The notes under the pieces are model-generated. The model did not search any database. It was given only the letters and a program-made list of their open reading frames with translations, and was not told the DNA's origin. Positions 1 to 64,000 of a stretch of 64,000 nucleotides of DNA are shown here, one piece after another; within the stretch, counting starts at the first letter, position 1, and each line of letters starts with the position of its first letter. The position numbers and the translations under genes were made by a program. The DNA is taken from the NCBI GenBank assembly GCA_016930485.1, contig JAFGGP010000050.1:15370-79369 (forward strand). Direction: 5' to 3'. Origin of the DNA: Candidatus Omnitrophota bacterium (lineage in GTDB: Bacteria > Omnitrophota > Gorgyraeia > JAFGGP01).

Positions 1-67
1 TCAAACAGGCATCCTCAAAGGGGTATCCCTATGAGGTTATTATCGAACGTATTGTGAGGGAGGCATT

Positions 68-562
68 ATGGAAACAGTCAAAATAGAAACAGCCGAGCTA
101 TGGTGCGCAAAGTATATGCAGGTTGCCGAGAGTACGGGTGTATTCAAACCCCAGGAATTGGCGGTATTGCGGGAACTGGCCATAGAATATCACAGGATGC
201 CCGATGTCAATTACTTTGTCTTTGAGGAGTACAACGAGGCAGGGCTTGCCGGTTTTGCCATTTTTGGAAGGACACCCCTTACGCTGGACACCTGGGATCT
301 CTACTGGTTGGTGGTCCACAGGGATTGTCAGGGCAAGGGGATCGGAAAGAATCTGATCAGGAGGATCGAGCATTTTATCGCACTGAGCCATGCCAGGGCA
401 CTTTTGCGCGTGGAGACGTCCGGCAGAAAAGAATACGCCCACGCGCGCAATCTCTATGTGAAGATGGGATTTACCCAGGCGTGCAGTATCCCGAATTTTT
501 ATGATGCAGGGGACGACCTGATGATTTATTATAAGGAGTTGTACGGGGGCATGCATGAGTAA
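68..562 (+). CDS. GNAT family N-acetyltransferase
   Basis: 164 aa ORF with an acetyl-CoA binding motif (RDCQGKGIGKNLIRRIE). The antisense ORF 98..556 is a shadow. Confidence 0.8.
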   Translation: METVKIETAELWCAKYMQVAESTGVFKPQELAVLRELAIEYHRMPDVNYFVFEEYNEAGLAGFAIFGRTPLTLDTWDLYWLVVHRDCQGKGIGKNLIRRIEHFIALSHARALLRVETSGRKEYAHARNLYVKMGFTQACSIPNFYDAGDDLMIYYKELYGGMHE

Positions 563-1739
563 GGGAGTAGTTTGCCTATTACTGGTCTTTAGTGTCTTTG
601 TCTCCGGCGCGGCACCGGCACAGACCCTTCTTCCGGATGCCGGGCAGGAATCCGGTATGGAACGGGGTATCTGGGTGACCTGCTTCTCAGAGGAGAAGGT
701 GCTTTATTCCCACGAGGCGGTTATCAGGCTTATCGATTTCTGCAGGGAGGAGGGTATCGGAGAGATATATCTGCAGCTCTATCGGGCCGGTAAGGCGTAT
801 TATCGCTCCGATATCGCTGATTGCACGACATACCGTGAGATGACCGAGGCCGCGGGCGTAGACACACTTTCGTTATTGATGGAGGAGGCGGCAAAGAACA
901 ATATACAGGTTTTTGCATGGGTTAATGTGTTCAGTCTCGCAGAAAACGAGCAGGCCGATATCGTTTCCCGGTTTGGGGAGTCTGTCTATACGAGGGATCA
1001 GCATGGCAGGGTTTCGATGCGTGGCAAGGAAACAGATATAACCGATACATATTATCTGAGGGACACACAGCTTTTTCTCGAGCCGGGAGACCTCCGCGTC
1101 AGAGAGTATATAGCGCAGATCGTCGCGGAAATTACAGAGACACTACCCGGATTGAGCGGCATCCATCTGGATTATGTGCGGTATCCCCACATCGTTCCGT
1201 ACCTGCCCGACGCTCGTTTTAACGATTTTGGCCTGGTCTACGGGTATGGGACACAGAACGTAAAACGGTTTAAGGAAGCGACGGGGATCGATCCCGTCGA
1301 CAAACATGCCGTAAGGGAAAACTATCAGACATGGGAGGACTGGAAGAGAGAGCAGGTCACAGCCTGTGTCGGGGAGGTGCGAAGGGTGATGCAGGAACGG
1401 GGCCCGGAGATGCTCTTATCGTGCGCCGTCATGCCTTCCCCGGAACGGGCCTATGCCGTTGCCTTTCAGGATTGGCCGCTTTGGCTGGACAGACATATCG
1501 TTGATTATGTCGTCATAATGGACTACACAAAGGACCCCCGCCTTTTTTCCATCAATGCCGCCTCCAGCCTGGCGCTGCAGGAGAAGACCCATATATATAT
1601 AGGAATAGGCGCCTTTCTGGCGAAGGACGGGGTTGATGTATTACACCGACAGTATGAGGCTGCTGCGTGGCTTAAACCGGGAGGGGTGGTCTTTTTTTCA
1701 TACGATGATCTGATACGTCTCAAGCGCCTTCCCCGGTGA
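555..1739 (+). CDS. Glycoside hydrolase-like family 10 (GHL10/DUF187, YngK-like) secreted protein
   Basis: 394 aa with an N-terminal signal peptide (LLLVFSVFVSGAAPAQ). RGIWV...IYLQ...GIHLDYVRYP motifs are typical of the family. 8-nt overlap with the upstream GNAT gene. Confidence 0.65.
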   Translation: MSKGVVCLLLVFSVFVSGAAPAQTLLPDAGQESGMERGIWVTCFSEEKVLYSHEAVIRLIDFCREEGIGEIYLQLYRAGKAYYRSDIADCTTYREMTEAAGVDTLSLLMEEAAKNNIQVFAWVNVFSLAENEQADIVSRFGESVYTRDQHGRVSMRGKETDITDTYYLRDTQLFLEPGDLRVREYIAQIVAEITETLPGLSGIHLDYVRYPHIVPYLPDARFNDFGLVYGYGTQNVKRFKEATGIDPVDKHAVRENYQTWEDWKREQVTACVGEVRRVMQERGPEMLLSCAVMPSPERAYAVAFQDWPLWLDRHIVDYVVIMDYTKDPRLFSINAASSLALQEKTHIYIGIGAFLAKDGVDVLHRQYEAAAWLKPGGVVFFSYDDLIRLKRLPR

Positions 1740-1800
1740 CGGACATACGGTTTTTCCCGCAGGGGACATCACAGATGCCCCTCGGGAGACAGAGGCAACA

Positions 1801-2376
1801 ATGAAGATGATATTTCTCGCGTGCATTCCGGTATTTGTCGCGGTTGACGCTTTAGGCGTGCTGCCGATTTTTATCTCGTTAAGCGAGGGCTTTGGAAGAA
1901 AAGAAAAGCTCTTAATTATTTTCCATTCGATGATAACCGCCCTTTGCCTGGCGTTCGGTTTTATACTGCTTGGCAGATGGATTTTTGCACTGCTCGGAAT
2001 TACCGTTGCCGATTTTATGATAGCGGGAGGAAGCATCCTGTTTTGTATTGCCATAACCGATATCATGAGCCCGCGGAAGAAGCGACGGATACCCGCCAAA
2101 GAACTGGGCGTTGTTCCGTTGGGTACCCCTTTAATTGTCGGACCCGCGGTCCTTACCACCTCATTAATGATCATCGCCGAGTACGGCTTTCTCGCCACCG
2201 CGGTCTCACTTTTTCTTAATATCATACTGGCAGGGGCCATTTTTTTATTTTCAGAGGTATTGATACGACGGCTCGGGGTCACAGGGGCAAAGGCGCTGTC
2301 AAAGATAACCAGTCTTCTCCTTGCCTCGATCGCGGTGATGATGATTAGAAAAGGCATCTTTCAATTTATGCAATGA
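1801..2376 (+). CDS. MarC family (UPF0056) integral membrane protein
   Basis: 191 aa multi-TM protein with the VPLGTPLIVGPAVLTT motif characteristic of MarC/UPF0056. Confidence 0.8.
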   Translation: MKMIFLACIPVFVAVDALGVLPIFISLSEGFGRKEKLLIIFHSMITALCLAFGFILLGRWIFALLGITVADFMIAGGSILFCIAITDIMSPRKKRRIPAKELGVVPLGTPLIVGPAVLTTSLMIIAEYGFLATAVSLFLNIILAGAIFLFSEVLIRRLGVTGAKALSKITSLLLASIAVMMIRKGIFQFMQ

Positions 2377-2444
2377 CGGGATGTTGTAATGTCGTGCTGC
2401 CGGTGCTCATCGGCGGAACTTTTATTATGAAAAACAGGGCATGC

Positions 2445-2474
2445 TTGACCCCTTTTAGCATCAAGGCGTATAAT
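2445..2474 (+). promoter_or_regulatory. sigma70-type promoter (TTGACC-18 nt-TATAAT)
   Basis: TTGACC at 2445-2450 and TATAAT at 2469-2474, upstream of the tiny ORF and corA. Confidence 0.6.
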
Positions 2475-2499
2475 GAAAGTGATAAAAAAGGAGGTGGTT

Positions 2500-2577
2500 A
2501 TGTCAAAGTGCAGAGATAAAGGTAAGGACCAAAAGGGCGGGAAGAAGAAGACCAAGAAGGCTAAGAAAGCAAAGTAG
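2500..2577 (+). CDS. Tiny lysine-rich ORF (25 aa, MSKCRDKGKDQKGGKKKTKKAKKAK), possible leader peptide
   Basis: Below the ORF-track cutoff. Strong SD (AAAGGAGGTGG) 5 nt upstream of the ATG, and a near-consensus promoter 26 nt further upstream. 12 of 25 residues are Lys. Lies 118 nt before corA. Confidence 0.45.
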   Translation: MSKCRDKGKDQKGGKKKTKKAKKAK

Positions 2578-2695
2578 GCAGCATTTCCTCACGCGAACGA
2601 ACGGTAACAGAAGGGGTTTCCGGGGTGCACTCACCGACAAAAGGAGGGTGCATTCGATAACGTATTGGGTTTTTGTTTTTGCGAGGAAACTGGCT

Positions 2696-3778
2696 ATGCC
2701 GGGATTTATGAAAAGGGTATCTAAGACAGCAGGGCTTGTTCCGGGGGCACTCGTGTATGTGGGCGAGGAAAAGACAGGCAAGCCGAAGATCACGGTTATT
2801 GATTATGATGAGAAGGGGTTTCAGGAAAAAGAGATTGCCTCGGTAGAAGAATGCTTCCCGTTCAAGGAAACCCCCACGGTTACCTGGGTGAATATCGATG
2901 GCATACACGATACCGAGGTAATCGAAAAAATCGGCCGGCATTTTAACCTGCATCCGCTCACATTAGAGGATATCGTTGACACCGGCCAGCGGCCAAAGTA
3001 CGAGGATCTGGAGCAGTATATTTTTATCGTGTTAAAGATGCTGTATTGCGAAGAAGGTACCTGCGACATAACCGTTGAACAGGTAAGCATGATACTAGCC
3101 GATAATTACGTCATCTCTTTTCAGGAAAAGGAGGGCGATGTCTTTAATGTGGTCCGGGACAGGATACGAAACGCAAAGGGCAGGGTCAGAAAAATGGGCG
3201 CAGACTATCTTGCCTATTCTCTTTTAGATGCGGTGGTTGACGGTTATTTTTTGATCCTTGAGAAGATGGGGGACCGGATAGAGGATATGGAGGAGACACT
3301 GGTGAATAATCCTGACCCGGCCGTCCTCGAGACTATCTACGGGCTTAAGCAGGACACGATTTTTTTGCGTAAATCCGTATGGCCACTCAGGGAGGTGGTC
3401 AACGGGCTTACCCGCGGCGAGTCCGACCTGATCCGGAAGGAGACCCACGCCTTTTTAAGAGACGTATACGACCACACTATTCAGGTAATCGAAACGATCG
3501 AGACATTCCGCGATATGGTCTCGGGGATGCTTGATATCTATCTTTCAAGCATCAGCAATAAAATGAACGAGGTGATGAAGGTTCTTACCATCATCGCCAC
3601 TATATTTATACCACTTACCTTTATTGCCGGCATTTACGGCATGAATTTTAATCCGGAGAACTCACCTTATAATATGCCCGAACTCAACTGGCGATTCGGC
3701 TATCTGGGCGCCTGGGGGGTCATGCTGCTTGTCGCACTGGGCATGCTTATCTACTTTAAACGAAAGAAGTGGTTGTAA
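2696..3778 (+). CDS. corA: Magnesium/cobalt transporter CorA
   Basis: YGMNF (GMN) signature, two C-terminal TM helices and full-length CorA architecture. Start trimmed to the ATG at 2696, preceded by GAGGA. Confidence 0.9.
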   Translation: MPGFMKRVSKTAGLVPGALVYVGEEKTGKPKITVIDYDEKGFQEKEIASVEECFPFKETPTVTWVNIDGIHDTEVIEKIGRHFNLHPLTLEDIVDTGQRPKYEDLEQYIFIVLKMLYCEEGTCDITVEQVSMILADNYVISFQEKEGDVFNVVRDRIRNAKGRVRKMGADYLAYSLLDAVVDGYFLILEKMGDRIEDMEETLVNNPDPAVLETIYGLKQDTIFLRKSVWPLREVVNGLTRGESDLIRKETHAFLRDVYDHTIQVIETIETFRDMVSGMLDIYLSSISNKMNEVMKVLTIIATIFIPLTFIAGIYGMNFNPENSPYNMPELNWRFGYLGAWGVMLLVALGMLIYFKRKKWL

Positions 3779-3799
3779 TCATTCCCGGTATATTCTGTT

Positions 3800-5077
3800 A
3801 TGAACACCACCAAGAAAACGATTGTGTGTGTGGCAATAGGCGTTGGTATCTGCGCTGTTCTTGCCGCTGGTGCCTCTATGATGTTTACCACAAGAGGTTC
3901 CCTTGCTTTGACGAAAGCCATGCTGACACACTATGTAAGGTCCGGCGACATTGATATTGCAAAGGCAAGCGGCACTCTTTCCAAAGAATTGCTATTCAAC
4001 GATATCGTCATTGCCGATCCCCAGGGTTTTCCCCGGGGTACAACCCTGACTATTCAAAAGATAAATATCCGGTTGGACATATTCTATCCGAGTGAAAGCA
4101 CTCTGGCGCTCCAGAACGGCACCCTGAGACTGCCAAACTCAGACCCAGTTCTTTTCTACGGAGGCTATAGAGATAACCGGTTAGATATTACCTTTTATGC
4201 GAAGGAACTTGATATCCGTGAACTATTAGACCTCTTTTCCGAAGCCTCGGATCTGAACGAGGTCTCCGGTGTTCTGAGAGATTGCGATGGCACTGTAAGA
4301 GGCACATTGTCAGCACCGGAGCTGAGTGGGTCTTTTTATATAACGGCGCTTTCCAGAAGGGCGTTTTCCGTGAAGGCCTGTCCGGGGACGTATACCCTAA
4401 GGCTCACGGATTTGGGGAAGGAAATCAGGATGTACGGCACGGTCCTGCTAGAAGGTGGCACTATTGCCGTTAATAAAACCCGTATTGCACTTGGACCAAG
4501 CACCGTTTCTTTTGAAGGCGACCCAACAACACCGACCTTTCATGTACAAGGTAGTTCGATTGTCGAAACTACAACCATCAATATTACCCTTAAAGGCGCC
4601 CTTCAAAACCCTGAGTTACTGTTGAGTTCGAATCCTCCATTGCCGCAGGTACAACTTATGCTGATGCTTGCTACCGGGAAGAGCTGGAAAGGGGCTCAGG
4701 TGGGATTAGAGCAGGGCAGGATTACCAGTGAGGTAGCCAGTGACTTTGTTGATTATTTTATTTTTGGAGGGACCGGAAATGCCCTGGTAAAGCGTTGTGG
4801 ATTGAACGCAGTTTCGCTCAGGCACGACGGCACCACGACCGGTGCAGGGGTTACGAAGTCTGTGTCAGATAGACTGACCGTTGGTTACGACGTGGAGCAG
4901 ACCCGGCAAAAAACCGGCGACGCCTCGACTACTCAAAAGATAGGTGCGTCCTATAAGGTGACCGATGAGGTCTCGGTCGATGCAGAAAAAGAGGTTAAGG
5001 TTGATGATAAGACCGGGCAGACCGAACAGCAAGAAGAAGAAGATAAGGTCTTCCTAAAATATAAAAGACAGTTTTAA
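3800..5077 (+). CDS. Membrane-anchored TamB/AsmA-like (DUF490-like) protein
   Basis: 425 aa with an N-terminal TM helix, a beta-rich repetitive body and a C-terminal region resembling the TamB DUF490 end (SDRLTVGYDVEQ). Terminal residue is Phe. Confidence 0.45.
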   Translation: MNTTKKTIVCVAIGVGICAVLAAGASMMFTTRGSLALTKAMLTHYVRSGDIDIAKASGTLSKELLFNDIVIADPQGFPRGTTLTIQKINIRLDIFYPSESTLALQNGTLRLPNSDPVLFYGGYRDNRLDITFYAKELDIRELLDLFSEASDLNEVSGVLRDCDGTVRGTLSAPELSGSFYITALSRRAFSVKACPGTYTLRLTDLGKEIRMYGTVLLEGGTIAVNKTRIALGPSTVSFEGDPTTPTFHVQGSSIVETTTINITLKGALQNPELLLSSNPPLPQVQLMLMLATGKSWKGAQVGLEQGRITSEVASDFVDYFIFGGTGNALVKRCGLNAVSLRHDGTTTGAGVTKSVSDRLTVGYDVEQTRQKTGDASTTQKIGASYKVTDEVSVDAEKEVKVDDKTGQTEQQEEEDKVFLKYKRQF

Positions 5078-5337
5078 ATAGCCCTCTCTTTTTCTCATGT
5101 ACAGAAAGAGGCGAGAGTGCATGCGAAAAGGATGGCTATATCTCTCTTTGGAGACGATCCACGCCCGCTTACCCGCACGGCACCCCCATAGAAGAACTCC
5201 GTAACTCTATGAATTACAAGGTGATAGATGTAAAAGCCGCGTTTATAAAAAAATAATTTGACAAAAGAGAAAAGAGCAGGTATTTTTGAAATAGATGCGT
5301 ATATGCACATAAAGGAATATACTTGAGGGAGGCCCCG

Positions 5338-5667
5338 GTGACGTTAAAGAGACTGCGGCAGATTTTAAAGGCGCTTGCCGAGGATACCCGGTTGCGGATT
5401 CTCAATCTCTTGTACGCCAGAGAATTAACCGTGGGCGATATGTGCAAGATACTGCGGGTTAGCCAGCCGACACTTTCCAAGCATCTTGCGAGACTGCGGT
5501 TGCTGCGGATAGTAATCGATAGAAGAAAAGGGAATCTGGTGTATTATAGCCTAAACAGGGCCACCCAGTCAGACTACGAAAAAATTCTGGGAAGCTTTCT
5601 TGCGGGTTTCAGGGATATAGAGATACTAAAGAAGGATATAACCAAATTAGAGTCATCCTTACACTAA
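5338..5667 (+). CDS. ArsR/SmtB family transcriptional regulator
   Basis: Winged-HTH signature LKALAEDTRLRILNLL...LTVGDMCKILRVSQPTLSKHL. GTG start at 5338 lies 5 nt after GAGGGAGG. Confidence 0.85.
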   Translation: MTLKRLRQILKALAEDTRLRILNLLYARELTVGDMCKILRVSQPTLSKHLARLRLLRIVIDRRKGNLVYYSLNRATQSDYEKILGSFLAGFRDIEILKKDITKLESSLH

Positions 5668-5696
5668 TTAACTACTAAAAAAATAAGGAGTGCACT

Positions 5697-5930
5697 ATGA
5701 CAAAAGAGACAGAGGCCGTTTGCCCGATTTGTAAGAATATTATCGAGTTAGACGAGGAGTTTGATGCGTGCGATATCGATATCGGTCTGGTTTTTTACTG
5801 CCCTGAGTGCGACACAGAGCTGGAGATCGTAAGGATGGATCCTATGGTAGTTGAGCGGACCGAGGATGCGGGCGACGAAGGGGCTGATTGGGATGATGAA
5901 TATGACGATGAAAACGAGGATCTCTATTAA
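5697..5930 (+). CDS. LysW-like zinc-ribbon protein with acidic C-terminal tail (paralog 1)
   Basis: 77 aa with CPIC...CPEC zinc ribbon. The ELEIVRMDP core resembles the amino-group carrier protein LysW. Tail is EDAGDEGADWDDEYDDENEDLY. Good SD (AAGGAG). Confidence 0.65.
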   Translation: MTKETEAVCPICKNIIELDEEFDACDIDIGLVFYCPECDTELEIVRMDPMVVERTEDAGDEGADWDDEYDDENEDLY

Positions 5931-5970
5931 TAGCAGAGATAACGGAAAGGCGTGTAACCAGGAGTAGGAG

Positions 5971-6180
5971 ATGGGAAGAATGAAAAACTGCAAATGTCCC
6001 GCGTGCCATTCACCGATTGAATGTGACAATTTCGAGGCAGTGGGCGAAATGGTATTCTGTTCTTTTTGTGATACTACACTACAGGTGACCAGCATTAAGC
6101 CGCCGAGGGTCAAGGTGTTAAAAGGGCTGAAAGGCCCGGCGGGCAACAAAGAAGAGGATGAACAAACGGATGTTTTTTAA
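5971..6180 (+). CDS. LysW-like zinc-ribbon protein (paralog 2)
   Basis: 69 aa with CPAC...CSFC ribbon and LQVTSIKPP core. Shorter tail KEEDEQTDVF. SD is AGGAGTAGGAG. Confidence 0.55.
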   Translation: MGRMKNCKCPACHSPIECDNFEAVGEMVFCSFCDTTLQVTSIKPPRVKVLKGLKGPAGNKEEDEQTDVF

Positions 6181-6193
6181 GAAAGGAGAGGGT

Positions 6194-6547
6194 ATGAAGT
6201 ATCTGGTATTGTTGTTGTCGGTTTTTCTTGTTGCCACCTCATGCACCCTGAGTTATGCGCAGGAGGCCAAGGAGGGGGAGGATGTGATTGTAGAGGGTAC
6301 GGTAGAGGCGATCGCCGAGGACGGCAGTTACATCGTAGTCAATAAGACAAAGATTATGACCACACCGGAAATAGTCGACGAGGCCTTTTTTGAACTGGGT
6401 GACACAGTGATAATCACCGCAGAAAAGACCGAAGCGGGTCTCAATCTATTAGACTATGAGTATGTATTTGCCGATGAGGCAGAGGACGAAGCGGATATGT
6501 ACTCCAGCGAAGAACCTCCTTTTGAACCGGTTCCTTCAGAGGAATAG
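6194..6547 (+). CDS. Secreted hypothetical protein with acidic C-terminus
   Basis: Signal peptide MKYLVLLLSVFLVATSCTLSYAQE. SD GAAAGGAGAGGG lies before the ATG at 6194. Start trimmed from the track ORF at 6158. Confidence 0.55.
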   Translation: MKYLVLLLSVFLVATSCTLSYAQEAKEGEDVIVEGTVEAIAEDGSYIVVNKTKIMTTPEIVDEAFFELGDTVIITAEKTEAGLNLLDYEYVFADEAEDEADMYSSEEPPFEPVPSEE

Positions 6548-6554
6548 TGCAGTT

Positions 6555-6609
6555 AAAAAATGCCTCTCTCATTGTCGCTATATGCATCCTATAAGAGAGG
6601 CATTTTTTA
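6555..6609 (+). terminator. Intrinsic terminator after the arsR-lysW-like operon
   Basis: Stem TGCCTCTCT (6561-6569) pairs with AGAGAGGCA (6594-6602), followed by a T6 run. Confidence 0.6.
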
Positions 6610-6755
6610 TTCTGATAGGGGCAATTTTGTCCTTCCCTTTTCGATGTAGCCGGATGGGCACAACAAACCTGCCCGGAAAGAAGAGGGAGGTGACGTACTA
6701 TTCAGTTCCTGTGCAAGGCCTATGCGATTATATGAGACAGTAACAAAGGCGCAAT

Positions 6756-7337
6756 ATGACCACTATCATTTTTTTCGATACGCCGGTTTTTCAGTGGGTA
6801 CTTTTACCGCTACTGATATTTATAGCGCGTGTATGCGATGTCTCACTCGATACTATTCGCATCATGCTTTTGTCAAAGGAAAAAAAACTGCTGGCCCCGG
6901 TTTTGGGTTTTATCCAGGTGACGATATGGCTTTTGGCTATCCGGCAAATCATATTGCATATTTCGAATATCGCCTGTTATCTTGCCTATGCAGGCGGTTT
7001 TGCTGCGGGTACTTTTGTCGGGATGTATATTGAAAATAAATTAGCAATCGGCTTTCAGGTTATACGGGTCATTACCCGGCACGATGCACGTCAGCTGATA
7101 AGCGCCCTCAAGGGCAAAGGGTACGGGGTGACTGCGGTCAGGGGGCAGGGTGCCACGGGCAGGGTGCACCTTATTTTTACGATAGTGAAACGTTCCGAAA
7201 TTCCTTCCATCATTACTATTATCAAGAACTTTAATCCCAAGGCGTTTTATACGATTGAGGATGTGAAATCAATCAGCAAAGAAGGGTTTTTGTCGGCCAG
7301 AGACCTTTATCTTAGAAGAAAACAGCTGCATACATAA
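6756..7337 (+). CDS. UPF0316/DUF2179 family membrane protein
   Basis: 193 aa with three N-terminal TM helices and a C-terminal soluble DUF2179-like domain (GYGVTAVRGQGATG). Confidence 0.7.
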   Translation: MTTIIFFDTPVFQWVLLPLLIFIARVCDVSLDTIRIMLLSKEKKLLAPVLGFIQVTIWLLAIRQIILHISNIACYLAYAGGFAAGTFVGMYIENKLAIGFQVIRVITRHDARQLISALKGKGYGVTAVRGQGATGRVHLIFTIVKRSEIPSIITIIKNFNPKAFYTIEDVKSISKEGFLSARDLYLRRKQLHT

Positions 7338-7350
7338 GGGGACGGGGCAG

Positions 7351-8643
7351 GTGGAAAAGAGAAAAATCCTTTTTGTATCGCTTGATGCACTGATTAATGA
7401 CATCGCATGGCAGGTTACTAAAGAGGGCCATGAGGTTAAATATTATATCAAAAACCATGATGCCAAAGACGTTGCCGATGGACTGGTGCCCAAGACGGAT
7501 GACTGGAAGGCCGAGGTGGACTGGGCTGATCTTGTGATATTTGACGATGTATTAGGGCTGGGCAAGGAGGCTGAGGCGCTGCGCAAGAAGGGCAAGCTGG
7601 TAGTCGGGGGCACGGAGTACACCGATAAATTGGAGGATGACCGGACCTTCGGGCAGAACGAATTAAAAAGGGCGGGCGTTAATATACTTCCATTTCAGGA
7701 GTTTAGCTCTTTTGAAGAAGCGATTGAATTTGTCAGCCTAAATCCCAATCGCTACGTCATAAAACCGAGCGGAGAGGCCCAGAATATTAAACGGTTATTG
7801 TTTGTCGGGGAAGAAGAAGATGGTAAGGACGTTATTCAGGTCCTTGAGGCATATAAGAAGTCGTGGGCGAAGAAGATCAAGGTATTTCAGCTGCAAAAGA
7901 GAGTATCCGGCGTTGAGATTGCCGTTGGGGCGTTCTTCAACGGAAAGCAGTTTGTGTATCCGATTAATATTAACTTCGAACATAAAAAATTGTTCCCCGG
8001 GAACATCGGCCCATCAACCGGTGAAATGGGTACCTCCATGTATTGGAGCGGCGAAAACAAAATATTCAACGCGACATTAAAAAAGATGGAACCCCGTCTG
8101 TTAGAAGAGGGGTACCAAGGATACATAGATATCAATTGTATAGTCAATGCCAGCGGCATTTATCCTCTGGAGTTTACGGCGCGTTTCGGGTACCCCACCA
8201 TCAGCATACAGCAGGAAGGCATTTTGATGCCGATCGGCGAGTTTCTATACGGGCTGGCCGCGGGCGACATTACCGAGTTCAAGGCCAAAAAGGGATTTCA
8301 GGTAGGGGTGCGTATTGTTGTTCCCCCGTATCCGTTTCATGACCCACAGACATTTAATGCATACTCAAAAGACGCTGCGATTCTCTTCAAAAAACCCGGC
8401 CTCGAGGGTGTTCACATTGTCGACGTAAAACAGGTGAATGAGCAGTGGTGTATTGCCGGTGATTCAGGCGTGGTGCTTGTTGTGGTAGGGGCGGGCGGCA
8501 CATTGCGACAGGCGCAGATGCAGGCGTATAACCGGGTGAGTAATGTAATGATCCCGAATATGTATTTCAGGAAAGACATCGGCGACAGGTGGTACGAAGA
8601 CAGCGACCGACTCCATACCTGGGGGTATCTCCGGGAGGTGTGA
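7351..8643 (+). CDS. PurD-like ATP-grasp ligase (divergent paralog of GAR synthetase)
   Basis: 430 aa. GPSTGEMGTSM and EFTARFGYPT align with the GGMGAY and E(Y/F)N(V/A)RFGDPE motifs of the bona fide PurD at 43994..45286, with divergent substrate-binding regions. GTG start. Confidence 0.65.
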   Translation: MEKRKILFVSLDALINDIAWQVTKEGHEVKYYIKNHDAKDVADGLVPKTDDWKAEVDWADLVIFDDVLGLGKEAEALRKKGKLVVGGTEYTDKLEDDRTFGQNELKRAGVNILPFQEFSSFEEAIEFVSLNPNRYVIKPSGEAQNIKRLLFVGEEEDGKDVIQVLEAYKKSWAKKIKVFQLQKRVSGVEIAVGAFFNGKQFVYPININFEHKKLFPGNIGPSTGEMGTSMYWSGENKIFNATLKKMEPRLLEEGYQGYIDINCIVNASGIYPLEFTARFGYPTISIQQEGILMPIGEFLYGLAAGDITEFKAKKGFQVGVRIVVPPYPFHDPQTFNAYSKDAAILFKKPGLEGVHIVDVKQVNEQWCIAGDSGVVLVVVGAGGTLRQAQMQAYNRVSNVMIPNMYFRKDIGDRWYEDSDRLHTWGYLREV

Positions 8644-9605
8644 TGCGGATAAGAATGAGAATATCCCACAGGAGGAAGGTGAGGCCGAAACGCCTTCGTC
8701 ATAACGATACCATCGGCATCGTGGCACCCGCCAGCTCCTTTGACCGGGAAAATTTCAAAAGGGGCGTTTCGGTATTGCGGAGGCTTGGATATAAAGTTGT
8801 CTACGAGCGTGCGATATTCAGCAAATACTGGTCAAAGCCAGGACACAACGAACAGCGCGCCCATCAGATAAACAGGATGTTTGCCGATAACAGGATAAAG
8901 GCGATACTGTGTGCCAAGGCGGGATGCGGCTCCACCGGCATTATCCCCTACCTGGATAAGGATGTCATCAGGGCACATCCGAAGATTTTTGTCGGCTACA
9001 GCGACATCACTATATTGTTGCTGTATCTGCAGGCTGCAGCGAATATGGTTGTATTCCATGGCCCGGTTGTTTCCGGTGAAATGTATGAAGACATGAATCC
9101 GGCCACCATGGATTATCTGTTGCGACTCATTACTCAACCCCATGCCCTGGGCAGGATAACGTTTCCCAGCCTGAGATACATCAAACCGGGCAGGGCGACG
9201 GGGATGTTGGTAGGTGGCAATATATCGTTAATCGTTGAGGCAATAGGGACCCCTTTTGAAATCGACACCGATAACAAAATACTTTTTTTAGAAGAAATAG
9301 GGGAGGATCTGGAAGTCATAACCGGTTATTTTGAAAGGCTTAAAAGATCAGGGGCCTTCAAAAAAATACGAGGCCTGATATTCGGCAGAATGGTCGATTG
9401 CTTTGAAGATTTAGATCCGCAGGAGGGGATTATCTCTCTGATACACAGGGAACTTGCCGATCTTGCCGTTCCGGTGCTTTTTGGCTTTCCGTCAGGACAT
9501 ACCCAGAGCAGAGAAGGACTTCATGTCACTCTCCCATTCGGCACAGAGGTGAGTATCGATTCTGATAACCTTTCATTGCTTATTGAACAGGCGGCTGTTA
9601 AATAA
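8643..9605 (+). CDS. LD-carboxypeptidase, peptidase family S66 (LdcA/MccF-like)
   Basis: IGIVAPASSF, GYSDITILL (nucleophile Ser) and FGFPSGH (catalytic His) motifs. The ATG at 8643 overlaps the upstream stop (GTGATG), implying translational coupling. Confidence 0.8.
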   Translation: MRIRMRISHRRKVRPKRLRHNDTIGIVAPASSFDRENFKRGVSVLRRLGYKVVYERAIFSKYWSKPGHNEQRAHQINRMFADNRIKAILCAKAGCGSTGIIPYLDKDVIRAHPKIFVGYSDITILLLYLQAAANMVVFHGPVVSGEMYEDMNPATMDYLLRLITQPHALGRITFPSLRYIKPGRATGMLVGGNISLIVEAIGTPFEIDTDNKILFLEEIGEDLEVITGYFERLKRSGAFKKIRGLIFGRMVDCFEDLDPQEGIISLIHRELADLAVPVLFGFPSGHTQSREGLHVTLPFGTEVSIDSDNLSLLIEQAAVK

Positions 9606-9628
9606 TTATGTGAAGCGGGGGAGATATC

Positions 9629-10648
9629 GTGCAGACATTTGATTTTGGTCTTTCGTGGAACGGCAATATAGAGGAATGCTTTATTTCCTGCCTCAAGGAC
9701 GCCTGCAAAAAAAGACATTTTTCGTTTGTCTGGATCTCGGATGATAATATCAAACATATTATTAAAGGCCTTGAGAACGGACAGACGCACATAAGGGTGC
9801 TCCTTGACACAGAGGCAACATATAATAAAGCGAACGATCTCTATGCCCGCCTCTGTTACGCCGTGAAGGATGCGGGGGGTTCTGTCATTAACGATCCCGA
9901 TCGGACCAAGAGCTCGATCGATAAGTCTATCATGCATTATGAACTGGTCGATGCCGGGATCAATACCCCTTATTCGGTGGTTGTGCGCAATTGGGAACCG
10001 GATTCGTTTAAATTAACAGAAGAAGAAAGACAAAAACTGGGCACCCCCTTTATCATCAAACCGGCTTTGGGATACGGACAGCTTGGAGTAGTCAGGGATG
10101 CCCGTGGTTCAATTAAAGAGATTGCGGGTGCCCGTAGTTTTGACCGGGGCGACAACTTTCTTCTTCAGGAAAAGATTGTACCGCTTACGCTCAGGGGCAA
10201 ACGGGCATGGTTTCGCGTATTTAATGTGTTTGATACAATTATCCCGTGCTGGTGGGACGATCAGCAAAATCTGTACGAGCACGTTTTTTATGAGGAGTTT
10301 AACCGCTATCGCCTCTATCCGCTGGCAAAGATCGTTTCTCGGATCGCAGACCTGACCCGGATGGTGTGGTTTTCGACCGAGATTGCGATAGACAAAAAAT
10401 ACGGTAAGGTGCGATTTGTCGCTGTTGACTACGTAAACGACCAGTGTGATATGAGTGCCAAGAGCGAGACCTCGAGCGGGGTGCCGGATGCGGTTGTGGA
10501 GTACCATGCGGCAAGGATCGTTGAGGCAGCCGGAGAGATGATGAGCGAACAGGGAGTCAACAAAAGGTATACCATATGGCTTAAGGATGCCAGTATTTAT
10601 CTGAGGGGACTCGGCTCATCTCCGGATTTATTGCGTCAGGTGGCATAA
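9629..10648 (+). CDS. ATP-grasp-like protein (RimK/LysX-like fold, divergent)
   Basis: 339 aa. FIIKPALGYGQLGV, FLLQEKIVP and a late STEIAID...VDYVNDQCDM segment resemble ATP-grasp nucleotide and Mg-binding segments. GTG start after GGGGGAG. Confidence 0.45.
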   Translation: MQTFDFGLSWNGNIEECFISCLKDACKKRHFSFVWISDDNIKHIIKGLENGQTHIRVLLDTEATYNKANDLYARLCYAVKDAGGSVINDPDRTKSSIDKSIMHYELVDAGINTPYSVVVRNWEPDSFKLTEEERQKLGTPFIIKPALGYGQLGVVRDARGSIKEIAGARSFDRGDNFLLQEKIVPLTLRGKRAWFRVFNVFDTIIPCWWDDQQNLYEHVFYEEFNRYRLYPLAKIVSRIADLTRMVWFSTEIAIDKKYGKVRFVAVDYVNDQCDMSAKSETSSGVPDAVVEYHAARIVEAAGEMMSEQGVNKRYTIWLKDASIYLRGLGSSPDLLRQVA

Positions 10649-10710
10649 TGAAAGGATTCGAAAAATACCCCTGTGCGCAGAGACTGCTTTTTTAGTAGAA
10701 ATAATTTACG

Positions 10711-10739
10711 TTGACAATCAGAGAAGGCACATTTACAAT
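10711..10739 (+). promoter_or_regulatory. Perfect consensus sigma70 promoter (TTGACA-17 nt-TACAAT)
   Basis: TTGACA at 10711-10716 and TACAAT at 10734-10739. About 270 nt upstream of the third LysW-like gene. Confidence 0.7.
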
Positions 10740-11008
10740 AGCATCGATTTTTAAAAAGAAGAGGTGCAAACCGAAATACTCCCAATAGGTTAAGCGCTAT
10801 ATTGGGTAGCAGGACGAGGGCGTTGCGGGCGTCTGTCCTGACGGTAATTTAGGAAACCTTTACGTTTTATTTAGTCATTCGCAGATCGGACTAGTAGAGC
10901 GCAAAGGTTTTTTTATGGATATCGCGAGGCCGACCAAGATATTCAGATGCCGCGAAGAGAGAGGGGTGGCAGGCTGATACACAGTGAATACACGAGGAGG
11001 GTTTGTTT

Positions 11009-11299
11009 ATGGCGAAGTCCAAAGAAGTGCAGTGTCCAGTGTGCAGGGGCAGTTTTGATTTGGAAGACGAGTGTGACTGGTTTGAGGGTGGAGTGGGTGA
11101 AGTTGTATATTGTCCGGAGTGCGATGTGAAACTGGAGATAGTTTCGCTCGATCCGCCGGAAGTCAAGCTGGCCCCTAGGAAAAAAGATGACGAATATTAT
11201 GAGGATGAGAGCGATGATGAAGACGAGGATGATGAGTTCAATGAAGATATTGCGGATGAAGACGATTTAGATGAAGACGACTGGGAGGAAGAGAAATAG
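11009..11299 (+). CDS. LysW-like zinc-ribbon protein with long poly-acidic tail (paralog 3)
   Basis: 96 aa with CPVC...CPEC ribbon and LEIVSLDPPEV core. About 45-residue D/E-rich tail ending DEDDWEEEK. SD GAGGAGGG lies 8 nt before the ATG at 11009. Confidence 0.65.
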   Translation: MAKSKEVQCPVCRGSFDLEDECDWFEGGVGEVVYCPECDVKLEIVSLDPPEVKLAPRKKDDEYYEDESDDEDEDDEFNEDIADEDDLDEDDWEEEK

Positions 11300-11494
11300 A
11301 CATAGAGGCCGGATGCGCTCGGCCTAACAAACAGGTAGTTATACATATTACGAGAAAGACAGTGTCAGGATATAGGTGCTGTCTTTTTCTTTTTAAGGGA
11401 GGAGAGGGAACTTTTATCCACCTTACTTTGTCTAAAATGACGAAAAACAGAGAGCGTTTTTAGCGTAACGTTATTTCAACAAAGGAGGTGGGTT

Positions 11495-11914
11495 ATGAAG
11501 AGATTTATGGTTGGCGTTCTGACATTGACCATGGTCATAGGCTTAGCGGTACCCAGTTATGCAAGTGATTGGGACAAGGCGGGTAAGGCGCTTGCCGTTA
11601 TTGAGGGTGTAAGAATTCTAACAGGCGGAAATGTAGACCTTATCGGCACCTTTACCGGCATTAACCGCCCCCGTGGATATGCGCCATCTCACCCAACGCC
11701 TGCCAGCTGCCAACCGGCGTATCACAAGCGTCCTCAAAAGGCAATATACCGGCAGGCGGAAGAACGCGAATGGGTCCCCCGCCGCGTAGTCTGGCAAAAA
11801 GAGTATATCCCCGAACACACAGAGTACAGCGAAGAATACGGCGAGGTTATCGTCGAAGGGCACTACATCCGGTATCAGGTAGAAGAGGGTGGATACTGGA
11901 TCTCCCGGCGATAA
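11495..11914 (+). CDS. Secreted hypothetical protein
   Basis: 139 aa with signal peptide (MVIGLAVPSYASD) and SD AAAGGAGGTGGG. No recognisable family. Confidence 0.5.
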   Translation: MKRFMVGVLTLTMVIGLAVPSYASDWDKAGKALAVIEGVRILTGGNVDLIGTFTGINRPRGYAPSHPTPASCQPAYHKRPQKAIYRQAEEREWVPRRVVWQKEYIPEHTEYSEEYGEVIVEGHYIRYQVEEGGYWISRR

Positions 11915-11970
11915 GCATTAAAATCCATAACTTGAACCGGAATAACCTGTTGCGATTATGTACACTTTTT

Positions 11971-12007
11971 ACCCCGTGGGATGATGTCAGATCTCACGGG
12001 GTTTTTG
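11971..12007 (+). terminator. Intrinsic terminator
   Basis: CCCCGTG (11972-11978) pairs with CACGGGG (11995-12001), followed by T5. Confidence 0.7.
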
Positions 12008-12143
12008 TATATTATTTCTTGTGCAAAAAAAACGAATACGGTACAATAACGGGCACGGCAGAAGCAAAAAAACTATTGCAACTCATCACAGGAATTATCC
12101 GACTGATAGTATGTGTGTAAAAAAAGTAACATTTTTTATAATG

Positions 12144-12179
12144 AGCAGTTCTCAAAGATAGACGAGAGCTGTTTTTTTA
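12144..12179 (+). terminator. Terminator or attenuator hairpin upstream of carB
   Basis: CAGTTCTC pairs with GAGAGCTG (one G-U), followed by T7. Preceded by TTGTGC-17-TACAAT at 12019-12047. Confidence 0.5.
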
Positions 12180-12269
12180 TGCCTTTATTTATCCGATGGA
12201 TCGTCATTTTCCCCCATAACAATTACACAGGTATTCTATTATACTTCACCGTACAAGAAAGGAGTGTGT

Positions 12270-15200
12270 ATGCCGCGGCGTAACGACATTCGCAAAATAC
12301 TTATCATCGGTTCCGGTCCCATTATTATCGGCCAGGCATGCGAGTTTGACTATTCGGGCACGCAGGCATGTAAGGCATTAAAAGAAGAGGGCTATGAAGT
12401 AGTGCTGGTCAATTCGAACCCGGCAACTATTATGACGGACCCGGGCATGGCCGATAAGACATACATCGAACCTCTTACGGTGGAAAGTGTTTCGGCTATC
12501 ATTGAAAAAGAACGACCCGACGGTATTTTACCCAATTTGGGTGGACAAACGGGATTAAATCTTTCTGCCTCGCTTCATAAGGCGGGCATCCTTGAGAAAT
12601 ATGGAGTTGAGATTATCGGTGTAAAGGCAGATGCCATCGAGCGCGGCGAAGATCGGATAGCCTTCAAGGCTACCATGAACACATTGGGAATTCCGATGCC
12701 GAAGTCAGAACCGTCGCATTCGGTGGAGGAGGCCGAAGCCATTGCCGAAAGACTGGGCTACCCCGTTGTGCTTCGTCCCGCGTACACCCTGGGAGGGACC
12801 GGCGGGGGAATGGCCTACAATATTGAGGAGTTGCGGACTATCGCAGCCCGGGGATTAGCGGCGAGCCTTGTTCATCAGGTACTTGTCGAGGAGTCTGTGT
12901 ACGGCTGGGAAGAGCTCGAACTGGAGGTGGTGCGCGACGAAAAAAATCAAAAGATCACGGTTTGTTTTATCGAAAATATCGATGCCATGGGCGTCCATAC
13001 CGGAGACAGTTTTTGCGCCGCACCCATGCTGACGGTTCCCGAACCGTTGCAAAGACGCATGCAGGAACTCTGTTATAAAATCGTCGAGGCCATCGGCGTT
13101 GTCGGCGGGACCAACATTCAGTTTGCCCACAATCTCGAGGACGACCGGCTTGTGGTAATCGAGATTAATCCACGAACCTCCAGGTCTTCGGCGCTTGCCT
13201 CCAAGGCAACGGGTTTTCCTATCGCCCGTATTTCTACGAAGCTGGCGGCCGGCCTTACAATGGATGAGATTCCGTACTGGAAAGAGGGGACGCTGGAGAA
13301 ATACAAACCAAGCGGTGACTATGTCGTCATTAAGTTTGCCCGCTGGGCGTTTGAAAAGTTCCCTCAGGCGCAGGATGTTCTCGGAACACAGATGCGGGCT
13401 GTGGGCGAGGTCATGAGTATCGCCAGGACATTTAAAGAGGCCTTTCAGAAATCCATCAGGTCTCTCGAGATTAAGCGATACGGTGTAGGCGGTGCCAAGA
13501 ATTTTAAGACACTGTCTATAGAAGAACTCAGACAGCGTCTTACTATGCCGTCGAGCGAACGGATCTTTTTAATGTACGAGGCGCTCAGGAAAGGCATGGG
13601 CGTTGAGGAGCTGTATCAGCTGACATTTATTGGACGGTGGTTTATTAATGAAATAAAAGAGCTGGTAGAATATGAGGAGGAGCTCCTGAGGTTTGCATGG
13701 AAGAAGCTGCCCGATAAGAAACTTGCCAAGGCAAAGGCATGGGGTTTTTCGGACAGATATCTAGCGGAACTTTTTAACGTTACCGAGAAAGAGGTTCGGG
13801 AAAGACGAATCGCGATTGGCGTAACGGTGCGGTACGAGGCGGTTCCGGTCAGCGGCGTTGAGGACGCGGCATACTATTATTCGACCTACGAAGACGTCAA
13901 GGATCAGGTTCCAGTTTCCGATAACAAAAAGATTATGATTTTGGGCGGCGGGCCAAACCGAATCGGTCAGGGAATCGAATTTGACTATACCTGTGTGCAT
14001 GCGGCCTTTGCGCTGCGCGACGAGGGCTATGAATCAGTGATGATTAACTGCAACCCGGAGACCGTATCGACAGACTATGACACCTCTGACAAACTTTATT
14101 TTGAACCGTTAACGGTCGAAGACGTGCTGAATATCTACAATAAAGAAAAGCCGGATGGAGTAATCGTTCAGTTCGGTGGGCAGACGCCCTTAAATATCGC
14201 GCAGGAACTGAAAGACAATGGCGTGACCATTCTCGGCACCTCACCCGAGAGCATTCACTTTGCTGAAGATAGAGAGCGCTTCAGGAAAAAGATGATCGGA
14301 TTGGGCATTCCGCAGCCGGAGAGCGATACGGCCCGTTCGCTCGATGAGGCGCTTATTATAGCGAAAAAGATAGGATACCCCCTCATGGTGCGCCCGTCTT
14401 TTGTGCTCGGTGGACGTGGCATGGAGATTGTCTATGATGAGACGATGCTCAGAAAGTACGCAAAAGAGGCGATCGACGTCAGCCCCGAACACCCGATGCT
14501 TATCGACAGGTTTCTTGAGAAGGCTATCGAGACCGAGGTGGATGCGCTCTGTGACGGCGAAGAGACGTTTGTGGCCGCGGTCATGGAACATATTGAACTT
14601 GCCGGGGTGCATTCGGGCGACTCCGCATGTTCGATTCCGTCAAGGAGCATCAAGGAAGAACATCTGAAACAGATTGAAGAGTACACCGAGAGAATAGCCA
14701 AGGAGCTAAAGGTAGTTGGATTGATCAATATTCAGTATGCCATTTGCGACAATAAGGTCTACATCCTTGAGGCAAACCCGCGCGCATCACGGACAGTACC
14801 ATTGGTTTCCAAGGTGATGGGCATTCCGGTGGCGCGGATAGCTACCCAGCTTATGTTGGGCAGAAAATTAAGCGAATTTCCGGAGATTAAGCAACGCCGG
14901 TTTCCGTTTGTTGGCGTGAAAGAGGCGGTCTTTCCATTCAATATGTTTCCTGAGGTTGACCCGGTTCTTGGGCCTGAGATGAGGGCTACTGGAGAGGTCA
15001 TGGGTATTGGCGATAGATTCGGCCTGGCGTTTTATAAGGCACAGGAATCGGCTGGGGCGAAGCTTCCTACTGGGGGGAATGTATTGATAACCGTTGCGGA
15101 TAAGGATAAGGGACAGCTTGTGCCTGTTGCCGAGCGGCTTGCGGCACTCGGGTTCGTTATTTATGCGACCGAGGGAACGAGCGCATTTTTAGGTGAGCAC

Positions 15201-15485
15201 GGAGTCAAAAACACACATATCAATAAACTGCATGAAGGCCGCCCGCACATAGTCGACGCCATCAAGAATGAGGAACTGCATCTCATCATCAATACGCCGG
15301 TGGGCAGAGCGAGCAAGTACGACGACAGTTATATACGTATGTTGGCTATACAGCGGAAAATTCCGTATGTAACCTCAATGGCAGCCGCACTGGCGACCGT
15401 TGAGGGCATAGAAGCGGTCAGAACCCAAAAGACTACCTTGAAGGCACTGCAGGAATATCATGCGACAACGAGCACGGTGAAATAG
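12270..15485 (+). CDS. carB: Carbamoyl-phosphate synthase large subunit
   Basis: About 1071 aa with duplicated ATP-grasp halves, an N-terminus MPRRNDIRKILIIGSGPIIIGQACEFDYSG and an MGS-like C-terminal domain. Confidence 0.95.
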   Translation: MPRRNDIRKILIIGSGPIIIGQACEFDYSGTQACKALKEEGYEVVLVNSNPATIMTDPGMADKTYIEPLTVESVSAIIEKERPDGILPNLGGQTGLNLSASLHKAGILEKYGVEIIGVKADAIERGEDRIAFKATMNTLGIPMPKSEPSHSVEEAEAIAERLGYPVVLRPAYTLGGTGGGMAYNIEELRTIAARGLAASLVHQVLVEESVYGWEELELEVVRDEKNQKITVCFIENIDAMGVHTGDSFCAAPMLTVPEPLQRRMQELCYKIVEAIGVVGGTNIQFAHNLEDDRLVVIEINPRTSRSSALASKATGFPIARISTKLAAGLTMDEIPYWKEGTLEKYKPSGDYVVIKFARWAFEKFPQAQDVLGTQMRAVGEVMSIARTFKEAFQKSIRSLEIKRYGVGGAKNFKTLSIEELRQRLTMPSSERIFLMYEALRKGMGVEELYQLTFIGRWFINEIKELVEYEEELLRFAWKKLPDKKLAKAKAWGFSDRYLAELFNVTEKEVRERRIAIGVTVRYEAVPVSGVEDAAYYYSTYEDVKDQVPVSDNKKIMILGGGPNRIGQGIEFDYTCVHAAFALRDEGYESVMINCNPETVSTDYDTSDKLYFEPLTVEDVLNIYNKEKPDGVIVQFGGQTPLNIAQELKDNGVTILGTSPESIHFAEDRERFRKKMIGLGIPQPESDTARSLDEALIIAKKIGYPLMVRPSFVLGGRGMEIVYDETMLRKYAKEAIDVSPEHPMLIDRFLEKAIETEVDALCDGEETFVAAVMEHIELAGVHSGDSACSIPSRSIKEEHLKQIEEYTERIAKELKVVGLINIQYAICDNKVYILEANPRASRTVPLVSKVMGIPVARIATQLMLGRKLSEFPEIKQRRFPFVGVKEAVFPFNMFPEVDPVLGPEMRATGEVMGIGDRFGLAFYKAQESAGAKLPTGGNVLITVADKDKGQLVPVAERLAALGFVIYATEGTSAFLGEHGVKNTHINKLHEGRPHIVDAIKNEELHLIINTPVGRASKYDDSYIRMLAIQRKIPYVTSMAAALATVEGIEAVRTQKTTLKALQEYHATTSTVK

Positions 15486-15709
15486 TCGATTGCCTCAGGG
15501 GAGAAACATACTACAAGCTCAACCGAAGACATGCACTGAATCGGAGGCGGGCGGGCCTCAACGGCAAAGGCCCCTTTAACAGGATTATTACTGATTTAGT
15601 GTTGCAATATACTAAAAAATAATAAGTTACGATAATGATGATTTTGTACCGGCAGATGCCCCGATCTCTGTTTATATCTTTCTATCCCGGCTGTGTATAT
15701 ACAATTACA

Positions 15710-15738
15710 TTGACAACTGGCGAAGCATAGTGTATACT
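15710..15738 (+). promoter_or_regulatory. Near-consensus sigma70 promoter (TTGACA-17 nt-TATACT)
   Basis: TTGACA at 15710-15715 and TATACT at 15733-15738, upstream of the cold-shock gene. Confidence 0.65.
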
Positions 15739-15773
15739 CATAAAAGTAGCATATAAGGAAGATGAATCTTGAG

Positions 15774-15809
15774 CCGTAAGGCAGAGAGGAATTTGCCTTA
15801 CGGTTTTTT
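15774..15809 (+). terminator. Terminator-like hairpin inside the cold-shock gene leader
   Basis: Perfect 10-bp stem CCGTAAGGCA / TGCCTTACGG followed by T6. Lies between the promoter and the ATG at 15857. Confidence 0.6.
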
Positions 15810-15856
15810 GTTTTCGCTTGTTTGCTACAATTTTGTAGAAAGGAGGAAAACGACTA

Positions 15857-16057
15857 ATGGCACGTGGAACAGTTAAGTGGTTTAGTGACCAGAAGGGTTT
15901 TGGCTTTATTGCCCCAGAATCAGGAGATGACGTATTTGTTCATCATACTGCAATTCAAGGTGACGGTTTCAAGACATTAAGTGAAGGTCAGGCAGTTGAA
16001 TTTGACATTCAGGACGGTCCGAAAGGCAAGAGCGCCGCAAACGTAGTGAAGCTATAA
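15857..16057 (+). CDS. csp: Cold-shock protein (CspA family)
   Basis: 66 aa with [15 protein letters not shown] (RNP1) and VFVHHTAI (RNP2). Confidence 0.95.
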
Positions 16058-16072
16058 CCTTCGAAAACTTAA

Positions 16073-16106
16073 AACCCCGCATCCTACAGGGTGCGGGGTT
16101 TTTTTA
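16073..16106 (+). terminator. Intrinsic terminator after csp
   Basis: 10-bp stem CCCCGCATCC / GGGTGCGGGG (one G-U pair) with a 4-nt loop and a T7 run. Confidence 0.85.
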
Positions 16107-16258
16107 TTTTAGGCATAGGCAACGCGCTAAAAACCCCCACATTACCCTAAACTCACAACGTGGGTTTAGGGCTTTGCTCCTGTTCACAAAGCATCCTTAT
16201 AAGCAAGCCAGAAGAAAGCCTCTAGTTGTTCCCTGGATTTTTTCTTAACCTTTTCAAA

Positions 16259-16287
16259 TTGACTGATGCAAAACAGAGGAGTATTAT
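16259..16287 (+). promoter_or_regulatory. Putative sigma70 promoter (TTGACT-17 nt-TATTAT)
   Basis: Hexamers at 16259-16264 and 16282-16287, upstream of the nfeD/SPFH pair. Confidence 0.45.
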
Positions 16288-16336
16288 TTAATAATAGGCA
16301 CCTTTTCCCGTAACTCTTTTACAAGGGGGCTGATAG

Positions 16337-16780
16337 ATGAGTTTTCATATCTGGTGGGTTTGGATGGCAGTTGCCGCACTCTTGGTCGTCGGCGAGGTAT
16401 TTACCGCAGGGTTTTTCCTTCTATGGTTCGGTATTGCAGCGGCCATTGCAGGCATTGCGGCTATGCTGGGTTTGAATGCAGGTTGGCAGTGGGGAATTTT
16501 TGTGATTCTCTCGGCGGCCCTTTTTGGTACATCAAGAAAATTTGCAGAAAGGTTTACCAAACAACAGCCCCCGGGTATCGGTGCCGACCGTTTTGTCGGC
16601 AGACAGGGTGTGGTCTTAGAGGAGATCGACAATATTAAGAATACCGGGCGTGTTAGGATAGACAAGGAAGAATGGCGGGCGGACAGCGCAGGCGGCGATG
16701 TTATCCCAAAAGGGACAATTATTGTGGTAACCAGGTTGGACGGCACCCATGCAGTGGTTCAAACCGTAAAGGAGGGATAA
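16337..16780 (+). CDS. NfeD family membrane protein
   Basis: 147 aa with N-terminal TM helices and a C-terminal OB-fold-like segment ([12 protein letters not shown]). Immediately upstream of an SPFH gene, the canonical pairing. Confidence 0.8.
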
Positions 16781-16781
16781 C

Positions 16782-17669
16782 ATGTTTGTCGGATTTGCCA
16801 TTGTTCTATTTGTTATCTTTATTTTTGCCGCGACAGGCGTCAAGATTGTCCGGCCGTGGGAAAAGGCCTTGATAGAGCGCCTCGGCAAATACCAGCGCAT
16901 GGTGGGTAGCGGTCTTACTATTATCGTTCCTTTTATGGAGCGGATGATAAAAGTAGATATGCGAGAACAGGTGGTCGACGTGCCGCCCCAGGCGGTTATC
17001 ACCAAGGATAACGTTGCGGTAGCGGTAGACGCGGTTGTATATTATGAAGTAACCGATCCGGTTAAGGTAACCTACAATGTCGCCAATTTTTATCTGGCGG
17101 CGACGAAGCTCGCCCAGACAAATCTCAGAAACCTAATCGGTGATCTGGCGCTTGATGAATCGCTGACCTCGCGCGAGGTAATCAATACCAAGCTCCGTCA
17201 GATTCTTGATGATGCTACCGATAAGTGGGGTACACGGGTGACGCGTGTCGAACTTCAAAGAATCGAACCACCGAAAGATGTCACCGAGGCCATGCACCGC
17301 CAGATGAAGGCAGAACGCGATCGCCGTGCAATGATCCTTGAGGCCGAGGGACACAAACAGTCGGCAATCCTTAAGGCAGAGGGCGAGGCAGAGGCGATTA
17401 AAAAAGTAGCCGATGCCGAAAAGTATCAGAAAATAACCATCGCTTTTGGTGAAGCCGATGCTATTAAGACGGTATACGGCGCCATTCATGAGGGGAATCC
17501 CTCTAATGACTTAATCGCCATTAAATATCTTGAGGCACTCGGGAGGATAGCTAACGGCCAGGCCTCCAAGGTGTTTTTGCCGATCGAAAGCTCCGGCATT
17601 TTAGGAAGCATTGCCGGTATCGGAGAACTCTTCAGCAAGGAAGGCCGGCCCGAGGGCAAACAGGGCTAA
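16782..17669 (+). CDS. SPFH/band 7 (stomatin/QmcA-like) protein
   Basis: 295 aa with an N-terminal TM helix, [10 protein letters not shown] and [11 protein letters not shown] motifs and a coiled-coil AEGEAEA region. Confidence 0.9.
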
Positions 17670-17700
17670 GCAGCTTTTCTATTCCCCACCCAGAGGATTT

Positions 17701-18387
17701 ATGAAGAAAAAAATATCCATAGTATTGTATACATTTATATTGTTTGTAATCAGCGCATCTTTGATTTTGACATTGATAGTTCCAGAGACGTTTGATTATA
17801 TATATGGATATTTTCTGTTTCGGAAAATAGGGAACAATTTGACGGTTAATATCAAGAATGATTTCGATAAGGCTGCGAATGTGGCTTTTTGGGTTTTTGA
17901 TACCATTAAGGCTTTGGAGCCTTACCAGAGGAGTCGGTTTATGCCGGTCATAGATGACAACTTCCTGAATATATATAGAAGAGGATTTGGGTATTGTGAT
18001 CAAAGTGCCCACGTATATGCAACTATGATGTCCTGGCTCGGTTTCGAGACTCGGTTATTAATGTTGAAGAAAGAGGACGGTACTTCCCCTCATACGGTTG
18101 CCCTTGTTAAGGTCAACAACACATTTATGGTAGTAGATACTTACTTTGGATTTATTTTTGCTGATTCCCAAAAGAATCCGGTGGCACTTGATAAGTTGGA
18201 AGGTTCGCCCGTTTTTGATGATTATATTAATATGATTAATGTTAGACGTGCTGCTCAAGGGCGCGATAAAATAGAGTTAAAGGCATCGTGGTTCAAGAAC
18301 GGCATTTATTTTGAGACATTTCCTTATATAAAAGATATGAACGCAGGGGTTATTTATAAAAGGCTTTTGGATAAGCTACGACGTTAG
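17701..18387 (+). CDS. Transglutaminase-like (Cys-His-Asp) domain membrane protein
   Basis: GFGYCDQSAHVYATMM (Cys nucleophile), SPHTVALV and MVVDTYFG. Start trimmed to MKKKISIV at 17701. Confidence 0.55.
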   Translation: MKKKISIVLYTFILFVISASLILTLIVPETFDYIYGYFLFRKIGNNLTVNIKNDFDKAANVAFWVFDTIKALEPYQRSRFMPVIDDNFLNIYRRGFGYCDQSAHVYATMMSWLGFETRLLMLKKEDGTSPHTVALVKVNNTFMVVDTYFGFIFADSQKNPVALDKLEGSPVFDDYINMINVRRAAQGRDKIELKASWFKNGIYFETFPYIKDMNAGVIYKRLLDKLRR

Positions 18388-18506
18388 ACCCGCCTTAAGG
18401 CCCACCGACAGAAGTAAACATTGTATGATATTATATTAGTAACTTAATACAGAACAATAAGTTAGAATTATACTGGCTTTTTATTTCAAAAAAAGACGAC
18501 GGGCGG

Positions 18507-18535
18507 TTGACGGATATTTTGTTATATGCTATACT
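18507..18535 (+). promoter_or_regulatory. sigma70 promoter (TTGACG-17 nt-TATACT)
   Basis: Hexamers at 18507-18512 and 18530-18535, upstream of marR. Confidence 0.6.
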
Positions 18536-18577
18536 GTAAATAGGTTAACAGTTAGCCATTAAACAAGGAGGAAGTGG

Positions 18578-19063
18578 ATGTCGCTACCAAAGGAACTCAA
18601 GATGAAGGGCGGAATGCTGACAACCCAGCACGAGGCGCTGCTTAATATAGTACGGACAGCCACTATAATCGGCAAACTGTCCAATGCCTTCTTTGGCCGT
18701 TTTGGTATTACCGAGGCGCAATACAATGTGCTCATTGTCCTGAAACTCGCAGATAAACCGTTGACCCAGGTAGAAATTGGAGAACGACTTGTGGTGAGCC
18801 GAGCGAACATGACAGCGCTTTTGGATAAATTAGAAAAAAAGGCATATGTTATCAGGAAGAAAGTTGAAGGGGACAGGCGCATTTTTCAGATTGAGCTCAC
18901 TAAAGAGGGGAGGAAGCTGTTAGATAAGGTAGAGCCGGCCTATCTCCGGCAGGTAGAAAGCAATATGGCCTGTTTGAACCTCTCGGCATGCAAAGCGTTA
19001 AGCAGGGTATTAACGCTTCTTAGGGAAAACCTTCATATTACGGAGGAAGAAAGACATGAATAA
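18578..19063 (+). CDS. MarR family transcriptional regulator
   Basis: 161 aa with GITEAQYNVLIVL...LTQVEIGERLVVSRANMTALLDKLEKKAYV winged HTH. SD is AAGGAGGAAG. Confidence 0.9.
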   Translation: MSLPKELKMKGGMLTTQHEALLNIVRTATIIGKLSNAFFGRFGITEAQYNVLIVLKLADKPLTQVEIGERLVVSRANMTALLDKLEKKAYVIRKKVEGDRRIFQIELTKEGRKLLDKVEPAYLRQVESNMACLNLSACKALSRVLTLLRENLHITEEERHE

Positions 19064-22000
19064 TGCGAACTGCAAAAGCAGATCCTTTCAGGGGCTCATG
19101 GTAACGCAATTTCTCGGGGCCTTTAACGACAACGCCTTCAAGGTAGTGGTTTCGCTCCTGGCCCTTAGGAATATGCCACAGACCGCAGAAGGTGCGCAGT
19201 TTGTCAGCATGATCGGTGCATTATTTATTATTCCCTTTATACTGTTTTCGCCGTACGCCGGGTTTCTTGCCGATAGATTTTCAAAGCGGTCCGTTATTAT
19301 AGCAGCAAAAATTGCAGAGGCACTAGTGATGGGACTCGGATTTTTTGCCTTAGCTAGCGGAAATCTGCTTGGCCTGTGTGCAGTGCTTTTTCTCCTTTCT
19401 GCGCAAAGCGCCTTCTTCAGTCCTGCTAAATACGGTATCCTTCCCGAGATTCTTGATAATGCCGAACTTTCAAAAGGAAACGGCTATTTGCAGATGTGGA
19501 CGTTTCTGGCGATTATTTTTGGCACTGCCTGCGGCGGGCAGATTGTAACTATCTTTTTCGATATCTCGTATGCTTCGATATTTTTTATTTTTATCTCTGC
19601 TGTTGGTATAGCTGCGAGCATCTTCATCACTCGGGTGCCGGCACACCCTGCCCAGCAGTTTGAAGTCAATGCGTTCCGAAATACAGTACGTACCATAAAA
19701 GACATCAAGCGAAATAAACCGCTTTTTCTGACACTGGTTGCTATCTGTTACTTCTGGTTTTCAGGAGCGGTATTTCAGATGAATGCTATTCTATTCGGCA
19801 AGACCGTACTTGTACTTTCTGAAATTCAGGTGAGCATTCTACTGACAGCGGCCGCTTTTGGGATTGGATTGGGGAGCGCGCTTGCCGGCCGTCTTTCCGG
19901 CGGCAAGGTAGAGTTTGGACTTGTGCCGGTCGGCGCCCTTGGGATGACAGCGTTTTATCTGATGTTAGGAAACCGCCTATTGAGTTTTTCACAGACATTG
20001 CTTTTTGTCTTGTTTATTGGCATATTCGGAGGGTTTTTTATTATTCCGCTCAACGCATACTTTCAACAGCAGAGCCCCCCGGCGGAACGTGGCCGGTTCC
20101 TTGCCGCCTCTAATCTGCTTTCTTCAATGGGCATACTTTTTGCGTCGGTGATATTATGGTTTTTGGGGACGGTAATCGGTTTTGATGCGGCACGCATCTT
20201 TTCAATCATGGGGTTGCTTTCATTCGCGGCGATGCTTTATATCTTTAGGACGCTGCCAGACACATTCCTGCGTTTTTTCAACTGGGTACTGACCCACACG
20301 ATCTACCGCGTGCGGGTTTCGGGGATTGAGCATATTCCACAGGAAGGAGGCGCCCTTATCGTTTGTAATCATGTATCGTATGTTGACCCGTCACTTTTAC
20401 TCGCCTCGGTCCAACGGCCAATTCGTTTTCTGATATACCGAGGGATATACGATAACGTTTTTCTCAAACCATTTTGCAGGATCGTGAAGGGCATTCCTGT
20501 ATCGCTGTATGACGGGCCCAAGGCAATGATGAAATCGCTCAAGGAGGCGCGCGAGGCGATAGAGGCCGGTGATCTTGTCTGCATTTTTGCCGAAGGCGGA
20601 CTCACCAGAACCGGAAACATGCTTCCTTTTAATCAGGGATTCGAGCATATCATGAAAGACCTTGACGCCCCGATTATTCCTGCGTGTATCGACAGTATCT
20701 GGGGCAGCGTCTTTACTTATGAAAACGGCAGATATTTCTGGAAGATGCCGAAACGATTTCCGCATCCGATAGCTGTTTGCTTTGGTGCGGCGCTGCCCTC
20801 TTTTTCCAAAACCCATCAGGTGCGTCTTGCGGTGCAGGAGCTCATGGCGGACGCATTTGCGATGCGGGGACCGGAGCAGAAAAAACTGCACATAGAGTTT
20901 ATCCACGAGGCCAAGAAACATCCCTTTAGGTTCTGTATGGCCGACTCAACCGGTGTGCGACTGAGCTATATAAAAGTATTGACTGCGGTGATGGTTATGT
21001 CACAACAGCTGTTTGGAAAGGATGAGGAAGAATCTCCGGATGAGATGGTAGGGGTATATCTGCCCGCGTCATGTGCGGCCTCACTGGTAAACGGGGCCAT
21101 TCTTTTTTCAGGAAAGATACCGGTTAACCTTAATTTTACCGGGTCGAAGGAAAGCCTTGATTCCGCCGTCAGGCAGTGTGGTATGCGACGGATTGTCACC
21201 TCACGGAAGTTTCTTGAGAAGGCGTCCTTGGAAGAGCGTGAGGGCATGATATTTCTCGAAGATATCCAAAAAGAGATTACTCAGTCAGAGAGGATCAAAA
21301 CGCTTCTTGCGGCACTGCTCCTGCCACCCGCCCTTATCAAGATATTTTTTGTAAAAGGAAACAAGGTTAACACAAATGATGTAGCGACGATTATCTTTTC
21401 AAGCGGCAGCACGGGCGAACCAAAAGGGGTGATGCTGACCCATACAAATATTTTTTCTAATATCGAAGGCCTTTACCAGGTGCTCAATCTTCGCAGAGGC
21501 GATGTGGTCATGGGGGTTTTACCTTTTTTTCATTCATTCGGTTTTACCGCAACACTCTGTTGTCCGGTAGGTGTGGGTATCGGGGTAGTGTATCATGCTA
21601 ATCCGCTTGATGCCGGAACGGTCGGCCGGCTCATTAAAAAATATAAGGCAACGGTATTGATGGGGACCCCGACCTTTATCTCTGCCTATATGAGAAAATG
21701 CACGAAGGAGCAGTTTCAGAGCCTTCGGTATGTAGTGGTCGGCGCCGAGAAGCTTAAACAGAATGTCTCAGAGGCATTTTATGAAAAATTTAATCTTATT
21801 CCTTTCGAGGGTTATGGGGCTACCGAGCTTTCTCCTATTGTGTCTATGGGGATACCGGATTATATAAGCAGAAAAGAAGATATAACACAAACCGGCCATA
21901 AAGAGGGAACGGTGGGGCATCCTATTCCCGGCGTTGCGGCCAAAATAGTGAATCCTGATAGCTTTGAGCAACTTTCCACAGATGAGGAAGGACTTTTGCT

Positions 22001-22490
22001 TATCAAAGGGCCGAATGTCATGAAAGGTTATCTGAACCAGCCTGAAAAGACCAAGGAGGTAATTCGAGACGGCTGGTACATAAGCGGCGATATAGCCACC
22101 ATCGACAAGGACGGTTTTATCTGTATTACCGACCGGCTGAGCAGATTTAGCAAGATCGGCGGTGAGATGGTGCCGCATATAAAAATAGAAGGGGAAATCA
22201 GCAATATTCTGGGTGCGGTCGAACCGGTATGTGTAGTGACGGCGGTTCCGGATGAAAAGAAAGGCGAGAGACTTGCGGTTCTGTATACCGGGGATTTAAA
22301 TATAGAGGAAATCTGGGGGAGGCTCAATCAGCGGGAAATCCCGAAGCTCTGGATACCGAAGCGGGAACATTTTTATCAAGTTAAGGAAATCCCGCTCCTG
22401 GGAAGCGGGAAACTGGATTTGAAAAAAATAAAGTCAATGGCGCGGGAAATCGCCGCGTCTGCTACCGAAGGAGGTGCAAATGATGAATAA
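19056..22490 (+). CDS. aas: Fusion of LplT-like MFS transporter, PlsC-type acyltransferase and acyl-ACP synthetase (Aas)
   Basis: 1144 aa with about 12 N-terminal TM helices. Includes the NHVSYVDP (HX4D) acyltransferase motif and the AMP-binding motifs IIFSSGSTGEPKGV and GYGATE. Confidence 0.85.
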   Translation: MNNANCKSRSFQGLMVTQFLGAFNDNAFKVVVSLLALRNMPQTAEGAQFVSMIGALFIIPFILFSPYAGFLADRFSKRSVIIAAKIAEALVMGLGFFALASGNLLGLCAVLFLLSAQSAFFSPAKYGILPEILDNAELSKGNGYLQMWTFLAIIFGTACGGQIVTIFFDISYASIFFIFISAVGIAASIFITRVPAHPAQQFEVNAFRNTVRTIKDIKRNKPLFLTLVAICYFWFSGAVFQMNAILFGKTVLVLSEIQVSILLTAAAFGIGLGSALAGRLSGGKVEFGLVPVGALGMTAFYLMLGNRLLSFSQTLLFVLFIGIFGGFFIIPLNAYFQQQSPPAERGRFLAASNLLSSMGILFASVILWFLGTVIGFDAARIFSIMGLLSFAAMLYIFRTLPDTFLRFFNWVLTHTIYRVRVSGIEHIPQEGGALIVCNHVSYVDPSLLLASVQRPIRFLIYRGIYDNVFLKPFCRIVKGIPVSLYDGPKAMMKSLKEAREAIEAGDLVCIFAEGGLTRTGNMLPFNQGFEHIMKDLDAPIIPACIDSIWGSVFTYENGRYFWKMPKRFPHPIAVCFGAALPSFSKTHQVRLAVQELMADAFAMRGPEQKKLHIEFIHEAKKHPFRFCMADSTGVRLSYIKVLTAVMVMSQQLFGKDEEESPDEMVGVYLPASCAASLVNGAILFSGKIPVNLNFTGSKESLDSAVRQCGMRRIVTSRKFLEKASLEEREGMIFLEDIQKEITQSERIKTLLAALLLPPALIKIFFVKGNKVNTNDVATIIFSSGSTGEPKGVMLTHTNIFSNIEGLYQVLNLRRGDVVMGVLPFFHSFGFTATLCCPVGVGIGVVYHANPLDAGTVGRLIKKYKATVLMGTPTFISAYMRKCTKEQFQSLRYVVVGAEKLKQNVSEAFYEKFNLIPFEGYGATELSPIVSMGIPDYISRKEDITQTGHKEGTVGHPIPGVAAKIVNPDSFEQLSTDEEGLLLIKGPNVMKGYLNQPEKTKEVIRDGWYISGDIATIDKDGFICITDRLSRFSKIGGEMVPHIKIEGEISNILGAVEPVCVVTAVPDEKKGERLAVLYTGDLNIEEIWGRLNQREIPKLWIPKREHFYQVKEIPLLGSGKLDLKKIKSMAREIAASATEGGANDE

Positions 22491-24996
22491 AACCTACGTG
22501 GCTATTAAGGGACTGAGGCGTTTTTACCATGATGAAAAAGTAACTCGGCTCTTTATGAAATTAAGTGACTGGACCCATGAAAAGGCGGTGGCATTTCTGA
22601 AGGACAACGATGTCATTACGATAAAAACCGTCCCGCAGATGAAGGTACGAATGTTTTTTGAGGAACTTAAGCGATGCGGATATACCCTTATCGAAGAACC
22701 TTCAAGCGGAGGCGGATATGTCGTATCTGTCTATAACGATGAGCGGGAGGAGTTGAAGGTTATTAAGGATGAGATCTCTTTTCTTACGGTACGCGTACAG
22801 AAGCTGGAAGAGAAACTTAAGCAAAAGCAAGAAGCGATAGAGAAAATGCCCGATTTGCCAGAGGTCGAAGAAAAGCCTCTGACGGATGTCACTCAGACAA
22901 AAGAAATGCCTCCGATTGCAGAAGAGAAATACATGTTTCGTCCGCCTGCTGCACCATCTTTACAGAAGAGAGAACCGGAGATATCAGAACCAAAAGAGCG
23001 CTTGAGTTTTGAGGCAAAGATCGGAAGGGTCTGGCTTAACAGACTGGGAGTGGTTACGTTAGTTATGGGCGTTGCCTTTTTGGTAGGCTATGCCTCACGC
23101 CATTTTCTCTTAAGCCCGTTAGGCCGCAGCACTATCGCATTAGCTATTAGCGTTGGCTTGATCGGGCTAGGAAGGCACCTTATCAAAAAAGAGGGATACT
23201 ACTATTTTGCCATCGGGACATTAGGGGGCGGTTGGGCATCTCTGTATTTTGTGACCTATGCACTTTATCGGGTACCGGCAATACAGGTGATTTACAGCCC
23301 CACGCTTGATTTTTTATGTCTTTTAGGGGTTACTGCCTATATGATCGTTGATTCGCTTACCTTTAATTCGCGTGTACTTACCGTCATGGCTCATGCGCTC
23401 GGTTTTTTGACACTTCTTTTAAATCCAGCTTCTCTCTTTACACTCGGTGCCGCCCTACTGCTCATGATCTCTCTTTTTCTGGTTAGTTATGCGCGAGAGT
23501 GGAAAGGACTTGCTTTGATCGGTGTTGCGGGGGTATATGCTGCCCACATTGCCTGGTTGCATCCGCAGATATATGTAGGGCCCGGAGGATTCATCGATCA
23601 GTTTATATTTTCCAATATCTTAGTAAGGCATCTTTTTGTTGGACAGTGGTGGTATTCTGCAATGCCCGGATTCCAGGCCCTGTTAAGTCATATCAATCTA
23701 ACGCAACACCACCTATTTCTTTGTATTTACTGGATAGCTTTTTCCACAATACCTTATATTCTGTCGGCAGAAGACAATAGAATGCGTGAAACGACTAATA
23801 CCGTTACACTGGTGACCATGTTTGCGACTACTGCCTTACTTCATGCAACGGCCTTGGCGAATTATCCGGAATATGTATGGCTGGCAATGAGCGTTTTTGG
23901 TGCGCTCTATGCGATCAAGAAAGTGTGCTTGGTGAAGATAGGGAGAGAATCGTACGAAGAGGGGACCGATTCAGTGCTGGCACTTTCGCTTTTTACCTAC
24001 GCTATTGTGGACAAATGTACTGGAATCGGCGAACTGCTGCTTCTTGCAATTGAGGCCTACCTGCTGGTCGAGGTTGGTGTACGGTTAAAGGATTATAAGT
24101 ACAGGGTGTTTGCGACAGCCGTTGCTATTATCACCTGCCTCAGATTCATTGTATACGGATATAATCCCGACGAAATTCTTATACTTGGATTATCAAAATC
24201 GTTTATTACCGCGGTAGTACTGGCTATTACGACGTTTGCATGTGCGAGACGCCTAGAAATAAGTTCATCGCTTTTGAAGGAATACGAGAAAAAAAAGATC
24301 GGCATTTTTCACGGTCTTACATGCGTATTTCTTGCTCTCGGTGCTATCGGCGAGTTCTCAGGCATCAATCGCATCCTAGCCATAACCGTTGCCTTGGTCA
24401 TTTTTAATGAGATGGAGATGTGGGGAAAGTGGTTTGCTTACCGTCTTGCCTCGATTATATCCGGCGGTCTGGCAAGTATGATGCTTCTGGGCGATGTCAT
24501 AGGTGGCCGATGGCCTCATTCGTGGCATGCGGATATAAGTTATGCGGGGCTTTCACAGCCATTTCTTTTGAGCTGTTTGTGTCTTACCGGTTTTTATTGC
24601 TGCTCCTATCGCATCAAAAAAAATGCATACTTCCCGACACAAGAGAGCCTCGCCTTTTCATATTATTCCCTTATTTGGGCGGCGATGGTGCTCGGTTTTT
24701 TTATAATAGTACCGGAGTTTGATAATCGCTGGTATTCACTGGTGTGGGGCATCGAAGGATTTATATTACTGTGTACGGGTTTATTAATCAGGGTGCGGCA
24801 TTTTCGTTATGGCGGACTCGCATTTTTCAGCATCGTACTTATAAAATTGTTTTTTGTGGATATTATCGGATTGCCGATAGTCTACAAAATTATTTCGTTT
24901 CTCGCATTAGGCGCTGCGCTTCTGAGCGCTTCATTTTTCTACTCGAGATTCAAGGCGCTTTTCAGCGACGAGAAAAATATGAGAAAGCTATCATGA
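22480..24996 (+). CDS. DUF2339-like polytopic membrane protein with soluble coiled-coil N-domain
   Basis: About 838 aa. A soluble N-terminal domain and coiled coil (LEEKLKQKQEAIEK) precede more than 15 TM helices. Overlaps the upstream gene by 11 nt. Confidence 0.55.
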   Translation: MMNKTYVAIKGLRRFYHDEKVTRLFMKLSDWTHEKAVAFLKDNDVITIKTVPQMKVRMFFEELKRCGYTLIEEPSSGGGYVVSVYNDEREELKVIKDEISFLTVRVQKLEEKLKQKQEAIEKMPDLPEVEEKPLTDVTQTKEMPPIAEEKYMFRPPAAPSLQKREPEISEPKERLSFEAKIGRVWLNRLGVVTLVMGVAFLVGYASRHFLLSPLGRSTIALAISVGLIGLGRHLIKKEGYYYFAIGTLGGGWASLYFVTYALYRVPAIQVIYSPTLDFLCLLGVTAYMIVDSLTFNSRVLTVMAHALGFLTLLLNPASLFTLGAALLLMISLFLVSYAREWKGLALIGVAGVYAAHIAWLHPQIYVGPGGFIDQFIFSNILVRHLFVGQWWYSAMPGFQALLSHINLTQHHLFLCIYWIAFSTIPYILSAEDNRMRETTNTVTLVTMFATTALLHATALANYPEYVWLAMSVFGALYAIKKVCLVKIGRESYEEGTDSVLALSLFTYAIVDKCTGIGELLLLAIEAYLLVEVGVRLKDYKYRVFATAVAIITCLRFIVYGYNPDEILILGLSKSFITAVVLAITTFACARRLEISSSLLKEYEKKKIGIFHGLTCVFLALGAIGEFSGINRILAITVALVIFNEMEMWGKWFAYRLASIISGGLASMMLLGDVIGGRWPHSWHADISYAGLSQPFLLSCLCLTGFYCCSYRIKKNAYFPTQESLAFSYYSLIWAAMVLGFFIIVPEFDNRWYSLVWGIEGFILLCTGLLIRVRHFRYGGLAFFSIVLIKLFFVDIIGLPIVYKIISFLALGAALLSASFFYSRFKALFSDEKNMRKLS

Positions 24997-25757
24997 AGAA
25001 TCTGTTTAACGAACTCTTCAGGCCGCGAGACCCCTATAGCCTTTTTACAGAGGATGGCATAGGAATAGCCTTTCATCACTACAGGAAGGAAGGCTCAAAA
25101 GTGATTATTTTGGCACACGGGTTTTACAATAATAAAGATGCCTATCTTTTTCGGTATATAGCCGCCTCGATTTTTAAAGAGTATCCTGTAATCAGTTTTG
25201 ACTTCCGTGGCCACGGACAAAGCGAGGGGCTTTTTAGCTGGACCAGTGATGAAGAAAAAGACCTCCGGGCAGTTATAGCCTATGCTAGGCAAAATGGATA
25301 TGAGAAGATTGGGGTGGTTGGTTTTTCGCTCGGCGCAGCGGTTGCTATTGTTGAGGCTGCCAAGAATGATGTCATTGATAGTGTTATTGCCGTGAGCGCG
25401 CCCTATGATTTTTGGAAAATTAACTGTCACTTTTGGAAAGAAGATATGCTCGATGACCTAGTGCTGAATGTGGGACCTAAGGGAAAAGGTAAGGGAGTGC
25501 GACCGGGCAGTCCTTTTCGAGAGAAAGTCAGTCCCATTAGTGTAGTAAACTCTATTGCACCCAAGCCAATTCTTTTTATTCACGGAAAAAAAGACTGGTT
25601 GATACATTATTCACACAGTGAAAAATTGTTTGAGGCGGCAGAGGAACCTAAAAAAATCGTCATACTTGAAGGAGCCGGACACGCCGAAAGAATATGTGAT
25701 GTCATGCCCGAGGAGTTTGAGCGGCTTTGTTTCGACTGGTTTCGTGAAACATTGTAA
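24993..25757 (+). CDS. Alpha/beta hydrolase
   Basis: GFSLGA nucleophile elbow and GAGHAE near the C-terminus. ATGA overlap with the upstream stop. The N-terminal extension in the track ORF (24744) overlaps the previous gene and was trimmed. Confidence 0.8.
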   Translation: MKNLFNELFRPRDPYSLFTEDGIGIAFHHYRKEGSKVIILAHGFYNNKDAYLFRYIAASIFKEYPVISFDFRGHGQSEGLFSWTSDEEKDLRAVIAYARQNGYEKIGVVGFSLGAAVAIVEAAKNDVIDSVIAVSAPYDFWKINCHFWKEDMLDDLVLNVGPKGKGKGVRPGSPFREKVSPISVVNSIAPKPILFIHGKKDWLIHYSHSEKLFEAAEEPKKIVILEGAGHAERICDVMPEEFERLCFDWFRETL

Positions 25758-25796
25758 CACGAGCTTGTTTTTACAATTAAAACTAGGAGGCGCATT

Positions 25797-27038
25797 ATGA
25801 AAAAAAAGATATTATTCACTGTAGTGGTGCTCATTTTTTTGAGCATACTTACTGCTATTGCTGTTTTTTCGGTAAGTGAGAATCAGTATATAAACGACAA
25901 TTATAGGATTAGTATTACCGGACCGAGCGGTTGGAAAATGCAAGAACAACCGTCTCGAGGAACGCTCGTTTCTTTCACTAAAGGCCCATCCACCTTGCCT
26001 GGCATTGCTGTAGCCGTAGATGTCCTGGGCCCAGAACAAAAGACGAGTTTAGATTTTGCGCAGGATTTAATTGCTTACTATACGACCACTATGAAAGCGA
26101 CGATGATAGAGGCGCCAAAAGAGGTGCAGATTCAGGGTATGCAGGGGAGCAGCTTTATTCTCAAGAGTCCCGAAGGACCCAAGGGCGCATTTATATTAAA
26201 GCAGTACCTTATTGAAAAAGATCACAAGATAGTTTCGATAATGTATACAGCGTTTTCGAATGCATATGATCGCTACTCGCATGCATTCGAACAGACTGTT
26301 CAGACTTTTCGATTTCTTAGTCCGCGAGTTGTTCTCAAGGAATTTCAGGCATGCAGTGATTCCAGCGTTGCCTTTAAATCATTAGAGCAGGTCGATTATA
26401 AACCATTAAAGCAAGAATGCTTGGTTAGCATGGCAAACAGAGAGACATTTGAGGCTATATTGATCGTTCAGGATCGAACAAAGTCCGAGTTGGAAGACGA
26501 CGATTATGTTATTATGCAGTCAAATATCCAATATAATTCGCCAGCAGATTTTGAGATTTACGTCGGGGACTTCCTGCATAATGTAGGTGATATCTGGCGA
26601 GTTGTGGGGGATGATATTTATGTTAAAATTGGCACCTGGGTGCCTATGCCCAGCCAGACAGATAATCCAGAGATAAATAAAATCTTCACAGCACGCAAGC
26701 AGAGCTACCAGTCGCTTTCATTCGAAAAATATGTACAGTTGCTGCGAGATGAGGAGCCGGTAGGCATTGCGCAGAATGTGCAGGGGCGATATACGGTTCT
26801 TCGATTTCAAACAAATGATTCTGCCTATTTGATCGATTGGCTCCAGACAAATATTTGCCAGAGCGAAATAATAATCTGGATTGACAACAAAGACAAAACT
26901 ATTGCATTTGTCAAAACGCACACAACTGGGGTAGATGAGAATGGCAAAAATGTGGATGTCCTATTAGAACATTTATTCAACGCATATAATGTGCGTTATC
27001 GGTTGGGCATTCCTGAGATGCCATGGAAAGACAAATGA
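25797..27038 (+). CDS. Hypothetical exported protein
   Basis: 413 aa with an N-terminal TM/signal segment and SD TAGGAGG. No recognisable family. Confidence 0.5.
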   Translation: MKKKILFTVVVLIFLSILTAIAVFSVSENQYINDNYRISITGPSGWKMQEQPSRGTLVSFTKGPSTLPGIAVAVDVLGPEQKTSLDFAQDLIAYYTTTMKATMIEAPKEVQIQGMQGSSFILKSPEGPKGAFILKQYLIEKDHKIVSIMYTAFSNAYDRYSHAFEQTVQTFRFLSPRVVLKEFQACSDSSVAFKSLEQVDYKPLKQECLVSMANRETFEAILIVQDRTKSELEDDDYVIMQSNIQYNSPADFEIYVGDFLHNVGDIWRVVGDDIYVKIGTWVPMPSQTDNPEINKIFTARKQSYQSLSFEKYVQLLRDEEPVGIAQNVQGRYTVLRFQTNDSAYLIDWLQTNICQSEIIIWIDNKDKTIAFVKTHTTGVDENGKNVDVLLEHLFNAYNVRYRLGIPEMPWKDK

Positions 27039-27217
27039 GAAAAGAGATAATGCATACAGGACCTACTTCCTATTAGATGGCCGTCATCGGATAGTTGCAT
27101 TTTTCCGTGGAAAGATGTATAATACAATCTCAAATGAGGAAAAGATATCTACAGAAAAAAGTGAGGGAGAACCGGAGACGATCCGGCTTTTTTTATGCGT
27201 TAAGGGGGATAGAAAAA

Positions 27218-28042
27218 ATGAAACGCGGTTTGTGTATCTGCGTAATATATCTTTTCTGGGTAAGTGCATCTCATCTTGGCGCAGAGCAGGTCAGCGATCA
27301 TGACTTCGAGCTCAATAGCGAGATGTCGCATATCACGTATAAAGAACCCGGTCTTATGGAAGAAAAAGGGGAGATGTACGGAGCAGAGATCTCATATACC
27401 TATCGCCGGTACAATCCGCCTTTGCCCACATTCGGAATGATGCGATTTGCAGGAAGGATGAGTTACGGAACAGTCGATTATTCATCGGCGGTTTCCGGGA
27501 CGCTTGATACCATAGAAGACCGGATGTGGGAGATGCGGGTTGTAGCAGGTTGTGGTGTGTGTCTTTCAGATAGGACCAAAGTGACACCCTATACAGGCGT
27601 CGGCATCCGTTATCTCAACGATGATACAGGAGGGATGGTTTCCTCGAAAGGAGACTATGGTTATGAGCGCGAGTCCCGTTATTACTACAGTCCAATCGGC
27701 CTCGAGACATCCTTTGCCATCACCCAACAGTGGTCCGTCGGCATGAGCATCGAGTATGATTATTTCTGGGAGGGATGTCAGACCAGTCGTCTGAGCGATG
27801 TCAATTTGGGATATAGTGATGTCAAAAACAGACAGACAGACGGCTACGGTTATCGAGGGGCGTTGCGTCTTGAGAAAAAAACCGAACAGGTAGATATTAT
27901 AGTAGAGTCTTTCCTCAGAAAATGGAAAATCAGCGATTCAGAGATCGATCCCGTCTATTACAATAATGTATTGGTTGGCTATGGATATGAACCGAAGAAC
28001 GAGTCTACGGAGTATGGACTGAAGGCGGGGGTTAAGTTTTAA
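27218..28042 (+). CDS. Outer-membrane beta-barrel protein (hypothetical)
   Basis: Signal peptide MKRGLCICVIYLFWVSASHLGA, alternating beta-strand pattern rich in Y/G, C-terminal GVKF. Start trimmed from 27095. Confidence 0.55.
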   Translation: MKRGLCICVIYLFWVSASHLGAEQVSDHDFELNSEMSHITYKEPGLMEEKGEMYGAEISYTYRRYNPPLPTFGMMRFAGRMSYGTVDYSSAVSGTLDTIEDRMWEMRVVAGCGVCLSDRTKVTPYTGVGIRYLNDDTGGMVSSKGDYGYERESRYYYSPIGLETSFAITQQWSVGMSIEYDYFWEGCQTSRLSDVNLGYSDVKNRQTDGYGYRGALRLEKKTEQVDIIVESFLRKWKISDSEIDPVYYNNVLVGYGYEPKNESTEYGLKAGVKF

Positions 28043-28149
28043 AAAGGTATAGGACAGCCATAATTTGATAAAACCAGGATGCCCAGGAGGCTAACATTCT
28101 GGCTTGCTTGTTATAACAGCATTCCTCGTAATACAATAAAAGCATCTCT

Positions 28150-28845
28150 ATGAAAAACGCATCTGCACCAGCTTTTGTTGCTGTAATAGCCCTCTTTTTT
28201 ATTGTGTTTTTCCTGCCTTGTTATTTGCATGCCGAAAACTATATAGAGTGCATTCAGGTCGGAGACAAAACTGTCCAACTGGATATATATAATCCTGCAA
28301 TTCGTGATTGTCCGGTTGCCATTCTTCTTCACGGCGGGGCTGGCATTTCAGGAGACCGCGCAGTGCGGTATAAGAATTTTGCTACGGATCTTATGGAGGA
28401 GGGGATTCTCGCCATAAATGTGCACTACTTCGATGTCTCTAGTCAAAGTTGGCAGAAGGCGATCTACCATGCCATAGATTACGCCGAGGCCATTCCCAAT
28501 GCTAATAAAAGCAAGATCGCATTGGTCGGCTATTCCCTCGGAGGAAGTCTGGCGTTTACTGTTGCAGCAAAGGATGATCGGGTAATGCTTCTTGCGGTAA
28601 ATAATGCCTGTCTACCCCTGTTTTTTAACAAGAGAGAGGCAGCGAAACTTCCCAAGACGCTTATGATCAGCGGGAGCAAAGATTCCTCAATCCGCAGCCT
28701 TTTTAAGTTGTACGATTGGCGCAAGGAACAGCGGAAGCCGTTTCTGGTTAAGATTAACGAGGGGTACGGACACAGCGTACCTATGGATATATTCGAAGAG
28801 AACTGGCGTGCCATCCTCAGTTTTCTTAAGGCCAATCTCCTATAA
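28150..28845 (+). CDS. Alpha/beta hydrolase (esterase/dienelactone-hydrolase-like), secreted
   Basis: Signal peptide, LLHGGAG oxyanion region, GYSLGG nucleophile elbow and a late GYGHS His. Confidence 0.75.
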   Translation: MKNASAPAFVAVIALFFIVFFLPCYLHAENYIECIQVGDKTVQLDIYNPAIRDCPVAILLHGGAGISGDRAVRYKNFATDLMEEGILAINVHYFDVSSQSWQKAIYHAIDYAEAIPNANKSKIALVGYSLGGSLAFTVAAKDDRVMLLAVNNACLPLFFNKREAAKLPKTLMISGSKDSSIRSLFKLYDWRKEQRKPFLVKINEGYGHSVPMDIFEENWRAILSFLKANLL

Positions 28846-28926
28846 TTTAACTTATTGACTTATGGTGAGTTCGGGCATATTATAATTTTATAACATATAA
28901 CCGTTTCGCCCAACAAGGACAGGGTC

Positions 28927-29739
28927 ATGGCATCCCGCACCAAGACAAAAGAGCAGTTAGCGCAGGAGGGCAATCTTCTTAAAAACAAGATGCGACGGCT
29001 GGAAAAGGCGGGAGGCTCGAGAGGGATCTCTGGGAGAGGAAAGAGAAAAGAACGGTTTCAGATTTTGGTCGAGACCATACCCGATGTGATCTACGAACTT
29101 GACGCAAAGGGCGTCTTTACCTTTGTCAGCAGATCGATCGAAAATCTTGGTTATACCCCAAAGGAGCTTATCGGCAAACACTTTCAGGAGATAATCCACC
29201 CCGATGATCTACAACGGGTCAGCCGGCAGGTTATCCTTAAGCAACTGAAGGGTGCCAATACCGGTGATGTAGCAAGCCCGAAGCTTTTTGATGAGCGCCG
29301 CACCACGACAAGAATGACAAAACATCTCGAGACCAAGCTACTCCTGAAGAATAAAAAGGCAAACTCCGATGATGACCGCTTTTTCGAGATACACGTTTCA
29401 CTTCATTCATCCGGCAAATGGGGTACGACGTCTGTTGCAGGACGTAAGAAGTTTCTTGGGAGTATCGGCATCATCAGAGATATCACCGAACACAAAAAAA
29501 TAGAGCAGGAGCGCGAGGAGCTGATCGCAGAACTGAAAGAGGCCCTTGCCAAGGTAAAGAAACTGAAAGGGCTCCTGCCGATTTGTGCATCATGTCGGAA
29601 AGTTCGGGATGATGCGGGATACTGGCAGAAGCTCGAAACGTATATCTGCGAACATGCCGAGGTTGATTTTAGCCACGGGATCTGCCCCGAGTGTATTAAA
29701 AAACTATATCCGAAGCTTGCCAAGAAAAAACAGGGGTGA
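28927..29739 (+). CDS. PAS-domain protein with C-terminal Cys-rich module
   Basis: PAS core (IPDVIYELDAKGVFTFVSRSIENLGYTPKELIGKHF), then a coiled coil, then LLPICASCRKVRDDAGYWQKLETYICEHAEVDFSHGICPEC. Confidence 0.7.
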   Translation: MASRTKTKEQLAQEGNLLKNKMRRLEKAGGSRGISGRGKRKERFQILVETIPDVIYELDAKGVFTFVSRSIENLGYTPKELIGKHFQEIIHPDDLQRVSRQVILKQLKGANTGDVASPKLFDERRTTTRMTKHLETKLLLKNKKANSDDDRFFEIHVSLHSSGKWGTTSVAGRKKFLGSIGIIRDITEHKKIEQEREELIAELKEALAKVKKLKGLLPICASCRKVRDDAGYWQKLETYICEHAEVDFSHGICPECIKKLYPKLAKKKQG

Positions 29740-29790
29740 TCCGTACCTTTTTTATCCCCATATGTTACAATACGGTTGTGAATTCCGGTC

Positions 29791-29820
29791 TTGACCCCTC
29801 AAATAATAAAGGCGTATAAT
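29791..29820 (+). promoter_or_regulatory. sigma70 promoter (TTGACC-18 nt-TATAAT)
   Basis: Hexamers at 29791-29796 and 29815-29820. Confidence 0.6.
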
Positions 29821-29885
29821 ATACACTTACATGTATCAGTTACGACATCCAGAGGCATTGTTTCATAACGAAAGGAGTTTCACCT

Positions 29886-30293
29886 ATGAGAACGTGTTTC
29901 ATCATCGTCCTGTGCATATCATTAGTGGGTTGCGCTACCATGCATATGCTAGGAGCCGAAAACCGGCAGTCGATCGCCAATTTATCGAAAGGCATGGATA
30001 AAGAACAGGTTATCGACTACATGGGAGAAACCTATATTTGGGATATGGGGGTTCAGATCAACAATCCCTATCGGATCGAGATGCTGCAGGGAACCAGCAA
30101 GAACTTCGAGGTTTTTTATTACTATACCGGTATTAAGCGTGCTGATTTCGAAATCACCAATGAGGAATTAACACCTCTTGTTTTTGAGAATGGGAAACTT
30201 AGCGGCTGGGGTTGGGCGTTTTTAAACGAGGTCATTTCCAAAAATAATATTCAGATCAATCAGCCAAGCAAAAGAAAAAGACGGGAATCATAA
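29886..30293 (+). CDS. Lipoprotein (DUF3192-like)
   Basis: Lipobox LVGC at the end of the signal peptide. NNPYRIEML...EVFYYYTG resembles DUF3192. Confidence 0.45.
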   Translation: MRTCFIIVLCISLVGCATMHMLGAENRQSIANLSKGMDKEQVIDYMGETYIWDMGVQINNPYRIEMLQGTSKNFEVFYYYTGIKRADFEITNEELTPLVFENGKLSGWGWAFLNEVISKNNIQINQPSKRKRRES

Positions 30294-30340
30294 TTGGACA
30301 TCGCCGATGCGAAAGGTGTGCGAATGAGAAGGAGGCTGAG

Positions 30341-30820
30341 ATGAATATTTTGAAGCTCCCCGAGGTCTTCGATGTGGGGATTGAGAAAGAAAAAAAAAGA
30401 AGAGATTTCTATGAGCAGGTTGCCCGGCAGTTTGCTGGGGAAGGGGAGGTGAAGGAACTCTTTAGCAGACTGCGCGACTGGGAAGAGACGCATATACAAA
30501 AATTCACCGAGTTAAGAAAAAGCAGCAAGGGCCACGAGACAACCGAATCCTATCCCGGCGAACTCGCCGATTATACCGATGCCCTCCTCGATGATACCCT
30601 CTATCGCGAGGTCGCACCGGACGCATTCGGCAGCAATGTGAAAACCCCGCTTGACGCGGTGCAGTACGGAATTGGTTTCGAGAAAGACGCCATTCTTTTC
30701 TTCAGGGAACTGTTGCCCTATATCGAACCGAACGCAAAGAAGGCGATTGAGCAACTCATTAGCGAAGAAAAACAACATATCGTTTTTCTTACCCAGCTTA
30801 AAAAGAGCATCGGCGGTTAA
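30341..30820 (+). CDS. Ferritin-like/rubrerythrin-family four-helix protein
   Basis: 159 aa with paired E...ExxH-type segments (EKEKKRRDFYE...WEETHIQKF and FEKDAILFF...EEKQHIVFL). Confidence 0.5.
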   Translation: MNILKLPEVFDVGIEKEKKRRDFYEQVARQFAGEGEVKELFSRLRDWEETHIQKFTELRKSSKGHETTESYPGELADYTDALLDDTLYREVAPDAFGSNVKTPLDAVQYGIGFEKDAILFFRELLPYIEPNAKKAIEQLISEEKQHIVFLTQLKKSIGG

Positions 30821-30838
30821 TAACTCCCCAAGACCTGA

Positions 30839-31852
30839 TTACGCACAGAGCACCCTGTGTACCCGCGCCAACTCTTCCTCGGTTTCATGAACAAGATCAG
30901 CCATAATATCTTTAATTGATTTAATGTTATTAATCAGGCCCACCGATTGTCCTGCCATAAGGGAACCATGCGCGGTGTCTCCGTCTATAACGGCACGGCG
31001 CAATGCCCCCATCCAATAGGTTTCCACCTGTTCCTGCGCCTTTGACCGATGCAACGATCCTTCATCGAGCCGTCTGATCAGATCAAGCTGCAGCTTGCCG
31101 AAATCATCCAATCCTTTATTGCGGAGCGTGCGCACCGCTACGACCGGAAGCCTGCTATCGAACTGTGGGGTCGAGACGGCGTCACGTGCCTTCGCCTTAA
31201 GAAGCTTTTCTTTGAAGCGCGGGTGTACACAGCATTCCTCTGATAGAGCAAAGCGTGTACCGAGCTGCACTCCGGCAGCCCCCATAAGAAACATATATGC
31301 GCACATTTTTCCGGTCGCGATTCCCCCGGCGATAAAGACAGGAACCTCGGCAACCTTAAAAAGGACCTGCTGCAGGAGCACGGCAAGGCTGACGTGGCCG
31401 ACATGGCCACCCGCCTCCATGCCTTCAAGGATGAGGGCGTCTGCGCCATAGGAGAGCATTCGGCGGGCAATGGAGAGGGTTGAGGCAAAACAGAGGATTT
31501 TTGCCCCGCTCTCCTTCACCAGTTTCACCTCTTTTTCCCGGGGGAAGCTTCCCGCAAAGATAATGTAGGGAAGTCGCATCTCCTTGACCAGTGCCAGATG
31601 TTCGTGATAGAGCGGAGCGATAGTAATGATGTTGACACCGAAGGGCTTATCGGTCTGACGACGCGTCTCCTCGACCTGTTCTTTGAGGGTATCCACAGGG
31701 GCATTGCCGCCCGCCAGACACCCGAAGCCGCCGGCATTACAGACAGCCGCTACCAGGCCAGGGGTGCTGACCCACGTCATTGCCCCGGCGAGAAACGGAT
31801 ATCTGACATTCAAGAACTCTCGCCCTTTCTTAAAAAAGCGGTCCGATAGCAT
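30839..31852 (-). CDS. Nitronate monooxygenase / FabK-like FMN oxidoreductase
   Basis: TIM-barrel NMO motifs (YPFLAGAMTWVS, GAGGFGCLAGG, EAGGHVG, AGGIATG). The ATG at 31852 is preceded by GAGGTGA on the minus strand. Confidence 0.75.
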   Translation of the reverse strand: MLSDRFFKKGREFLNVRYPFLAGAMTWVSTPGLVAAVCNAGGFGCLAGGNAPVDTLKEQVEETRRQTDKPFGVNIITIAPLYHEHLALVKEMRLPYIIFAGSFPREKEVKLVKESGAKILCFASTLSIARRMLSYGADALILEGMEAGGHVGHVSLAVLLQQVLFKVAEVPVFIAGGIATGKMCAYMFLMGAAGVQLGTRFALSEECCVHPRFKEKLLKAKARDAVSTPQFDSRLPVVAVRTLRNKGLDDFGKLQLDLIRRLDEGSLHRSKAQEQVETYWMGALRRAVIDGDTAHGSLMAGQSVGLINNIKSIKDIMADLVHETEEELARVHRVLCA

Positions 31853-32096
31853 GATTATCACCTCATATGGTTTTCTGATGGTTTTTCAGGCCCGTATAAT
31901 TTTCCTTGGGCCTTTTGTGAGTTACCGTGTATAATAATCGCACCTAACTAGGCCCATTATAAGGCAAATATGAAATAACGTCTAGAAGATAGCCTTCTAA
32001 CAGAGCGCAGCTCGATATAGGAAGGGCGGTTAGATTTTTTCACTTTTACCTCATGTCATTCTGTAAATTATCTGCTCATTAAAAAAAGGGGGAAAG

Positions 32097-33047
32097 ATGT
32101 ACCGACCGCAAATTAAAGTACTTGATTGCACTGTCCGGGACGGCGGGCTTATCAACAATCATGATTTTGACCATCGTTTTGTCCGCGATGTCTTCCAGGC
32201 AGTATCTGCTGCCGGGGTTGACTATATGGAGATGGGGTATAAGAACTCTAAAGACCTTTTTTCACCTAAGGAATACGGACTCTGGAAGTTCTGTGACGAC
32301 GAGGAGATTAAAAAGATCATCGATGGGATCGAGACCGAGACAAAGATTTCTATTATGGTCGATGTGGGCCGCGTCGAGCTTGATGATATAAGGCCTAAGG
32401 CAGAGAGCCCCGTCGATATGATCCGGGTTGCCTCGTATGTAAAAGACATAGATAAGGCCATTTATATGGTAAACCACTTTGCCGAGAAGGGGTATGAGAC
32501 GACGATTAACGTCATGGCAATCTCGGTGGATCAAGGACCGGAACTTGATGAGGCCCTTCATCAGATAGAGGAAGAAAGCAAGGTGCAGGTGGTGTATATC
32601 GTTGACAGTTTCGGGGCACTCTATCAAGAACCGGTCGAGTATCTGGTGAAGCGGTTTAAGACCATCTTAAAATCCCGCGAGGTGGGTTTTCACGGACACA
32701 ATGCCCAGCAGCTTGCCTTTAGCAATACCATCGAGGCGATCATCCATGACGCAAATTATCTCGATGCTACCGTATACGGCATTGGCCGCGGTTCGGGAAA
32801 CTGTCCGCTTGAATTATTAATCGGGTTTCTCAAGAATCCAAAATTCGACATCCGCCCCCTTCTTGATTTAATTTCCAACGATTTTATTCCCCTGCGGGAA
32901 AAAATCGAATGGGGCTATATTATACCGTATGCGATTTCTGGCATGCTCAATGTGCATCCCAAGGCCGCCATGACGCTGCGCAAAACCGATAAGAAAGAGA
33001 GCTACCGGGCGTTTTTTGAAAATTTAATGAATCCCGATCTTGAGTAA
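32097..33047 (+). CDS. HMGL-like (DRE-TIM) aldolase family protein
   Basis: DCTVRDGG N-terminal motif and HGHNAQQLAFSNT metal-binding segment typical of pyruvate carboxyltransferase/HMGL-like aldolases. Confidence 0.65.
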   Translation: MYRPQIKVLDCTVRDGGLINNHDFDHRFVRDVFQAVSAAGVDYMEMGYKNSKDLFSPKEYGLWKFCDDEEIKKIIDGIETETKISIMVDVGRVELDDIRPKAESPVDMIRVASYVKDIDKAIYMVNHFAEKGYETTINVMAISVDQGPELDEALHQIEEESKVQVVYIVDSFGALYQEPVEYLVKRFKTILKSREVGFHGHNAQQLAFSNTIEAIIHDANYLDATVYGIGRGSGNCPLELLIGFLKNPKFDIRPLLDLISNDFIPLREKIEWGYIIPYAISGMLNVHPKAAMTLRKTDKKESYRAFFENLMNPDLE

Positions 33048-33051
33048 TTTC

Positions 33052-33705
33052 ATGAAGATAGAGCAATTTAAAAAACTGCCCCTGATGGGCATTTTGCGCG
33101 ACGTAGAAGCCGAGGTCCTGGAACCCTTGACCGAGACCATAATAACAGCTGGTCTGAAGACCGTTGAAATTACCATGAATACTACCGCTGCCGCCACGCT
33201 GATTCGTCACATGAAGGATAAAGCGGGCAACTCTCTTTCAGTGGGTGCCGGTACGGTGCTTTCACTTGATGATGCTCGCCGGGCGTGCGCCGCCGGGGCC
33301 CAGTTTATTGTTATGCCGGTACTGGTGCGCGATGTCATGGACTACTGCGTAAGAGAGGGGATTCCGGCCTTTCCGGGTGCGCTTACGCCGACAGAGATAC
33401 TGGAGGCATGGCGTTCAGGTGCGACTATGGTGAAGGTTTTTCCCGCCTCCCATTTTGGACCCGCCTATTTTAACGAGGTCAGAGGCCCGTTTCGGGATAT
33501 CGGACTTTTGGCATGCGGCGGCGTTACCGTTGAGAATCTAAGCAGATTTTTTTCCTGTGGTGCTCAGGCGGTTGCCTTCGGAGGGAGTGTCTTTAAAAAG
33601 AAATGGCTCGATGACAGACACTTCTCTTATATCGGCGATGTGATCAAGGACCTCGTTACCGCCTTTGAAAGATACTATAACGATACCGGCAACGCCATTG
33701 ATTAA
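33052..33705 (+). CDS. eda: KDPG / 4-hydroxy-2-oxoglutarate aldolase
   Basis: GILRD..., EITMNT, VGAGTVL, KVFPA and ACGGV motifs of Eda-type class I aldolases. Confidence 0.75.
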   Translation: MKIEQFKKLPLMGILRDVEAEVLEPLTETIITAGLKTVEITMNTTAAATLIRHMKDKAGNSLSVGAGTVLSLDDARRACAAGAQFIVMPVLVRDVMDYCVREGIPAFPGALTPTEILEAWRSGATMVKVFPASHFGPAYFNEVRGPFRDIGLLACGGVTVENLSRFFSCGAQAVAFGGSVFKKKWLDDRHFSYIGDVIKDLVTAFERYYNDTGNAID

Positions 33706-33748
33706 CCGTATCGTTTCATTTGTGGTCTAAAAACAAGGCGATGCTGCG

Positions 33749-35026
33749 ATGACCGTTACAGAGCTCCTCTATCTGTTATTTTTGGTCTTCGGTTTCACCG
33801 TTGGCTTCAGGATCGCCGAGGTCATATACCGGAGGCAGACCCGTCTTTTTCAGGAAATGCTCCGTCGCCGCTCCAGGGCGCCCGCCATATTACCTGCTCA
33901 ACCAGCACAACCTGTTCTCGAATCAGAAGATATGTTATGGCATGAGGAAGAGACGTCGTTCATCTTTAAATTAAACGAAAAGCTTTCTTTGACATTGGAC
34001 CGCTCCAGGTTTGCCCGGTGTATCGTTGAAAATGCTTATGAGTTTTTATATGTCGAGAAGGCCATTCTCCTGCTCGTCGACCAGCATACACAAAAACTCA
34101 AGGTGGCATACGCCATCGGAGTTACCTCGAATGCAGACAGAGATATCGAACTTGAAAGGCGGGAGAGCATATCAGGGCATGTATTTACTGAACAGGAGAC
34201 GCTGGTTATCGACGATTTGGATCAGGATTTTTATCTAAAAAAAATCAATAAAGAGCCGTATTTCAGAAAATCTTTTGTCAGCGTGCCGCTTCTTTTTGAA
34301 CGGGAGTCGGTAGGTGTACTGCACGTATGTGATAAGAAACCCGACCGGCTTTTTAAAAAGAGGGATATCTCGTTTCTTAGAAACGTGAGCAGACTTGCGG
34401 CGATCGCATTTCAGAATATCAAGATGCACGAAGAGATGCAGGAAAGTTACATCACGACGATCGCAGCCCTTGCCACCGCCCTCGACGAACGCGACCGTTA
34501 TACGCGCTGGCATTCAGAGAACGTGACGCGGTACGCCCTGGCCCTTGCCTGCGAGCTACATCTCGGTATTTTTCAAACCGAAGTATTGAGGCGCGCGGCA
34601 CTGCTCCACGACATCGGAAAGATAGGCATCAGGGACGACATACTTTTAAAAGCCGGAAAGCTGACCGATGAGGAGCATATCCAGATTACGTTACATCCGC
34701 AGAAAGGCGAGGAGATCGTCCGGCCGCTTCCTTTTTTGCGTGACAGCGCCCTCCTGATACGCCATCATCACGAACGCTACGACGGGGGAGGCTATCCGGA
34801 TGGCATTAAGGGGGAGGCGATAGAGCTTGGGGCGCGTATTATGGCGATTGCCGACAGCTTTGACGCCATGACGTCCGACCGGGTGTACCGAAAGGCGCTT
34901 TCCCTGGATATGGCAAAAAATGAGCTCATCAATAATAAAGGGACCCAGTTTGATCCCGAGCTTGTAGACTGCTTTATCAGGATTCTTGGCCATAATCCTG
35001 ACATTATAAAAACCCCGGCTGAATAG
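33749..35026 (+). CDS. GAF domain / HD-GYP phosphodiesterase
   Basis: N-terminal TM helix and a central GAF-like domain. HD-GYP motifs are LHDIGKIGI and HHERYDGGGYPDG. Confidence 0.85.
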   Translation: MTVTELLYLLFLVFGFTVGFRIAEVIYRRQTRLFQEMLRRRSRAPAILPAQPAQPVLESEDMLWHEEETSFIFKLNEKLSLTLDRSRFARCIVENAYEFLYVEKAILLLVDQHTQKLKVAYAIGVTSNADRDIELERRESISGHVFTEQETLVIDDLDQDFYLKKINKEPYFRKSFVSVPLLFERESVGVLHVCDKKPDRLFKKRDISFLRNVSRLAAIAFQNIKMHEEMQESYITTIAALATALDERDRYTRWHSENVTRYALALACELHLGIFQTEVLRRAALLHDIGKIGIRDDILLKAGKLTDEEHIQITLHPQKGEEIVRPLPFLRDSALLIRHHHERYDGGGYPDGIKGEAIELGARIMAIADSFDAMTSDRVYRKALSLDMAKNELINNKGTQFDPELVDCFIRILGHNPDIIKTPAE

Positions 35027-35150
35027 CAAAAAAGACCTCGGCGGGCACTTTTTCTCACTTTTTCCTTTTAAGTCATTAGGCTGCTATAGTATAATCATTT
35101 TCTCCCACGTCTTAGAATTGTTTGGTCATAGGCTTGTGATCCTTATTCTT

Positions 35151-35179
35151 TTGACACACAACATATAGTATGATATAGT
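35151..35179 (+). promoter_or_regulatory. sigma70 promoter (TTGACA-17 nt-TATAGT) abutting the purB start
   Basis: TTGACA at 35151-35156 and TATAGT at 35174-35179. The purB ATG is at 35189. Confidence 0.55.
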
Positions 35180-35188
35180 TTGCTTCTC

Positions 35189-36481
35189 ATGATCCCGCGA
35201 TACTCGCTTCCAGAGATGTCAAAGATATGGTCTGAGGAGGCCCGTTTTGAGCGGATGCTCAAGGTTGAACTTCTGACATGCGAGGCCTTAGCCCGGAAAG
35301 GGGCCATATCTAAGACAGCCTATCGGCAGATCAAGTCAAAGGCCCGCTTCAATATTAAAAATATCTCACAATTGGAATCGAAAACCCGACATGATGTGGT
35401 GGCGTTTGTCAATGATATCGCGTCAAAGGTGGGAAAGTACGGGCGCTTTATTCATATGGGTCTTACCTCAAGCGATGTGCTGGATACCGCGCTGGCCGCA
35501 GGACTCAGACAGGCAGGGTTTTTGCTCAAGAGGGACCTCGAACGCCTGATGAGGGTCTTTAGAAAACAGGCGCGCCGCTACAAGTATACGCCGATGGTCG
35601 GGAGGACTCACGGTGTACACGCCGAACCAACTACCTTTGGTATAAAGCTGGCACTTTTTTATGACGAGCTTAAACGGCATCATATGCGTCTTGAACGGGC
35701 CATTGATGAGGTGAGCGTGGGCAAGCTTTCCGGCGCTGTCGGGACCTATGCAAATATGGGGCCTTCGGTTGAGCAGTATGTATGCAGGAAGCTTGGCCTC
35801 AAACCTGCACCGGTTTCATCACAGGTTATCCAGCGGGATATCCACGCGTATTTTCTGGCGACCCTGAGCCTTATCGGGGCCTCTATTGAAAAAATCGCCC
35901 TTGAGGTCCGTCACCTGCACCGGACCGAGGTAAAAGAGGTGGAGGAGCCTTTTGAGTCGGGTCAGACTGGGTCTAGCGCCATGCCTCACAAAAAAAATCC
36001 GATTCTCTGCGAGCGGATGGCGGGCCAAGCGCGACTCCTCAGGGGGTACGCGCAGGTTGCTCTGGAGAATATCGCACTGTGGCATGAGCGGGACATCTCA
36101 CACTCATCGGCAGAGCGGGTGATTATTCCCGACAGCACACTCCTTCTTGATTATATGCTGCAGACGATTACCTATGTCATCGAGAATATGCGGGTCTATC
36201 CCGAGAACATGGAACGCAATCTCAGGCTCAGTAAGGGAATGATATTTTCTCAGGCCCTTCTGATAAGGCTGGTTAAAGCGGGTCTCAAGAGAAAAGACGC
36301 GTACGCAATGGTGCAGGCGATAGCGATGGGTTGCCGTCAGAGTGAGGAAATGTTCGAAGAGGCGGTGTTAAAGAGCAAAAAAATTAAGCAGTATCTTTCA
36401 CCCCAGGAAATACGGAAGTGTTTTGATGTGAAACACAACCTGCGGTTTGTGGATTACATCTTCAGAAAAGTAGGAATATAA
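35189..36481 (+). CDS. purB: Adenylosuccinate lyase
   Basis: MIPRYSLPEM start, the fumarate-lyase signature GSSAMPHKKNP, and full length. Confidence 0.95.
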   Translation: MIPRYSLPEMSKIWSEEARFERMLKVELLTCEALARKGAISKTAYRQIKSKARFNIKNISQLESKTRHDVVAFVNDIASKVGKYGRFIHMGLTSSDVLDTALAAGLRQAGFLLKRDLERLMRVFRKQARRYKYTPMVGRTHGVHAEPTTFGIKLALFYDELKRHHMRLERAIDEVSVGKLSGAVGTYANMGPSVEQYVCRKLGLKPAPVSSQVIQRDIHAYFLATLSLIGASIEKIALEVRHLHRTEVKEVEEPFESGQTGSSAMPHKKNPILCERMAGQARLLRGYAQVALENIALWHERDISHSSAERVIIPDSTLLLDYMLQTITYVIENMRVYPENMERNLRLSKGMIFSQALLIRLVKAGLKRKDAYAMVQAIAMGCRQSEEMFEEAVLKSKKIKQYLSPQEIRKCFDVKHNLRFVDYIFRKVGI

Positions 36482-36641
36482 CATTCCTCCCTTGCAGTAT
36501 AACTTTTACCCCAAACCGGGACGAGTGCAATTTAAAATTTTACTTCAAAGAGGCAGAGGTCTCAAAAGAGTAAGAGGGTTGTCTTTTGTCAAGGGCGTTA
36601 CTTCGTTGGTTTCATCATTCTCAAAATAAGGAGTCGGCACA

Positions 36642-37373
36642 ATGGAAAGTGTTGTGAATGTCGTCAAGGGAAAGCAATTATACGAAGGCAAGGCAAAAAT
36701 TATTTATGCAACCGATAAACCTGATCTGTACATTCAGTATTTCAAGGATGATGCGACCGCTTTCAATGCACAAAAAAAAGGGACGATCGGCCAGAAGGGT
36801 ATATGCAACAATAAGATTTCTACCTGTTTTTTTGAACTGCTTCAGACAAAGGGAATCGATACCCATTTTGTCAAAATGCTCAGCGAACGGGAGATGCTGG
36901 TAAAGCGGCTTGACATCGTTCAGGTGGAGGTAACCATCCGCAATATCGTTGCCGGGGGTATGGCAAAGCTGTTGGGCCTGGAGGAGGGCATCGAACTCAA
37001 GGAGCCGGTACTCGAGTATCACTATAAACACGACGGACTTGGCGATCCCCTGATCAATGAGTATCATATCAAGGCCCTGGATCTTGCCACCGACGAGGAG
37101 ATGCATTATATCCGTGAGCGGTCCTTCGAGATTAACAATATCCTCAAGAATTTCCTGGTAGACCGGGCATTGATTCTGGTGGATTTTAAACTTGAGTTTG
37201 GCCGCGACGCAAAAAAGAAGATTGTGCTCGGCGATGAGATCTCGCCGGATACTTGTCGTTTTTGGGATAGGGAGACAAGAAAAAAACTGGATAAGGATAG
37301 ATTTAGAAGAGATCTTGGCGGCATAGAAGACGCATACCAGGAAGTGCTTATGCGCATTACGGGGAAGAAGTAA
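36642..37373 (+). CDS. purC: SAICAR synthetase
   Basis: LYEGKAK...[23 protein letters not shown] and [12 protein letters not shown] motifs. Confidence 0.95.
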
Positions 37374-37380
37374 CTTTCTA

Positions 37381-37423
37381 GGACACATGTCACAGGAAAA
37401 ATACTTGTGACTTGTGACCTGTC
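37381..37423. repeat. Heptamer-unit hairpin (GACACAT/GTCACAG arm, AAAAATAC loop, TGTGACT/TGTGACC arm)
   Basis: Read directly. 12 of 14 positions pair. The loop-plus-arm AAAATACTTGTGAC is shared with the element at 43916. Confidence 0.8.
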
Positions 37424-37426
37424 GTT

Positions 37427-40324
37427 ATGAACATCTGGCATATCGAAGTCTTTAACAAAGAGGGTGTAGGCGATGTGGTCGGGCTCCAGCTTCTCCGGGA
37501 CATCAAGGAGCTGGGGATTGACGGGGTGGAGCGGGTTTGCTTTAAACAGGTCTATCTTCTTGAGGGGGAGTACAGCGCGGGAGACATAGAAAAAATCGCT
37601 CAGCGCTTTCTTGCCGATCCTATCTGTCAGGAGTTTTCCGTAGAATCGCTCGATGAGAAAGCGGCTGTGCTTCCGAAGGATACGGCCCGTACACACACCG
37701 TTGAGATTGCCTATAACCCGGGGGTAATGGATCCCTGGGAAGAGACTATCGGTAAAGGGATCATCGATCTTGGTTGTAAAGAGGCCCGTTCAGTCAAGAC
37801 AATCAAGAAGTATGTCATGGAAGGCTCGATATCTTCCGAGACGCTCGATACTATTTGTGACGAGTTGCTCTACAACAAGCTTATTCAGCATCGTATCAGG
37901 TCCTCAGAAAAAAGCGACATCGAATTTCTGCATTCCATTCCCGAATACACCTTTTCTCTCATTACCGTTGATCTTCTTTCCGCCGCCAATGAAGAACTTT
38001 TAGCAATCAGCAAGAACGCGCAGCTCTATCTCAGCCTGGATGAGATGAAGGCCATACAGGCACATTTTGTGCGACTGGGACGCAACCCTACCGACTGCGA
38101 GATTGAGACAATCGCGCAGACATGGTCGGAGCATTGTTGCCATAAGACATTTCGCGCCGCCATCGAAATGGAGGACAGGCAGATCGATAACCTTCTGAAA
38201 AGTACCGTTATGAAGGTTACCAAGGAACTTAATAAGGAATGGTGTCTGTCGGTCTTCAAAGATAATGCGGGAATTATCGCGTTTGACGAAAAAAACGCTA
38301 TCGCCGTAAAGGTAGAGACACACAATCATCCGTCAGCACTTGAGCCTTACGGAGGGGCCTCGACCGGGATCGGCGGGGTTATACGCGATATCCTCGGGGC
38401 AGGCCTCGGGGCAAGGCCCATTGCCAATACCGACGTCTTTTGTTTTGCACCGTTCGATATACCGGCACAGGAAATTCCCGGGGGAGTGCTTCATCCAAGG
38501 AGGATTATCAAGGGTGTTGTTTCGGGTGTGCGGGATTACGGCAACCGTATGGGGATACCAACGGTGAACGGGGCCGTTCTCTTTGATAAACAGTATCTGG
38601 GCAACCCGCTTGTCTACTGCGGGACAATCGGGATTATGCCGAAGGATATGTGCACCAAAAAGGTCGACCCGGGGGACGTTATTATAGCCGTTGGCGGAAG
38701 GACGGGGCGGGACGGTATTCACGGGGCAACCTTCTCATCCGGCGAGCTTACTTCTTCGACCAAAGAGACATTGAGTGGGGCAGTTCAGATCGGGAACCCG
38801 ATTGCCGAAAAAAAGGTGCTTGATGTACTTCTGGCGGCACGCGATAGAGGACTGTACAAGGCAATTACCGATTGCGGCGCAGGGGGATTCTCCAGCGCGG
38901 TGGGCGAGCTCGGCGAGGAGACCGGGGCGGAGGTACACCTCGAAAAAGTCCCGTTAAAATACGCGGGGCTCACCTACACCGAGATGTGGATTTCGGAATC
39001 ACAGGAGCGAATGGTGCTTGCGGCTGCCCCTGATAAGGCCGCCGAACTTATTGAGCTTTTTGCGAAGGAGGATGTGGAGGCGACCTGCATCGGAACCTTT
39101 ACCGATGATAAAAGACTGAAATTATATTATAACGACAACCTTGTCTGTGACCTCGATATGGAATTTCTCCATAGAGGAATGCCTCGGGTGAGACGGACGG
39201 CGAGGTGGAAAGTTCCCAGGAAAACACCCCTTTGTTTGAGGGCCTCTTTTTCCGAGTATGGCTCTTTTATTCTCAAGACCCTGGCCCATCCGAATGTGTG
39301 CAGCAAGGAGTGGATTATCAGACAGTACGACCATGAGGTACAGGCGGGAACGGTGAGTAAGCCGTTAGTCGGTGCCCGGAATGACGGACCGTCCGATGCG
39401 GCGGTTATGCGGCCACTGTTTCATTCCCGGCGCGGCATCGCCGTTGCAAACGGCATCAACTCGAAGTACGGTATATACGACCCGTACTGGATGGCAGCTT
39501 CTAATATTGACGAGGCGATACGACAGCAGGTGGCCGTTGGTGCCGACTTTGAAAAAATAGCACTTTTGGATAATTTTTGCTGGGGCAATCCCGAAGATCC
39601 TTATATCCTGGGTTCGCTGGTCAGGGCGGCAGAGGCCTGTTATGACATTGCCAGGGGATTCGGTTGCCCGTTTATTTCCGGCAAAGACAGTTTATATAAT
39701 GAATATGTGAGCGACAGGAAGAAGGTATCAATACCAGGCACCCTTCTTATTACCAGTATCGGTATTGTCGATGATGTTGGCAAGGCAGTTTCCATGGATT
39801 TTAAAAAACCGGGCGATTATGTCTATATCATCGGCGAGACCCGCAATGAACTTGCCGGTTCTGCGTTCTGCGATGTTGCGGGTCTTTCCGGGGGCGAGGT
39901 ACCAAGGGTGGATGTCGCGCGCGCACGGATAACCATGGAGAAACTCTCACAGGCGATCCGCACCGGAATAGTCAGCGCGGCTCACGATTGTTCTGACGGC
40001 GGTTTGGCCGTTGCAGTGTGTGAAATGGCCATGGCCGGTGAGGTCGGGGCGGACATAGACCTTGGCAGCGCACCGTGTTTTTCAGATATCACTCAGGGCT
40101 ATGAGGTATTATTCAGTGAGTCCAACAGCCGTTTTATCGTTTCGGTCCCTGCCGAGAGCTCCGGGGAATTCGAACGTCTTCTCGGCGATGTCAAGTTTGG
40201 GCTGCTCGGCAGAACGAAGGCCGAGCCCGATGTCCGTTTTATCAGTCTGGATAAGGCACAGAACATTACCCTGACACTCGCGGATATCAGGCATGCGTGG
40301 AAGAGCACGCTGGACTGGCAGTAA
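37427..40324 (+). CDS. purL: FGAM synthase, fused PurS-PurL
   Basis: 965 aa. An N-terminal ~80 aa PurS-like domain precedes PurL (ETHNHPSALEPYGGA, duplicated AIR-synthase-like domains). Confidence 0.95.
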   Translation: MNIWHIEVFNKEGVGDVVGLQLLRDIKELGIDGVERVCFKQVYLLEGEYSAGDIEKIAQRFLADPICQEFSVESLDEKAAVLPKDTARTHTVEIAYNPGVMDPWEETIGKGIIDLGCKEARSVKTIKKYVMEGSISSETLDTICDELLYNKLIQHRIRSSEKSDIEFLHSIPEYTFSLITVDLLSAANEELLAISKNAQLYLSLDEMKAIQAHFVRLGRNPTDCEIETIAQTWSEHCCHKTFRAAIEMEDRQIDNLLKSTVMKVTKELNKEWCLSVFKDNAGIIAFDEKNAIAVKVETHNHPSALEPYGGASTGIGGVIRDILGAGLGARPIANTDVFCFAPFDIPAQEIPGGVLHPRRIIKGVVSGVRDYGNRMGIPTVNGAVLFDKQYLGNPLVYCGTIGIMPKDMCTKKVDPGDVIIAVGGRTGRDGIHGATFSSGELTSSTKETLSGAVQIGNPIAEKKVLDVLLAARDRGLYKAITDCGAGGFSSAVGELGEETGAEVHLEKVPLKYAGLTYTEMWISESQERMVLAAAPDKAAELIELFAKEDVEATCIGTFTDDKRLKLYYNDNLVCDLDMEFLHRGMPRVRRTARWKVPRKTPLCLRASFSEYGSFILKTLAHPNVCSKEWIIRQYDHEVQAGTVSKPLVGARNDGPSDAAVMRPLFHSRRGIAVANGINSKYGIYDPYWMAASNIDEAIRQQVAVGADFEKIALLDNFCWGNPEDPYILGSLVRAAEACYDIARGFGCPFISGKDSLYNEYVSDRKKVSIPGTLLITSIGIVDDVGKAVSMDFKKPGDYVYIIGETRNELAGSAFCDVAGLSGGEVPRVDVARARITMEKLSQAIRTGIVSAAHDCSDGGLAVAVCEMAMAGEVGADIDLGSAPCFSDITQGYEVLFSESNSRFIVSVPAESSGEFERLLGDVKFGLLGRTKAEPDVRFISLDKAQNITLTLADIRHAWKSTLDWQ

Positions 40325-40334
40325 TAACTTTAAA

Positions 40335-40397
40335 AGCCTTCAGCCAGCAGCCTTCAGCCATCAGCCGCTGAAAGCTGACAGCTGACAGCTGAAAGCT
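40335..40397. repeat. Heptamer-unit hairpin ((NNTCAGC)x4 / (GCTGANN)x4)
   Basis: AGCCTTCAGCCAGCAGCCTTCAGCCATCAGC-C-GCTGAAAGCTGACAGCTGACAGCTGAAAGCT. The 5-nt cores pair and the 2-nt variable positions mostly do not. Confidence 0.85.
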
Positions 40398-40402
40398 AAA
40401 AA

Positions 40403-41269
40403 ATGAAAGAACTTATCGTAAAAACATGTGTACTTCGTGCCGCAGGGACGAACTGCGATAGAGAGACAGCCTATGCATTTGAACGCGCAGGCGCCCGATC
40501 GGAGATTATCCATATCAACCAGTTTGTCTCTCGCACCCGCACGCTGAACGAATTTCATATTCTGGCCATCCCGGGCGGATTTACCTATGGCGATGATGTT
40601 AGCTCAGGTAAGATACTGGCAAACGAACTGAAATATAATTTGTTTGATGATATCCGCCGCTTTGTAGAACAGGGGCGATTGATTATCGGTATCTGCAACG
40701 GCTTTCAAGTGCTGGTTAAATCGGGTCTCCTGCCGGATGTTGCCGGCGATTGTGAGATTGAGGCCTCACTTGTTTTAAATAACTCGGGCAAGTTCGAGGA
40801 CTGTTGGGTATATCTTAAACCTCCCCGGCCCATTACACGCTGTGTGTGGACGAACGGCATAGAGAGGGTTATCTATCTGCCTGTTGCGCACGGCGAAGGA
40901 AAGTTTGTGGTTAAGGGTAACACTGTACTTTCTTTACTCAAGGAGAATAACCAGATTGTATTTCGTTACTGTACCCCGGACGGCTCGCCAGGTCCGTTCC
41001 CGGTAAACCCCAACGGCTCGCTCGATGATATCGCCGGCATCTGTGACCCTACCGGCAGGATTTTAGGAATGATGCCACATCCGGAGAGGCACATTACTTT
41101 CTTTCATCATCCGCACTGGCACAGATGTTCCGAGAGAAAACAGGGTGACGGATTGAATATATTTGAGAACGGCGTTCAATATATTCAGAAGACGATACTT
41201 ACACAAGAATCAGGAGACATATCACAAGTCGCAGATAATGCAAATATCAAAAATCAAATGTCAAAATGA
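40403..41269 (+). CDS. purQ: FGAM synthase glutamine amidotransferase subunit
   Basis: GICNGFQ (Cys nucleophile) and MMPHPER motifs. The last ~15 codons run into the downstream repeat. Confidence 0.95.
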   Translation: MKELIVKTCVLRAAGTNCDRETAYAFERAGARSEIIHINQFVSRTRTLNEFHILAIPGGFTYGDDVSSGKILANELKYNLFDDIRRFVEQGRLIIGICNGFQVLVKSGLLPDVAGDCEIEASLVLNNSGKFEDCWVYLKPPRPITRCVWTNGIERVIYLPVAHGEGKFVVKGNTVLSLLKENNQIVFRYCTPDGSPGPFPVNPNGSLDDIAGICDPTGRILGMMPHPERHITFFHHPHWHRCSERKQGDGLNIFENGVQYIQKTILTQESGDISQVADNANIKNQMSK

Positions 41270-41445
41270 CCCTTCGATGCAACTCAGGGCAGGCAAACGT
41301 AAAATTCAAAAAGATTTTTTTAAAAATATTTACATTTTGATATGTCACTTTGATTTTCTTGTCCTGAGCGGCTAAGCCAAACTAAGTCGAAGGATGCATC
41401 TTGATTTTTGATTTAAAAAACTGGTGTCTTGGTGACTTTGAGAAG
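41215..41445. repeat. Composite nested palindromic element (about 230 nt)
   Basis: Outer arms ATCAAAAATCAAATG / CATCTTGATTTTTGATTT. Middle module CCTTCGATGCAACTCAGGGCAGGC / CTTGTCCTGAGCGGCTAAGCCAAACTAAGTCGAAGG. Inner arms AAAATTCAAAAAG / CATTTTGATATGTCACTTTGATTTT. Confidence 0.8.
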
Positions 41446-41459
41446 AAGGAGTAAAGAAG

Positions 41460-42932
41460 ATGTCTGCAAAACATAAGTGTGGTGTATTCGGAATTTTTGG
41501 CCATCCTGAAGCGGCTATGCTGACCTATTTAGGCATCTATGCGCTACAGCATCGGGGTGAAGAATCGGCAGGCATTGCTACTACCGATGGAAAAAAACTT
41601 TACAGCTACAAAGGGATGGGTCTTGTCGGTGATGTATTTAATGAGGAAATTCTGAAACGGTTAGAAGGCACCAGCGCTATCGGCCACGTAAGATATTCAA
41701 CGGCAGGATCGAGTCTCTTGAAAAATGCACAGCCTTTGGTGGTTGACTATGCCAAGGGGACGCTCGCCATCGCCCATAACGGTAATCTGGTTAACGCAAA
41801 TTTACTCAGGGATCAGCTCGAGGCATACGGCTCGATATTTCAGACGACCTTGGACAGCGAGATTATCGTTCATCTGATGGCAAAGCCCGAATATGCAACA
41901 CAGGAAGAAGGGCTTCTGCGATCCCTCCAGGCGATTAAAGGGGCCTATTCTCTGCTTCTCTTGAATAAGGAATATATGATTGGCGTCCGCGACCCGCACG
42001 GATTCCGTCCGTTGGTGCTGGGCAGATTTCAGAACGCCTATGTATTGGCGTCCGAGACGTGCGCGCTCGATCTTCTGGAGGCAGAATTTATAAGGGAAAT
42101 CGAACCGGGTGAGGTGGTTTTTATCAGCAAGAAAGGCATTCGTTCGGAAAAGCCGTTTGCAAAAAAACCGACCCGCACCTCGCACTGTATTTTTGAACAT
42201 GTCTACTTTGCCCGGCCCGATTCTTTTCTGTTTGGGGACACGGTCCATCTTGTCCGCGAGAATCTAGGCAGACAGCTTGCCCGGGAGCACCCGGTCAAGG
42301 CCGATATTGTCATACCGGTGCCGGACTCCGGAAACTCTGCGGCGTTAGGCTACAGTGCCGAGAGCGGCATACCGCTTGAGCAGGGTCTCATTAGAAATCA
42401 TTATATCGGAAGGACCTTTATTCAGCCGGCGCAGGGCATCAGGGATTTCAAAGTCAGGGTAAAGATTAATTTTTTAAAGGAGGTGCTGAAGGGCAAGCGA
42501 GTTGTTATTATCGATGATTCAATCGTGCGTGGCACTACCTGCAAAAAATATGTGAAGAATCTCAGAGATGCGGGTGCGGAAGAGGTGCATATGAGAATCA
42601 GTTGTCCGCCGATCAAACACCCCTGTTTTTACGGTATTGATTTTCCGAGCCCAAAAGAACTGATTGCCTCGGGGCATTCTATCGAAGAGATCAGGAGGTT
42701 TCTCGGAGCGGATTCGCTGGGGTATCTTTCGCTCGAAGGACTTCTCAATGCCGTAAGCGGACCCGATACACACTACTGCACGGCCTGTTATAGCGGGGAA
42801 TATCCGACCGAAACCGGTACCTATACCGACAAGCTGCATCTGGAGCGCGAGCGCATAGGCACTATCGGTGAGGGGCCGGCAGGGGAGCAGGATCACAGGA
42901 AGGGGATCAAAAAGATATGGCCGTTAAGCTGA
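41460..42932 (+). CDS. purF: Amidophosphoribosyltransferase
   Basis: The CGVFGIF N-terminal nucleophile follows a short propeptide. PRTase motif VVIIDDSIVRGTT and a C-terminal Cys cluster are present. Confidence 0.95.
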   Translation: MSAKHKCGVFGIFGHPEAAMLTYLGIYALQHRGEESAGIATTDGKKLYSYKGMGLVGDVFNEEILKRLEGTSAIGHVRYSTAGSSLLKNAQPLVVDYAKGTLAIAHNGNLVNANLLRDQLEAYGSIFQTTLDSEIIVHLMAKPEYATQEEGLLRSLQAIKGAYSLLLLNKEYMIGVRDPHGFRPLVLGRFQNAYVLASETCALDLLEAEFIREIEPGEVVFISKKGIRSEKPFAKKPTRTSHCIFEHVYFARPDSFLFGDTVHLVRENLGRQLAREHPVKADIVIPVPDSGNSAALGYSAESGIPLEQGLIRNHYIGRTFIQPAQGIRDFKVRVKINFLKEVLKGKRVVIIDDSIVRGTTCKKYVKNLRDAGAEEVHMRISCPPIKHPCFYGIDFPSPKELIASGHSIEEIRRFLGADSLGYLSLEGLLNAVSGPDTHYCTACYSGEYPTETGTYTDKLHLERERIGTIGEGPAGEQDHRKGIKKIWPLS

Positions 42933-43915
42933 CCTATAAAAAAAGCGGTGTTGACGTAAAAAAGGCCGATCTATTTGTTCAGGGCATCCGATCGGTGATC
43001 GCCACAACTCCTCAGAGGGGCGTTCTGAGGGATGTAGGGTGTTTTGCGTCTCTCTACGATGCCGGACTTTCCCGCTACCGAAACCCCATTCTGGTCTCCT
43101 CCACGGACGGTGTCGGGACAAAAATAAAGATTGCCCGGCTGCTTAATTGTTACTCGACGATAGGCATCGACCTGGTGGCTATGAATGTGAATGATATTAT
43201 TACTGTCGGCGCACGACCCCTGTTTTTTCTGGACTATATTGCGACCGGCAGGGTGCGGCCTCGCCAGTTAACCGATATCGTCAGAGGTATCGCAGCGGGT
43301 TGCATTGAGGCGGACTGTGCCCTTTTGGGCGGGGAGACCGCCGAGATGCCCGGTATCTACCAGAAGGGAGACTTTGACCTGGCCGGTTTTTGTGTCGGGG
43401 TATGCGAAAAAAGACAGCTGCTTTCCCCGGAAAAGATGCGCCCCGGTGACCGGATTATCGGCGTTGCATCGAGCGGTGTTCACTCAAACGGCTTTTCGCT
43501 GGTGCGCAGGATATTCAGCGAGGGCTCACTCCGGAAGGATAAACACCTGGCAAAAGAACTGCTGACGCCGACACGCATTTATGTAAAATGTGTAGAGCGG
43601 GTTATGGCGCAATGCAGACTGCATGCTGTTATTCATGTTACCGGAGGCGGTTTCCACAGGAGGATTGTCACGTTCTTAAACCGTGTGCTTGGAAAAAGGG
43701 GGCGTGCCGAGGTGGATGTCAAGGCATGGCCGGCTCCCGAGATTTTTCGGGTCATCCAGAAGAAGGGTGGCATATCGACCCGTGAGATGTTTCATACGTT
43801 TAATATGGGGGTCGGGCTGGTTCTTGTCTGTGCCAGACAGGATACAGATAGGGCCCTGAACGCAGTGCAACAAAGCGGTTTTGATGCGTGGGTAATCGGG
43901 CGGATAACTAAATAG
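42917..43915 (+). CDS. purM: AIR synthetase
   Basis: LTYKKSGVD, DGVGTK, DMLAxNxND-like MNVNDIIT and GGETAEMPG motifs. 16-nt overlap with purF. Confidence 0.95.
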   Translation: MAVKLTYKKSGVDVKKADLFVQGIRSVIATTPQRGVLRDVGCFASLYDAGLSRYRNPILVSSTDGVGTKIKIARLLNCYSTIGIDLVAMNVNDIITVGARPLFFLDYIATGRVRPRQLTDIVRGIAAGCIEADCALLGGETAEMPGIYQKGDFDLAGFCVGVCEKRQLLSPEKMRPGDRIIGVASSGVHSNGFSLVRRIFSEGSLRKDKHLAKELLTPTRIYVKCVERVMAQCRLHAVIHVTGGGFHRRIVTFLNRVLGKRGRAEVDVKAWPAPEIFRVIQKKGGISTREMFHTFNMGVGLVLVCARQDTDRALNAVQQSGFDAWVIGRITK

Positions 43916-43980
43916 ACACAGGACACATGACACAAGACACAGGTAAAATACTTGTGACCTGTGACATGTGACCGGTGACT
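43916..43980. repeat. Heptamer-unit hairpin ((GACACAN)x4, TAAAATAC loop, (TGTGACN)x4)
   Basis: Begins at the base after the purM stop codon. Same family as 37381 and the intragenic array at 58274. Confidence 0.85.
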
Positions 43981-43993
43981 CGAAAAGATTATT

Positions 43994-45286
43994 ATGAAGA
44001 AAAAAGTACTGGTTATCGGTTCAGGCGGCAGGGAACACGCCCTGGTATGGAAGCTCTCGCAGAGTCATCGCGTCGGAAAGATATATGCAGTTCCGGGAAA
44101 CGGCGGGATGAGAGAGATGGCAGAGACTATCCCTATAGATGTCGGCGATCTTGAACAAATAGCTGTTTTTGCCAAGGAAAAAGGGATCGACTTAACTATT
44201 GTTGGCCCTGAGGCACCGCTTGTCAGTGGTATAGTTAACCTATTCAATGAAAATGGGTTACGAATATTCGGTCCGACAAAAGAGGCAGCACAATTAGAGG
44301 GGAGCAAGGTTTTTACCAAGCGGCTTCTTAAGGAGGCGGGTATCCCAACGGCCGACTTTCAGGTATGTGAGAATAGCAACGAGGCAAAGGCCTTTATTAA
44401 GGACAAAGGGGCCCCGTTAGTCATTAAGGCGGACGGTCTGTGTGCCGGCAAGGGTGTTATCGTAGCCCTCTCAGAGGAGGAGGCGCTTGCCGCGGTCGAT
44501 TCTATTATGATCGACCGGAAATTTGGCGCCAGCGGTTCGCAGATTTTGATTGAAGAACTTCTCACGGGGGAAGAGGCCTCTATTATTGCCTTTGTCGACG
44601 GCAGTGATTTTTTGCTGCTTCCCTCCTCCCAGGATCATAAGAGGGTCGGCGATAATGATACAGGGGCGAATACCGGCGGCATGGGGGCGTATTCACCGGC
44701 CCCGGTTATCACCGGGGAGCTTTTGAAAGAGATAGAAGAGACGGTAATCGCCCCGACTATCGCGGCGATGGGCAGGAAAGGCATGCTGTTTAACGGGGTG
44801 CTCTATTGCGGACTTATGATTACCCGAAGAGGTCCTCAGGTGTTGGAGTATAATGTGCGGTTCGGAGACCCGGAGGTTCAGGCGATACTGCCGCGTCTTA
44901 CAGGAGATCTTATGGAGTATCTTGAGGCAACCGTTGACGGTACCCTGGCGCAGCAAACCGTTACCGTTGACCAAAGAGATTGTGTGTGCGTCGTTCTCGC
45001 CTCGGGCGGTTATCCGGAGAATTATGAAAAGGGAAAGGTAATTACCGGGCTTGAGAAAATAAGGAACCGGGAGGATGTTATTGTATTTCATGCGGGCACC
45101 AGACAGGGGACGGACACCCTTCTGACAAACGGGGGCAGGGTGTTAAATGTGGTCGCCCTTGGTGACGGGATAGAGCAGGCTATCGATACCGCCTACGCCG
45201 CTATCAGGGATATCCGTTTTGAGGGGATGTATTACAGGAGCGATATAGGATTCCGGGCATTACAAAGAAATAATCTAAAACCCTAA
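43994..45286 (+). CDS. purD: GAR synthetase
   Basis: MKKKVLVIGSGGREHAL, GANTGGMGAY and EYNVRFGDPE motifs. Confidence 0.95.
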   Translation: MKKKVLVIGSGGREHALVWKLSQSHRVGKIYAVPGNGGMREMAETIPIDVGDLEQIAVFAKEKGIDLTIVGPEAPLVSGIVNLFNENGLRIFGPTKEAAQLEGSKVFTKRLLKEAGIPTADFQVCENSNEAKAFIKDKGAPLVIKADGLCAGKGVIVALSEEEALAAVDSIMIDRKFGASGSQILIEELLTGEEASIIAFVDGSDFLLLPSSQDHKRVGDNDTGANTGGMGAYSPAPVITGELLKEIEETVIAPTIAAMGRKGMLFNGVLYCGLMITRRGPQVLEYNVRFGDPEVQAILPRLTGDLMEYLEATVDGTLAQQTVTVDQRDCVCVVLASGGYPENYEKGKVITGLEKIRNREDVIVFHAGTRQGTDTLLTNGGRVLNVVALGDGIEQAIDTAYAAIRDIRFEGMYYRSDIGFRALQRNNLKP

Positions 45287-45436
45287 ACTCTAAATCCGAA
45301 ATCCTAAATAAATCCAAAATTCAAATGACCAAAACCCAAAACAAAAAATGATAAGGAAGTTTTGAACATTTTGATTTTGAGTTTTGAGCTTATTTAGAAT
45401 TTAGAGTTTTGGATTTTAGGATTTATTTAATAAGAA
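45265..45436. repeat. Large heptamer-unit hairpin (CTAAA(T/C)N / AAATCCN arm versus NGATTT / TTTAG arm)
   Basis: Arms of about 70 nt flank the loop AAAAAATGATAAGGAA. The left arm begins within the last purD codons. Confidence 0.8.
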
Positions 45437-45462
45437 TAAAGAATAGAAAGCAGGGGGGTAGT

Positions 45463-45975
45463 ATGGCAACAAAAAAGAAACCCGTAGTTAGCATAGTGAT
45501 GGGCAGCGATTCCGATGCTCCACATCTTAAAGATGCCGTCGCGGTTCTGGAGGAATTTGGAATAGGATATGAGGTACGCGTGCTTTCCGCTCATCGCACG
45601 CCGGATGAGGCGGCGCGCTATGCAAAAGGCGCACGAAAGCGAGGCATCAACGTTATTATCGCAGCCGCCGGAGGCGCGGCCCACCTGCCCGGGGTTCTCG
45701 GTTCGCTTACCGGCATTCCCGTTATCGGCGTCCCTATGATGACCAGGGCCTTCAAAGGGATCGATTCACTCTTATCTATATTGCAGATGCCCAAGGGTAT
45801 TCCGGTTGCGACAATGGCTGTTGGGTCGGCGGGCGGCAGAAATGCGGCACTGTATGCGGTGCGCATTCTCGCACTCACAGACCGGCGCATAGAAACCAGG
45901 CTCGGCAGGCATATCAAGGACATGGCACAACAGGTGCTGTCAAAGGACAGAAGGGTCAAGAGGCAGTTTGCATAG
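45463..45975 (+). CDS. purE: N5-CAIR mutase / AIR carboxylase catalytic subunit
   Basis: VVSIVMGSDSD, SAHRTP and AGGAAHLPG motifs. Start trimmed to the ATG at 45463; the upstream part of the track ORF lies in the repeat. Confidence 0.93.
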   Translation: MATKKKPVVSIVMGSDSDAPHLKDAVAVLEEFGIGYEVRVLSAHRTPDEAARYAKGARKRGINVIIAAAGGAAHLPGVLGSLTGIPVIGVPMMTRAFKGIDSLLSILQMPKGIPVATMAVGSAGGRNAALYAVRILALTDRRIETRLGRHIKDMAQQVLSKDRRVKRQFA

Positions 45976-46554
45976 ATGAGGCTGGTAGAACTGAATCCGC
46001 AGAAACCCGACACGGCAATTATCGAAGAGGCGGCGTCAATCTTAGAAGAGGGCGGCCTTATTATCTTTCCGACAGAGACGGTGTACGGATTGGCGGTTCT
46101 GGTTGATAACCAGCCGGCGGTTGAGAAGTTATATCAGTTAAAAAACCGATCTTTTGACAAACCGCTTACCCTGCATATTCACGATCGTGCCGCTGTAGAA
46201 GAGATTATCGATACAATTCCGCCGTGCGCACAGGAGCTGATGGGCCGCTACTGGCCCGGTCCGCTGACGATCGTTATGCTGGCGGGAGACGGCGGCAAGG
46301 TCGGTTTTCGTATGCCGCGCAATGTCATTGCCCGTGAGATCATCGGGGCCACCGCCGGTCTGATCGGCGCGACAAGCGCTAATGTCAGCGGGGCGGTACC
46401 GCCGCTTACTGTCTCGGATATCCCGCAGCGCCTTTTGGACGATGTCGATCTGGTTATTGATGGAGGCAGGACAGAGTACGACGGGGCATCGACAATCGTT
46501 GATGTGAGTAATGGCACGCCCGTTATTGTGCGACAAGGACCGATAACGATATAA
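45976..46554 (+). CDS. tsaC: L-threonylcarbamoyladenylate synthase (YwlC/TsaC/Sua5 family)
   Basis: PTETVYGLA, RMPRN and SANVSG motifs. 192 aa single-domain form. Confidence 0.9.
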   Translation: MRLVELNPQKPDTAIIEEAASILEEGGLIIFPTETVYGLAVLVDNQPAVEKLYQLKNRSFDKPLTLHIHDRAAVEEIIDTIPPCAQELMGRYWPGPLTIVMLAGDGGKVGFRMPRNVIAREIIGATAGLIGATSANVSGAVPPLTVSDIPQRLLDDVDLVIDGGRTEYDGASTIVDVSNGTPVIVRQGPITI

Positions 46555-46558
46555 CTCT

Positions 46559-46622
46559 GAGCCATCAGCCGTCAGTTATCAGCCTTAAGCTGCTGAAAGC
46601 TGACAGCGGATAGCCGAAGGCT
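46559..46622. repeat. Heptamer-unit hairpin (TCAGC/GCTGA family)
   Basis: GCCATCAGCCGTCAGTTATCAGCCTTAAGC / TGCTGAAAGCTGACAGCGGATAGCCGAAGGC. Same unit family as 40335. Confidence 0.8.
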
Positions 46623-46626
46623 TACA

Positions 46627-47148
46627 ATGGCCGACAAGAACACCAGGACTGTTTTGTTTGTATGCACCGGCAACAGCTGTCGCAGCGCAATGGCCAAGGG
46701 GCTGCTTGAAGACTTAGTGAGCAGGCGCCAGGATGAGTTGAGAGAAAAGGTGCCCGGGGTGCAGGTGGTGGTGAGGTCGGCCGGTGTTATGGCGCTACCC
46801 GGATTTGCGGCAAGCGCCGGTGCCATTGAGGCGATGCGGGAAACAGGGATCGATATATCGTTCCATCTGACACAACCGCTTACCAATGAGATGATCGACG
46901 AGGCCGATCTCATTCTGGTCATGGAAGAGCGCCATCTGGAAGAGATAATTAACAGAAGGCCGGGGGCGCGGGATAAGGCTTTTTTGCTCAAGATATACGG
47001 CTTACATGAGGAGGAAGGGGGAAAGCTTGCAGATCGGGACGTTGCCGATCCGATCGGAAAGCCGCTTGAGGGATATCAGTGTTCTCTGGCCGAAATCAGG
47101 GAATACGTAGAGAGGGTGTTTGAAAAATTTATCTTAGAGAAAGAATAA
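46627..47148 (+). CDS. Low-molecular-weight protein phosphatase (YwlE-like Arg/Tyr phosphatase)
   Basis: P-loop VCTGNSCRS and a DVADP segment carrying the general-acid Asp. Confidence 0.88.
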   Translation: MADKNTRTVLFVCTGNSCRSAMAKGLLEDLVSRRQDELREKVPGVQVVVRSAGVMALPGFAASAGAIEAMRETGIDISFHLTQPLTNEMIDEADLILVMEERHLEEIINRRPGARDKAFLLKIYGLHEEEGGKLADRDVADPIGKPLEGYQCSLAEIREYVERVFEKFILEKE

Positions 47149-47512
47149 CCGCCAGTTCACGAGTTATCGAGTTGAACATGGTTAGCGAGTTAGCCAGTTC
47201 GCGGGTTAGCGGGTTCACCAGTTAACGAGTTGGAAATAGTGAACGAGTTTGCCGGTTCTACCCTTCGACTTTGCTCAGGGCAGGCGAGTTCACGAGTTCT
47301 TCTTTAGCGTGCAGCCCTTTGATAAACTCAGGACAAGCGATTAGCGGCTAGCGTATAGAAAAAGAAAAAATCTAACCACTAAACGCTATCCGCTAGACGC
47401 TATAACGAACCCGAAGAACCCGTTGAACTCGAAGAACCAATGAACTATTTTTAAACCCGAGCAACTCGAAGAACCCGCGAACCCGGGCAACCCAAAGAAC
47501 TTTGAGGAGCAG
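47149..47512. repeat. Composite repeat region (about 360 nt) with CGAGTTN/GAACTCG heptamer arms and inner TAGCG/CGCTA hairpin
   Basis: Left arm is CAGTTCACGAGTTATCGAGTTGAAC... and right arm is GAACCCGAAGAACCCGTTGAACTCGAAGAACC... . Also contains CCTTCGACTTTGCTCAGGGCAGGC modules shared with 41270. Confidence 0.8.
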
Positions 47513-47515
47513 GCA

Positions 47516-47974
47516 ATGAAAATCGCTATCGGATCAGATCACAGAGGCTACCCGTTAAAACAGGAATTGATCGCTTTTCTGAAGGAAAAAGGCCATGAGG
47601 TAACAGATCTCGGAACCGATAGCACCGACAGTTGCGATTATCCACTCTACAGTTTCGCAGTGGCGCGCGCAGTGAGCAATGGGGCGGCCGAGTGCGGCAT
47701 TGTCGTGTGCAATACAGGGATTGGTGTCTCTATGGTTGCGAACAAGATTAGAGGGGTGCGTGCGGCACTGTGTTATGAGACAGCCGCCGCCTCTACCGCC
47801 AGGCGGCACAACAATGCCAACGTTCTGGCGCTGGGGGCGGGCTACCTTACCGCTCGGACGGCCAAGGAGATAACACAGGCGTTTTTAACCGGGCAATTTG
47901 AAGGCGGAAGGCACAAGAGACGCGTTGATCAGATAAGCGATATAGAAAATCAGACAGAAGACAATAGACTATAG
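47516..47974 (+). CDS. rpiB: Ribose-5-phosphate isomerase B
   Basis: MKIAIGSDHRGY, VCNTGIGVSMVANK and RRHNNANVLALG motifs. Confidence 0.93.
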   Translation: MKIAIGSDHRGYPLKQELIAFLKEKGHEVTDLGTDSTDSCDYPLYSFAVARAVSNGAAECGIVVCNTGIGVSMVANKIRGVRAALCYETAAASTARRHNNANVLALGAGYLTARTAKEITQAFLTGQFEGGRHKRRVDQISDIENQTEDNRL

Positions 47975-48300
47975 ACCAAGAGTTAAAAAGGGCACCAGTG
48001 ACTTTCAATGACAGATGACAAATTTCCCTGCTAAAGAGCTGGCAGGCAAATGACAAATGAATCGTTTAATGACAAATCCCAAAAAAAGAAATAAAAAGAT
48101 TTTTTGATTTATTTACCCGTCTCGCCACACTGTGTGGCGAGATATCGCCTTTGGCGGAAAAGCTGAGCGCTGAGAGCTAAAAGCTTAAAAAATACATAGT
48201 TCGCGAGTTCGCGGGTTGAAAGTAGTTAACAAAGCGAGTTCTTGGGTTTTTTGAACTCGAAGAACCCGTGAACCCAAATAACCCGAGGAACCAGTAAAAG
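47975..48300. repeat. Composite repeat region mixing AATGACA, GCTGAG and GAGTTC/GAACTC heptamer arrays plus a CTCGCCACA/TGTGGCGAG hairpin
   Basis: Read directly. Shares unit families with 40335, 47149 and 49588. Confidence 0.75.
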
Positions 48301-48309
48301 GAGTACGAG

Positions 48310-49587
48310 ATGTTTCTTAAGACATTGCGAGAGGTCGACCCTGAAATTTTTGATATTATCTTCGATGAGACAAGGCGTCAGCACGAGAATATCGAGTTAA
48401 TTGCGAGCGAAAACTTTACCTCGGAGGCGGTGCTTGAGGCGCAGGGCTCGGTTCTGACCAACAAGTATGCCGAGGGCTACCCGGCGGCCCGCTGGTACGG
48501 GGGATGTGAAAATGTGGACCGGGCCGAAGGCCTCGCGATTGAACGCGCAAAGAAATTATTTGGGGCCGAACACGTCAATGTACAACCGCATTCCGGGACA
48601 CAGGCCAATATCGCCGTGTATCTTGCCGCGCTTGAGGTGGGCGACGGCCTGATGGCCATGGATCTTGCCTGCGGCGGACACCTGACGCATGGACACCCGC
48701 TGAATATCTCCGGCAGATTTTATCGGATTATCCCGTATGGGGTGAGCCGCCAGAGCGAGCAGATCGACTATGATGAACTCGCGCAGACAGCCAGACGCGA
48801 GAAACCAAAGATGATCCTTGCCGGAGCAAGCGCCTATCCGCGCACTATCGACTTTGACACATTTAAGGAAATCGCCGATAGCGTCGGGGCGCTGCTTATG
48901 GTAGACATGGCGCATATTGCCGGGCTGGTTGCGGCAGGACTACATCCGTCTCCGGTGCGGATGTCCGATTACGTCACCACCACTACCCACAAGACGCTTC
49001 GTGGTCCCCGCGCAGGCATGATTCTGTGCAAAGAGGCATATGCAAAACGGATTGACCGGGATGTCTTTCCCGGTAATCAGGGCGGCCCGTTAATGCATGT
49101 TATTGCCGCAAAAGCAGTTGCACTCAAAGAGGCGCTGGAGCCCCGTTTTAAGGAGTATCAAGGGCAGATCGTTGCCAATGCCAGAACCTTGGCTGAGGAG
49201 TTGGCGGGGTTGGGCTACCGGATTGTCTCGGGCGGGACCGATAATCATCTGATGCTCGTCGATGTCCTGACGAGCCGCTCCATTACCGGCAAGGCCGCCG
49301 CGACCGCTCTCGACAGGGTAAAGATCACGGTCAATAAAAATCTGATACCGTTTGATGAAAAGTCACCCTTTGTCACCAGCGGCATCAGACTGGGCACGCC
49401 GGCGGCGACGAGCCGCGGGATGAAGGAGCCCGAAATGAAAAAAATCGCCGCTATCATCGATGCTACTTTGTCGGCCCCGGAGGACGAGGCGGTCATAGAA
49501 AAGTCTAGGAGACAGATTGCGGAGTTAACCGAACAGTTTCCGTTGTATGCCGAACGCCGGGAAGCCATGGCACTCGTCGCGAAGTAA
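48310..49587 (+). CDS. glyA: Serine hydroxymethyltransferase
   Basis: [15 protein letters not shown] and [12 protein letters not shown] (PLP Lys) motifs. Confidence 0.96.
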
Positions 49588-49815
49588 CCACTTCGCAATG
49601 GTAGATGTCAAATCTCAAATGACAAATGAATCACTCAAATCTAAATGACAAACACGTCTGTCATCCCGTGCTGCGACACGGGATGACAGAGAAATGTAGC
49701 CCCCATTTTGATGTGGGGGAAAATGGATTCCGGAGCAAATCCGGAATGACTCGGATTCTATTTGGATTTTAAAGATTCATTTGGGTTTTGACATTTTGAT
49801 TTTGGAATTTGAATA
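49588..49815. repeat. Multi-branch composite element: outer AAATGAC/GTCATTT-type arms enclosing three internal hairpins
   Basis: Internal hairpins are CTGTCATCCCGTG-CTGCGA-CACGGGATGACAG (13 bp perfect), CCCCCAT...ATGTGGGGG and ATTCCGG-AGCAAAT-CCGGAAT. The outer arms are TCAAATGACAAATGAATCACTCAAATCTAAATGACAAA and TTTGGATTTTAAAGATTCATTTGGGTTTTGACATTTTGATTTTGG. Confidence 0.8.
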
Positions 49816-49825
49816 AGGAGCTCCT

Positions 49826-50314
49826 ATGTTGTGTCCCTACTGCGGTCATGCGGAAGATAAGGTGGTGGATTCGCGATCGAGCGATAATAACCGGGCGATC
49901 AGACGGCGCCGCGAGTGCCTGAGGTGTGGTAAACGCTTTACCACCTACGAGCATATTGAGGACATGGGGCTTTTGGTAATAAAAAGTGACGGCCGCCGGG
50001 AGGCGTTTGACCGCGGCAAAATGCTCTCCGGTCTGGTCAAGGCATGCAATAAGAGGCCCGTGGGCATGGAGGTACTTGAGTCAATAGTAGATGATATCGA
50101 GAGGATACTTCATAAAACATTCGACAAAGAGGTAAGTTCCAACGAAATCGGTGAACTGGTTATGTCACATCTGCAACAGCTGGATGAGGTGGCGTATGTC
50201 AGGTTTGCGTCGGTCTACCGGCAATTTAAAGACATCAACCAGTTTGTTTCTGAACTGAGAGAGCTGCTGGATAAGCCTGCAAAGGGCGCGAAGAAAAAAA
50301 GCGGAATACATTAA
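49826..50314 (+). CDS. nrdR: Transcriptional repressor NrdR
   Basis: CPYCGH...[17 protein letters not shown] zinc ribbon plus an ATP-cone domain. Confidence 0.95.
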
Positions 50315-51984
50315 TACCGTGTCTCTTCTGAGTCAAGTTCCGCGAGGGTAAGATTCGCTTTTTCCTTGAGTTCCTCAAACCACTTCTGATAATACTCGCT
50401 CTGTTTTCTGATAACCATTTTTTCTCTGAACCCTTCTTTTTGCTGCGCGAACAATTCCTTGTCTACATCCTGCAGTTCGTCAAGCCTGATGATAAAGCTT
50501 CCCTGCTGATTCGAGATGACCGGGGCAATTTCGTTAAGGGCCAGATTTGCTATGAGTGCCGAGGTCTCCGGCGAGAAGCCAATATAAGGGATGTAGCCGC
50601 TCAAGGTAAAAAGCTCCGTTTTTTGAACCTCATAACCAAGGATGCTTGCCGTCTCCTCGAGGGTTTTTCCGCCATTCTGAATGCTATCCTGTATCTGCGT
50701 GCGGAGTTCCTCTGCCTTTTTTTCTGCCCGCAAGAGTGACTGCTCGCGAAGATACTGTGCCTTCACCGATTCTTTTGCCTCCTGAAACGGGGGTATGTAG
50801 GACTCTTTTTTATCTTTCAGCTGCAGGATGTAATAGCCTTCTGGAGTTTTAACCAGCTCGCTGACGTCGCCGACCACCTCCAGTGCAAAGGCCGCTTTTG
50901 CAATCGGCTGCGAGAAACCAATGTCGGGGATCGGTTGATTTTCAGAAAAGTATCCCGTCTCCTGTATGGTAAACGAAAAATCGTGCGCCACTTTCTCAAG
51001 GTCAAAGTATTCATAAAGATTATCTTCTACACGCCTTACGGTCGTGGCGACAGCGGCCTGGAGGACCTCCTGCTTTAACTCTTCGCGAATCTCGTCTTTC
51101 ACCTCTTCGAGGTTACGATATTTAATGACAGTTTTACTTTTTGGTCCTTCGGTTTCTGCGGCATCGCCGGCAACATCCGGTGAAGCAGATCCCCCCTCCG
51201 GCAATACCAGGGTATCGACGACCTCTTCCCCATACTCTTCCAGATTCGCCTCATAGTAGGCCTCGATATCTTTGTCCGGTATCTCAACGGTCTTTTCAAT
51301 GTCGGACAGCAGTATTTCTATATATCTGATGCTGATCTGATCGGCTGTCTTAAAGGCCTCTTTGTGTTCCTCGTAGTATTTTTCCAGTGCGGCATCCGAG
51401 ACGGCTATCTCTGATTCGTACTGCGCGGGGTCTATAACAATGACCGAGAGAGCCGCCTGCCGCCGTTCCTTAGTGTATTCGGCAAGCACTTCTTCGTCTT
51501 CTACGACAACCTCGCTGATGACGTCGTTGCGCAGCTTTGCAATGGCAATATCCTCTTTCATCTGCTGTTCAAATTTTGTCAGACGGTGCCCGAGTCGCTG
51601 CTGGTAGTAACGCGGGTCAAATGCGCCATTTCGCTGGAACTGGGGAAGACTCGTGATGACCTGGGCGAGCTCCTTATCGGTAACGGTAATATTTCTTTGT
51701 TGTACCTCTTCCAGGAGGATCAATCTGTTCCAGGCAAGCTCATCGATTTTTTCAGAGTCGATATTCTCGCCGTATTGATTCTGGGCGAACTGTTTTGAGA
51801 CCTGCCAGCTCTCAAGGTATTTCTCAAAACTGATCTTTTTGCCGAAGATGGAGCCGATACACACATCGCTTTTCTTGGTCCTGACCGCACTCCCAACACC
51901 CCATACAATGAAGGCAGGCACGATAAGGGAGGCCAGAACCACCATGACTCTTTTCATTATCTTTTTATTTCGAAGGGTTTTCAT
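50311..51984 (-). CDS. PpiD/SurA-like periplasmic chaperone (peptidyl-prolyl isomerase family)
   Basis: N-terminal membrane anchor, a SurA_N-like region and a parvulin-like segment ([21 protein letters not shown]). The start is uncertain (51984 or 51957; the track ORF extends to 52038). Confidence 0.7.
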
Positions 51985-52184
51985 TATCATAATGGGAGGT
52001 ATTATACATGAAAGAGCGGCATTGTGCAACTCTGCCAATACAGGTAGGGTGCAGGAAGCCCGGGCAACGTATTGACAGATCAGGGAAAGTATCTTACAAT
52101 ATCTTTACTTCAATCATTTCAGGATGATAGAAATATTTCCCCTTTTTACCCTTTTCGTTGTCTACGGGCGCAGATAAGGACGCA

Positions 52185-53651
52185 ATGTCAATAGCCGCAG
52201 CAAAAAAACACCGCTTTTTCGCAGGCACCCTCCTGCTTTTTATACTCTTTTTGTCTCTACGTCTCTATCAGCTGGGATCCCGGGATTTGTGGTATGATGA
52301 GGTTATAAGCTTCTACTACGCACAACAACCCATGGTGAGCGGGAATGCCCCTTTGTATTACGGTATCCTGCATTACTGGCTGAAGATAGCCCCTTTTTCC
52401 GAGTTTGTCCTGCGTTTTCCCTCGGCAATCTCCAGTTTTATGTCCGTCATCCTCGTTTTTCTTCTGGGCAAGGAGCTTTTCGGAAAAAAAACCGCGCTTT
52501 TTGCCTCGCTTTTAATGGGGCTTTCTCCGTTCCAGATATGGTATGCCCAGGAGGCCCGCACCTACAGCATGATGTTATTTTTTGGGGCGCTTTCATTATA
52601 TCTCTTTCATCGTGCATTACGTTACAGGCGCGCGACACTCTGGTGGGGCTTTATGGCAGCGAGCCTCCTGGGGATCTACACCAATTACTTTTTCTTCGTC
52701 CTTTTCTTTGTTCAGGTAACGTATACTCTTATCTTTTTCAAAAAAGTGCGGTTAAAACTGCGGGAGATAATCCCTTTTCTCTGTGTCGGGGCGCTTTTTC
52801 TGCCGTATCTGGGCCCTTTTTTACAAAAATTCTTTACCATAAGGAATGGTTTCTGGATACCGCGCCCCTCTCTTTATTCACTGTGGGTTACCATAGAGAA
52901 CATTATTCTCGGATATAATGCCCATCGCGAGGTGTATGCACTAACCAGTTTGTTAGTTACGATTCTTTTTGTCGCGACGATGCTCACATTGCAAGACAAA
53001 GAGTTGCGGCCCCGGATTATATTTTGTCTGTATTTCTTTCTGGCCCCCGTTCTCTTTTCCTTTTTGTTCTCCCGTCTTTTCTTTTCGGTGTACATAGACC
53101 GGGCCCTGATTATTGTCACGCCGGCGCTCTACCTCCTTATCGGTCTGGGGATCGCCGCTATGTGGGAGAAGGCCATTATCGTCATGTGCACCATCCTGTG
53201 TTACGGTCTGCTTGCGTATTACACCGGTGAGATGCCCATGCCGGTTGGGCACCATATCGGGACCTATGTGAAGCGGCCCATACGGCCGATAGTGGCGTTT
53301 ATCAGGGATAACAGGGGTGGGGACGATATATGCGGGTTTACCAACTACGGGCTACAGCTCCCTTTTGTTTTTTATGAGACGGACAAGACAATGGAGACTT
53401 ACTATTTTTTCGATCCCCGAATTTTAGATACCACTTGGAAGCAGCCCTTTGGGGAGGGGCGATTGTGCGTACCCATGCATAAAATAGAGACCTTGCCTTT
53501 TAAGAGATTATGGCTTGTTGCCTCGAACTGGAATAGAGATGGGGGGTTATGCGAGAATTCCCGATCGGTTAAAGAGTGGTTGGACAACCACTTTACCTTG
53601 CAGCTATGCAAGAAGTTACATGGGTCCTGGGTATTTGCGTATGAGCGCTGA
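52185..53651 (+). CDS. Glycosyltransferase family 39 (ArnT/PMT-like) membrane protein
   Basis: About 488 aa polytopic protein. A first-loop DE motif (LWYDEVISFYYA) and the WYAQEARTYS segment are typical of GT-C/GT39 enzymes. Confidence 0.75.
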   Translation: MSIAAAKKHRFFAGTLLLFILFLSLRLYQLGSRDLWYDEVISFYYAQQPMVSGNAPLYYGILHYWLKIAPFSEFVLRFPSAISSFMSVILVFLLGKELFGKKTALFASLLMGLSPFQIWYAQEARTYSMMLFFGALSLYLFHRALRYRRATLWWGFMAASLLGIYTNYFFFVLFFVQVTYTLIFFKKVRLKLREIIPFLCVGALFLPYLGPFLQKFFTIRNGFWIPRPSLYSLWVTIENIILGYNAHREVYALTSLLVTILFVATMLTLQDKELRPRIIFCLYFFLAPVLFSFLFSRLFFSVYIDRALIIVTPALYLLIGLGIAAMWEKAIIVMCTILCYGLLAYYTGEMPMPVGHHIGTYVKRPIRPIVAFIRDNRGGDDICGFTNYGLQLPFVFYETDKTMETYYFFDPRILDTTWKQPFGEGRLCVPMHKIETLPFKRLWLVASNWNRDGGLCENSRSVKEWLDNHFTLQLCKKLHGSWVFAYER

Positions 53652-54813
53652 AGAACGGATAGTGAGACATATACTGGGGTGGGTTACGGGGCGTACCGAA
53701 CCGGGCGAGACGCCGGATTTCAATGCCTCTTCCGTCGATTGGGGATACCTCGGCGATTTACTCGCTCATCACGAGCTTCTTGCCTTTGCCTATGAGGCAT
53801 TTAAAGAATATGGCCTTACCGCTCCGGGGGCGATGCAGGAAAAATTAAAAAACACATATTACTGCACGCTGCTGCGTAACGAGCGTCTTATGGATGAGCT
53901 CGTCAGGATCACGCGCCGGTTTCGGGAAGCAGGTATACGCGTGGCCGCCCTCAAAGGGGTGGCCTTTCTCCCTGATATCTACACGAGTCTTCCCGTCCGG
54001 TCGATGACCGATATCGATATCCTGATCCAGGACGCGGATTACCAGAAAGCGGCAGGCCTTTTATGCGAGATGGGGTATTACAAGGATTTCTGGGGGCTGA
54101 CCGAGGAGTACTGGCGGACAAAGCAGTGTCACGTGGCCTTTTACAAAAAAGATCACAACAGGCTTTCAGGGTTTGTCGAACTGCACTGGGCACTTGATGT
54201 AAAAAGAGGGGGTGAGACGATTCTCCCGCGTCTGTGGGAAAGAACGCGGGAGATATATGCAAATAACGGTCCGGCGCTGCAGACCCTTTCACCCGAGGAC
54301 GCGCTTTTGCACATCGCCCTTCACCAGCGAAGGTTCGGGAAGATGCTGTGCCTGAAGTATGCCGTGGATCTCTCTTTACTCATTCAGAAATATAAAGATA
54401 CGTTTGATTGGGGGTATGTGCTTGAAGAGGCGAAAAGCGGGAAGATGCGAACCTCGCTCTATTTTCTTTTATCGCAGGCAGCGATGTTTCTTGAAGTCCG
54501 TCTTCCTCCTTCTGTAGAAGAGGGGCTTGGGGTGTCTGGGCGGAAGAAGAGACGCATCCATCATTTTATCAGAACAAGCGCCTGGCTTCCGTACGAAAAA
54601 AGAGACACGCGGAAATTATATCTGAAAGGGCATTTTCTTCTCTATGACCACCCTGCCGAACCCCTCACCGCTATTTTAAACATCCCCAGGGAACAGTTTG
54701 CCAAGTATTACTGTCTTACGCCGTATGCCAGGAAGACCGGTTTTTTCTATCACACCCGTTTTGCGTACATACCGTTTAGAACGCTGTGCGATCTTATACC
54801 GAAGAGGCGCTGA
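53641..54813 (+). CDS. Uncharacterised nucleotidyltransferase family protein (PF14907-like)
   Basis: AALKGVAFLPDIY...RSMTDIDILIQ motif. The ATG at 53641 overlaps the GT39 stop by 11 nt. The longer track ORF (53515) was rejected. Confidence 0.7.
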   Translation: MSAEERIVRHILGWVTGRTEPGETPDFNASSVDWGYLGDLLAHHELLAFAYEAFKEYGLTAPGAMQEKLKNTYYCTLLRNERLMDELVRITRRFREAGIRVAALKGVAFLPDIYTSLPVRSMTDIDILIQDADYQKAAGLLCEMGYYKDFWGLTEEYWRTKQCHVAFYKKDHNRLSGFVELHWALDVKRGGETILPRLWERTREIYANNGPALQTLSPEDALLHIALHQRRFGKMLCLKYAVDLSLLIQKYKDTFDWGYVLEEAKSGKMRTSLYFLLSQAAMFLEVRLPPSVEEGLGVSGRKKRRIHHFIRTSAWLPYEKRDTRKLYLKGHFLLYDHPAEPLTAILNIPREQFAKYYCLTPYARKTGFFYHTRFAYIPFRTLCDLIPKRR

Positions 54814-55268
54814 TGCAGACAGAGCAGCCAGAGAAAAAGGCCGTATCATTCTATGAAGCCTCTGGTTTCAGTATGTGGCCTTTTTTGAAAAAGGGAGAGC
54901 GCATCATCATCAGGGAGACGCCGCCGGATGAACTGAAAAAGGGCGACGCGATACTCTACCAGAGAGACGGGGCGGTCGTATGCCACAGGGTTATTAAAAA
55001 ATACTGCGGGGGAGAGGGTATTATTTTTTTTACCAGAGGGGACAATTCGTTCGCCGCTCCGGAGCGAGTTTTGGCGTCCGAGGTGCTCGGTAAGGCCATT
55101 GCCGTAAAAAAGGGGAAGAAGATAACGTCTCTGACTTCAGGAAAAAACCGGCTTATAGGACTCTGTATTATCGCAACCGCCCCGTTTCGTGTACGGCTTA
55201 TACGCATCCTGGGGCCGGTCTACCGGCGCTTCAAGAGATTCGCAGGGGGTCTGCGTACTTTCGTTTGA
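54813..55268 (+). CDS. S26/S24-type signal-peptidase-like serine peptidase
   Basis: SGFSMWPFLKKGERIII (Ser nucleophile context GxSMxPxL) and GDAILYQRDGAVVCHRVI. ATGA-type overlap with the upstream stop. Confidence 0.65.
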   Translation: MQTEQPEKKAVSFYEASGFSMWPFLKKGERIIIRETPPDELKKGDAILYQRDGAVVCHRVIKKYCGGEGIIFFTRGDNSFAAPERVLASEVLGKAIAVKKGKKITSLTSGKNRLIGLCIIATAPFRVRLIRILGPVYRRFKRFAGGLRTFV

Positions 55269-55341
55269 ATAAACAGGGAAGGTGAACTATAATCATACTA
55301 CTATTACTAGAGACCGTTACAACCAGACAGGGAGGCTTATT

Positions 55342-55674
55342 ATGAAAGACTCTACCGTATTTGATAAAAATCCCGATATCGTAAGCCGGACTATAGAAGA
55401 TGAAACTATCCTTCTGCCGGTTTACAGAACCTCGGAGGAAATTAACTGTCTTTATACCCTGAATGAATCGGCGGCGGCTGTCTGGGATTTAATCGACGGC
55501 AGGCGGTCATTGGGGGAGATTAAAGAGGCAATGCTCAGGCAATTTGAAGCGACGCCCGAAGAGATAGATAAGGAGATGGGAATTCTCTTGAAAGATTTAA
55601 CCGAGATCAAGGCCATTACCCCGGTCAAAGAAACAAAGGGCGCAGGGCGCGCGGGGCGGGCCACTCATACATGA
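55342..55674 (+). CDS. PqqD family protein (RiPP recognition element-like)
   Basis: 110 aa with the typical PqqD pattern DIVSRTIEDETILL...LNESAAAVWDLIDGRRSLGEI...EIDKEMGILLKDL. SD GGGAGG lies before the ATG at 55342. Confidence 0.8.
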   Translation: MKDSTVFDKNPDIVSRTIEDETILLPVYRTSEEINCLYTLNESAAAVWDLIDGRRSLGEIKEAMLRQFEATPEEIDKEMGILLKDLTEIKAITPVKETKGAGRAGRATHT

Positions 55675-56855
55675 AACACATAGAAACAGCCCATTTCTAC
55701 AGCAGGCTATACGATAAAGAAGAGCAGCGCCCCTATTCCGGGCAGCTCGAACTCACCTACCGCTGCGATCTCGACTGCATTCATTGTTACTGCAAGGGCT
55801 CGGAAGAGGTACCAAGTCACAGGTCACAGGTCGCAGATCACAGGTCGAAATTAACAGAGGAAACTTTTCCGAAAAAAAAAGAACTAACTACCATTCAATG
55901 GAAAAGGATTTTAGACGAAGTCCAAAAAGAAGGATGCCTCTGCCTTACCCTGACCGGCGGAGAGCCCTTGATCAGGGATGACTTTCTTGAGATCTACGGT
56001 TACGCGAAAAGGCTCGGTTTTATCATTACCATTTTTACCAACGGCCAGTCATTGACGAATGAGATTATTGACTATCTGGAAAAATACCCGCCCTTTTCGA
56101 TAGAAATTACCCTTAACGGCATTACAAAAAATACCTACGAATCGATTACCCGGGTTGACGGTTCCTTTGAAAGGGTGATGGAAAATATCCGTGCCCTCCG
56201 CGCGAGGAGATTGCCTCTTATTATAAAGGCGAACTGCCTGAAACAAAACAGACACGAGATCGCAAAAATAAAACAATGGGCAGAAGATTTACTGGGAAAA
56301 TCAGCTAAAATGACTGAGATGTGTGACGTGCGACCTGAGACATGTGACATTAGAAAGTATAATTTTAAATACGACCCCATGATTTTCCCCCGACTCAATG
56401 GAGACAGGGCCCCGTGCGAGCACCGACTTTCTTTTGAGGAGTTGACACAGCTCCGCCGGCAGGACCCGGATATCTGGGGAGAGTATCGGGAAGGATGCGA
56501 GGCCGGGCTGCCGGATTTGACACGGGAGGCGCGGTTTCTCTACCGTTGTAACGCCTGGATGAAACATTTTTTTATTAATCCTTACGGCAGGCTGAAGTTC
56601 TGTCAGTTTAGTGAGAAATTCAGCGTTGATTTAAGGGAGACGTCGTTTCACGAGGGCTTTTACCGGGCTTTTCCGAAACTCCTAACCCCAACATTTACGA
56701 CAGATTCGCGCTGCCAGCATTGCTCGCTTCGCCCCCTATGCTACCATTGCCCGGCGCGCGCATATCTCGAGACAGGAAACGAGGAGGCGCCGGTACCGTA
56801 TTACTGTGAATTGGCAAAACATATAGCAGATCAAATAAAATTGCTAAATTGTTAA
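55671..56855 (+). CDS. Radical SAM/SPASM-type peptide maturase (paralog 1)
   Basis: CDLDCIHCY (CX3CX2C), LTGGEPL and a C-terminal Cys cluster CQHCSLRPLCYHCPARAY. ATGA overlap with pqqD. Carries two heptamer-array insertions. Confidence 0.85.
   Translation: MKHIETAHFYSRLYDKEEQRPYSGQLELTYRCDLDCIHCYCKGSEEVPSHRSQVADHRSKLTEETFPKKKELTTIQWKRILDEVQKEGCLCLTLTGGEPLIRDDFLEIYGYAKRLGFIITIFTNGQSLTNEIIDYLEKYPPFSIEITLNGITKNTYESITRVDGSFERVMENIRALRARRLPLIIKANCLKQNRHEIAKIKQWAEDLLGKSAKMTEMCDVRPETCDIRKYNFKYDPMIFPRLNGDRAPCEHRLSFEELTQLRRQDPDIWGEYREGCEAGLPDLTREARFLYRCNAWMKHFFINPYGRLKFCQFSEKFSVDLRETSFHEGFYRAFPKLLTPTFTTDSRCQHCSLRPLCYHCPARAYLETGNEEAPVPYYCELAKHIADQIKLLNC
55816..55850. repeat. Intragenic heptamer array (GTCACAG-like x5), in frame in radical SAM 1
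   Basis: GTCACAG GTCACAG GTCGCAG ATCACAG GTCGAAA encodes SHRSQVADHRS. The segment is absent from the paralog at 57418. Confidence 0.85.
56324..56358. repeat. Intragenic heptamer array (CTGTGAC-like x5), inverted copy of 55816..55850
   Basis: CTGAGAT GTGTGAC GTGCGAC CTGAGAC ATGTGAC encodes part of TEMCDVRPETCD. Its reverse complement matches 26 of 35 positions of the first array. Confidence 0.8.
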
Positions 56856-56965
56856 ACTGATGCGTTGTTACATTGATAAACCGCTAAACTGTTTTATTGT
56901 TAAATTGTTTCATTGCTTAATTGTTGCGCTGATGCATTGTTAAATTGCTACAGCATTGAGAGAGT
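56856..56965. repeat. Heptamer-unit array (AATTGTT-like), left arm flanking the four-helix-bundle ORF
   Basis: TGTTAAACTG...TTGTTAAATTGTTTCATTGCTTAATTGTTGCGCTGATGCATTGTTAAATTGC. Confidence 0.75.
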
Positions 56966-56968
56966 AAG

Positions 56969-57344
56969 ATGAAAAAATATTTAGAGTTAAACGATATAGA
57001 TGCTTACCGAATTGCTTTGGATTTGTCTAATTATATTTGGAACATTGTTATCAAATGGGATTATTTTGCCAAAGATACCGTCGGCAAACAGTGGGCCAAA
57101 GCTATTGATTCTATCTCGGCTAATATTGCCGAAGGTTTTGACAGGTATTTTAAAAAAGATAAAGTTACTTTTTATCGTTACAGTTATGGTTCTATTAATG
57201 AATCTTTAGATTGGCTTGAAAAGGCAAATAGACGAACCTTGTTAAAAAAACAATGAATATCAACATATACTGAAGGAATTAAAAAAATTGCCAAAAGAAA
57301 TTCATGCATTAATTAATTTTACTAATGAACGCCTCAAAAAGTAA
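56969..57344 (+). pseudogene. Four-helix-bundle protein (23S rRNA intervening-sequence protein family), apparent +1 frameshift in an A7 run
   Basis: The N-terminal 95 aa (LDLSNYIWNIV...ISANIAEGFDRY...FYRYSYGSINESLDWLEKA) match the family. Frame 0 stops at 57254-57256. The expected C-terminus (NEYQHILKELKKLPKEIHALINFTNERLKK) continues in the +1 frame at 57252..57344. The A7 run is at 57244-57250. Confidence 0.6.
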
Positions 57345-57417
57345 CAGTTTAACAATTTGTCAGTGAAGCAGTTAGGAATTAAACGATACAACAATGGAGC
57401 AGGGCAGCAATTGAACA
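57345..57417. repeat. Heptamer-unit array (AACAATT-like), right arm complementary to 56856..56965
   Basis: CAGTTTAACAATTTGTCAG...CAGCAATTGAACAATGG, ending at the radical SAM 2 start codon. Confidence 0.7.
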
Positions 57418-58614
57418 ATGGAATATAAAGATTACGACCAATTTTGGCAAAAGATACATCAGTCCGCACGGGAAAAAGGTGTGCCGCTGCGTGTAATGTT
57501 TGAACTGACCTACCGGTGCAATTTTAACTGTGCTCACTGTTATATACCGACTGATTTTCGAACAAAGGGTGAGCTGACTACGCAAGAGGTGTTTTCCGTG
57601 CTTGATCAGCTCAAGGCGGCCGGGTGCTTTTATCTGGGGTTTACCGGCGGTGAGCCGTTCATGCGCGCTGACTTCATGGATATCCTCTGGTATGCTAAGC
57701 GCGCCGGGTTTCAGGTGATTATCTATACCAACGGATCGTTGATCGATGAGAAGAAAGCCGCGGCATTGGCGAAGTTCAGCCCGAATAAAGTGGACATTAC
57801 CATACCCGCCTTGAGCAAAGAGGCCTTTGAGCGCATTACCGGGGTAACAGGCTATTGGGACAGGGTATTTCATGCAATTGACCTGCTGCATAGCCTCGGT
57901 GTTCCTCTGGGGTTTAAGACATGCCTTTTGAGGGAAAACGAGTTGGAGATTGCTCAGATACAGGAATTTGCCGCCTCTTTAGGGTCGCTGTATCGTCTGG
58001 ATACAATGCTTTCCCCGCGGCTGGATGGGGATCCAGAACCGTACTGTTATAGGGGTACATTACATTTAGCCAAAAGTCATGGAATGCCAGCTATAAGTAA
58101 TAGAATGACAAATTTCAAATGCCAAATGACAAATGAATTCCAAATGTCAAATGACAAATTAAAAGACAAAAATATTTTATTTACATGTGGCGCGGGAAGG
58201 ACGCAGGCCGCTGTCACGCCGCTTGGTGAACTGAAGCTATGTGTGATAATCGACCGGCCGAAAATTACAATAGACACAGGACACATGACACAGGACACAA
58301 GAGAAAACTTACAAATAACACGTAACACGTCGCACGTCACACGTAATAAAAATGAGGGGGTGTCGCTGAGTGAAGCATGGGAGAAGTTAAAAGAGACAAC
58401 AGAGAATATAGAAGCGGGTAAAAAGCATCAGTGCCCGGAATGCGAGCTTGCACCGTATTGCAAGTGGTGTCCGGCGCAGAGCTGGCTGGCACATGGGACG
58501 TTTACAGGATGCGTTCCGGAAAGCCGTGCCTGGGCACAGATGGTGCAAGAGTCGCTTTGCAGTGACAGAGAAAAAATGCTCAAGGGGTATCAGTCTAAGG
58601 CAGGTATCATATAA
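57418..58614 (+). CDS. Radical SAM/SPASM-type peptide maturase (paralog 2)
   Basis: CNFNCAHCY, FTGGEPF and a C-terminal CPECELAPYCKWCPAQSW cluster. Carries two heptamer-array insertions. Confidence 0.85.
   Translation: MEYKDYDQFWQKIHQSAREKGVPLRVMFELTYRCNFNCAHCYIPTDFRTKGELTTQEVFSVLDQLKAAGCFYLGFTGGEPFMRADFMDILWYAKRAGFQVIIYTNGSLIDEKKAAALAKFSPNKVDITIPALSKEAFERITGVTGYWDRVFHAIDLLHSLGVPLGFKTCLLRENELEIAQIQEFAASLGSLYRLDTMLSPRLDGDPEPYCYRGTLHLAKSHGMPAISNRMTNFKCQMTNEFQMSNDKLKDKNILFTCGAGRTQAAVTPLGELKLCVIIDRPKITIDTGHMTQDTRENLQITRNTSHVTRNKNEGVSLSEAWEKLKETTENIEAGKKHQCPECELAPYCKWCPAQSWLAHGTFTGCVPESRAWAQMVQESLCSDREKMLKGYQSKAGII
58104..58170. repeat. Intragenic heptamer array (AATGACA-like), in frame in radical SAM 2
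   Basis: AATGACA AATTTCA AATGCCA AATGACA AATGAAT... encodes NRMTNFKCQMTNEFQMSNDKLKD. Same unit as the intergenic arrays at 47990 and 49600. Confidence 0.85.
58274..58345. repeat. Intragenic heptamer arrays ((GACACAN)x4 then (NACACGT)x4), in frame in radical SAM 2
   Basis: Encodes DTGHMTQDTRENLQITRNTSHVTRN. The first half nearly duplicates the left arm at 43916, and the second resembles the left arm at 63489. Confidence 0.85.
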
Positions 58615-58648
58615 CAATGTGGTAACTCAGAAGATACGGTAGCGGTTT

Positions 58649-59656
58649 ATGGCAAACATGAAAAAGACATACGGCGTAACGTTTAAGATAGCGGATGTCA
58701 TCGTTAAAATAAAAAGCCGTTTTCCCATGGCCCCGCCCGGTGATAACGCGCAGGGCCACGAAATTAACAGTATGTTTTTACCCTTTGTCTACACCGGAGA
58801 CCGTAAACCGCACATAGCCATCGATGTCGAGGTGGCCAGGAACCTTCCGGATATACCGCCAGGGGCAAAGGAGCTCTTTCACGCGAATCACCAGGGAGAG
58901 GGTGCGAGTTGGAGGCTGTTTCAAAACAGCAAGGGCTTCATATACCGGGGTTCTGGAGTTACAAGAGAGCAGATAGCAACTATCAATCCCCGGTTTACCC
59001 GGATAGAGTGCACTCTGTTGGCCAGGGATTGCACGCATTGCCCCGGAGAGGCGACCAGAAAGGTCATACAGGAAAATAACGGCATGGTATGGTTTTTGTT
59101 TGACGTTGCCTATGATTTTCTGCAGATACTGCTTTTGCAGTATCTTTCCCGGGGGGGTCGGGCAATCATGCCCCACGCGGCCGGGATTCGGGATGCCACC
59201 GGCGACGGGTTTCTCTTTGCCGGAAAGTCAGGGAGCGGTAAGACCACAACAGCCAAACTGTGGGCCAGATACACAAAGGCAACTGTACTCAACGACGACA
59301 GGGTCATTATTAAACAGCGCGGGAAAAGATTTTTTATATACCCCTCACCATGGAGCGGGCAGTTTCAGAATTCTCCGTGGACGCCCCTTTGTGCGGCACC
59401 GCTCAAAAATATATACTTTATTCATCACGCACCTGAAAATATCTTGACCGGGCTTTCTGAAAAGGAGGCGTTTACTCTTTTGTGGCAAGTGATGTTTCCA
59501 CCTTTTTGGGATAGGGGGGCGTTAGAACACACTCTCTCTTTCTGTCACAGGCTGAGCAGGGATGTTGCCTGCCACCGGCTTGGCTTTATCAATAACAGGG
59601 CTATTATCGATTTTGTGCGTACAGCGAATACACAAACCATGAATGAACTATACTAA
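58649..59656 (+). CDS. HPr kinase-related (HprK C-terminal domain-like) P-loop protein
   Basis: 335 aa. Walker A FAGKSGSGKTTTA is followed by VLNDDRVII, resembling the HprK-like kinases of peptide natural-product clusters. Confidence 0.6.
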   Translation: MANMKKTYGVTFKIADVIVKIKSRFPMAPPGDNAQGHEINSMFLPFVYTGDRKPHIAIDVEVARNLPDIPPGAKELFHANHQGEGASWRLFQNSKGFIYRGSGVTREQIATINPRFTRIECTLLARDCTHCPGEATRKVIQENNGMVWFLFDVAYDFLQILLLQYLSRGGRAIMPHAAGIRDATGDGFLFAGKSGSGKTTTAKLWARYTKATVLNDDRVIIKQRGKRFFIYPSPWSGQFQNSPWTPLCAAPLKNIYFIHHAPENILTGLSEKEAFTLLWQVMFPPFWDRGALEHTLSFCHRLSRDVACHRLGFINNRAIIDFVRTANTQTMNELY

Positions 59657-59807
59657 CACATTATGGCTCATTTCGCCTCGGCCAAAACGCTCGGTAAATC
59701 TCTTCGATGTTTACCCTCGCTGGCTCGAGGCATACATTCGCCCCCGCTGATTCGTTTTGAGAAGTAAAACGAATCAAAACGACGGGGGCTCATTTAAAGG
59801 AGGGTAT

Positions 59808-60020
59808 ATGTCTCAACAGAAAGAATTTAAACCTGTTATAACTCGCGTGGAGCTTAGCCCCGAACAGGCGGTGCTGCAGTGCAGTTGTTACACTAGTGGC
59901 AGGGTATGGAATAAAGTGAAATTGCCCGGTACGGACGCTTATGCCTGTTCCGACTATAACGTTAAGCAGCTCACCTCCGGGTGGGTACCCTATGATGTTG
60001 GGGTTTCAGGTTCTTCGTAG
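59808..60020 (+). CDS. Candidate RiPP precursor peptide 1 (70 aa)
   Basis: MSQQKEFKPVITRVELSPEQAVLQCSCYTSGRVWNKVKLPGTDAYACSDYNVKQLTSGWVPYDVGVSGSS. SD AAAGGAGGG lies before the ATG at 59808. Its N-terminal 33 residues are about 70% identical to the ORF at 61576. Confidence 0.6.
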   Translation: MSQQKEFKPVITRVELSPEQAVLQCSCYTSGRVWNKVKLPGTDAYACSDYNVKQLTSGWVPYDVGVSGSS

Positions 60021-60095
60021 AAATGAGATCCTTGATAAAGAAGACAAGGTATCAGAAGGGATGGGTGTTTCCAAAAAGAAACGATACGGCTTACC

Positions 60096-61475
60096 ATGCA
60101 AACAGATAATGACACTATTACCATAGGATATTTCGACTGGTTGGCAAGTGAGTTTATCAGTGCTATTGTGCTACGTGATACCTTTGTTAGGGGGCTATCG
60201 CGTTATGTAACTATTGTGCCTATTCCAATTACACGGCCTGATGAAGTAAAGGAGCATTACAGACGCATCGGTGAATACGGATTAGATTATCTGTATGTTG
60301 ACATGTTTAACTCCTTCATAGAATCGTTTATAGTACGGGAGGCATTAGGGAGCCGTATCCGGTTTATCGTGCATTGCCATGCGGCACTTTCATGGATATC
60401 CAGATATATGTATGTGCTTCCACTTTTGCGAAGCTCAGATATTTTGTGTACCCCGTCGCACTACGCACAAAAGTCGCTGCGCCTTCTTTCCCCACGATTT
60501 GAATCCTACCGTGTTCCATACTGTCTTGATGTATGTGCTATCCAATCGAGTTTGCCAAAAGTGCCCCGTGCACACAAAAAATCCATTGCTTTTATGGGCA
60601 GGCTCGTTCCTTCGAAGGGTATTGGCCTTTTGATTGAATGCATGCCTGAGATTATACAGCGTGTGGGAGATACACAACTTACTATCATAGGACCTCTGAG
60701 TGGCGAAGGAAAAAGCGACCGACCTATGTCGCCGTATGTTGTTTCTCTCAAACGACTTGTGCACGAGCTTCATTTAGAAGAAAATATCCATTTTGCAGGT
60801 GCGTGTTTTGGTCCTGAAAAATACCAATTACTTGCTCATTCAGATCTTTTTATAAACCCCACATGCACGCTTGATGATACCTTTTCCGTGTGCAATATAG
60901 AGGCCTTTGCCTGTGGGATACCGGTTATCACCACTGACTGGGCAGCACACAGAGAGATCATTACGCATGAGAAAACGGGTTTTCTCATAGGCGTTCGGTG
61001 CGATGAAATTGAGTCCGAAAGAGTTGCGGAAAAAGAGCAGTTGATTTCTGCCGCGGTTAACCTGCTTTCCGATGAAACGCTTTGTTCCACAATGGGGCAG
61101 AATGCCTATAAAGAGGCGCTTCGTTATGACTACGCTACTGTCTTACCCGATTTTATTCAGCACTTAAAAAAACAGATGCCAACAGCCGGTGGCATTGGAT
61201 GGGAGTCGGTTAAAGATAAGACACTATGCGATTTTAAAGACCTGTTCAACACAGAAATGCATTTTTTTCTTCACATTGATCATCATATGCGTTCTAGAAC
61301 TTTTTCTGATTTGTATAATCTGTGTACCTCAAGAAAAAAAAGAAGGGTCACTGCCGAGGAGATTGATAACGTGAAACATAAAACACAGGCGGATGAGTTG
61401 CTTGAGAAAATAAGGCGGGATTTTCTGTATTCTCTTTTGCCTGAGGAAAATCGTTGTGCCTTAATCCAAGAATAG
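60096..61475 (+). CDS. GT4-like (GT-B fold) glycosyltransferase 1
   Basis: 459 aa with a FMGRLVPSKGI segment and the C-terminal donor-binding motif FINPT...CNIEAFACGIPVITTDWAAHREIITHEKTGFLI. Confidence 0.75.
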   Translation: MQTDNDTITIGYFDWLASEFISAIVLRDTFVRGLSRYVTIVPIPITRPDEVKEHYRRIGEYGLDYLYVDMFNSFIESFIVREALGSRIRFIVHCHAALSWISRYMYVLPLLRSSDILCTPSHYAQKSLRLLSPRFESYRVPYCLDVCAIQSSLPKVPRAHKKSIAFMGRLVPSKGIGLLIECMPEIIQRVGDTQLTIIGPLSGEGKSDRPMSPYVVSLKRLVHELHLEENIHFAGACFGPEKYQLLAHSDLFINPTCTLDDTFSVCNIEAFACGIPVITTDWAAHREIITHEKTGFLIGVRCDEIESERVAEKEQLISAAVNLLSDETLCSTMGQNAYKEALRYDYATVLPDFIQHLKKQMPTAGGIGWESVKDKTLCDFKDLFNTEMHFFLHIDHHMRSRTFSDLYNLCTSRKKRRVTAEEIDNVKHKTQADELLEKIRRDFLYSLLPEENRCALIQE

Positions 61476-61575
61476 GTTGATTCCGCGTCAGAGCGCGCAA
61501 TAACAGAAAACTCTTCTCAGCAGGATCGAATAGTATAGACGTCAGCAATGAAATTTCTACATAAAGGAGGACAGC

Positions 61576-61773
61576 ATGCCTCGTAAAATGAAATTCCGGC
61601 CTGTTGTTACACGCGTAGAACTCAGCCCTGAACAGGCGGTATTGGCGTGCGCTTGTTATAGTTCCGGCCATGTGATAAATACCGCAGGCCACGGAACTTC
61701 TGGTTCCGCTTGTGTGTATGCCACAAAGACCACTCAAAACGGCTACTATGACGGTGATGCAACTTCCACATAA
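61576..61773 (+). CDS. Candidate RiPP precursor peptide 2 (65 aa)
   Basis: MPRKMKFRPVVTRVELSPEQAVLACACYSSGHVINTAGHGTSGSACVYATKTTQNGYYDGDATST. SD AAAGGAGGA. Paralog of 59808..60020. Confidence 0.6.
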   Translation: MPRKMKFRPVVTRVELSPEQAVLACACYSSGHVINTAGHGTSGSACVYATKTTQNGYYDGDATST

Positions 61774-61895
61774 GAAGAGAGCCGTTTTTAAGACGCTTAA
61801 CCGTGCAGTCTAACTACGCACTGGTTGAGAAGGCAACGCGGTAGCTTAATCAAGGCCTTGTTCATGTCACACAAGCCGGTCTTCGCAAGAAAATT

Positions 61896-63476
61896 ATGAA
61901 GTCTTATATATTAAAAAAAGATTATGAGGACGTTTCTCTGGAAGGCCGGGAAAATTTCCGTATTACCTCCGGCAATTCCGTAATTGCGTATAAAAACTGC
62001 TTTTTTTCATATATCCAAAGGCATGCCCCGATCATTTCCATTGATGAGACAATCGACAAAGAGGAGTTGAGGCGCATCTTGGAGGCGCCGAGGGCCATAT
62101 TGATCTCTGTTAATAAAACGCCGCGAACCGAGCTTTTGAGAGGCGTTCGGCTACGGCATATGACGCTCTCTCTCGGGACCCTGTTATGTCCGCAGTATCT
62201 GTATGAGATCTGCGGTCTTTCTTCGGCAGAGACGCACCTGCTCTCTACCCAGTTTCAGGCGCAGAGGTTGCAACAGGTTCTTGGCGCGTATTTTCCTCAT
62301 ACTGCCGTGTTTCCCCCGCGCATCGATACAGACTTTTTTGTACCACCGGCTAAAAGACAGAGGGCAGATGCCCGGAAAAGACAGGGTATTCACCAGGGAG
62401 AAACCCATATAGTGTATGCGGGCAGGTGGCTTGTTGACAAGGGGATCTGTCAGATCCTGCGTATGTTAGAAGTCTGGCACCCTGACAGGTGCGTCTTTAC
62501 CTTTGCCGGCAATGTCGACGAAGAGCAGAATATCTCAAACACGCATTATGACCACAGGGGTTTCGGCACCTTTCTTGCCGGTGAAGTCAGCCGGTGCCGG
62601 AATAAAAACGTACGCTTTCAGAAGGCGAAAAAGCCGGAAGAACTCAGAGAGCTTTTCTGGTCGGCCGACATGTTTATTAATCCTTCGATCCAGCCGGATG
62701 AGAACTTCGGCGTTACGGCGCGTGAGGCAGTCGCATGCGGGGTGCCGGTGGTAACGACCAATTTCTGCGGCCTCACACCCCTGGCCGATGCCATGCCCTG
62801 GGGTGGGGTCGATACATATCCCACGCGCCATGGTTCCCGTTTCAGTCTCAGGGCCCTATACCAGACGCTGAGGAGCGCACTGAAGGATACGGGCGGAGTA
62901 TCGTCTACCTTTCTTCGTTCATATGTACTGAAAGAGTGCGATGAGGAGACGGCCCGGAAAACAGTGGCCGAATCTCTGAGGCGGGTTTCCAGCATGCCTG
63001 CCGAGCTGCCGCGTGACAGAAACGAGGTTGAACGCGATATCAAACGGGTGCTGTGGGAGAAAGCAGATACCCGTGCGCTTTCGTTAGTTATAGAGGGAAG
63101 GCGCAAGAAGACGGAGGGGTTATATAACGGGGTAGATGGGGAGGCACTCTCTAGTTATGACGGCGAGTGTCTCCATCATGCCTTTCCGCTGGTGCAGGGG
63201 TTGTATTCATCGGCGACTGCCCCGCCGGTTGCCGCCAAAGACAGCAAGTGGCGGGGGTTTTTTCGTATCGGGCTCTGGGAAAAAGAACGGGCCGTTGTTG
63301 AGTTTAGCTTTCCTGCCTGGCGCTTCAGGAAGTATACGGCCACAGAATGGAGTAGTCTGACCGGTTGCCTCATTCAAGAGAAAGGTGGGGACTCTATCTT
63401 TATGCCCCGCGGGAAGAAACAGTTATCGCTGGTGCAGGGCCTGATCGATGCCGGGTATCTTGTGTCTGACTTTTGA
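61896..63476 (+). CDS. GT4-like glycosyltransferase 2 with C-terminal extension
   Basis: 526 aa with YAGRWLVDKGI and FINPSIQPDENFGVTAREAVACGVPVVTTNF, followed by an uncharacterised tail of about 170 aa. Confidence 0.65.
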   Translation: MKSYILKKDYEDVSLEGRENFRITSGNSVIAYKNCFFSYIQRHAPIISIDETIDKEELRRILEAPRAILISVNKTPRTELLRGVRLRHMTLSLGTLLCPQYLYEICGLSSAETHLLSTQFQAQRLQQVLGAYFPHTAVFPPRIDTDFFVPPAKRQRADARKRQGIHQGETHIVYAGRWLVDKGICQILRMLEVWHPDRCVFTFAGNVDEEQNISNTHYDHRGFGTFLAGEVSRCRNKNVRFQKAKKPEELRELFWSADMFINPSIQPDENFGVTAREAVACGVPVVTTNFCGLTPLADAMPWGGVDTYPTRHGSRFSLRALYQTLRSALKDTGGVSSTFLRSYVLKECDEETARKTVAESLRRVSSMPAELPRDRNEVERDIKRVLWEKADTRALSLVIEGRRKKTEGLYNGVDGEALSSYDGECLHHAFPLVQGLYSSATAPPVAAKDSKWRGFFRIGLWEKERAVVEFSFPAWRFRKYTATEWSSLTGCLIQEKGGDSIFMPRGKKQLSLVQGLIDAGYLVSDF

Positions 63477-63488
63477 ATAACAGCATTA

Positions 63489-63636
63489 GTCACACGTAGC
63501 ACGTTGCAGGTAACACGTCGCACGTAACGCAGGAAAGGCACAATCAGTTTCCGCGGGACGTGATACTTGTTATGTTTACTTGATGCGGATAATATAGAAC
63601 CTGATACCTGCTACGTGATACTTGATAAAATGAAAC
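63489..63636. repeat. Heptamer-unit imperfect hairpin (CACGTAN arm / NTACGTG-GATAC arm)
   Basis: TCACACGTAGCACGTTGCAGGTAACACGTCGCACGTAACGCAGG ... GACGTGATACTTG...CTACGTGATACTTGAT. Confidence 0.65.
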
Positions 63637-63639
63637 ACA

Positions 63640-63756
63640 TATCATATAAAAACTTCAGTCTGAAAACCCATCAGAAAAACTGGCACCTCAGGCAGAAAAG
63701 TTTTGGATTTAGTTTTTTGATGGATTCCGCATCGAGTGCGGAATGACAGAAAATAA
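63640..63756 (+). other. 38-codon relic duplicating the 5' end of radical SAM 3
   Basis: MKHISYKNFSLKTHQKNWH... The first 57 nt are about 84% identical to 63834..63890. The frame then runs into repeat sequence and stops. Confidence 0.5.
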
Positions 63757-63833
63757 TATGTCATCCCGGACGCCTATGGTGAGTGCAGTCGAACCATAAT
63801 CCGGGATCCATTGCAGACAGCGAGACATAAGGC
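63697..63833. repeat. Hairpin-module element (GGATTCCGCA...TGCGGAATGAC and GTCATCCCGGA...TCCGGGATCC)
   Basis: Two stem-loops share stem sequences with the internal hairpins at 49655-49760. Lies between the two copies of the radical SAM 3 5' end. Confidence 0.75.
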
Positions 63834-64000
63834 ATGAAGAACATATCATACAGAGAGTTTAGTCTACAAACCCATCAGAAAAACTGGCGCGCCGGGCGGC
63901 CGAATGTTTGCCAGTTTGAGTTAACTTTTCGGTGTCCTCTACGCTGCAAGCACTGTTACTGCAGTTGCTATAATAACGGCCGCGATGTAGCTCGGGAGCT
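63834..64000 (+). CDS. Radical SAM peptide maturase (paralog 3), 5' partial, runs off the window
   Basis: MKNISYREFSLQTHQKNWRAGRPNVCQFELTFRCPLRCKHCY. Same ELT(Y/F)RCxxxCxHCY N-terminal architecture as paralogs 1 and 2. Confidence 0.75.
   Translation, partial: MKNISYREFSLQTHQKNWRAGRPNVCQFELTFRCPLRCKHCYCSCYNNGRDVARE

Follow-up and report, generated by a model that had tools for sequence, protein, structure and literature searches.

We have found that rSAM2, a radical SAM/SPASM-domain gene of a Candidatus Omnitrophota bacterium, carries three in-frame arrays of 7-nt units, NNCAAAT (58104-58170), GACACAN (58270-58300) and NNCACGT (58316-58346), and that each belongs to a repeat family also present between genes in the same stretch of DNA. 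That stretch, referred to here as the window, comprises 64,000 nt (GCA_016930485.1, JAFGGP010000050.1, positions 15,370-79,369 of the forward strand). We think it probable that dispersed, slippage-prone arrays have settled in permissive linkers of the enzyme and are translated there as disordered loops, with selection filtering only for frame, stop triplets and one cysteine. The arrays in rSAM2 look like repeat DNA that is tolerated rather than like a useful feature of the protein. They would represent a repeat with a non-triplet unit maintained within a conserved enzyme over long evolutionary time.

Repeat families shared between rSAM2 and intergenic DNA

The host gene, its two insert sites and the arrays within them are listed below.

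57418-58614, + strand: rSAM2, the radical SAM/SPASM-domain gene that hosts the arrays (398-aa ORF; PF04055/PF13353)
58057-58176, + strand: site 1, the hypervariable linker (aa 214-253) from the radical SAM core (PYxYRG) to the start of the SPASM domain (LFxCGxG), from alignments
58104-58170, + strand: array 1, about nine NNCAAAT units (AATGACA register), from Tandem Repeats Finder
58120-58122, + strand: TGC, encoding Cys221, in the variant unit AATGCCA where the consensus unit would give an in-frame TGA, from reading the sequence
58159-58161, + strand: TTA at the second would-be in-frame TGA of the consensus unit, from the sequence and frame arithmetic against the translation
58267-58365, + strand: site 2, the insertion point within the SPASM domain, from the beta-hairpin (DxPKI) to SLxxAW, from alignments
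58270-58300, + strand: array 2a, four GACACAN units (Tandem Repeats Finder: 58273-58299, GACACAG, 90%)
58316-58346, + strand: array 2b, four NNCACGT units (Tandem Repeats Finder: TAACACG, 83%)

At the inserts the translation of rSAM2 reads ...ISNRMTNFKCQMTNEFQMSNDKLKDKNILF... and ...ITIDTGHMTQDTRENLQITRNTSHVTRNKNEGV..., and the predicted insert-encoded peptides include QMTNEFQMSNDK and ENLQITR. Array 1 has a GC content of 25%, as against 50% in the remainder of rSAM2; Tandem Repeats Finder reports it as 10.3 copies of AATGACA with 69% matches, and detects within it a 25-nt internal duplication (about 58111-58160, 91%). The arrays are not made of near-perfect copies of one unit: matches range from 69 to 90%, and variation falls systematically at one or two positions of the unit.

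All three families recur between genes, two of them as arms of elements that fold.

43913-43980, no strand assigned: intergenic hairpin, (GACACAN)4, loop, (TGTGACN)4, with one mismatch per unit, from folding
63487-63628, + strand: hairpin element, (NNCACGT)n ... (ACNTGAT)n, from folding (z -4.0)
48047-48062, + strand: intergenic copy of the array 1 family, from an exact 16-mer, with a further copy at 49602-49631

Array 2a and the left arm of the hairpin at 43913 are of one family, and an identical 23-nt string is found at 43912-43934 and from 58270; array 2b is related in this way to the left arm of the element at 63487-63628, with an identical 15-nt string at 58323 and at 63511-63525. The exact 16-mer CAAATGACAAATGAAT of array 1 recurs at intergenic positions 48047 and 49616. 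The number of shared exact strings of 23, 16 or 15 nt expected by chance is 0. Folding is strong for the intergenic elements (z -4 to -7); the + strand of the hairpin at 43913-43980 reaches -27.5 kcal/mol (z -6.2) and its - strand -33.7 kcal/mol (z -7.3). The inserts of rSAM2 do not fold beyond shuffles (z 0.09 for insert 1, -0.23 for insert 2). A preliminary description of this DNA, made from the sequence alone, had assigned low-complexity peptides to the inserts, had seen in insert 2 the left-arm types of two hairpins joined without their right arms, and had spoken of invasion by repeats. The peptides agree with the ORF translation and the Tandem Repeats Finder arrays, and the shared strings, together with the lack of folding, bear out the other two points.

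With one fixed threshold, the 64-kb window contains 9 period-7 arrays and none at periods 3-6, 8 or 10-13, and 584 kb from 33 other Omnitrophota genomes contain 60 period-7 and 26 period-8 arrays, with at most 9 for other non-multiple periods. Head-to-tail 7-nt units are thus in excess over other periods, and several unit families occur per genome. The NNCACGT family recurs in several distant genomes, an uncommon pattern for simple sequence repeats arising in place. The arrays in rSAM2 are probably whole or partial copies of short tandem arrays that populate the genome, whose units of 7 nt (sometimes 8-10) appear to consist of a constant 5-6-nt core and one or two variable bases, and which between genes would be arranged as inverted pairs that fold into hairpins. 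The arrays inside coding sequence in the window are confined to two radical SAM genes, which make up 4% of its coding DNA and have 4-5 arrays (p ~1e-5), and simple tolerance does not fully account for this restriction. An Rfam scan of the whole window returned no family at gathering score and no rRNA, and a literature search found nothing on heptamer arrays in Omnitrophota.

Rickettsia palindromic elements (RPEs) reportedly lie in frame within protein-coding genes, as Ogata et al. are said to have described in 2000 and 2002. PMC10969869 also mentions them. RPEs and the rSAM2 arrays are alike in being dispersed families, found both between genes and in frame inside conserved proteins at permissive positions, where they add a peptide segment and the host protein is not destroyed. 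An RPE, however, is a single palindrome of about 100-150 bp, whereas rSAM2 carries single arms built of 7-nt units that form neither a hairpin nor, by the folding scores above, a palindrome. Also unlike RPEs, the same two sites hold different families in different species and insert length changes in steps of 7 aa. A MITE would have terminal inverted repeats and a target-site duplication; on reading the sequence around 43913 and 58270 no duplication was evident.

Heptanucleotide long simple sequence repeats (LSSRs), cyanobacterial STRRs and the TAACTGA repeats of Beggiatoaceae, Cyanobacteria and Bacteroidetes are treated in PMC4679880, which summarises Mrazek 2007. The Omnitrophota arrays share with them tandem 7-nt units, a mostly intergenic location and a tendency to end just 5' of start codons; the element at 63487-63628 stops 2 nt short of the ATG (63630) of a third radical SAM paralogue, and related elements sit upstream of small ORFs in L005. 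As with TAACTGA-type repeats, stop triplets constrain orientation inside ORFs, and one Omnitrophota family, (TCGGTTA)n, is one base off the reverse of TAACTGA and gives the same kind of LSVI.Y. peptide. Unlike TAACTGA, the Omnitrophota arrays comprise many unit families per genome, vary at one or two positions and form inverted pairs (hairpins). They are also found within conserved enzymes; for TAACTGA repeats that fall in ORFs, section 15 of PMC4679880 gives protein ends or hypothetical proteins as the location.

Two sites in the protein that hold arrays

The rSAM2 protein matches PF04055 and has the radical SAM motif CX3CX2C at C34/C38/C41, which is invariant in our alignment (A1). C257, C275, C339, C342, C348, C351 and C365 are likewise invariant columns of A1 and follow the seven-cysteine SPASM motif CX9-15GX4C ... 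CX2CX5CX3C ... C, with the spacing C257-x12-G270-x4-C275, C339xxC342x5C348xxC351 and C365, the third spacing being CX2C and not CX3C. The radical SAM and SPASM cysteines are all in frame downstream, and the gene looks to have been kept open and functional. NCBIfam matches of rSAM2 to ScmE/ScmF and to other SPASM maturases all fall below cut-off. We considered membership of a SynChlorMet cassette (TIGR04250/TIGR04251) and rejected it; the gene order is cassette-like, but the scores fail the cut-offs (ScmE 66.8 and ScmF 62.9 bits against 400, ScmC 24.3 against 125, ScmD 21.8 against 100).

In a profile search of the PDB, SkfB, PqqE and MoaA match the radical SAM core alone, to about residue 199, so the insert sites cannot be placed on a solved SPASM structure. 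An AlphaFold model built from 35 sequences has a mean pLDDT of 62, is poor in its SPASM part and falls below 50 at residues 197-262 (site 1) and 294-312 (site 2). The inserts lie in frame within hypervariable linkers and may be exposed at the surface, as read from this low pLDDT in a weak model; because the model is poor overall, a disordered surface loop is only weakly suggested. Their composition favours N, S, T, R and Q, with few hydrophobic residues.

The homologues of rSAM2 number 1,370. Insert sites in orthologues were mapped by alignment. In Omnitrophota orthologues the same two linkers hold different heptamer arrays, always in frame, and at 46-60% identity the two sites carry the unrelated arrays ACAGAGA, CGGTTAT/CGAACAC, CGTCCCT, CATCGTA and CACAATA, as well as the 8-mer GTCACCAG and the 10-mer ACGCGAATNN. 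Site DNA contains 17 arrays in 4.5 kb, core DNA 3 in 32 kb, a difference of about 40-fold. Among 120 homologues site 1 varies from 24 to 76 aa, and site 2, which is 33 aa in rSAM2 and 6 aa in the insert-free state, has lengths that cluster at 6, 12/13, 19/20, 27 and 33 aa (chi-square p=1e-10, uncorrected for phylogeny), a step of about 7 aa (21 nt). Probably the arrays occupy the only two places where length is free, the linker between barrel and SPASM domain and a gap inside the SPASM domain, and change through slippage and copying between loci. The only changes to survive would be those that preserve the reading frame (a net multiple of 3 nt, typically three units, 21 nt or 7 aa), avoid stop triplets and retain the linker cysteine. 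Transcribed and translated within the protein, they would form low-complexity, probably disordered loops.

An alternative is that the arrays of rSAM2 form a contingency (phase-variation) locus, in which gain or loss of one 7-nt unit shifts the frame upstream of the SPASM cysteines and switches the maturase off or on. As in contingency loci, coding sequence contains a repeat whose unit length is not divisible by 3; the evolutionary length steps correspond to units gained or lost, and heptanucleotide repeats have been tied to slippage (Mrazek 2007, in the summary given by PMC4679880). The arrays of rSAM2 are, however, short (4-9 units) and imperfect (69-90%), unlike known contingency tracts, and 32 of 33 orthologues are in frame, the exception, L028, having no array at the break. 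No variation in copy number is seen, since rSAM2 is a single sequence in a collection of 5.8 billion proteins and the one further contig is identical. We regard phase variation as very unlikely.

It is also possible, if improbable, that the protein uses the loops, as a polar, heptad-periodic and disordered docking site or spacer for a precursor peptide or for partners from the cassette. Candidate precursor peptides are encoded by the ORFs at 59757-60020 and 61576-61773. Most homologues have inserts at the same two sites, the composition resembles that of disordered linkers, and Borg tandem repeats create disordered regions under selection (PMC9879509). On the other hand, insert sequences are wholly different among orthologues, with different unit families giving different peptides, and the peptide is dictated by DNA units common to non-coding hairpins. 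The insert at site 2 is missing from 41 of the 120 homologues, one third, and is therefore dispensable. Of the suggestion that the proteins tolerate or use these loops, the data speak for tolerance and lend no support to use; we infer that the loops have no function of their own. We note that Borg repeats and the rSAM2 arrays are alike in being DNA tandem repeats inside ORFs that evolve fast and likely give disordered polar segments (PMC9879509), but Borg units in ORFs are perfect and all divisible by three (PMC9879509). With the 7-nt unit of rSAM2 the reading frame shifts from one unit to the next, units are neutral only in threes, and the peptide gains its 7-aa period only over three units.

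If tolerated repeat DNA is the correct reading, these genes provide a natural experiment in how selfish or slippage-prone DNA becomes disordered protein segments and in where SPASM enzymes accept insertions. Such inserts inflate the apparent divergence of homologues, and may mislead gene callers and alignments in metagenome assemblies of Omnitrophota.

Stop triplets and the linker cysteine

The signatures of selection in these genes appear clear to us, namely length change in 21-nt steps only, a preference for stop-free units and a cysteine codon supplied by a variant unit. The preliminary description had emphasised the codon TGC at 58120-58122, where the consensus AATGACA gives an in-frame TGA, and had proposed that purifying selection keeps the ORF open. 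The codon is as described. In array 2b the one in-frame T+NN junction (58330-58332) is TCG and three out-of-frame junctions are TAA, and overall stops occur at 0 of 3 in-frame and 7 of 10 out-of-frame unit junctions (Fisher p=0.07), with about 8.6% of unit-order shuffles remaining open. Local stop avoidance in rSAM2 is therefore true, yet not significant alone, and the test is partly circular because the ORF was chosen for being open.

The changed bases belong to the naturally variable dinucleotide of the unit (NNCAAAT, NNCACGT), the intergenic copy at 63511 already has the CG unit that avoids a stop, and 44% of frames through intergenic arrays are open. Cys221 is kept in 100 of 107 homologues, so TGC is a functional codon and more than a non-stop. 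Given the variable dinucleotide, the conserved cysteine, the open intergenic frames and a p of about 0.07-0.09, the substitution that avoids TGA is poor evidence of selection after insertion. The gene itself does look to have been kept open, 32 of 33 orthologues being open through both sites and the cysteines being intact; this comparison with orthologues was one that the preliminary description had called for. It had also called for arrays inside and outside coding sequence to be compared, and here stop-free units are favoured inside, the consensus unit on the coding strand being stop-free in 25 of 30 arrays within coding sequence as against 20 of 42 strand-instances outside (Fisher p=0.003).

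The linker cysteine can itself be supplied by an array. In L005 it is carried by a variant unit, TCGATTG, within (TCGGTTA)n. P0078, one of the seven homologues that lack the cysteine, reads ...LDYRLS..., with Tyr where relatives have ...DCRLS..., and Tyr is the residue encoded by the consensus unit of its array family.

That rSAM2 is a decaying pseudogene or an assembly artefact, open by luck, was already disfavoured and seems to us extremely unlikely. Roughly 9% of shuffles are open and the adjoining TIGR02436 gene is frameshifted, but the cysteines of rSAM2 are intact and invariant, 32 orthologues are open with the same architecture, and a Logan contig from run SRR13394437, which may share its reads with the MAG, matches at 100% identity along 10,150 nt.

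Predicted pairing between arrays, and the neighbouring small genes

The paralogue rSAM1 also carries arrays.

55807-55847, + strand: rSAM1 insert A, (GTCACAG)4, in frame just past CX3CX2C, from Tandem Repeats Finder
56314-56352, + strand: rSAM1 insert B, (TGTGACN)4, in frame and complementary to insert A, from duplex calculation

The inserts of rSAM2 had been described as absent from rSAM1. This holds for insert 2, which aligns to gaps, but at insert 1 rSAM1 has an unrelated linker of similar length. Inserts A and B of rSAM1 form a calculated duplex of -44.8 kcal/mol (z -7.3), and insert B pairs with array 2b of rSAM2 (-35.2, z -7.9) through an exact 14-nt reverse complement; the two arms of the intergenic hairpin at 43913 give -29.6 by comparison. 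Complementarity between arrays in coding sequence could have a role at the level of RNA or DNA.

The arrays might accordingly be functional nucleic-acid elements, a reading that we consider unlikely. As RNA, A would pair with B, and B with array 2a or 2b, and this would control how the mRNA is processed or translated, perhaps by way of RNase III as for rRNA intervening sequences; as DNA, the arrays would be inverted repeats for intragenic inversion. The duplexes are at least as stable as real intergenic hairpins, the rSAM1 insert sites of L023 are complementary too (z -3.3), L003 and L005 have full hairpins inside coding sequence at the site of the rSAM2 inserts, complementary arrays enclose entire small genes (in the window, L015, L006 and L019) as stems enclose rRNA intervening sequences (PMC4990558), and intragenic invertons are known (PMC10028968). 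Complementarity is not conserved, however: there is no pairing of the site-1 arrays of the window, L006, L009 and L019 (z 0 to +2.5), the rSAM1 insert sites of L005 are unpaired (z +1.2), and most rSAM1 orthologues are without inserts. Moreover, one family present in both orientations will cross-pair automatically in any genome, and no invertase or other machinery was identified beside the arrays. Conserved long-range pairing of the rSAM1 inserts was rejected as the main explanation, the evidence being mixed, with pairing in the window and L023 but not in L005.

A broader version, which we likewise doubt, is an active phylum-wide repeat system in which inverted array stems bracket TIGR02436/TIGR04256 genes and perhaps mobilise or process them, and in which coding arms pair (rSAM1 A with B, rSAM1 B with array 2b) or invert, so that RNA cleavage or DNA inversion at translated sites would control a peptide-maturation cassette. 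The window contains one such bracketed gene.

56838-57415, + strand: frameshifted TIGR02436 four-helix-bundle gene (56969-57330) within complementary octamer arrays, from duplex and profile

The octamer arrays (56838-56925 and about 57340-57415) form a duplex of -50 kcal/mol (z -5.5), and the TIGR02436 profile matches with E=1e-16. Duplexes around small genes were scored array to array, a version with 180-nt flanks being insensitive. The 23S rRNA intervening sequence with an S23p/four-helix-bundle ORF (PMC4990558) resembles this element, not the rSAM2 inserts: in both, a small four-helix-bundle gene is looped by a long stem of complementary flanks. Unlike the intervening sequence, the TIGR02436 element lies between two protein genes, in a window free of rRNA by Rfam, and its stems consist of tandem 7-8-nt units. 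The resemblance of the TIGR02436 gene to Avd suggested a diversity-generating retroelement, but the variation is not adenine-specific, which makes one less likely. A literature search found nothing connecting TIGR02436 or GxxExxY genes with tandem-array stems; such stems could help to explain the spread of these common, unexplained genes. Small TIGR02436/TIGR04256 genes flanked by complementary arrays are a recurring observation: such arrays also bracket small four-helix-bundle genes in L015 and L006, and in L019 they bracket a GxxExxY gene.

Heptamer arrays within rSAM2 and between genes

We find by Tandem Repeats Finder that the radical SAM/SPASM gene rSAM2 carries period-7 arrays at 58104-58170 (array 1), 58273-58299 (array 2a, GACACAN) and 58316-58346 (array 2b), with a 25-nt duplication inside array 1 (58111-58159). 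The peptides that a preliminary description had read from the two inserts match the translation of ORF 57418-58614; its statement that both are missing from the paralogue rSAM1 holds for insert 2 (58274-58345), which aligns to gaps, but not for insert 1 (58104-58170), opposite which rSAM1 has an unrelated linker. The window derives from a metagenome-assembled Candidatus Omnitrophica/Omnitrophota genome and is identical across 10,150 nt to a Logan contig (run SRR13394437), and the rSAM2 protein is 100% identical to NCBI's 'MAG: radical SAM protein [Candidatus Omnitrophica bacterium]'. The surrounding cassette resembles the SynChlorMet cassette, yet all NCBIfam scores are far under cut-off.

Members of the rSAM2 cassette
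55671-56855: rSAM1, paralogue of rSAM2, 27% identity
57418-58614: rSAM2, 398 aa, radical SAM and SPASM domains (PF04055/PF13353)
start 63630: third radical SAM paralogue
further members: a PqqD-like gene, a ScmC/HprK-like gene, two small Cys-containing precursor-like ORFs, glycosyltransferases

Two small ORFs (59757-60020 and 61576-61773) have in common the motif ..V(I/V)TRVELSPEQAVL.C.CY.. and probably encode the precursor peptides of this cassette; L015, one of the loci from other Omnitrophota genomes (L numbers), has a similar ORF at 8245-8505.

Period 7 is no chance feature of the window, which at one threshold holds nine arrays of this period and none of periods 3-6, 8 or 10-13; 584 kb of Omnitrophota DNA (the window plus 33 other loci) holds 60 of period 7, 26 of period 8 and at most 9 of any other non-multiple period. 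Every rSAM2 array belongs to a family also found between genes of the window, and exact strings with about zero chance matches expected are shared: ATAGACACAGGACACATGACACA at 43912 and 58270, CAAATGACAAATGAAT at 48047, 49616 and 58123, and TAACACGTCGCACGT at 58323 and 63511. These strings support the proposal of repeat invasion and suggest that dispersed 7-nt arrays would be copied from locus to locus. The intergenic copies are hairpin arms in which inverted arrays pair with a single mismatch in each 7-nt unit (fold z -4 to -7), whereas the rSAM2 inserts show no folding (z about 0), and the inserts were therefore correctly described as left-arm types without right arms.

Several features of the intergenic arrays may be recorded here. 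The hairpins at 43905-43990 and 40325-40415, likewise with one mismatch per 7-nt unit, are more stable as minus-strand RNA (-33.7 versus -27.5 and -39.7 versus -29.7 kcal/mol), although their flanking genes lie on the plus strand. The spacers around rpiB (47516-47974) and glyA (48310-49587), at 47150-47515, 47975-48300 and 49602-49631, are full of 7-, 8- and 9-nt arrays (GTTNNCGA, GAACCCGNN, NNCAAAT), some of them mutually complementary. The hairpin at 63487-63628, built of (NNCACGT)n and (ACNTGAT)n arrays, stops 2 nt before the start codon of the third radical SAM paralogue, and related elements immediately precede small precursor-like ORFs in L005 (12623-12694, 14451-14529); these positions suggest a 5'-UTR role for hairpins of this type. 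The unit families NNCACGT/ACGTGNN (L002, L003, L005 and the window) and AAATCCT (L008 16225, window 45277) recur in distantly related Omnitrophota, which is unexpected if simple repeats arise in place.

Recurrent occupation of two linkers in orthologues

The closest relatives of rSAM2 share just 46-60% identity with it, and each shows length variation at the same pair of sites. The DNA of 33 genomic loci, which provides the orthologue comparison that the preliminary description called for, reveals that their inserts are likewise tandem arrays made of different units.

Insertion sites and the array units of orthologues
Site 1: from PYxYRG (radical SAM core end) to LFxCGxG (first SPASM Cys), 24-76 aa, median 37
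Site 2: from DYPKYKI to SLKxAW, within the SPASM domain, 5-43 aa
L003: ACAGAGA; complete hairpin (NNCACGT)n...(ACCTGNN)n
L005: CGGTTAT and CGAACAC; complete hairpins at both sites
L006: CGTCCCT
L009: CATCGTA, CACAATA and the 8-mer GTCACCAG
L002 and L007: 10-mers ACGCGAATNN

Of 34 genes, 12 have period-7 arrays at site 1 and 5 at site 2, all in frame; their density is 3.75 per kb over the two sites versus 0.09 per kb elsewhere in the gene. The sole orthologue with a frame change exactly at site 1, L028 (4209-4236), has no array there and may be either a pseudogene or misassembled. Among 120 homologues, 41 have site 2 in a 6-aa base state and lengths are spaced at intervals of about 7 aa (6, 12/13, 19/20, 27 and 33 aa); (length - 6) mod 7 is 0 or 6 in 48 of the 73 inserts longer than 9 aa (chi-square p=1e-10, ignoring phylogeny). 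Such steps would be expected if the arrays gain and lose units and only three at a time (21 nt) leave the frame unchanged, and together with the 25-nt duplication they suggest that the arrays may lengthen and shorten by slippage.

In the inserts N, S, T, R and Q are over-represented and F, W, Y and M under-represented, and the inserts are predicted with pLDDT <50 in an otherwise confident core (weak model). Arrays would last inside rSAM2 since its two linkers accept any polar sequence, and the finding that these linkers hold different arrays across species supports the suggestion that the protein tolerates them. The further suggestion that it uses the loops is unsupported: nothing indicates such use, insert sequences are unrelated across species and one third of homologues do without a site-2 insert.

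Stop codons, the linker cysteine and selection

The units are best written NNCAAAT (array 1) and NNCACGT (array 2b), a constant core plus a variable dinucleotide, with the frame read from the sequence. Array 1 has the T+NN triplet in frame at two positions, as TGC (58120) and TTA (58159), and out of frame the triplet is TGA in 4 of 6 cases; the sole in-frame junction of array 2b is TCG (58330), and 3 of 4 out-of-frame junctions are TAA. Over both arrays stops thus occupy 0 of 3 in-frame versus 7 of 10 out-of-frame junctions (Fisher p=0.07), and the frame remains open in 8.6% of shuffles of the unit order. Though real, the pattern is by itself not significant, and it is conditioned on the choice of an open ORF. 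The intergenic copy at 63511 already has the TAA-avoiding CG unit, which thus did not arise through selection following insertion. Opposite the TGC codon, 100 of 107 homologues keep a mid-linker Cys amid hypervariable surroundings, possibly an eighth ligand of the auxiliary cluster. The substitution reported to avoid a TGA exists, but it is poor evidence of selection once the arrays had entered the gene.

In L005 the linker Cys is encoded by a variant unit, TCGATTG, within (TCGGTTA)n. Seven homologues lack it, among them P0078, which reads ...LDYRLS... where relatives read ...DCRLS..., Tyr being the residue encoded by that family's consensus unit; homogenisation of the array seems here to compete with the keeping of a useful Cys.

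In a census of arrays inside versus outside coding sequences, such as the preliminary description had proposed for the whole genome, the consensus unit is stop-free in every phase of the coding strand in 25 of 30 period-7 arrays in ORFs, versus 20 of 42 strand-instances of 21 intergenic or edge arrays (Fisher p=0.003); the five that depart from this include array 1 of rSAM2 and array B of rSAM1. Since 44% of frames through intergenic arrays are open, stop-free in-frame insertion is not rare. What emerges is a filter by which only arrays of suitable frame, orientation and unit type survive, and directed repair need not be invoked. The original observation is confirmed, and its interpretation is supported in part.

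The textbook example of repeats inserted in frame within conserved proteins is the Rickettsia palindromic elements. Among the long simple repeats of repeat-rich prokaryotes, those with a heptanucleotide unit are the most frequent and have been attributed to slippage of the polymerase; TAACTGA repeats are found chiefly ahead of start codons, and their copies inside ORFs are restricted to protein ends and to the orientation free of stops (PMC4679880), whereas the rSAM2 arrays occupy internal linkers of a conserved enzyme. Borg tandem repeats make disordered regions but have unit lengths always divisible by three (PMC9879509), unlike the non-triplet unit here. The present case combines a non-triplet unit, many variable-position families and intergenic inverted-array hairpins with recurrent occupation, across the phylum, of the same two internal linkers of an enzyme; we did not find this combination of non-triplet arrays, hairpins and linker occupation described in the searchable literature.

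Complementary arrays and bracketed small genes

A further, less likely reading gives the arrays a role at the RNA or DNA level. Internal coding-sequence arrays of the window are limited to rSAM1 and rSAM2 (p about 1e-5), which leaves room for such a role; at other loci they also occur in cassette genes. The two in-frame inserts of rSAM1 (55805-55850 and 56312-56352), missing in most rSAM1 orthologues, are mutually reverse-complementary at a distance of 465 nt (duplex -44.8 kcal/mol, z -7.3), and the second, insert B, holds an exact 14-nt reverse complement of 58329-58342 in array 2b. This pairing would be compatible with an RNA- or DNA-level role, but orthologues do not conserve array pairing, which speaks against it: the rSAM1 insert sites are complementary in L023 (z -3.3) and not in L005.

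Small genes between complementary arrays also leave room for such a role. The TIGR02436 four-helix-bundle ('23S rRNA IVS protein') gene of the window (56969-57330, between rSAM1 and rSAM2), frameshifted at an A7 run near 57243-57249 and with intact orthologues in L006 and L005, is bracketed by complementary octamer arrays (56838-57415) with a possible stem of -50 kcal/mol (z -5.5). Complementary heptamer arrays enclose small genes within this cassette of other Omnitrophota.

Small genes between complementary heptamer arrays
L015 9575-9996: TIGR02436 gene
L006 6993-7446: TIGR02436 gene
L019 7276-7741: TIGR04256 GxxExxY gene

The rRNA intervening sequences, with stems that RNase III cleaves (PMC4990558), have this architecture. 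By the array-to-array test four of the seven such small genes found are bracketed (the window, L015, L006 and L019), and that of L007 scores z -4.4 in the less sensitive whole-flank test only.

Follow-up and report, generated by a model that had tools for sequence, protein, structure and literature searches.

We identified a natural-product cluster (of the ribosomally synthesised and post-translationally modified peptide type, RiPP) of an uncultivated Omnitrophota bacterium that was previously uncharacterised and in which the gene for a P-loop kinase lies directly upstream of a precursor peptide gene (Table 1). On balance, we favor the view that the protein is a tailoring kinase of a radical SAM-containing RiPP cluster and phosphorylates the precursor, most likely at its C-terminal Ser or Thr. 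For this cluster, the mechanism with the best support, if an unproven one, is phosphorylation of the C-terminus, which glycosylation may follow.

The action of HprK-like RiPP kinases has been shown so far only for lasso peptides (2016-2019) and for linear polyphosphorylated peptides (LPPs) of Bacillota (2026). LPP clusters contain the kinase LppK, the RiPP recognition element (RRE) protein LppB, the SipW-type leader peptidase LppS, the NTP-transferase LppN and the exporter LppD (Popov et al., Nat Commun 2026, PMC13381572). The locus reported here lies in a window of 64,000 nucleotides, the whole stretch of DNA that was analysed. Here, in uncultivated phyla that branch deeply, most of the LPP module is joined to predicted radical SAM chemistry, with the exporter known from related loci alone.

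Table 1. Features of the cluster, in window coordinates.
Feature	Position	Strand	Evidence
PMT_2 (GT-C, ArnT/PMT-like) membrane glycosyltransferase, 5' cluster edge	52185..53651	+	Pfam PMT_2 63 bits
NTP_transf_5 nucleotidyltransferase-fold protein (LppN/PsmN-type)	53620..54813	+	PF14907 165 bits
Archaeal/SipW-type signal peptidase I-like protein	54813..55268	+	TIGR02228 sigpep_I_arch 55.0 bits, cutoff 51.85
Discrete PqqD-type RRE, predicted leader-binding chaperone	55342..55674	+	Pfam PqqD 48.4 bits, cutoff 23.4
Radical SAM/SPASM-type maturase 1	55671..56855	+	Pfam Radical_SAM 83 bits
Radical SAM/SPASM-type maturase 2	57418..58614	+	Pfam Radical_SAM 95 bits
ScmC-family (LppK-like) P-loop kinase	58649..59656	+	335 aa ORF; precomputed PF27840; AF2, Foldseek, hhalign
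Precursor peptide 1	59808..60020	+	70 aa; ATG 59808; hmmsearch E 9e-18; RBS AAAGGAGG
GT4-family glycosyltransferase between precursor genes	60096..61475	+	Pfam Glycos_transf_1 88 bits
Precursor peptide 2	61576..61773	+	65 aa; hmmsearch E 6e-21; RBS AAAGGAGG
Second GT4-like glycosyltransferase, extended C-terminus	61896..63476	+	Pfam Glycos_transf_1 54 bits
Third radical SAM gene, start only (…CQFELTFRCPLRCKHCYC…)	63834..64000	+	translation; repeat D2

Fold and family of the kinase

The preliminary description had placed a protein with a GKSGSGKTT P-loop directly 5' of precursor 1, and this is correct: the kinase ORF, which contains FLFAGKSGSGKTTTAKLW, stops 152 bp upstream of the precursor start, and its Walker A motif spans residues 192-200 (nt 59222-59248). 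Across 42 homologues, no substitution occurs at H176, in the P-loop motif G192xxGxGKxT200 or at D216, and at least 90% keep D217. The resulting catalytic set, His176, Lys198 and Asp216/Asp217, agrees with the set established by mutagenesis in lasso kinases (PMC9266682), where the PsmK D158A/D159A mutants support the Asp pair (PMC6993621).

The AF2 model of the kinase is confident (pLDDT 92). With the full model, the top 50 Foldseek matches in the PDB were all PEPCK, and with the C-terminal domain the top 50 consisted exclusively of PEPCK and HprK/P, including HprK/P 1kkl_B (E 8e-5, TM-score 0.51 when normalised by target length) and 1knx. A sequence-profile search of the PDB was uninformative, since it returned mostly generic P-loop proteins and reached HprK (1jb1) and PEPCK weakly, at E ~5e-3. 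The predicted structure thus supports an HprK/PEPCK fold, and the homologues show that the His-Lys-Asp-Asp catalytic set is intact, in line with the HprK-like kinase proposed before.

Judged from its sequence, the kinase is a member of the ScmC family, Pfam PF27840; this precomputed annotation covers the exact protein and 43 of 44 homologues. Among the NCBIfam models, ScmC (TIGR04249) is the best match, at 24.3 bits against a cutoff of 125, and the kinase falls below the curated cutoff of every HprK-related family. The equivalogs ScmC, HprK_rel_A and HprK_rel_B were rejected for the kinase and ten relatives alike, all scoring far under cutoff.

Profile-profile comparison by hhalign aligned the kinase family with LPP-type kinases over 151-270 columns at 99.3-99.65% probability. 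The best-aligned cases were a Butyrivibrio LPP-type kinase (99.65%, E 5e-25, 270 columns) and a Paenibacillus one from locus L009 (99.5%, E 4e-23, 196 columns), whose precursor reads ...FETAQSWNKG and resembles the published LppA. Against two lasso-cluster kinases, only the catalytic core was aligned (56-128 columns, 95.5%, E 1e-8). By these profiles, the nearest characterised-type relatives of the kinase are the LppK-like kinases of LPP clusters, not the lasso kinases.

At E<=1e-3, the ScmC superfamily comprises 26,683 cluster representatives, which makes it very large. Elsewhere, ScmC-like domains are fused to GNAT, methyltransferase and IVP domains; such fusions would be compatible with a tailoring role and do not identify the substrate. 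Our literature search found no paper characterising the ScmC superfamily outside LPP, and nothing relevant on SynChlorMet, on NTP_transf_5/PF14907 or on RiPPs combining an HPr kinase, radical SAM and PqqD. A defined kinase-substrate pair would open this superfamily to biochemistry.

Precursor family and conserved gene set

Precursor 1 has a leader (MSQQKEFKPVITRVELSPEQAVL), a CxC motif, a variable core and the C-terminus ...GVSGSS. Precursor 2, 1.6 kb further on, has the same leader and CxC arrangement and ends in ...GDATST; the leader DNA of the two genes is 78% identical (repeat D3). The Ser/Thr-rich ends described earlier (...SGSS, ...ATST) were thus confirmed. A profile built from four peptides retrieved 202 proteins at E<=0.01, which indicates that both precursors are real genes and sets the family at 202 members or more. 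No Pfam or NCBIfam model matches this family, and a large precursor family of this kind is something that ScmC/SynChlorMet-type cassettes appear to lack.

The leader is near-invariant, with the consensus KFxPxITR[IV]KLNPEQAVL followed by xCxC, and the core contains the invariant CxC and one or two Cys downstream. We read the C-termini of 124 family members. The last residue is Ser in 116 and Thr in 8, hence Ser/Thr in every one, although the final eight residues occur in 122 different versions and Ser and Thr together make up 20% of the interior of the same peptides. The chance of such an outcome is ~1e-86, assuming independent sequences. Positions -2 to -6 are merely enriched in S/A/T/G/V, so the fixed position is specifically the last one. 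Apart from this residue, just one hydroxyl is conserved, that of a leader Thr within the RRE-binding stretch. The family therefore offers a single obvious candidate acceptor residue, which makes a testable target site.

Enzymes for possible further steps are encoded nearby. The preliminary description had considered nucleotidyl transfer by adjacent enzymes possible, and the cluster does encode a PF14907 homologue of the lasso-cluster nucleotidyltransferase. Its translation carries a TDIDIL metal motif and shares 24% identity (E 5e-13) with the counterpart in a Butyrivibrio lasso cluster; by analogy, it is a candidate for elaborating the phosphate. The SipW-type protein, with GFSMWP, HRV and GDN motifs in its translation, is a probable leader peptidase and LppS analogue. 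The best NCBIfam matches of maturase 1 (AhbD, NirJ2, PqqE, ScmE) and of maturase 2 (MftC, NirJ, PqqE) are each under cutoff.

The third radical SAM gene runs off the window end, and thus the cluster continues beyond the window. No ABC exporter was found within the window, past whose 3' end the cluster extends; a search for the DNA beyond, via contigs encoding the kinase, yielded a single Logan contig, which is shorter and stops at the kinase. Neither a lasso cyclase (Asn-synthase-like) nor a B2 protease is found among the ten proteins encoded in the 52-64 kb region. The claim of a non-lasso context therefore stands, but it had missed that this context is the described LPP core module, here extended by radical SAM genes.

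The gene set is conserved. Every related locus that we read encodes the kinase, a PqqD-type RRE, an SpI-like peptidase and at least two radical SAM proteins, and most also encode NTP_transf_5 and an ABC exporter. The exporter occurs in L001-L003 and L025-L027 and adjoins the kinase in five of these six, from which lasso cyclase and B2 protease are absent. In L001-L004, L026 and L027, the RRE gene neighbours those of the kinase and precursors. All the loci read that bear a precursor also have an SpI-like peptidase; in L025 it forms one protein with the ABC exporter, and in L003 and L013 it does so with NTP_transf_5. For NTP_transf_5, L025 gave no match, its contig being truncated upstream of the precursor, and L027 gave a weak one that lies on the opposite strand. 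The hosts belong to Omnitrophota, Elusimicrobiota, Acidobacteriota, Planctomycetota and other uncultivated phyla.

Likeness to known phosphopeptide systems

The cluster resembles LPP clusters in most respects. The window contains four of the five core genes, namely those for the SpI-like peptidase, the RRE, the kinase and the PF14907 NTP-transferase, and the kinase is alignable with LPP-type kinases over nearly its full length. In the leader, the RRE-binding motif, aromatic-x-P-x-[IVL], is related to that of LPPs, and the invariant P-E-Q shares the register of the F-E-T cleavage site. Glycosyltransferase genes surround the cluster. The differences lie in chemistry, sequence and host. Phosphorylation is the primary modification of LPPs, which are linear and have no other core-modifying enzymes, whereas two to three radical SAM/SPASM enzymes are encoded here. 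The leader reads KFxPxITRIKLNPEQAVL instead of YxxPxVLxHQxIxFETxxS, and the core has no Ser3 but the invariant CxC and the C-terminal Ser/Thr. LPPs were reported from Bacillota alone (PMC13381572), unlike the present family in Omnitrophota, Elusimicrobiota and other uncultivated phyla.

The lasso kinases PadeK, ThcoK, SyanK and PsmK, of systems such as paeninodin and pseudomycoidin, share the His-Lys-Asp-Asp set and P-loop. Their systems share a conserved precursor C-terminal Ser, which is the acceptor there, and a PF14907 nucleotidyltransferase-fold partner; in pseudomycoidin this partner attaches hexose to the phosphorylated Ser. However, kinase homology is confined to the catalytic core, and lasso cyclase and B2 protease are lacking here.

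In pairing a PqqD-like and an ScmC-type protein with two radical SAM/SPASM proteins, the cluster also recalls the SynChlorMet cassette (TIGR04248-TIGR04251), a bioinformatic definition with no characterised product. The precursor of that cassette is not known to have been identified. The four window proteins nevertheless score far under the equivalog cutoffs: besides the kinase, the PqqD-type protein reaches 21.8 bits against ScmD TIGR04248 (cutoff 100), and the two radical SAM proteins reach 69.6 and 66.8 bits against ScmE TIGR04250 and 53.3 and 62.9 bits against ScmF TIGR04251 (cutoffs 400).

Candidate acceptor residue and proposed pathway

By experiment, LppK polyphosphorylates a precursor Ser, core Ser3 (PMC13381572), while lasso kinases recognise the C-terminal Ser and the rest of the peptide is of little account (PMC8498205). 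Of the C-terminal phosphorylation proposed in the preliminary description, the invariance of the terminal Ser/Thr stands; its role as acceptor is a predicted one, and LppK acts at another site. It is possible, though doubtful, that our kinase modifies a different hydroxyl, near the leader-core junction as in LPPs or at the leader Thr, and that the C-terminal Ser/Thr serves O-glycosylation by GT4 or PMT_2 enzymes or recognition by the radical SAM enzymes, the exporter or the peptidase. The closer relationship of the kinase to the LPP type than to the lasso type points in this direction, as does the richness of the clusters in glycosyltransferases, which could use the Ser hydroxyl directly. Some related precursors also have no C-terminal Ser/Thr despite seemingly intact kinases, with Asn as the last residue in L003, Tyr in L010 and Phe in L013. 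A Butyrivibrio lasso precursor adjoining a kinase ends in Arg. A further point for this reading is that Ser or Thr occupies the position between the two invariant Cys in 51% of precursors, but A, N or D is also frequent there, and no hydroxyl is conserved near the junction. All 124 precursors have Leu in the column that corresponds in register to LPP Ser3, and a Ser acceptor at this position was therefore rejected. As for the leader Thr, it sits within the RRE-binding stretch and shows no conservation among the wider YxxP-type relatives. In favour of the C-terminal site, six of eight more distant radical SAM-linked ScmC systems with a YxxP-type leader also end in Ser/Thr. In both experimental precedents, moreover, the acceptor is the conserved Ser (PMC9266682; PMC13381572).

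We consider it very unlikely that the peptide is left untouched, with the ScmC-like protein phosphorylating a sugar or small molecule for the neighbouring transferases or serving as an ATP-dependent scaffold. PEP carboxykinase, a small-molecule kinase, is the best structural match across both domains, and the clusters lie among polysaccharide-type genes. Yet it is the precursor, often adjacent, and the RRE to which the kinase is tightly linked across distant phyla, while the glyco-genes vary; full-length homologues occur in LPP-type clusters, whose kinases are of the kind proven to act on peptides, and in other relatives fusion has joined the protein to GNAT and methyltransferase tailoring domains. 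An ordinary HprK/P of carbon catabolite control, lying near small ORFs by chance, is effectively refuted. The nucleotide-binding fold, the GxSGxGK[ST]-type P-loop and the His and Asp-Asp positions are shared with HprK/P and PEPCK, and there is a weak match to PF07475 (Hpr_kinase_C), at E 0.17. This match reaches 11.8 bits where 33.3 are required, a cutoff that the Butyrivibrio lasso kinase passes (41) and the Paenibacillus one just misses (28.5). TIGR00679 (HprK/P) gave no match at E<=0.01, the HprK N-terminal domain (PF02603) was not found in the kinase, and the HPr signature GIH[AT]RP is absent from all frames of the window. All close homologues are located in RiPP-type clusters rather than in a PTS context, and the substrate that we predict is neither HPr nor oxaloacetate but a RiPP precursor. 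A bona fide, ptsH-linked HprK/P is thus excluded by the family scores, the domain content and the gene context, in agreement with the preliminary description.

We then propose a model in which the tailoring kinase acts within a longer pathway. The discrete PqqD-type RRE would bind both precursors via the near-invariant leader, and two to three radical SAM/SPASM enzymes would modify the Cys-containing core, probably by cross-links. The kinase would transfer one or more ATP phosphates onto a precursor hydroxyl, most likely that of the invariant C-terminal Ser/Thr. NTP_transf_5 and the glycosyltransferases may then place sugars on the phosphate, as in the lasso peptide pseudomycoidin, in which the nucleotidyltransferase-like PsmN adds one or two hexoses to phospho-Ser (PMC6993621); LppN was inactive in a heterologous host (PMC13381572). 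The SipW-type peptidase would cut off the leader, probably after the invariant P-E-Q, a position predicted from the register with the LPP F-E-T site. Secretion would follow through an ABC exporter of the kind known from homologous loci. A substrate pair from this cluster would also test whether the acceptor position has shifted between the LPP, lasso and radical SAM-linked branches. LppK rejected Thr at its site (PMC13381572), and the 8 of 124 precursors ending in Thr, precursor 2 among them, speak against a C-terminal site.

The related clusters are constantly embedded among Wzy_C, PMT_2, WecA-like, PIG-L and GT2/GT4 genes, and it is tempting to speculate from this that the (poly)phosphorylated C-terminal Ser of a radical SAM cross-linked peptide is tied by a phosphodiester to a glycan or cell-envelope polymer. 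The product would then be a peptide-phosphoglycan conjugate, not a free secreted peptide, and would represent a new and widespread RiPP class; we regard this as unlikely. A copy of the PMT_2 protein, with 45% identity, is present in the L003 cluster.

Predicted fold and family of the putative kinase

The preliminary description had placed a P-loop protein with the motif GKSGSGKTT directly 5' of precursor 1 and had seen Ser/Thr tails on both precursors. It was correct, since the ORF, the Walker A motif (aa 192-200), the spacing of 152 bp and both tails are as described. The protein is identical to hypothetical protein JW844_08055 from a Candidatus Omnitrophica metagenome-assembled genome. Against the NCBIfam HprK-related families it stays below all cutoffs, matching ScmC (TIGR04249; 24 bits, cutoff 125) and HprK-related kinase B (19.5 bits, cutoff 200) only weakly. 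The match to Pfam Hpr_kinase_C is also weak (11.8 bits, cutoff 33.3), and the HPr kinase/phosphorylase (HprK/P) model TIGR00679 gave no match, so we rejected a bona fide HprK/P; nor does an HPr-like signature occur anywhere in the window. The recent Pfam family PF27840 "ScmC" is the precomputed assignment for the kinase and 43 of 44 database homologues, and the ScmC superfamily comprises 26,683 cluster representatives (50% identity) at E<=1e-3 and 2,448 at E<=1e-30.

An AlphaFold2 model built with 42 homologues is confident (pLDDT 92, pTM 0.89). When the full model was searched against the PDB with Foldseek, the best 50 matches were all PEP carboxykinases (PEPCK; best E 3e-7). With the C-terminal domain alone (model pLDDT 91), the best 50 were exclusively PEP carboxykinases and HprK/Ps, including those of L. 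casei (1kkl_B; E 8e-5, TM-score 0.51 normalised by target length) and M. pneumoniae (1knx). In the 42-sequence alignment H176, G192, G195, G197, K198, T200, D216 and P234 are invariant and D217 is conserved in at least 90%. The conserved His, Lys, Asp and Asp are the same set that mutagenesis found essential in lasso-peptide kinases (PMC9266682), the Asp pair being further supported by PsmK D158A/D159A (PMC6993621). The ORF product is thus predicted with high confidence to be a kinase, and the HprK/PEPCK fold together with this residue set suggests that it is very probably an active P-loop phosphotransferase.

The gene cluster and its relatives

Within the window, the genes of the cluster all lie on the + strand, starting at 52.2 kb and running to its end. 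Neither a lasso cyclase nor a B2 protease was found in it, which bears out the non-lasso context proposed earlier. The PqqD-like protein, two radical SAM (rSAM)/SPASM proteins and ScmC-like protein resemble the SynChlorMet cassette of NCBIfam, but every window protein falls far under the equivalog cutoffs.

Features of the cluster (5' to 3'), repeats in the window and distant precursors
Feature	Position	Strand	Remarks
PMT_2 membrane glycosyltransferase		+	5' end of gene row
NTP_transf_5 protein		+	PF14907, 165 bits
Archaeal/SipW-type signal peptidase I-like (SpI-like) protein		+	TIGR02228, 55.0 bits (cutoff 51.85)
PqqD-type RiPP recognition element (RRE)		+	discrete
rSAM/SPASM enzyme 1		+	
23S-IVS four-helix-bundle gene	56969-57256		inserted between rSAM genes 1 and 2
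rSAM/SPASM enzyme 2		+	directly before kinase
Kinase	58649-59656	+	335 aa, includes FLFAGKSGSGKTTTAKLW
Kinase Walker A	59222-59248	+	
Precursor 1	59808-60020	+	70 aa, MSQQKEFKPVITRVELSPEQAVLQCSCY...GVSGSS; ribosome-binding site AAAGGAGG
GT4 glycosyltransferase		+	
Precursor 2	61576-61773	+	65 aa, paralogue of precursor 1, ...GDATST
GT4-like protein		+	second
rSAM gene 3	starts ~63834	+	first 55 codons, continues past window end
8-nt tandem unit	56838-56949		~14 copies, AAATTGTT-like
8-nt unit, inverted copy	57338-57358		
64-nt direct repeat	63630-63693; 63834-63897		80% identity
25-nt and 22-nt repeats	58111-58160; 58319-58340		in rSAM enzyme 2; recur at 63493-63528
Distant precursors	L004 9427-9606; L005 6094; L006 2569; L007 1077; L008 1347-1643; L022 10541		YxxPx[IVL] leader, "ALACG"-like junction, Ser/Thr end

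Six related loci were compared, three recovered through kinase homologues (L001-L003, Omnitrophota and Elusimicrobiota genomes; kinases 33-42% identical) and three independently through the precursor (L025-L027). A kinase, at least two rSAM genes, an SpI-like peptidase and a family precursor occur in all six, and a PqqD-type RRE in five, the exception being L025, whose contig is cut upstream. An ABC exporter gene is likewise present in 6/6 and adjoins the kinase in 5/6, one rSAM gene lying between them in L026. NTP_transf_5 is found in the window, L001, L002, L003 and L026; the L027 match is weak and on the opposite strand. Glyco-genes (Wzy_C, PMT_2, GT2, WecA-like Glycos_transf_4, PIG-L) make up the variable part of the neighbourhood.

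The SipW-type domain is fused to NTP_transf_5 in L003 (4793-6580) and in the more distant L013 (2703-4292), and to the ABC exporter in L025 (3498-5663), in the manner of C39-peptidase exporters. These fusions tie peptidase, exporter and NTP_transf_5 to one pathway, and the exporter fusion strongly suggests that the SpI-like protein is the leader peptidase.

The 8-nt repeats lie on both sides of the 23S-rRNA-IVS-type gene, and together they may form a small element that is mobile or prone to insertion; in one relative, P0174, the ScmC-like domain is preceded by a fused IVP-like N-terminus. The 64-nt repeat duplicates the 5' end of rSAM gene 3 (MKNISYREFSLQTHQKNW...CQFELTFRCPLRCKHCYC), its upstream copy heading a 59-aa ORF. 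The repeats in rSAM enzyme 2 encode low-complexity insertions (NFKCQMTNEFQMSNDK; HVTRN...), and their further copy lies 3' of the last glycosyltransferase gene.

Precursor family and candidate acceptor residue

A profile built from four precursors retrieved 202 proteins; no Pfam or NCBIfam model matched the precursors. Statistics were taken from 124 sequences, namely the 120 matches listed, the two window precursors and two from L001. Among these, the first 27 residues are near-invariant (M-x-[RK]-K-P-K-F-x-P-x-I-T-R-[IV]-K-L-N-P-E-Q-A-V-L-x-C-x-C-[YFW]), and the remainder is hypervariable with one or two more Cys. The last residue is Ser in 116 and Thr in 8, with no other residue, and the 8-residue tails comprise 122 distinct sequences; given 20% Ser+Thr in the interior, the chance of this is ~1e-86 if the sequences are independent. 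The only other conserved hydroxyl among them is the Thr of PxITR, within the presumed RRE-binding stretch. A short precursor in the close relative L003 (10991-11125; MKKVQKTDKKKPKKHKFNPVITRIKLQPEQASLSCCYPAAPSTRN) has CC in place of CxC and a C-terminal Asn; it departs from the Ser/Thr rule and may be degenerate.

The precursors beside more distant ScmC-like kinases that adjoin rSAM genes (Acidobacteriota, Planctomycetia, Anaerolineae, Elusimicrobia and others) carry the canonical YxxPx[IVL] leader. Six of eight such precursors end in Ser/Thr; those of L010 and L013 end in Tyr and Phe. The six divergent systems, whose precursors are short, bridge the leader type of lasso and linear polyphosphorylated peptide (LPP) precursors and the Omnitrophota family.

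Two experimental precedents exist. The lasso kinases PadeK, ThcoK, SyanK and PsmK phosphorylate a conserved C-terminal Ser of the precursor, often several times (PMC9266682, PMC6993621), and in the case of pseudomycoidin a nucleotidyltransferase-like protein, PsmN, attaches one or two hexoses to the phosphate on this Ser (PMC6993621). In the LPPs of Bacillota (leader YxxPxVLxHQxIxFETxxS), LppK polyphosphorylates core Ser3, does not accept Thr there, and the unphosphorylated precursor is a poor cleavage substrate (Popov et al. 2026, PMC13381572).

In the best-supported reading the kinase phosphorylates the precursors in an LPP-like RiPP pathway with acquired rSAM maturases, and its action on the precursor peptide is likely. 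As acceptor, the C-terminal Ser/Thr is the leading candidate, with moderate confidence. It is favoured because a conserved precursor Ser is the acceptor in both precedents, the last residue is the only conserved core hydroxyl in the family, Leu stands where the LPPs have Ser3, and a terminal Ser/Thr is kept in most distant rSAM-linked relatives. Against it, LppK, the nearest characterised kinase type, works at Ser3 and rejects Thr there, and in a few related precursors the C-terminal residue is not a hydroxyl amino acid. Glycosylation of the phosphate by NTP_transf_5 and the glycosyltransferases may follow, and the SpI-like peptidase would probably cut the leader after P-E-Q, in register with F-E-T of the LPPs.

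Relation to lasso and LPP systems

Paenibacillus (L009) and a Butyrivibrio plasmid (L028/L029) each proved to carry an LPP-type cluster next to a lasso-type one, and the kinases of these clusters were compared with the family profile by hhalign. The LPP-type kinases of Butyrivibrio (99.65%, E 5e-25, 270 columns), L009 (99.5%, E 4e-23, 196 columns) and a second Paenibacillus locus, L012 (99.3%, E 3e-20, 151 columns), match better and over longer stretches than the lasso-type kinases of Butyrivibrio (95.5%, E 1.3e-8, 128 columns) and L009 (95.6%, E 1.3e-8, 56 columns). By profile similarity, therefore, the window kinase is of the LppK/ScmC type and not the lasso type. The window NTP_transf_5 is homologous to that of the Butyrivibrio lasso cluster (24% identity, E 5e-13, both PF14907).

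The general idea of HprK-like kinases in a non-lasso RiPP context is already known from the LPP publication, which calls LPPs restricted to Bacillota and mentions neither rSAM enzymes nor the phyla found here (PMC13381572). In the literature searched and in Pfam/NCBIfam models we did not find an LPP-like module joined to two or three rSAM enzymes, its occurrence in Omnitrophota, Elusimicrobiota and other uncultivated phyla, or the large family of precursors that carry a CxC motif and end invariably in Ser/Thr. The kinase and this family yield a sharply testable hypothesis on the acceptor.

In Paenibacillus sp. 2RAB27 (L009 9332-19150), the LPP-type cluster (precursor ...FETAQSWNKG...) adjoins a paeninodin-like lasso cluster with its own kinase, NTP_transf_5 and a Ser-ending precursor (MQTKKVWETP...ITHFS), an arrangement described by Popov et al. 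2026 (PMC13381572). On Butyrivibrio fibrisolvens plasmid pNP243 (L029 2841-2990), the apparent lasso precursor beside the lasso-type kinase ends in Arg. Unless a further precursor gene was overlooked, even lasso clusters may therefore hold exceptions to the C-terminal Ser rule.
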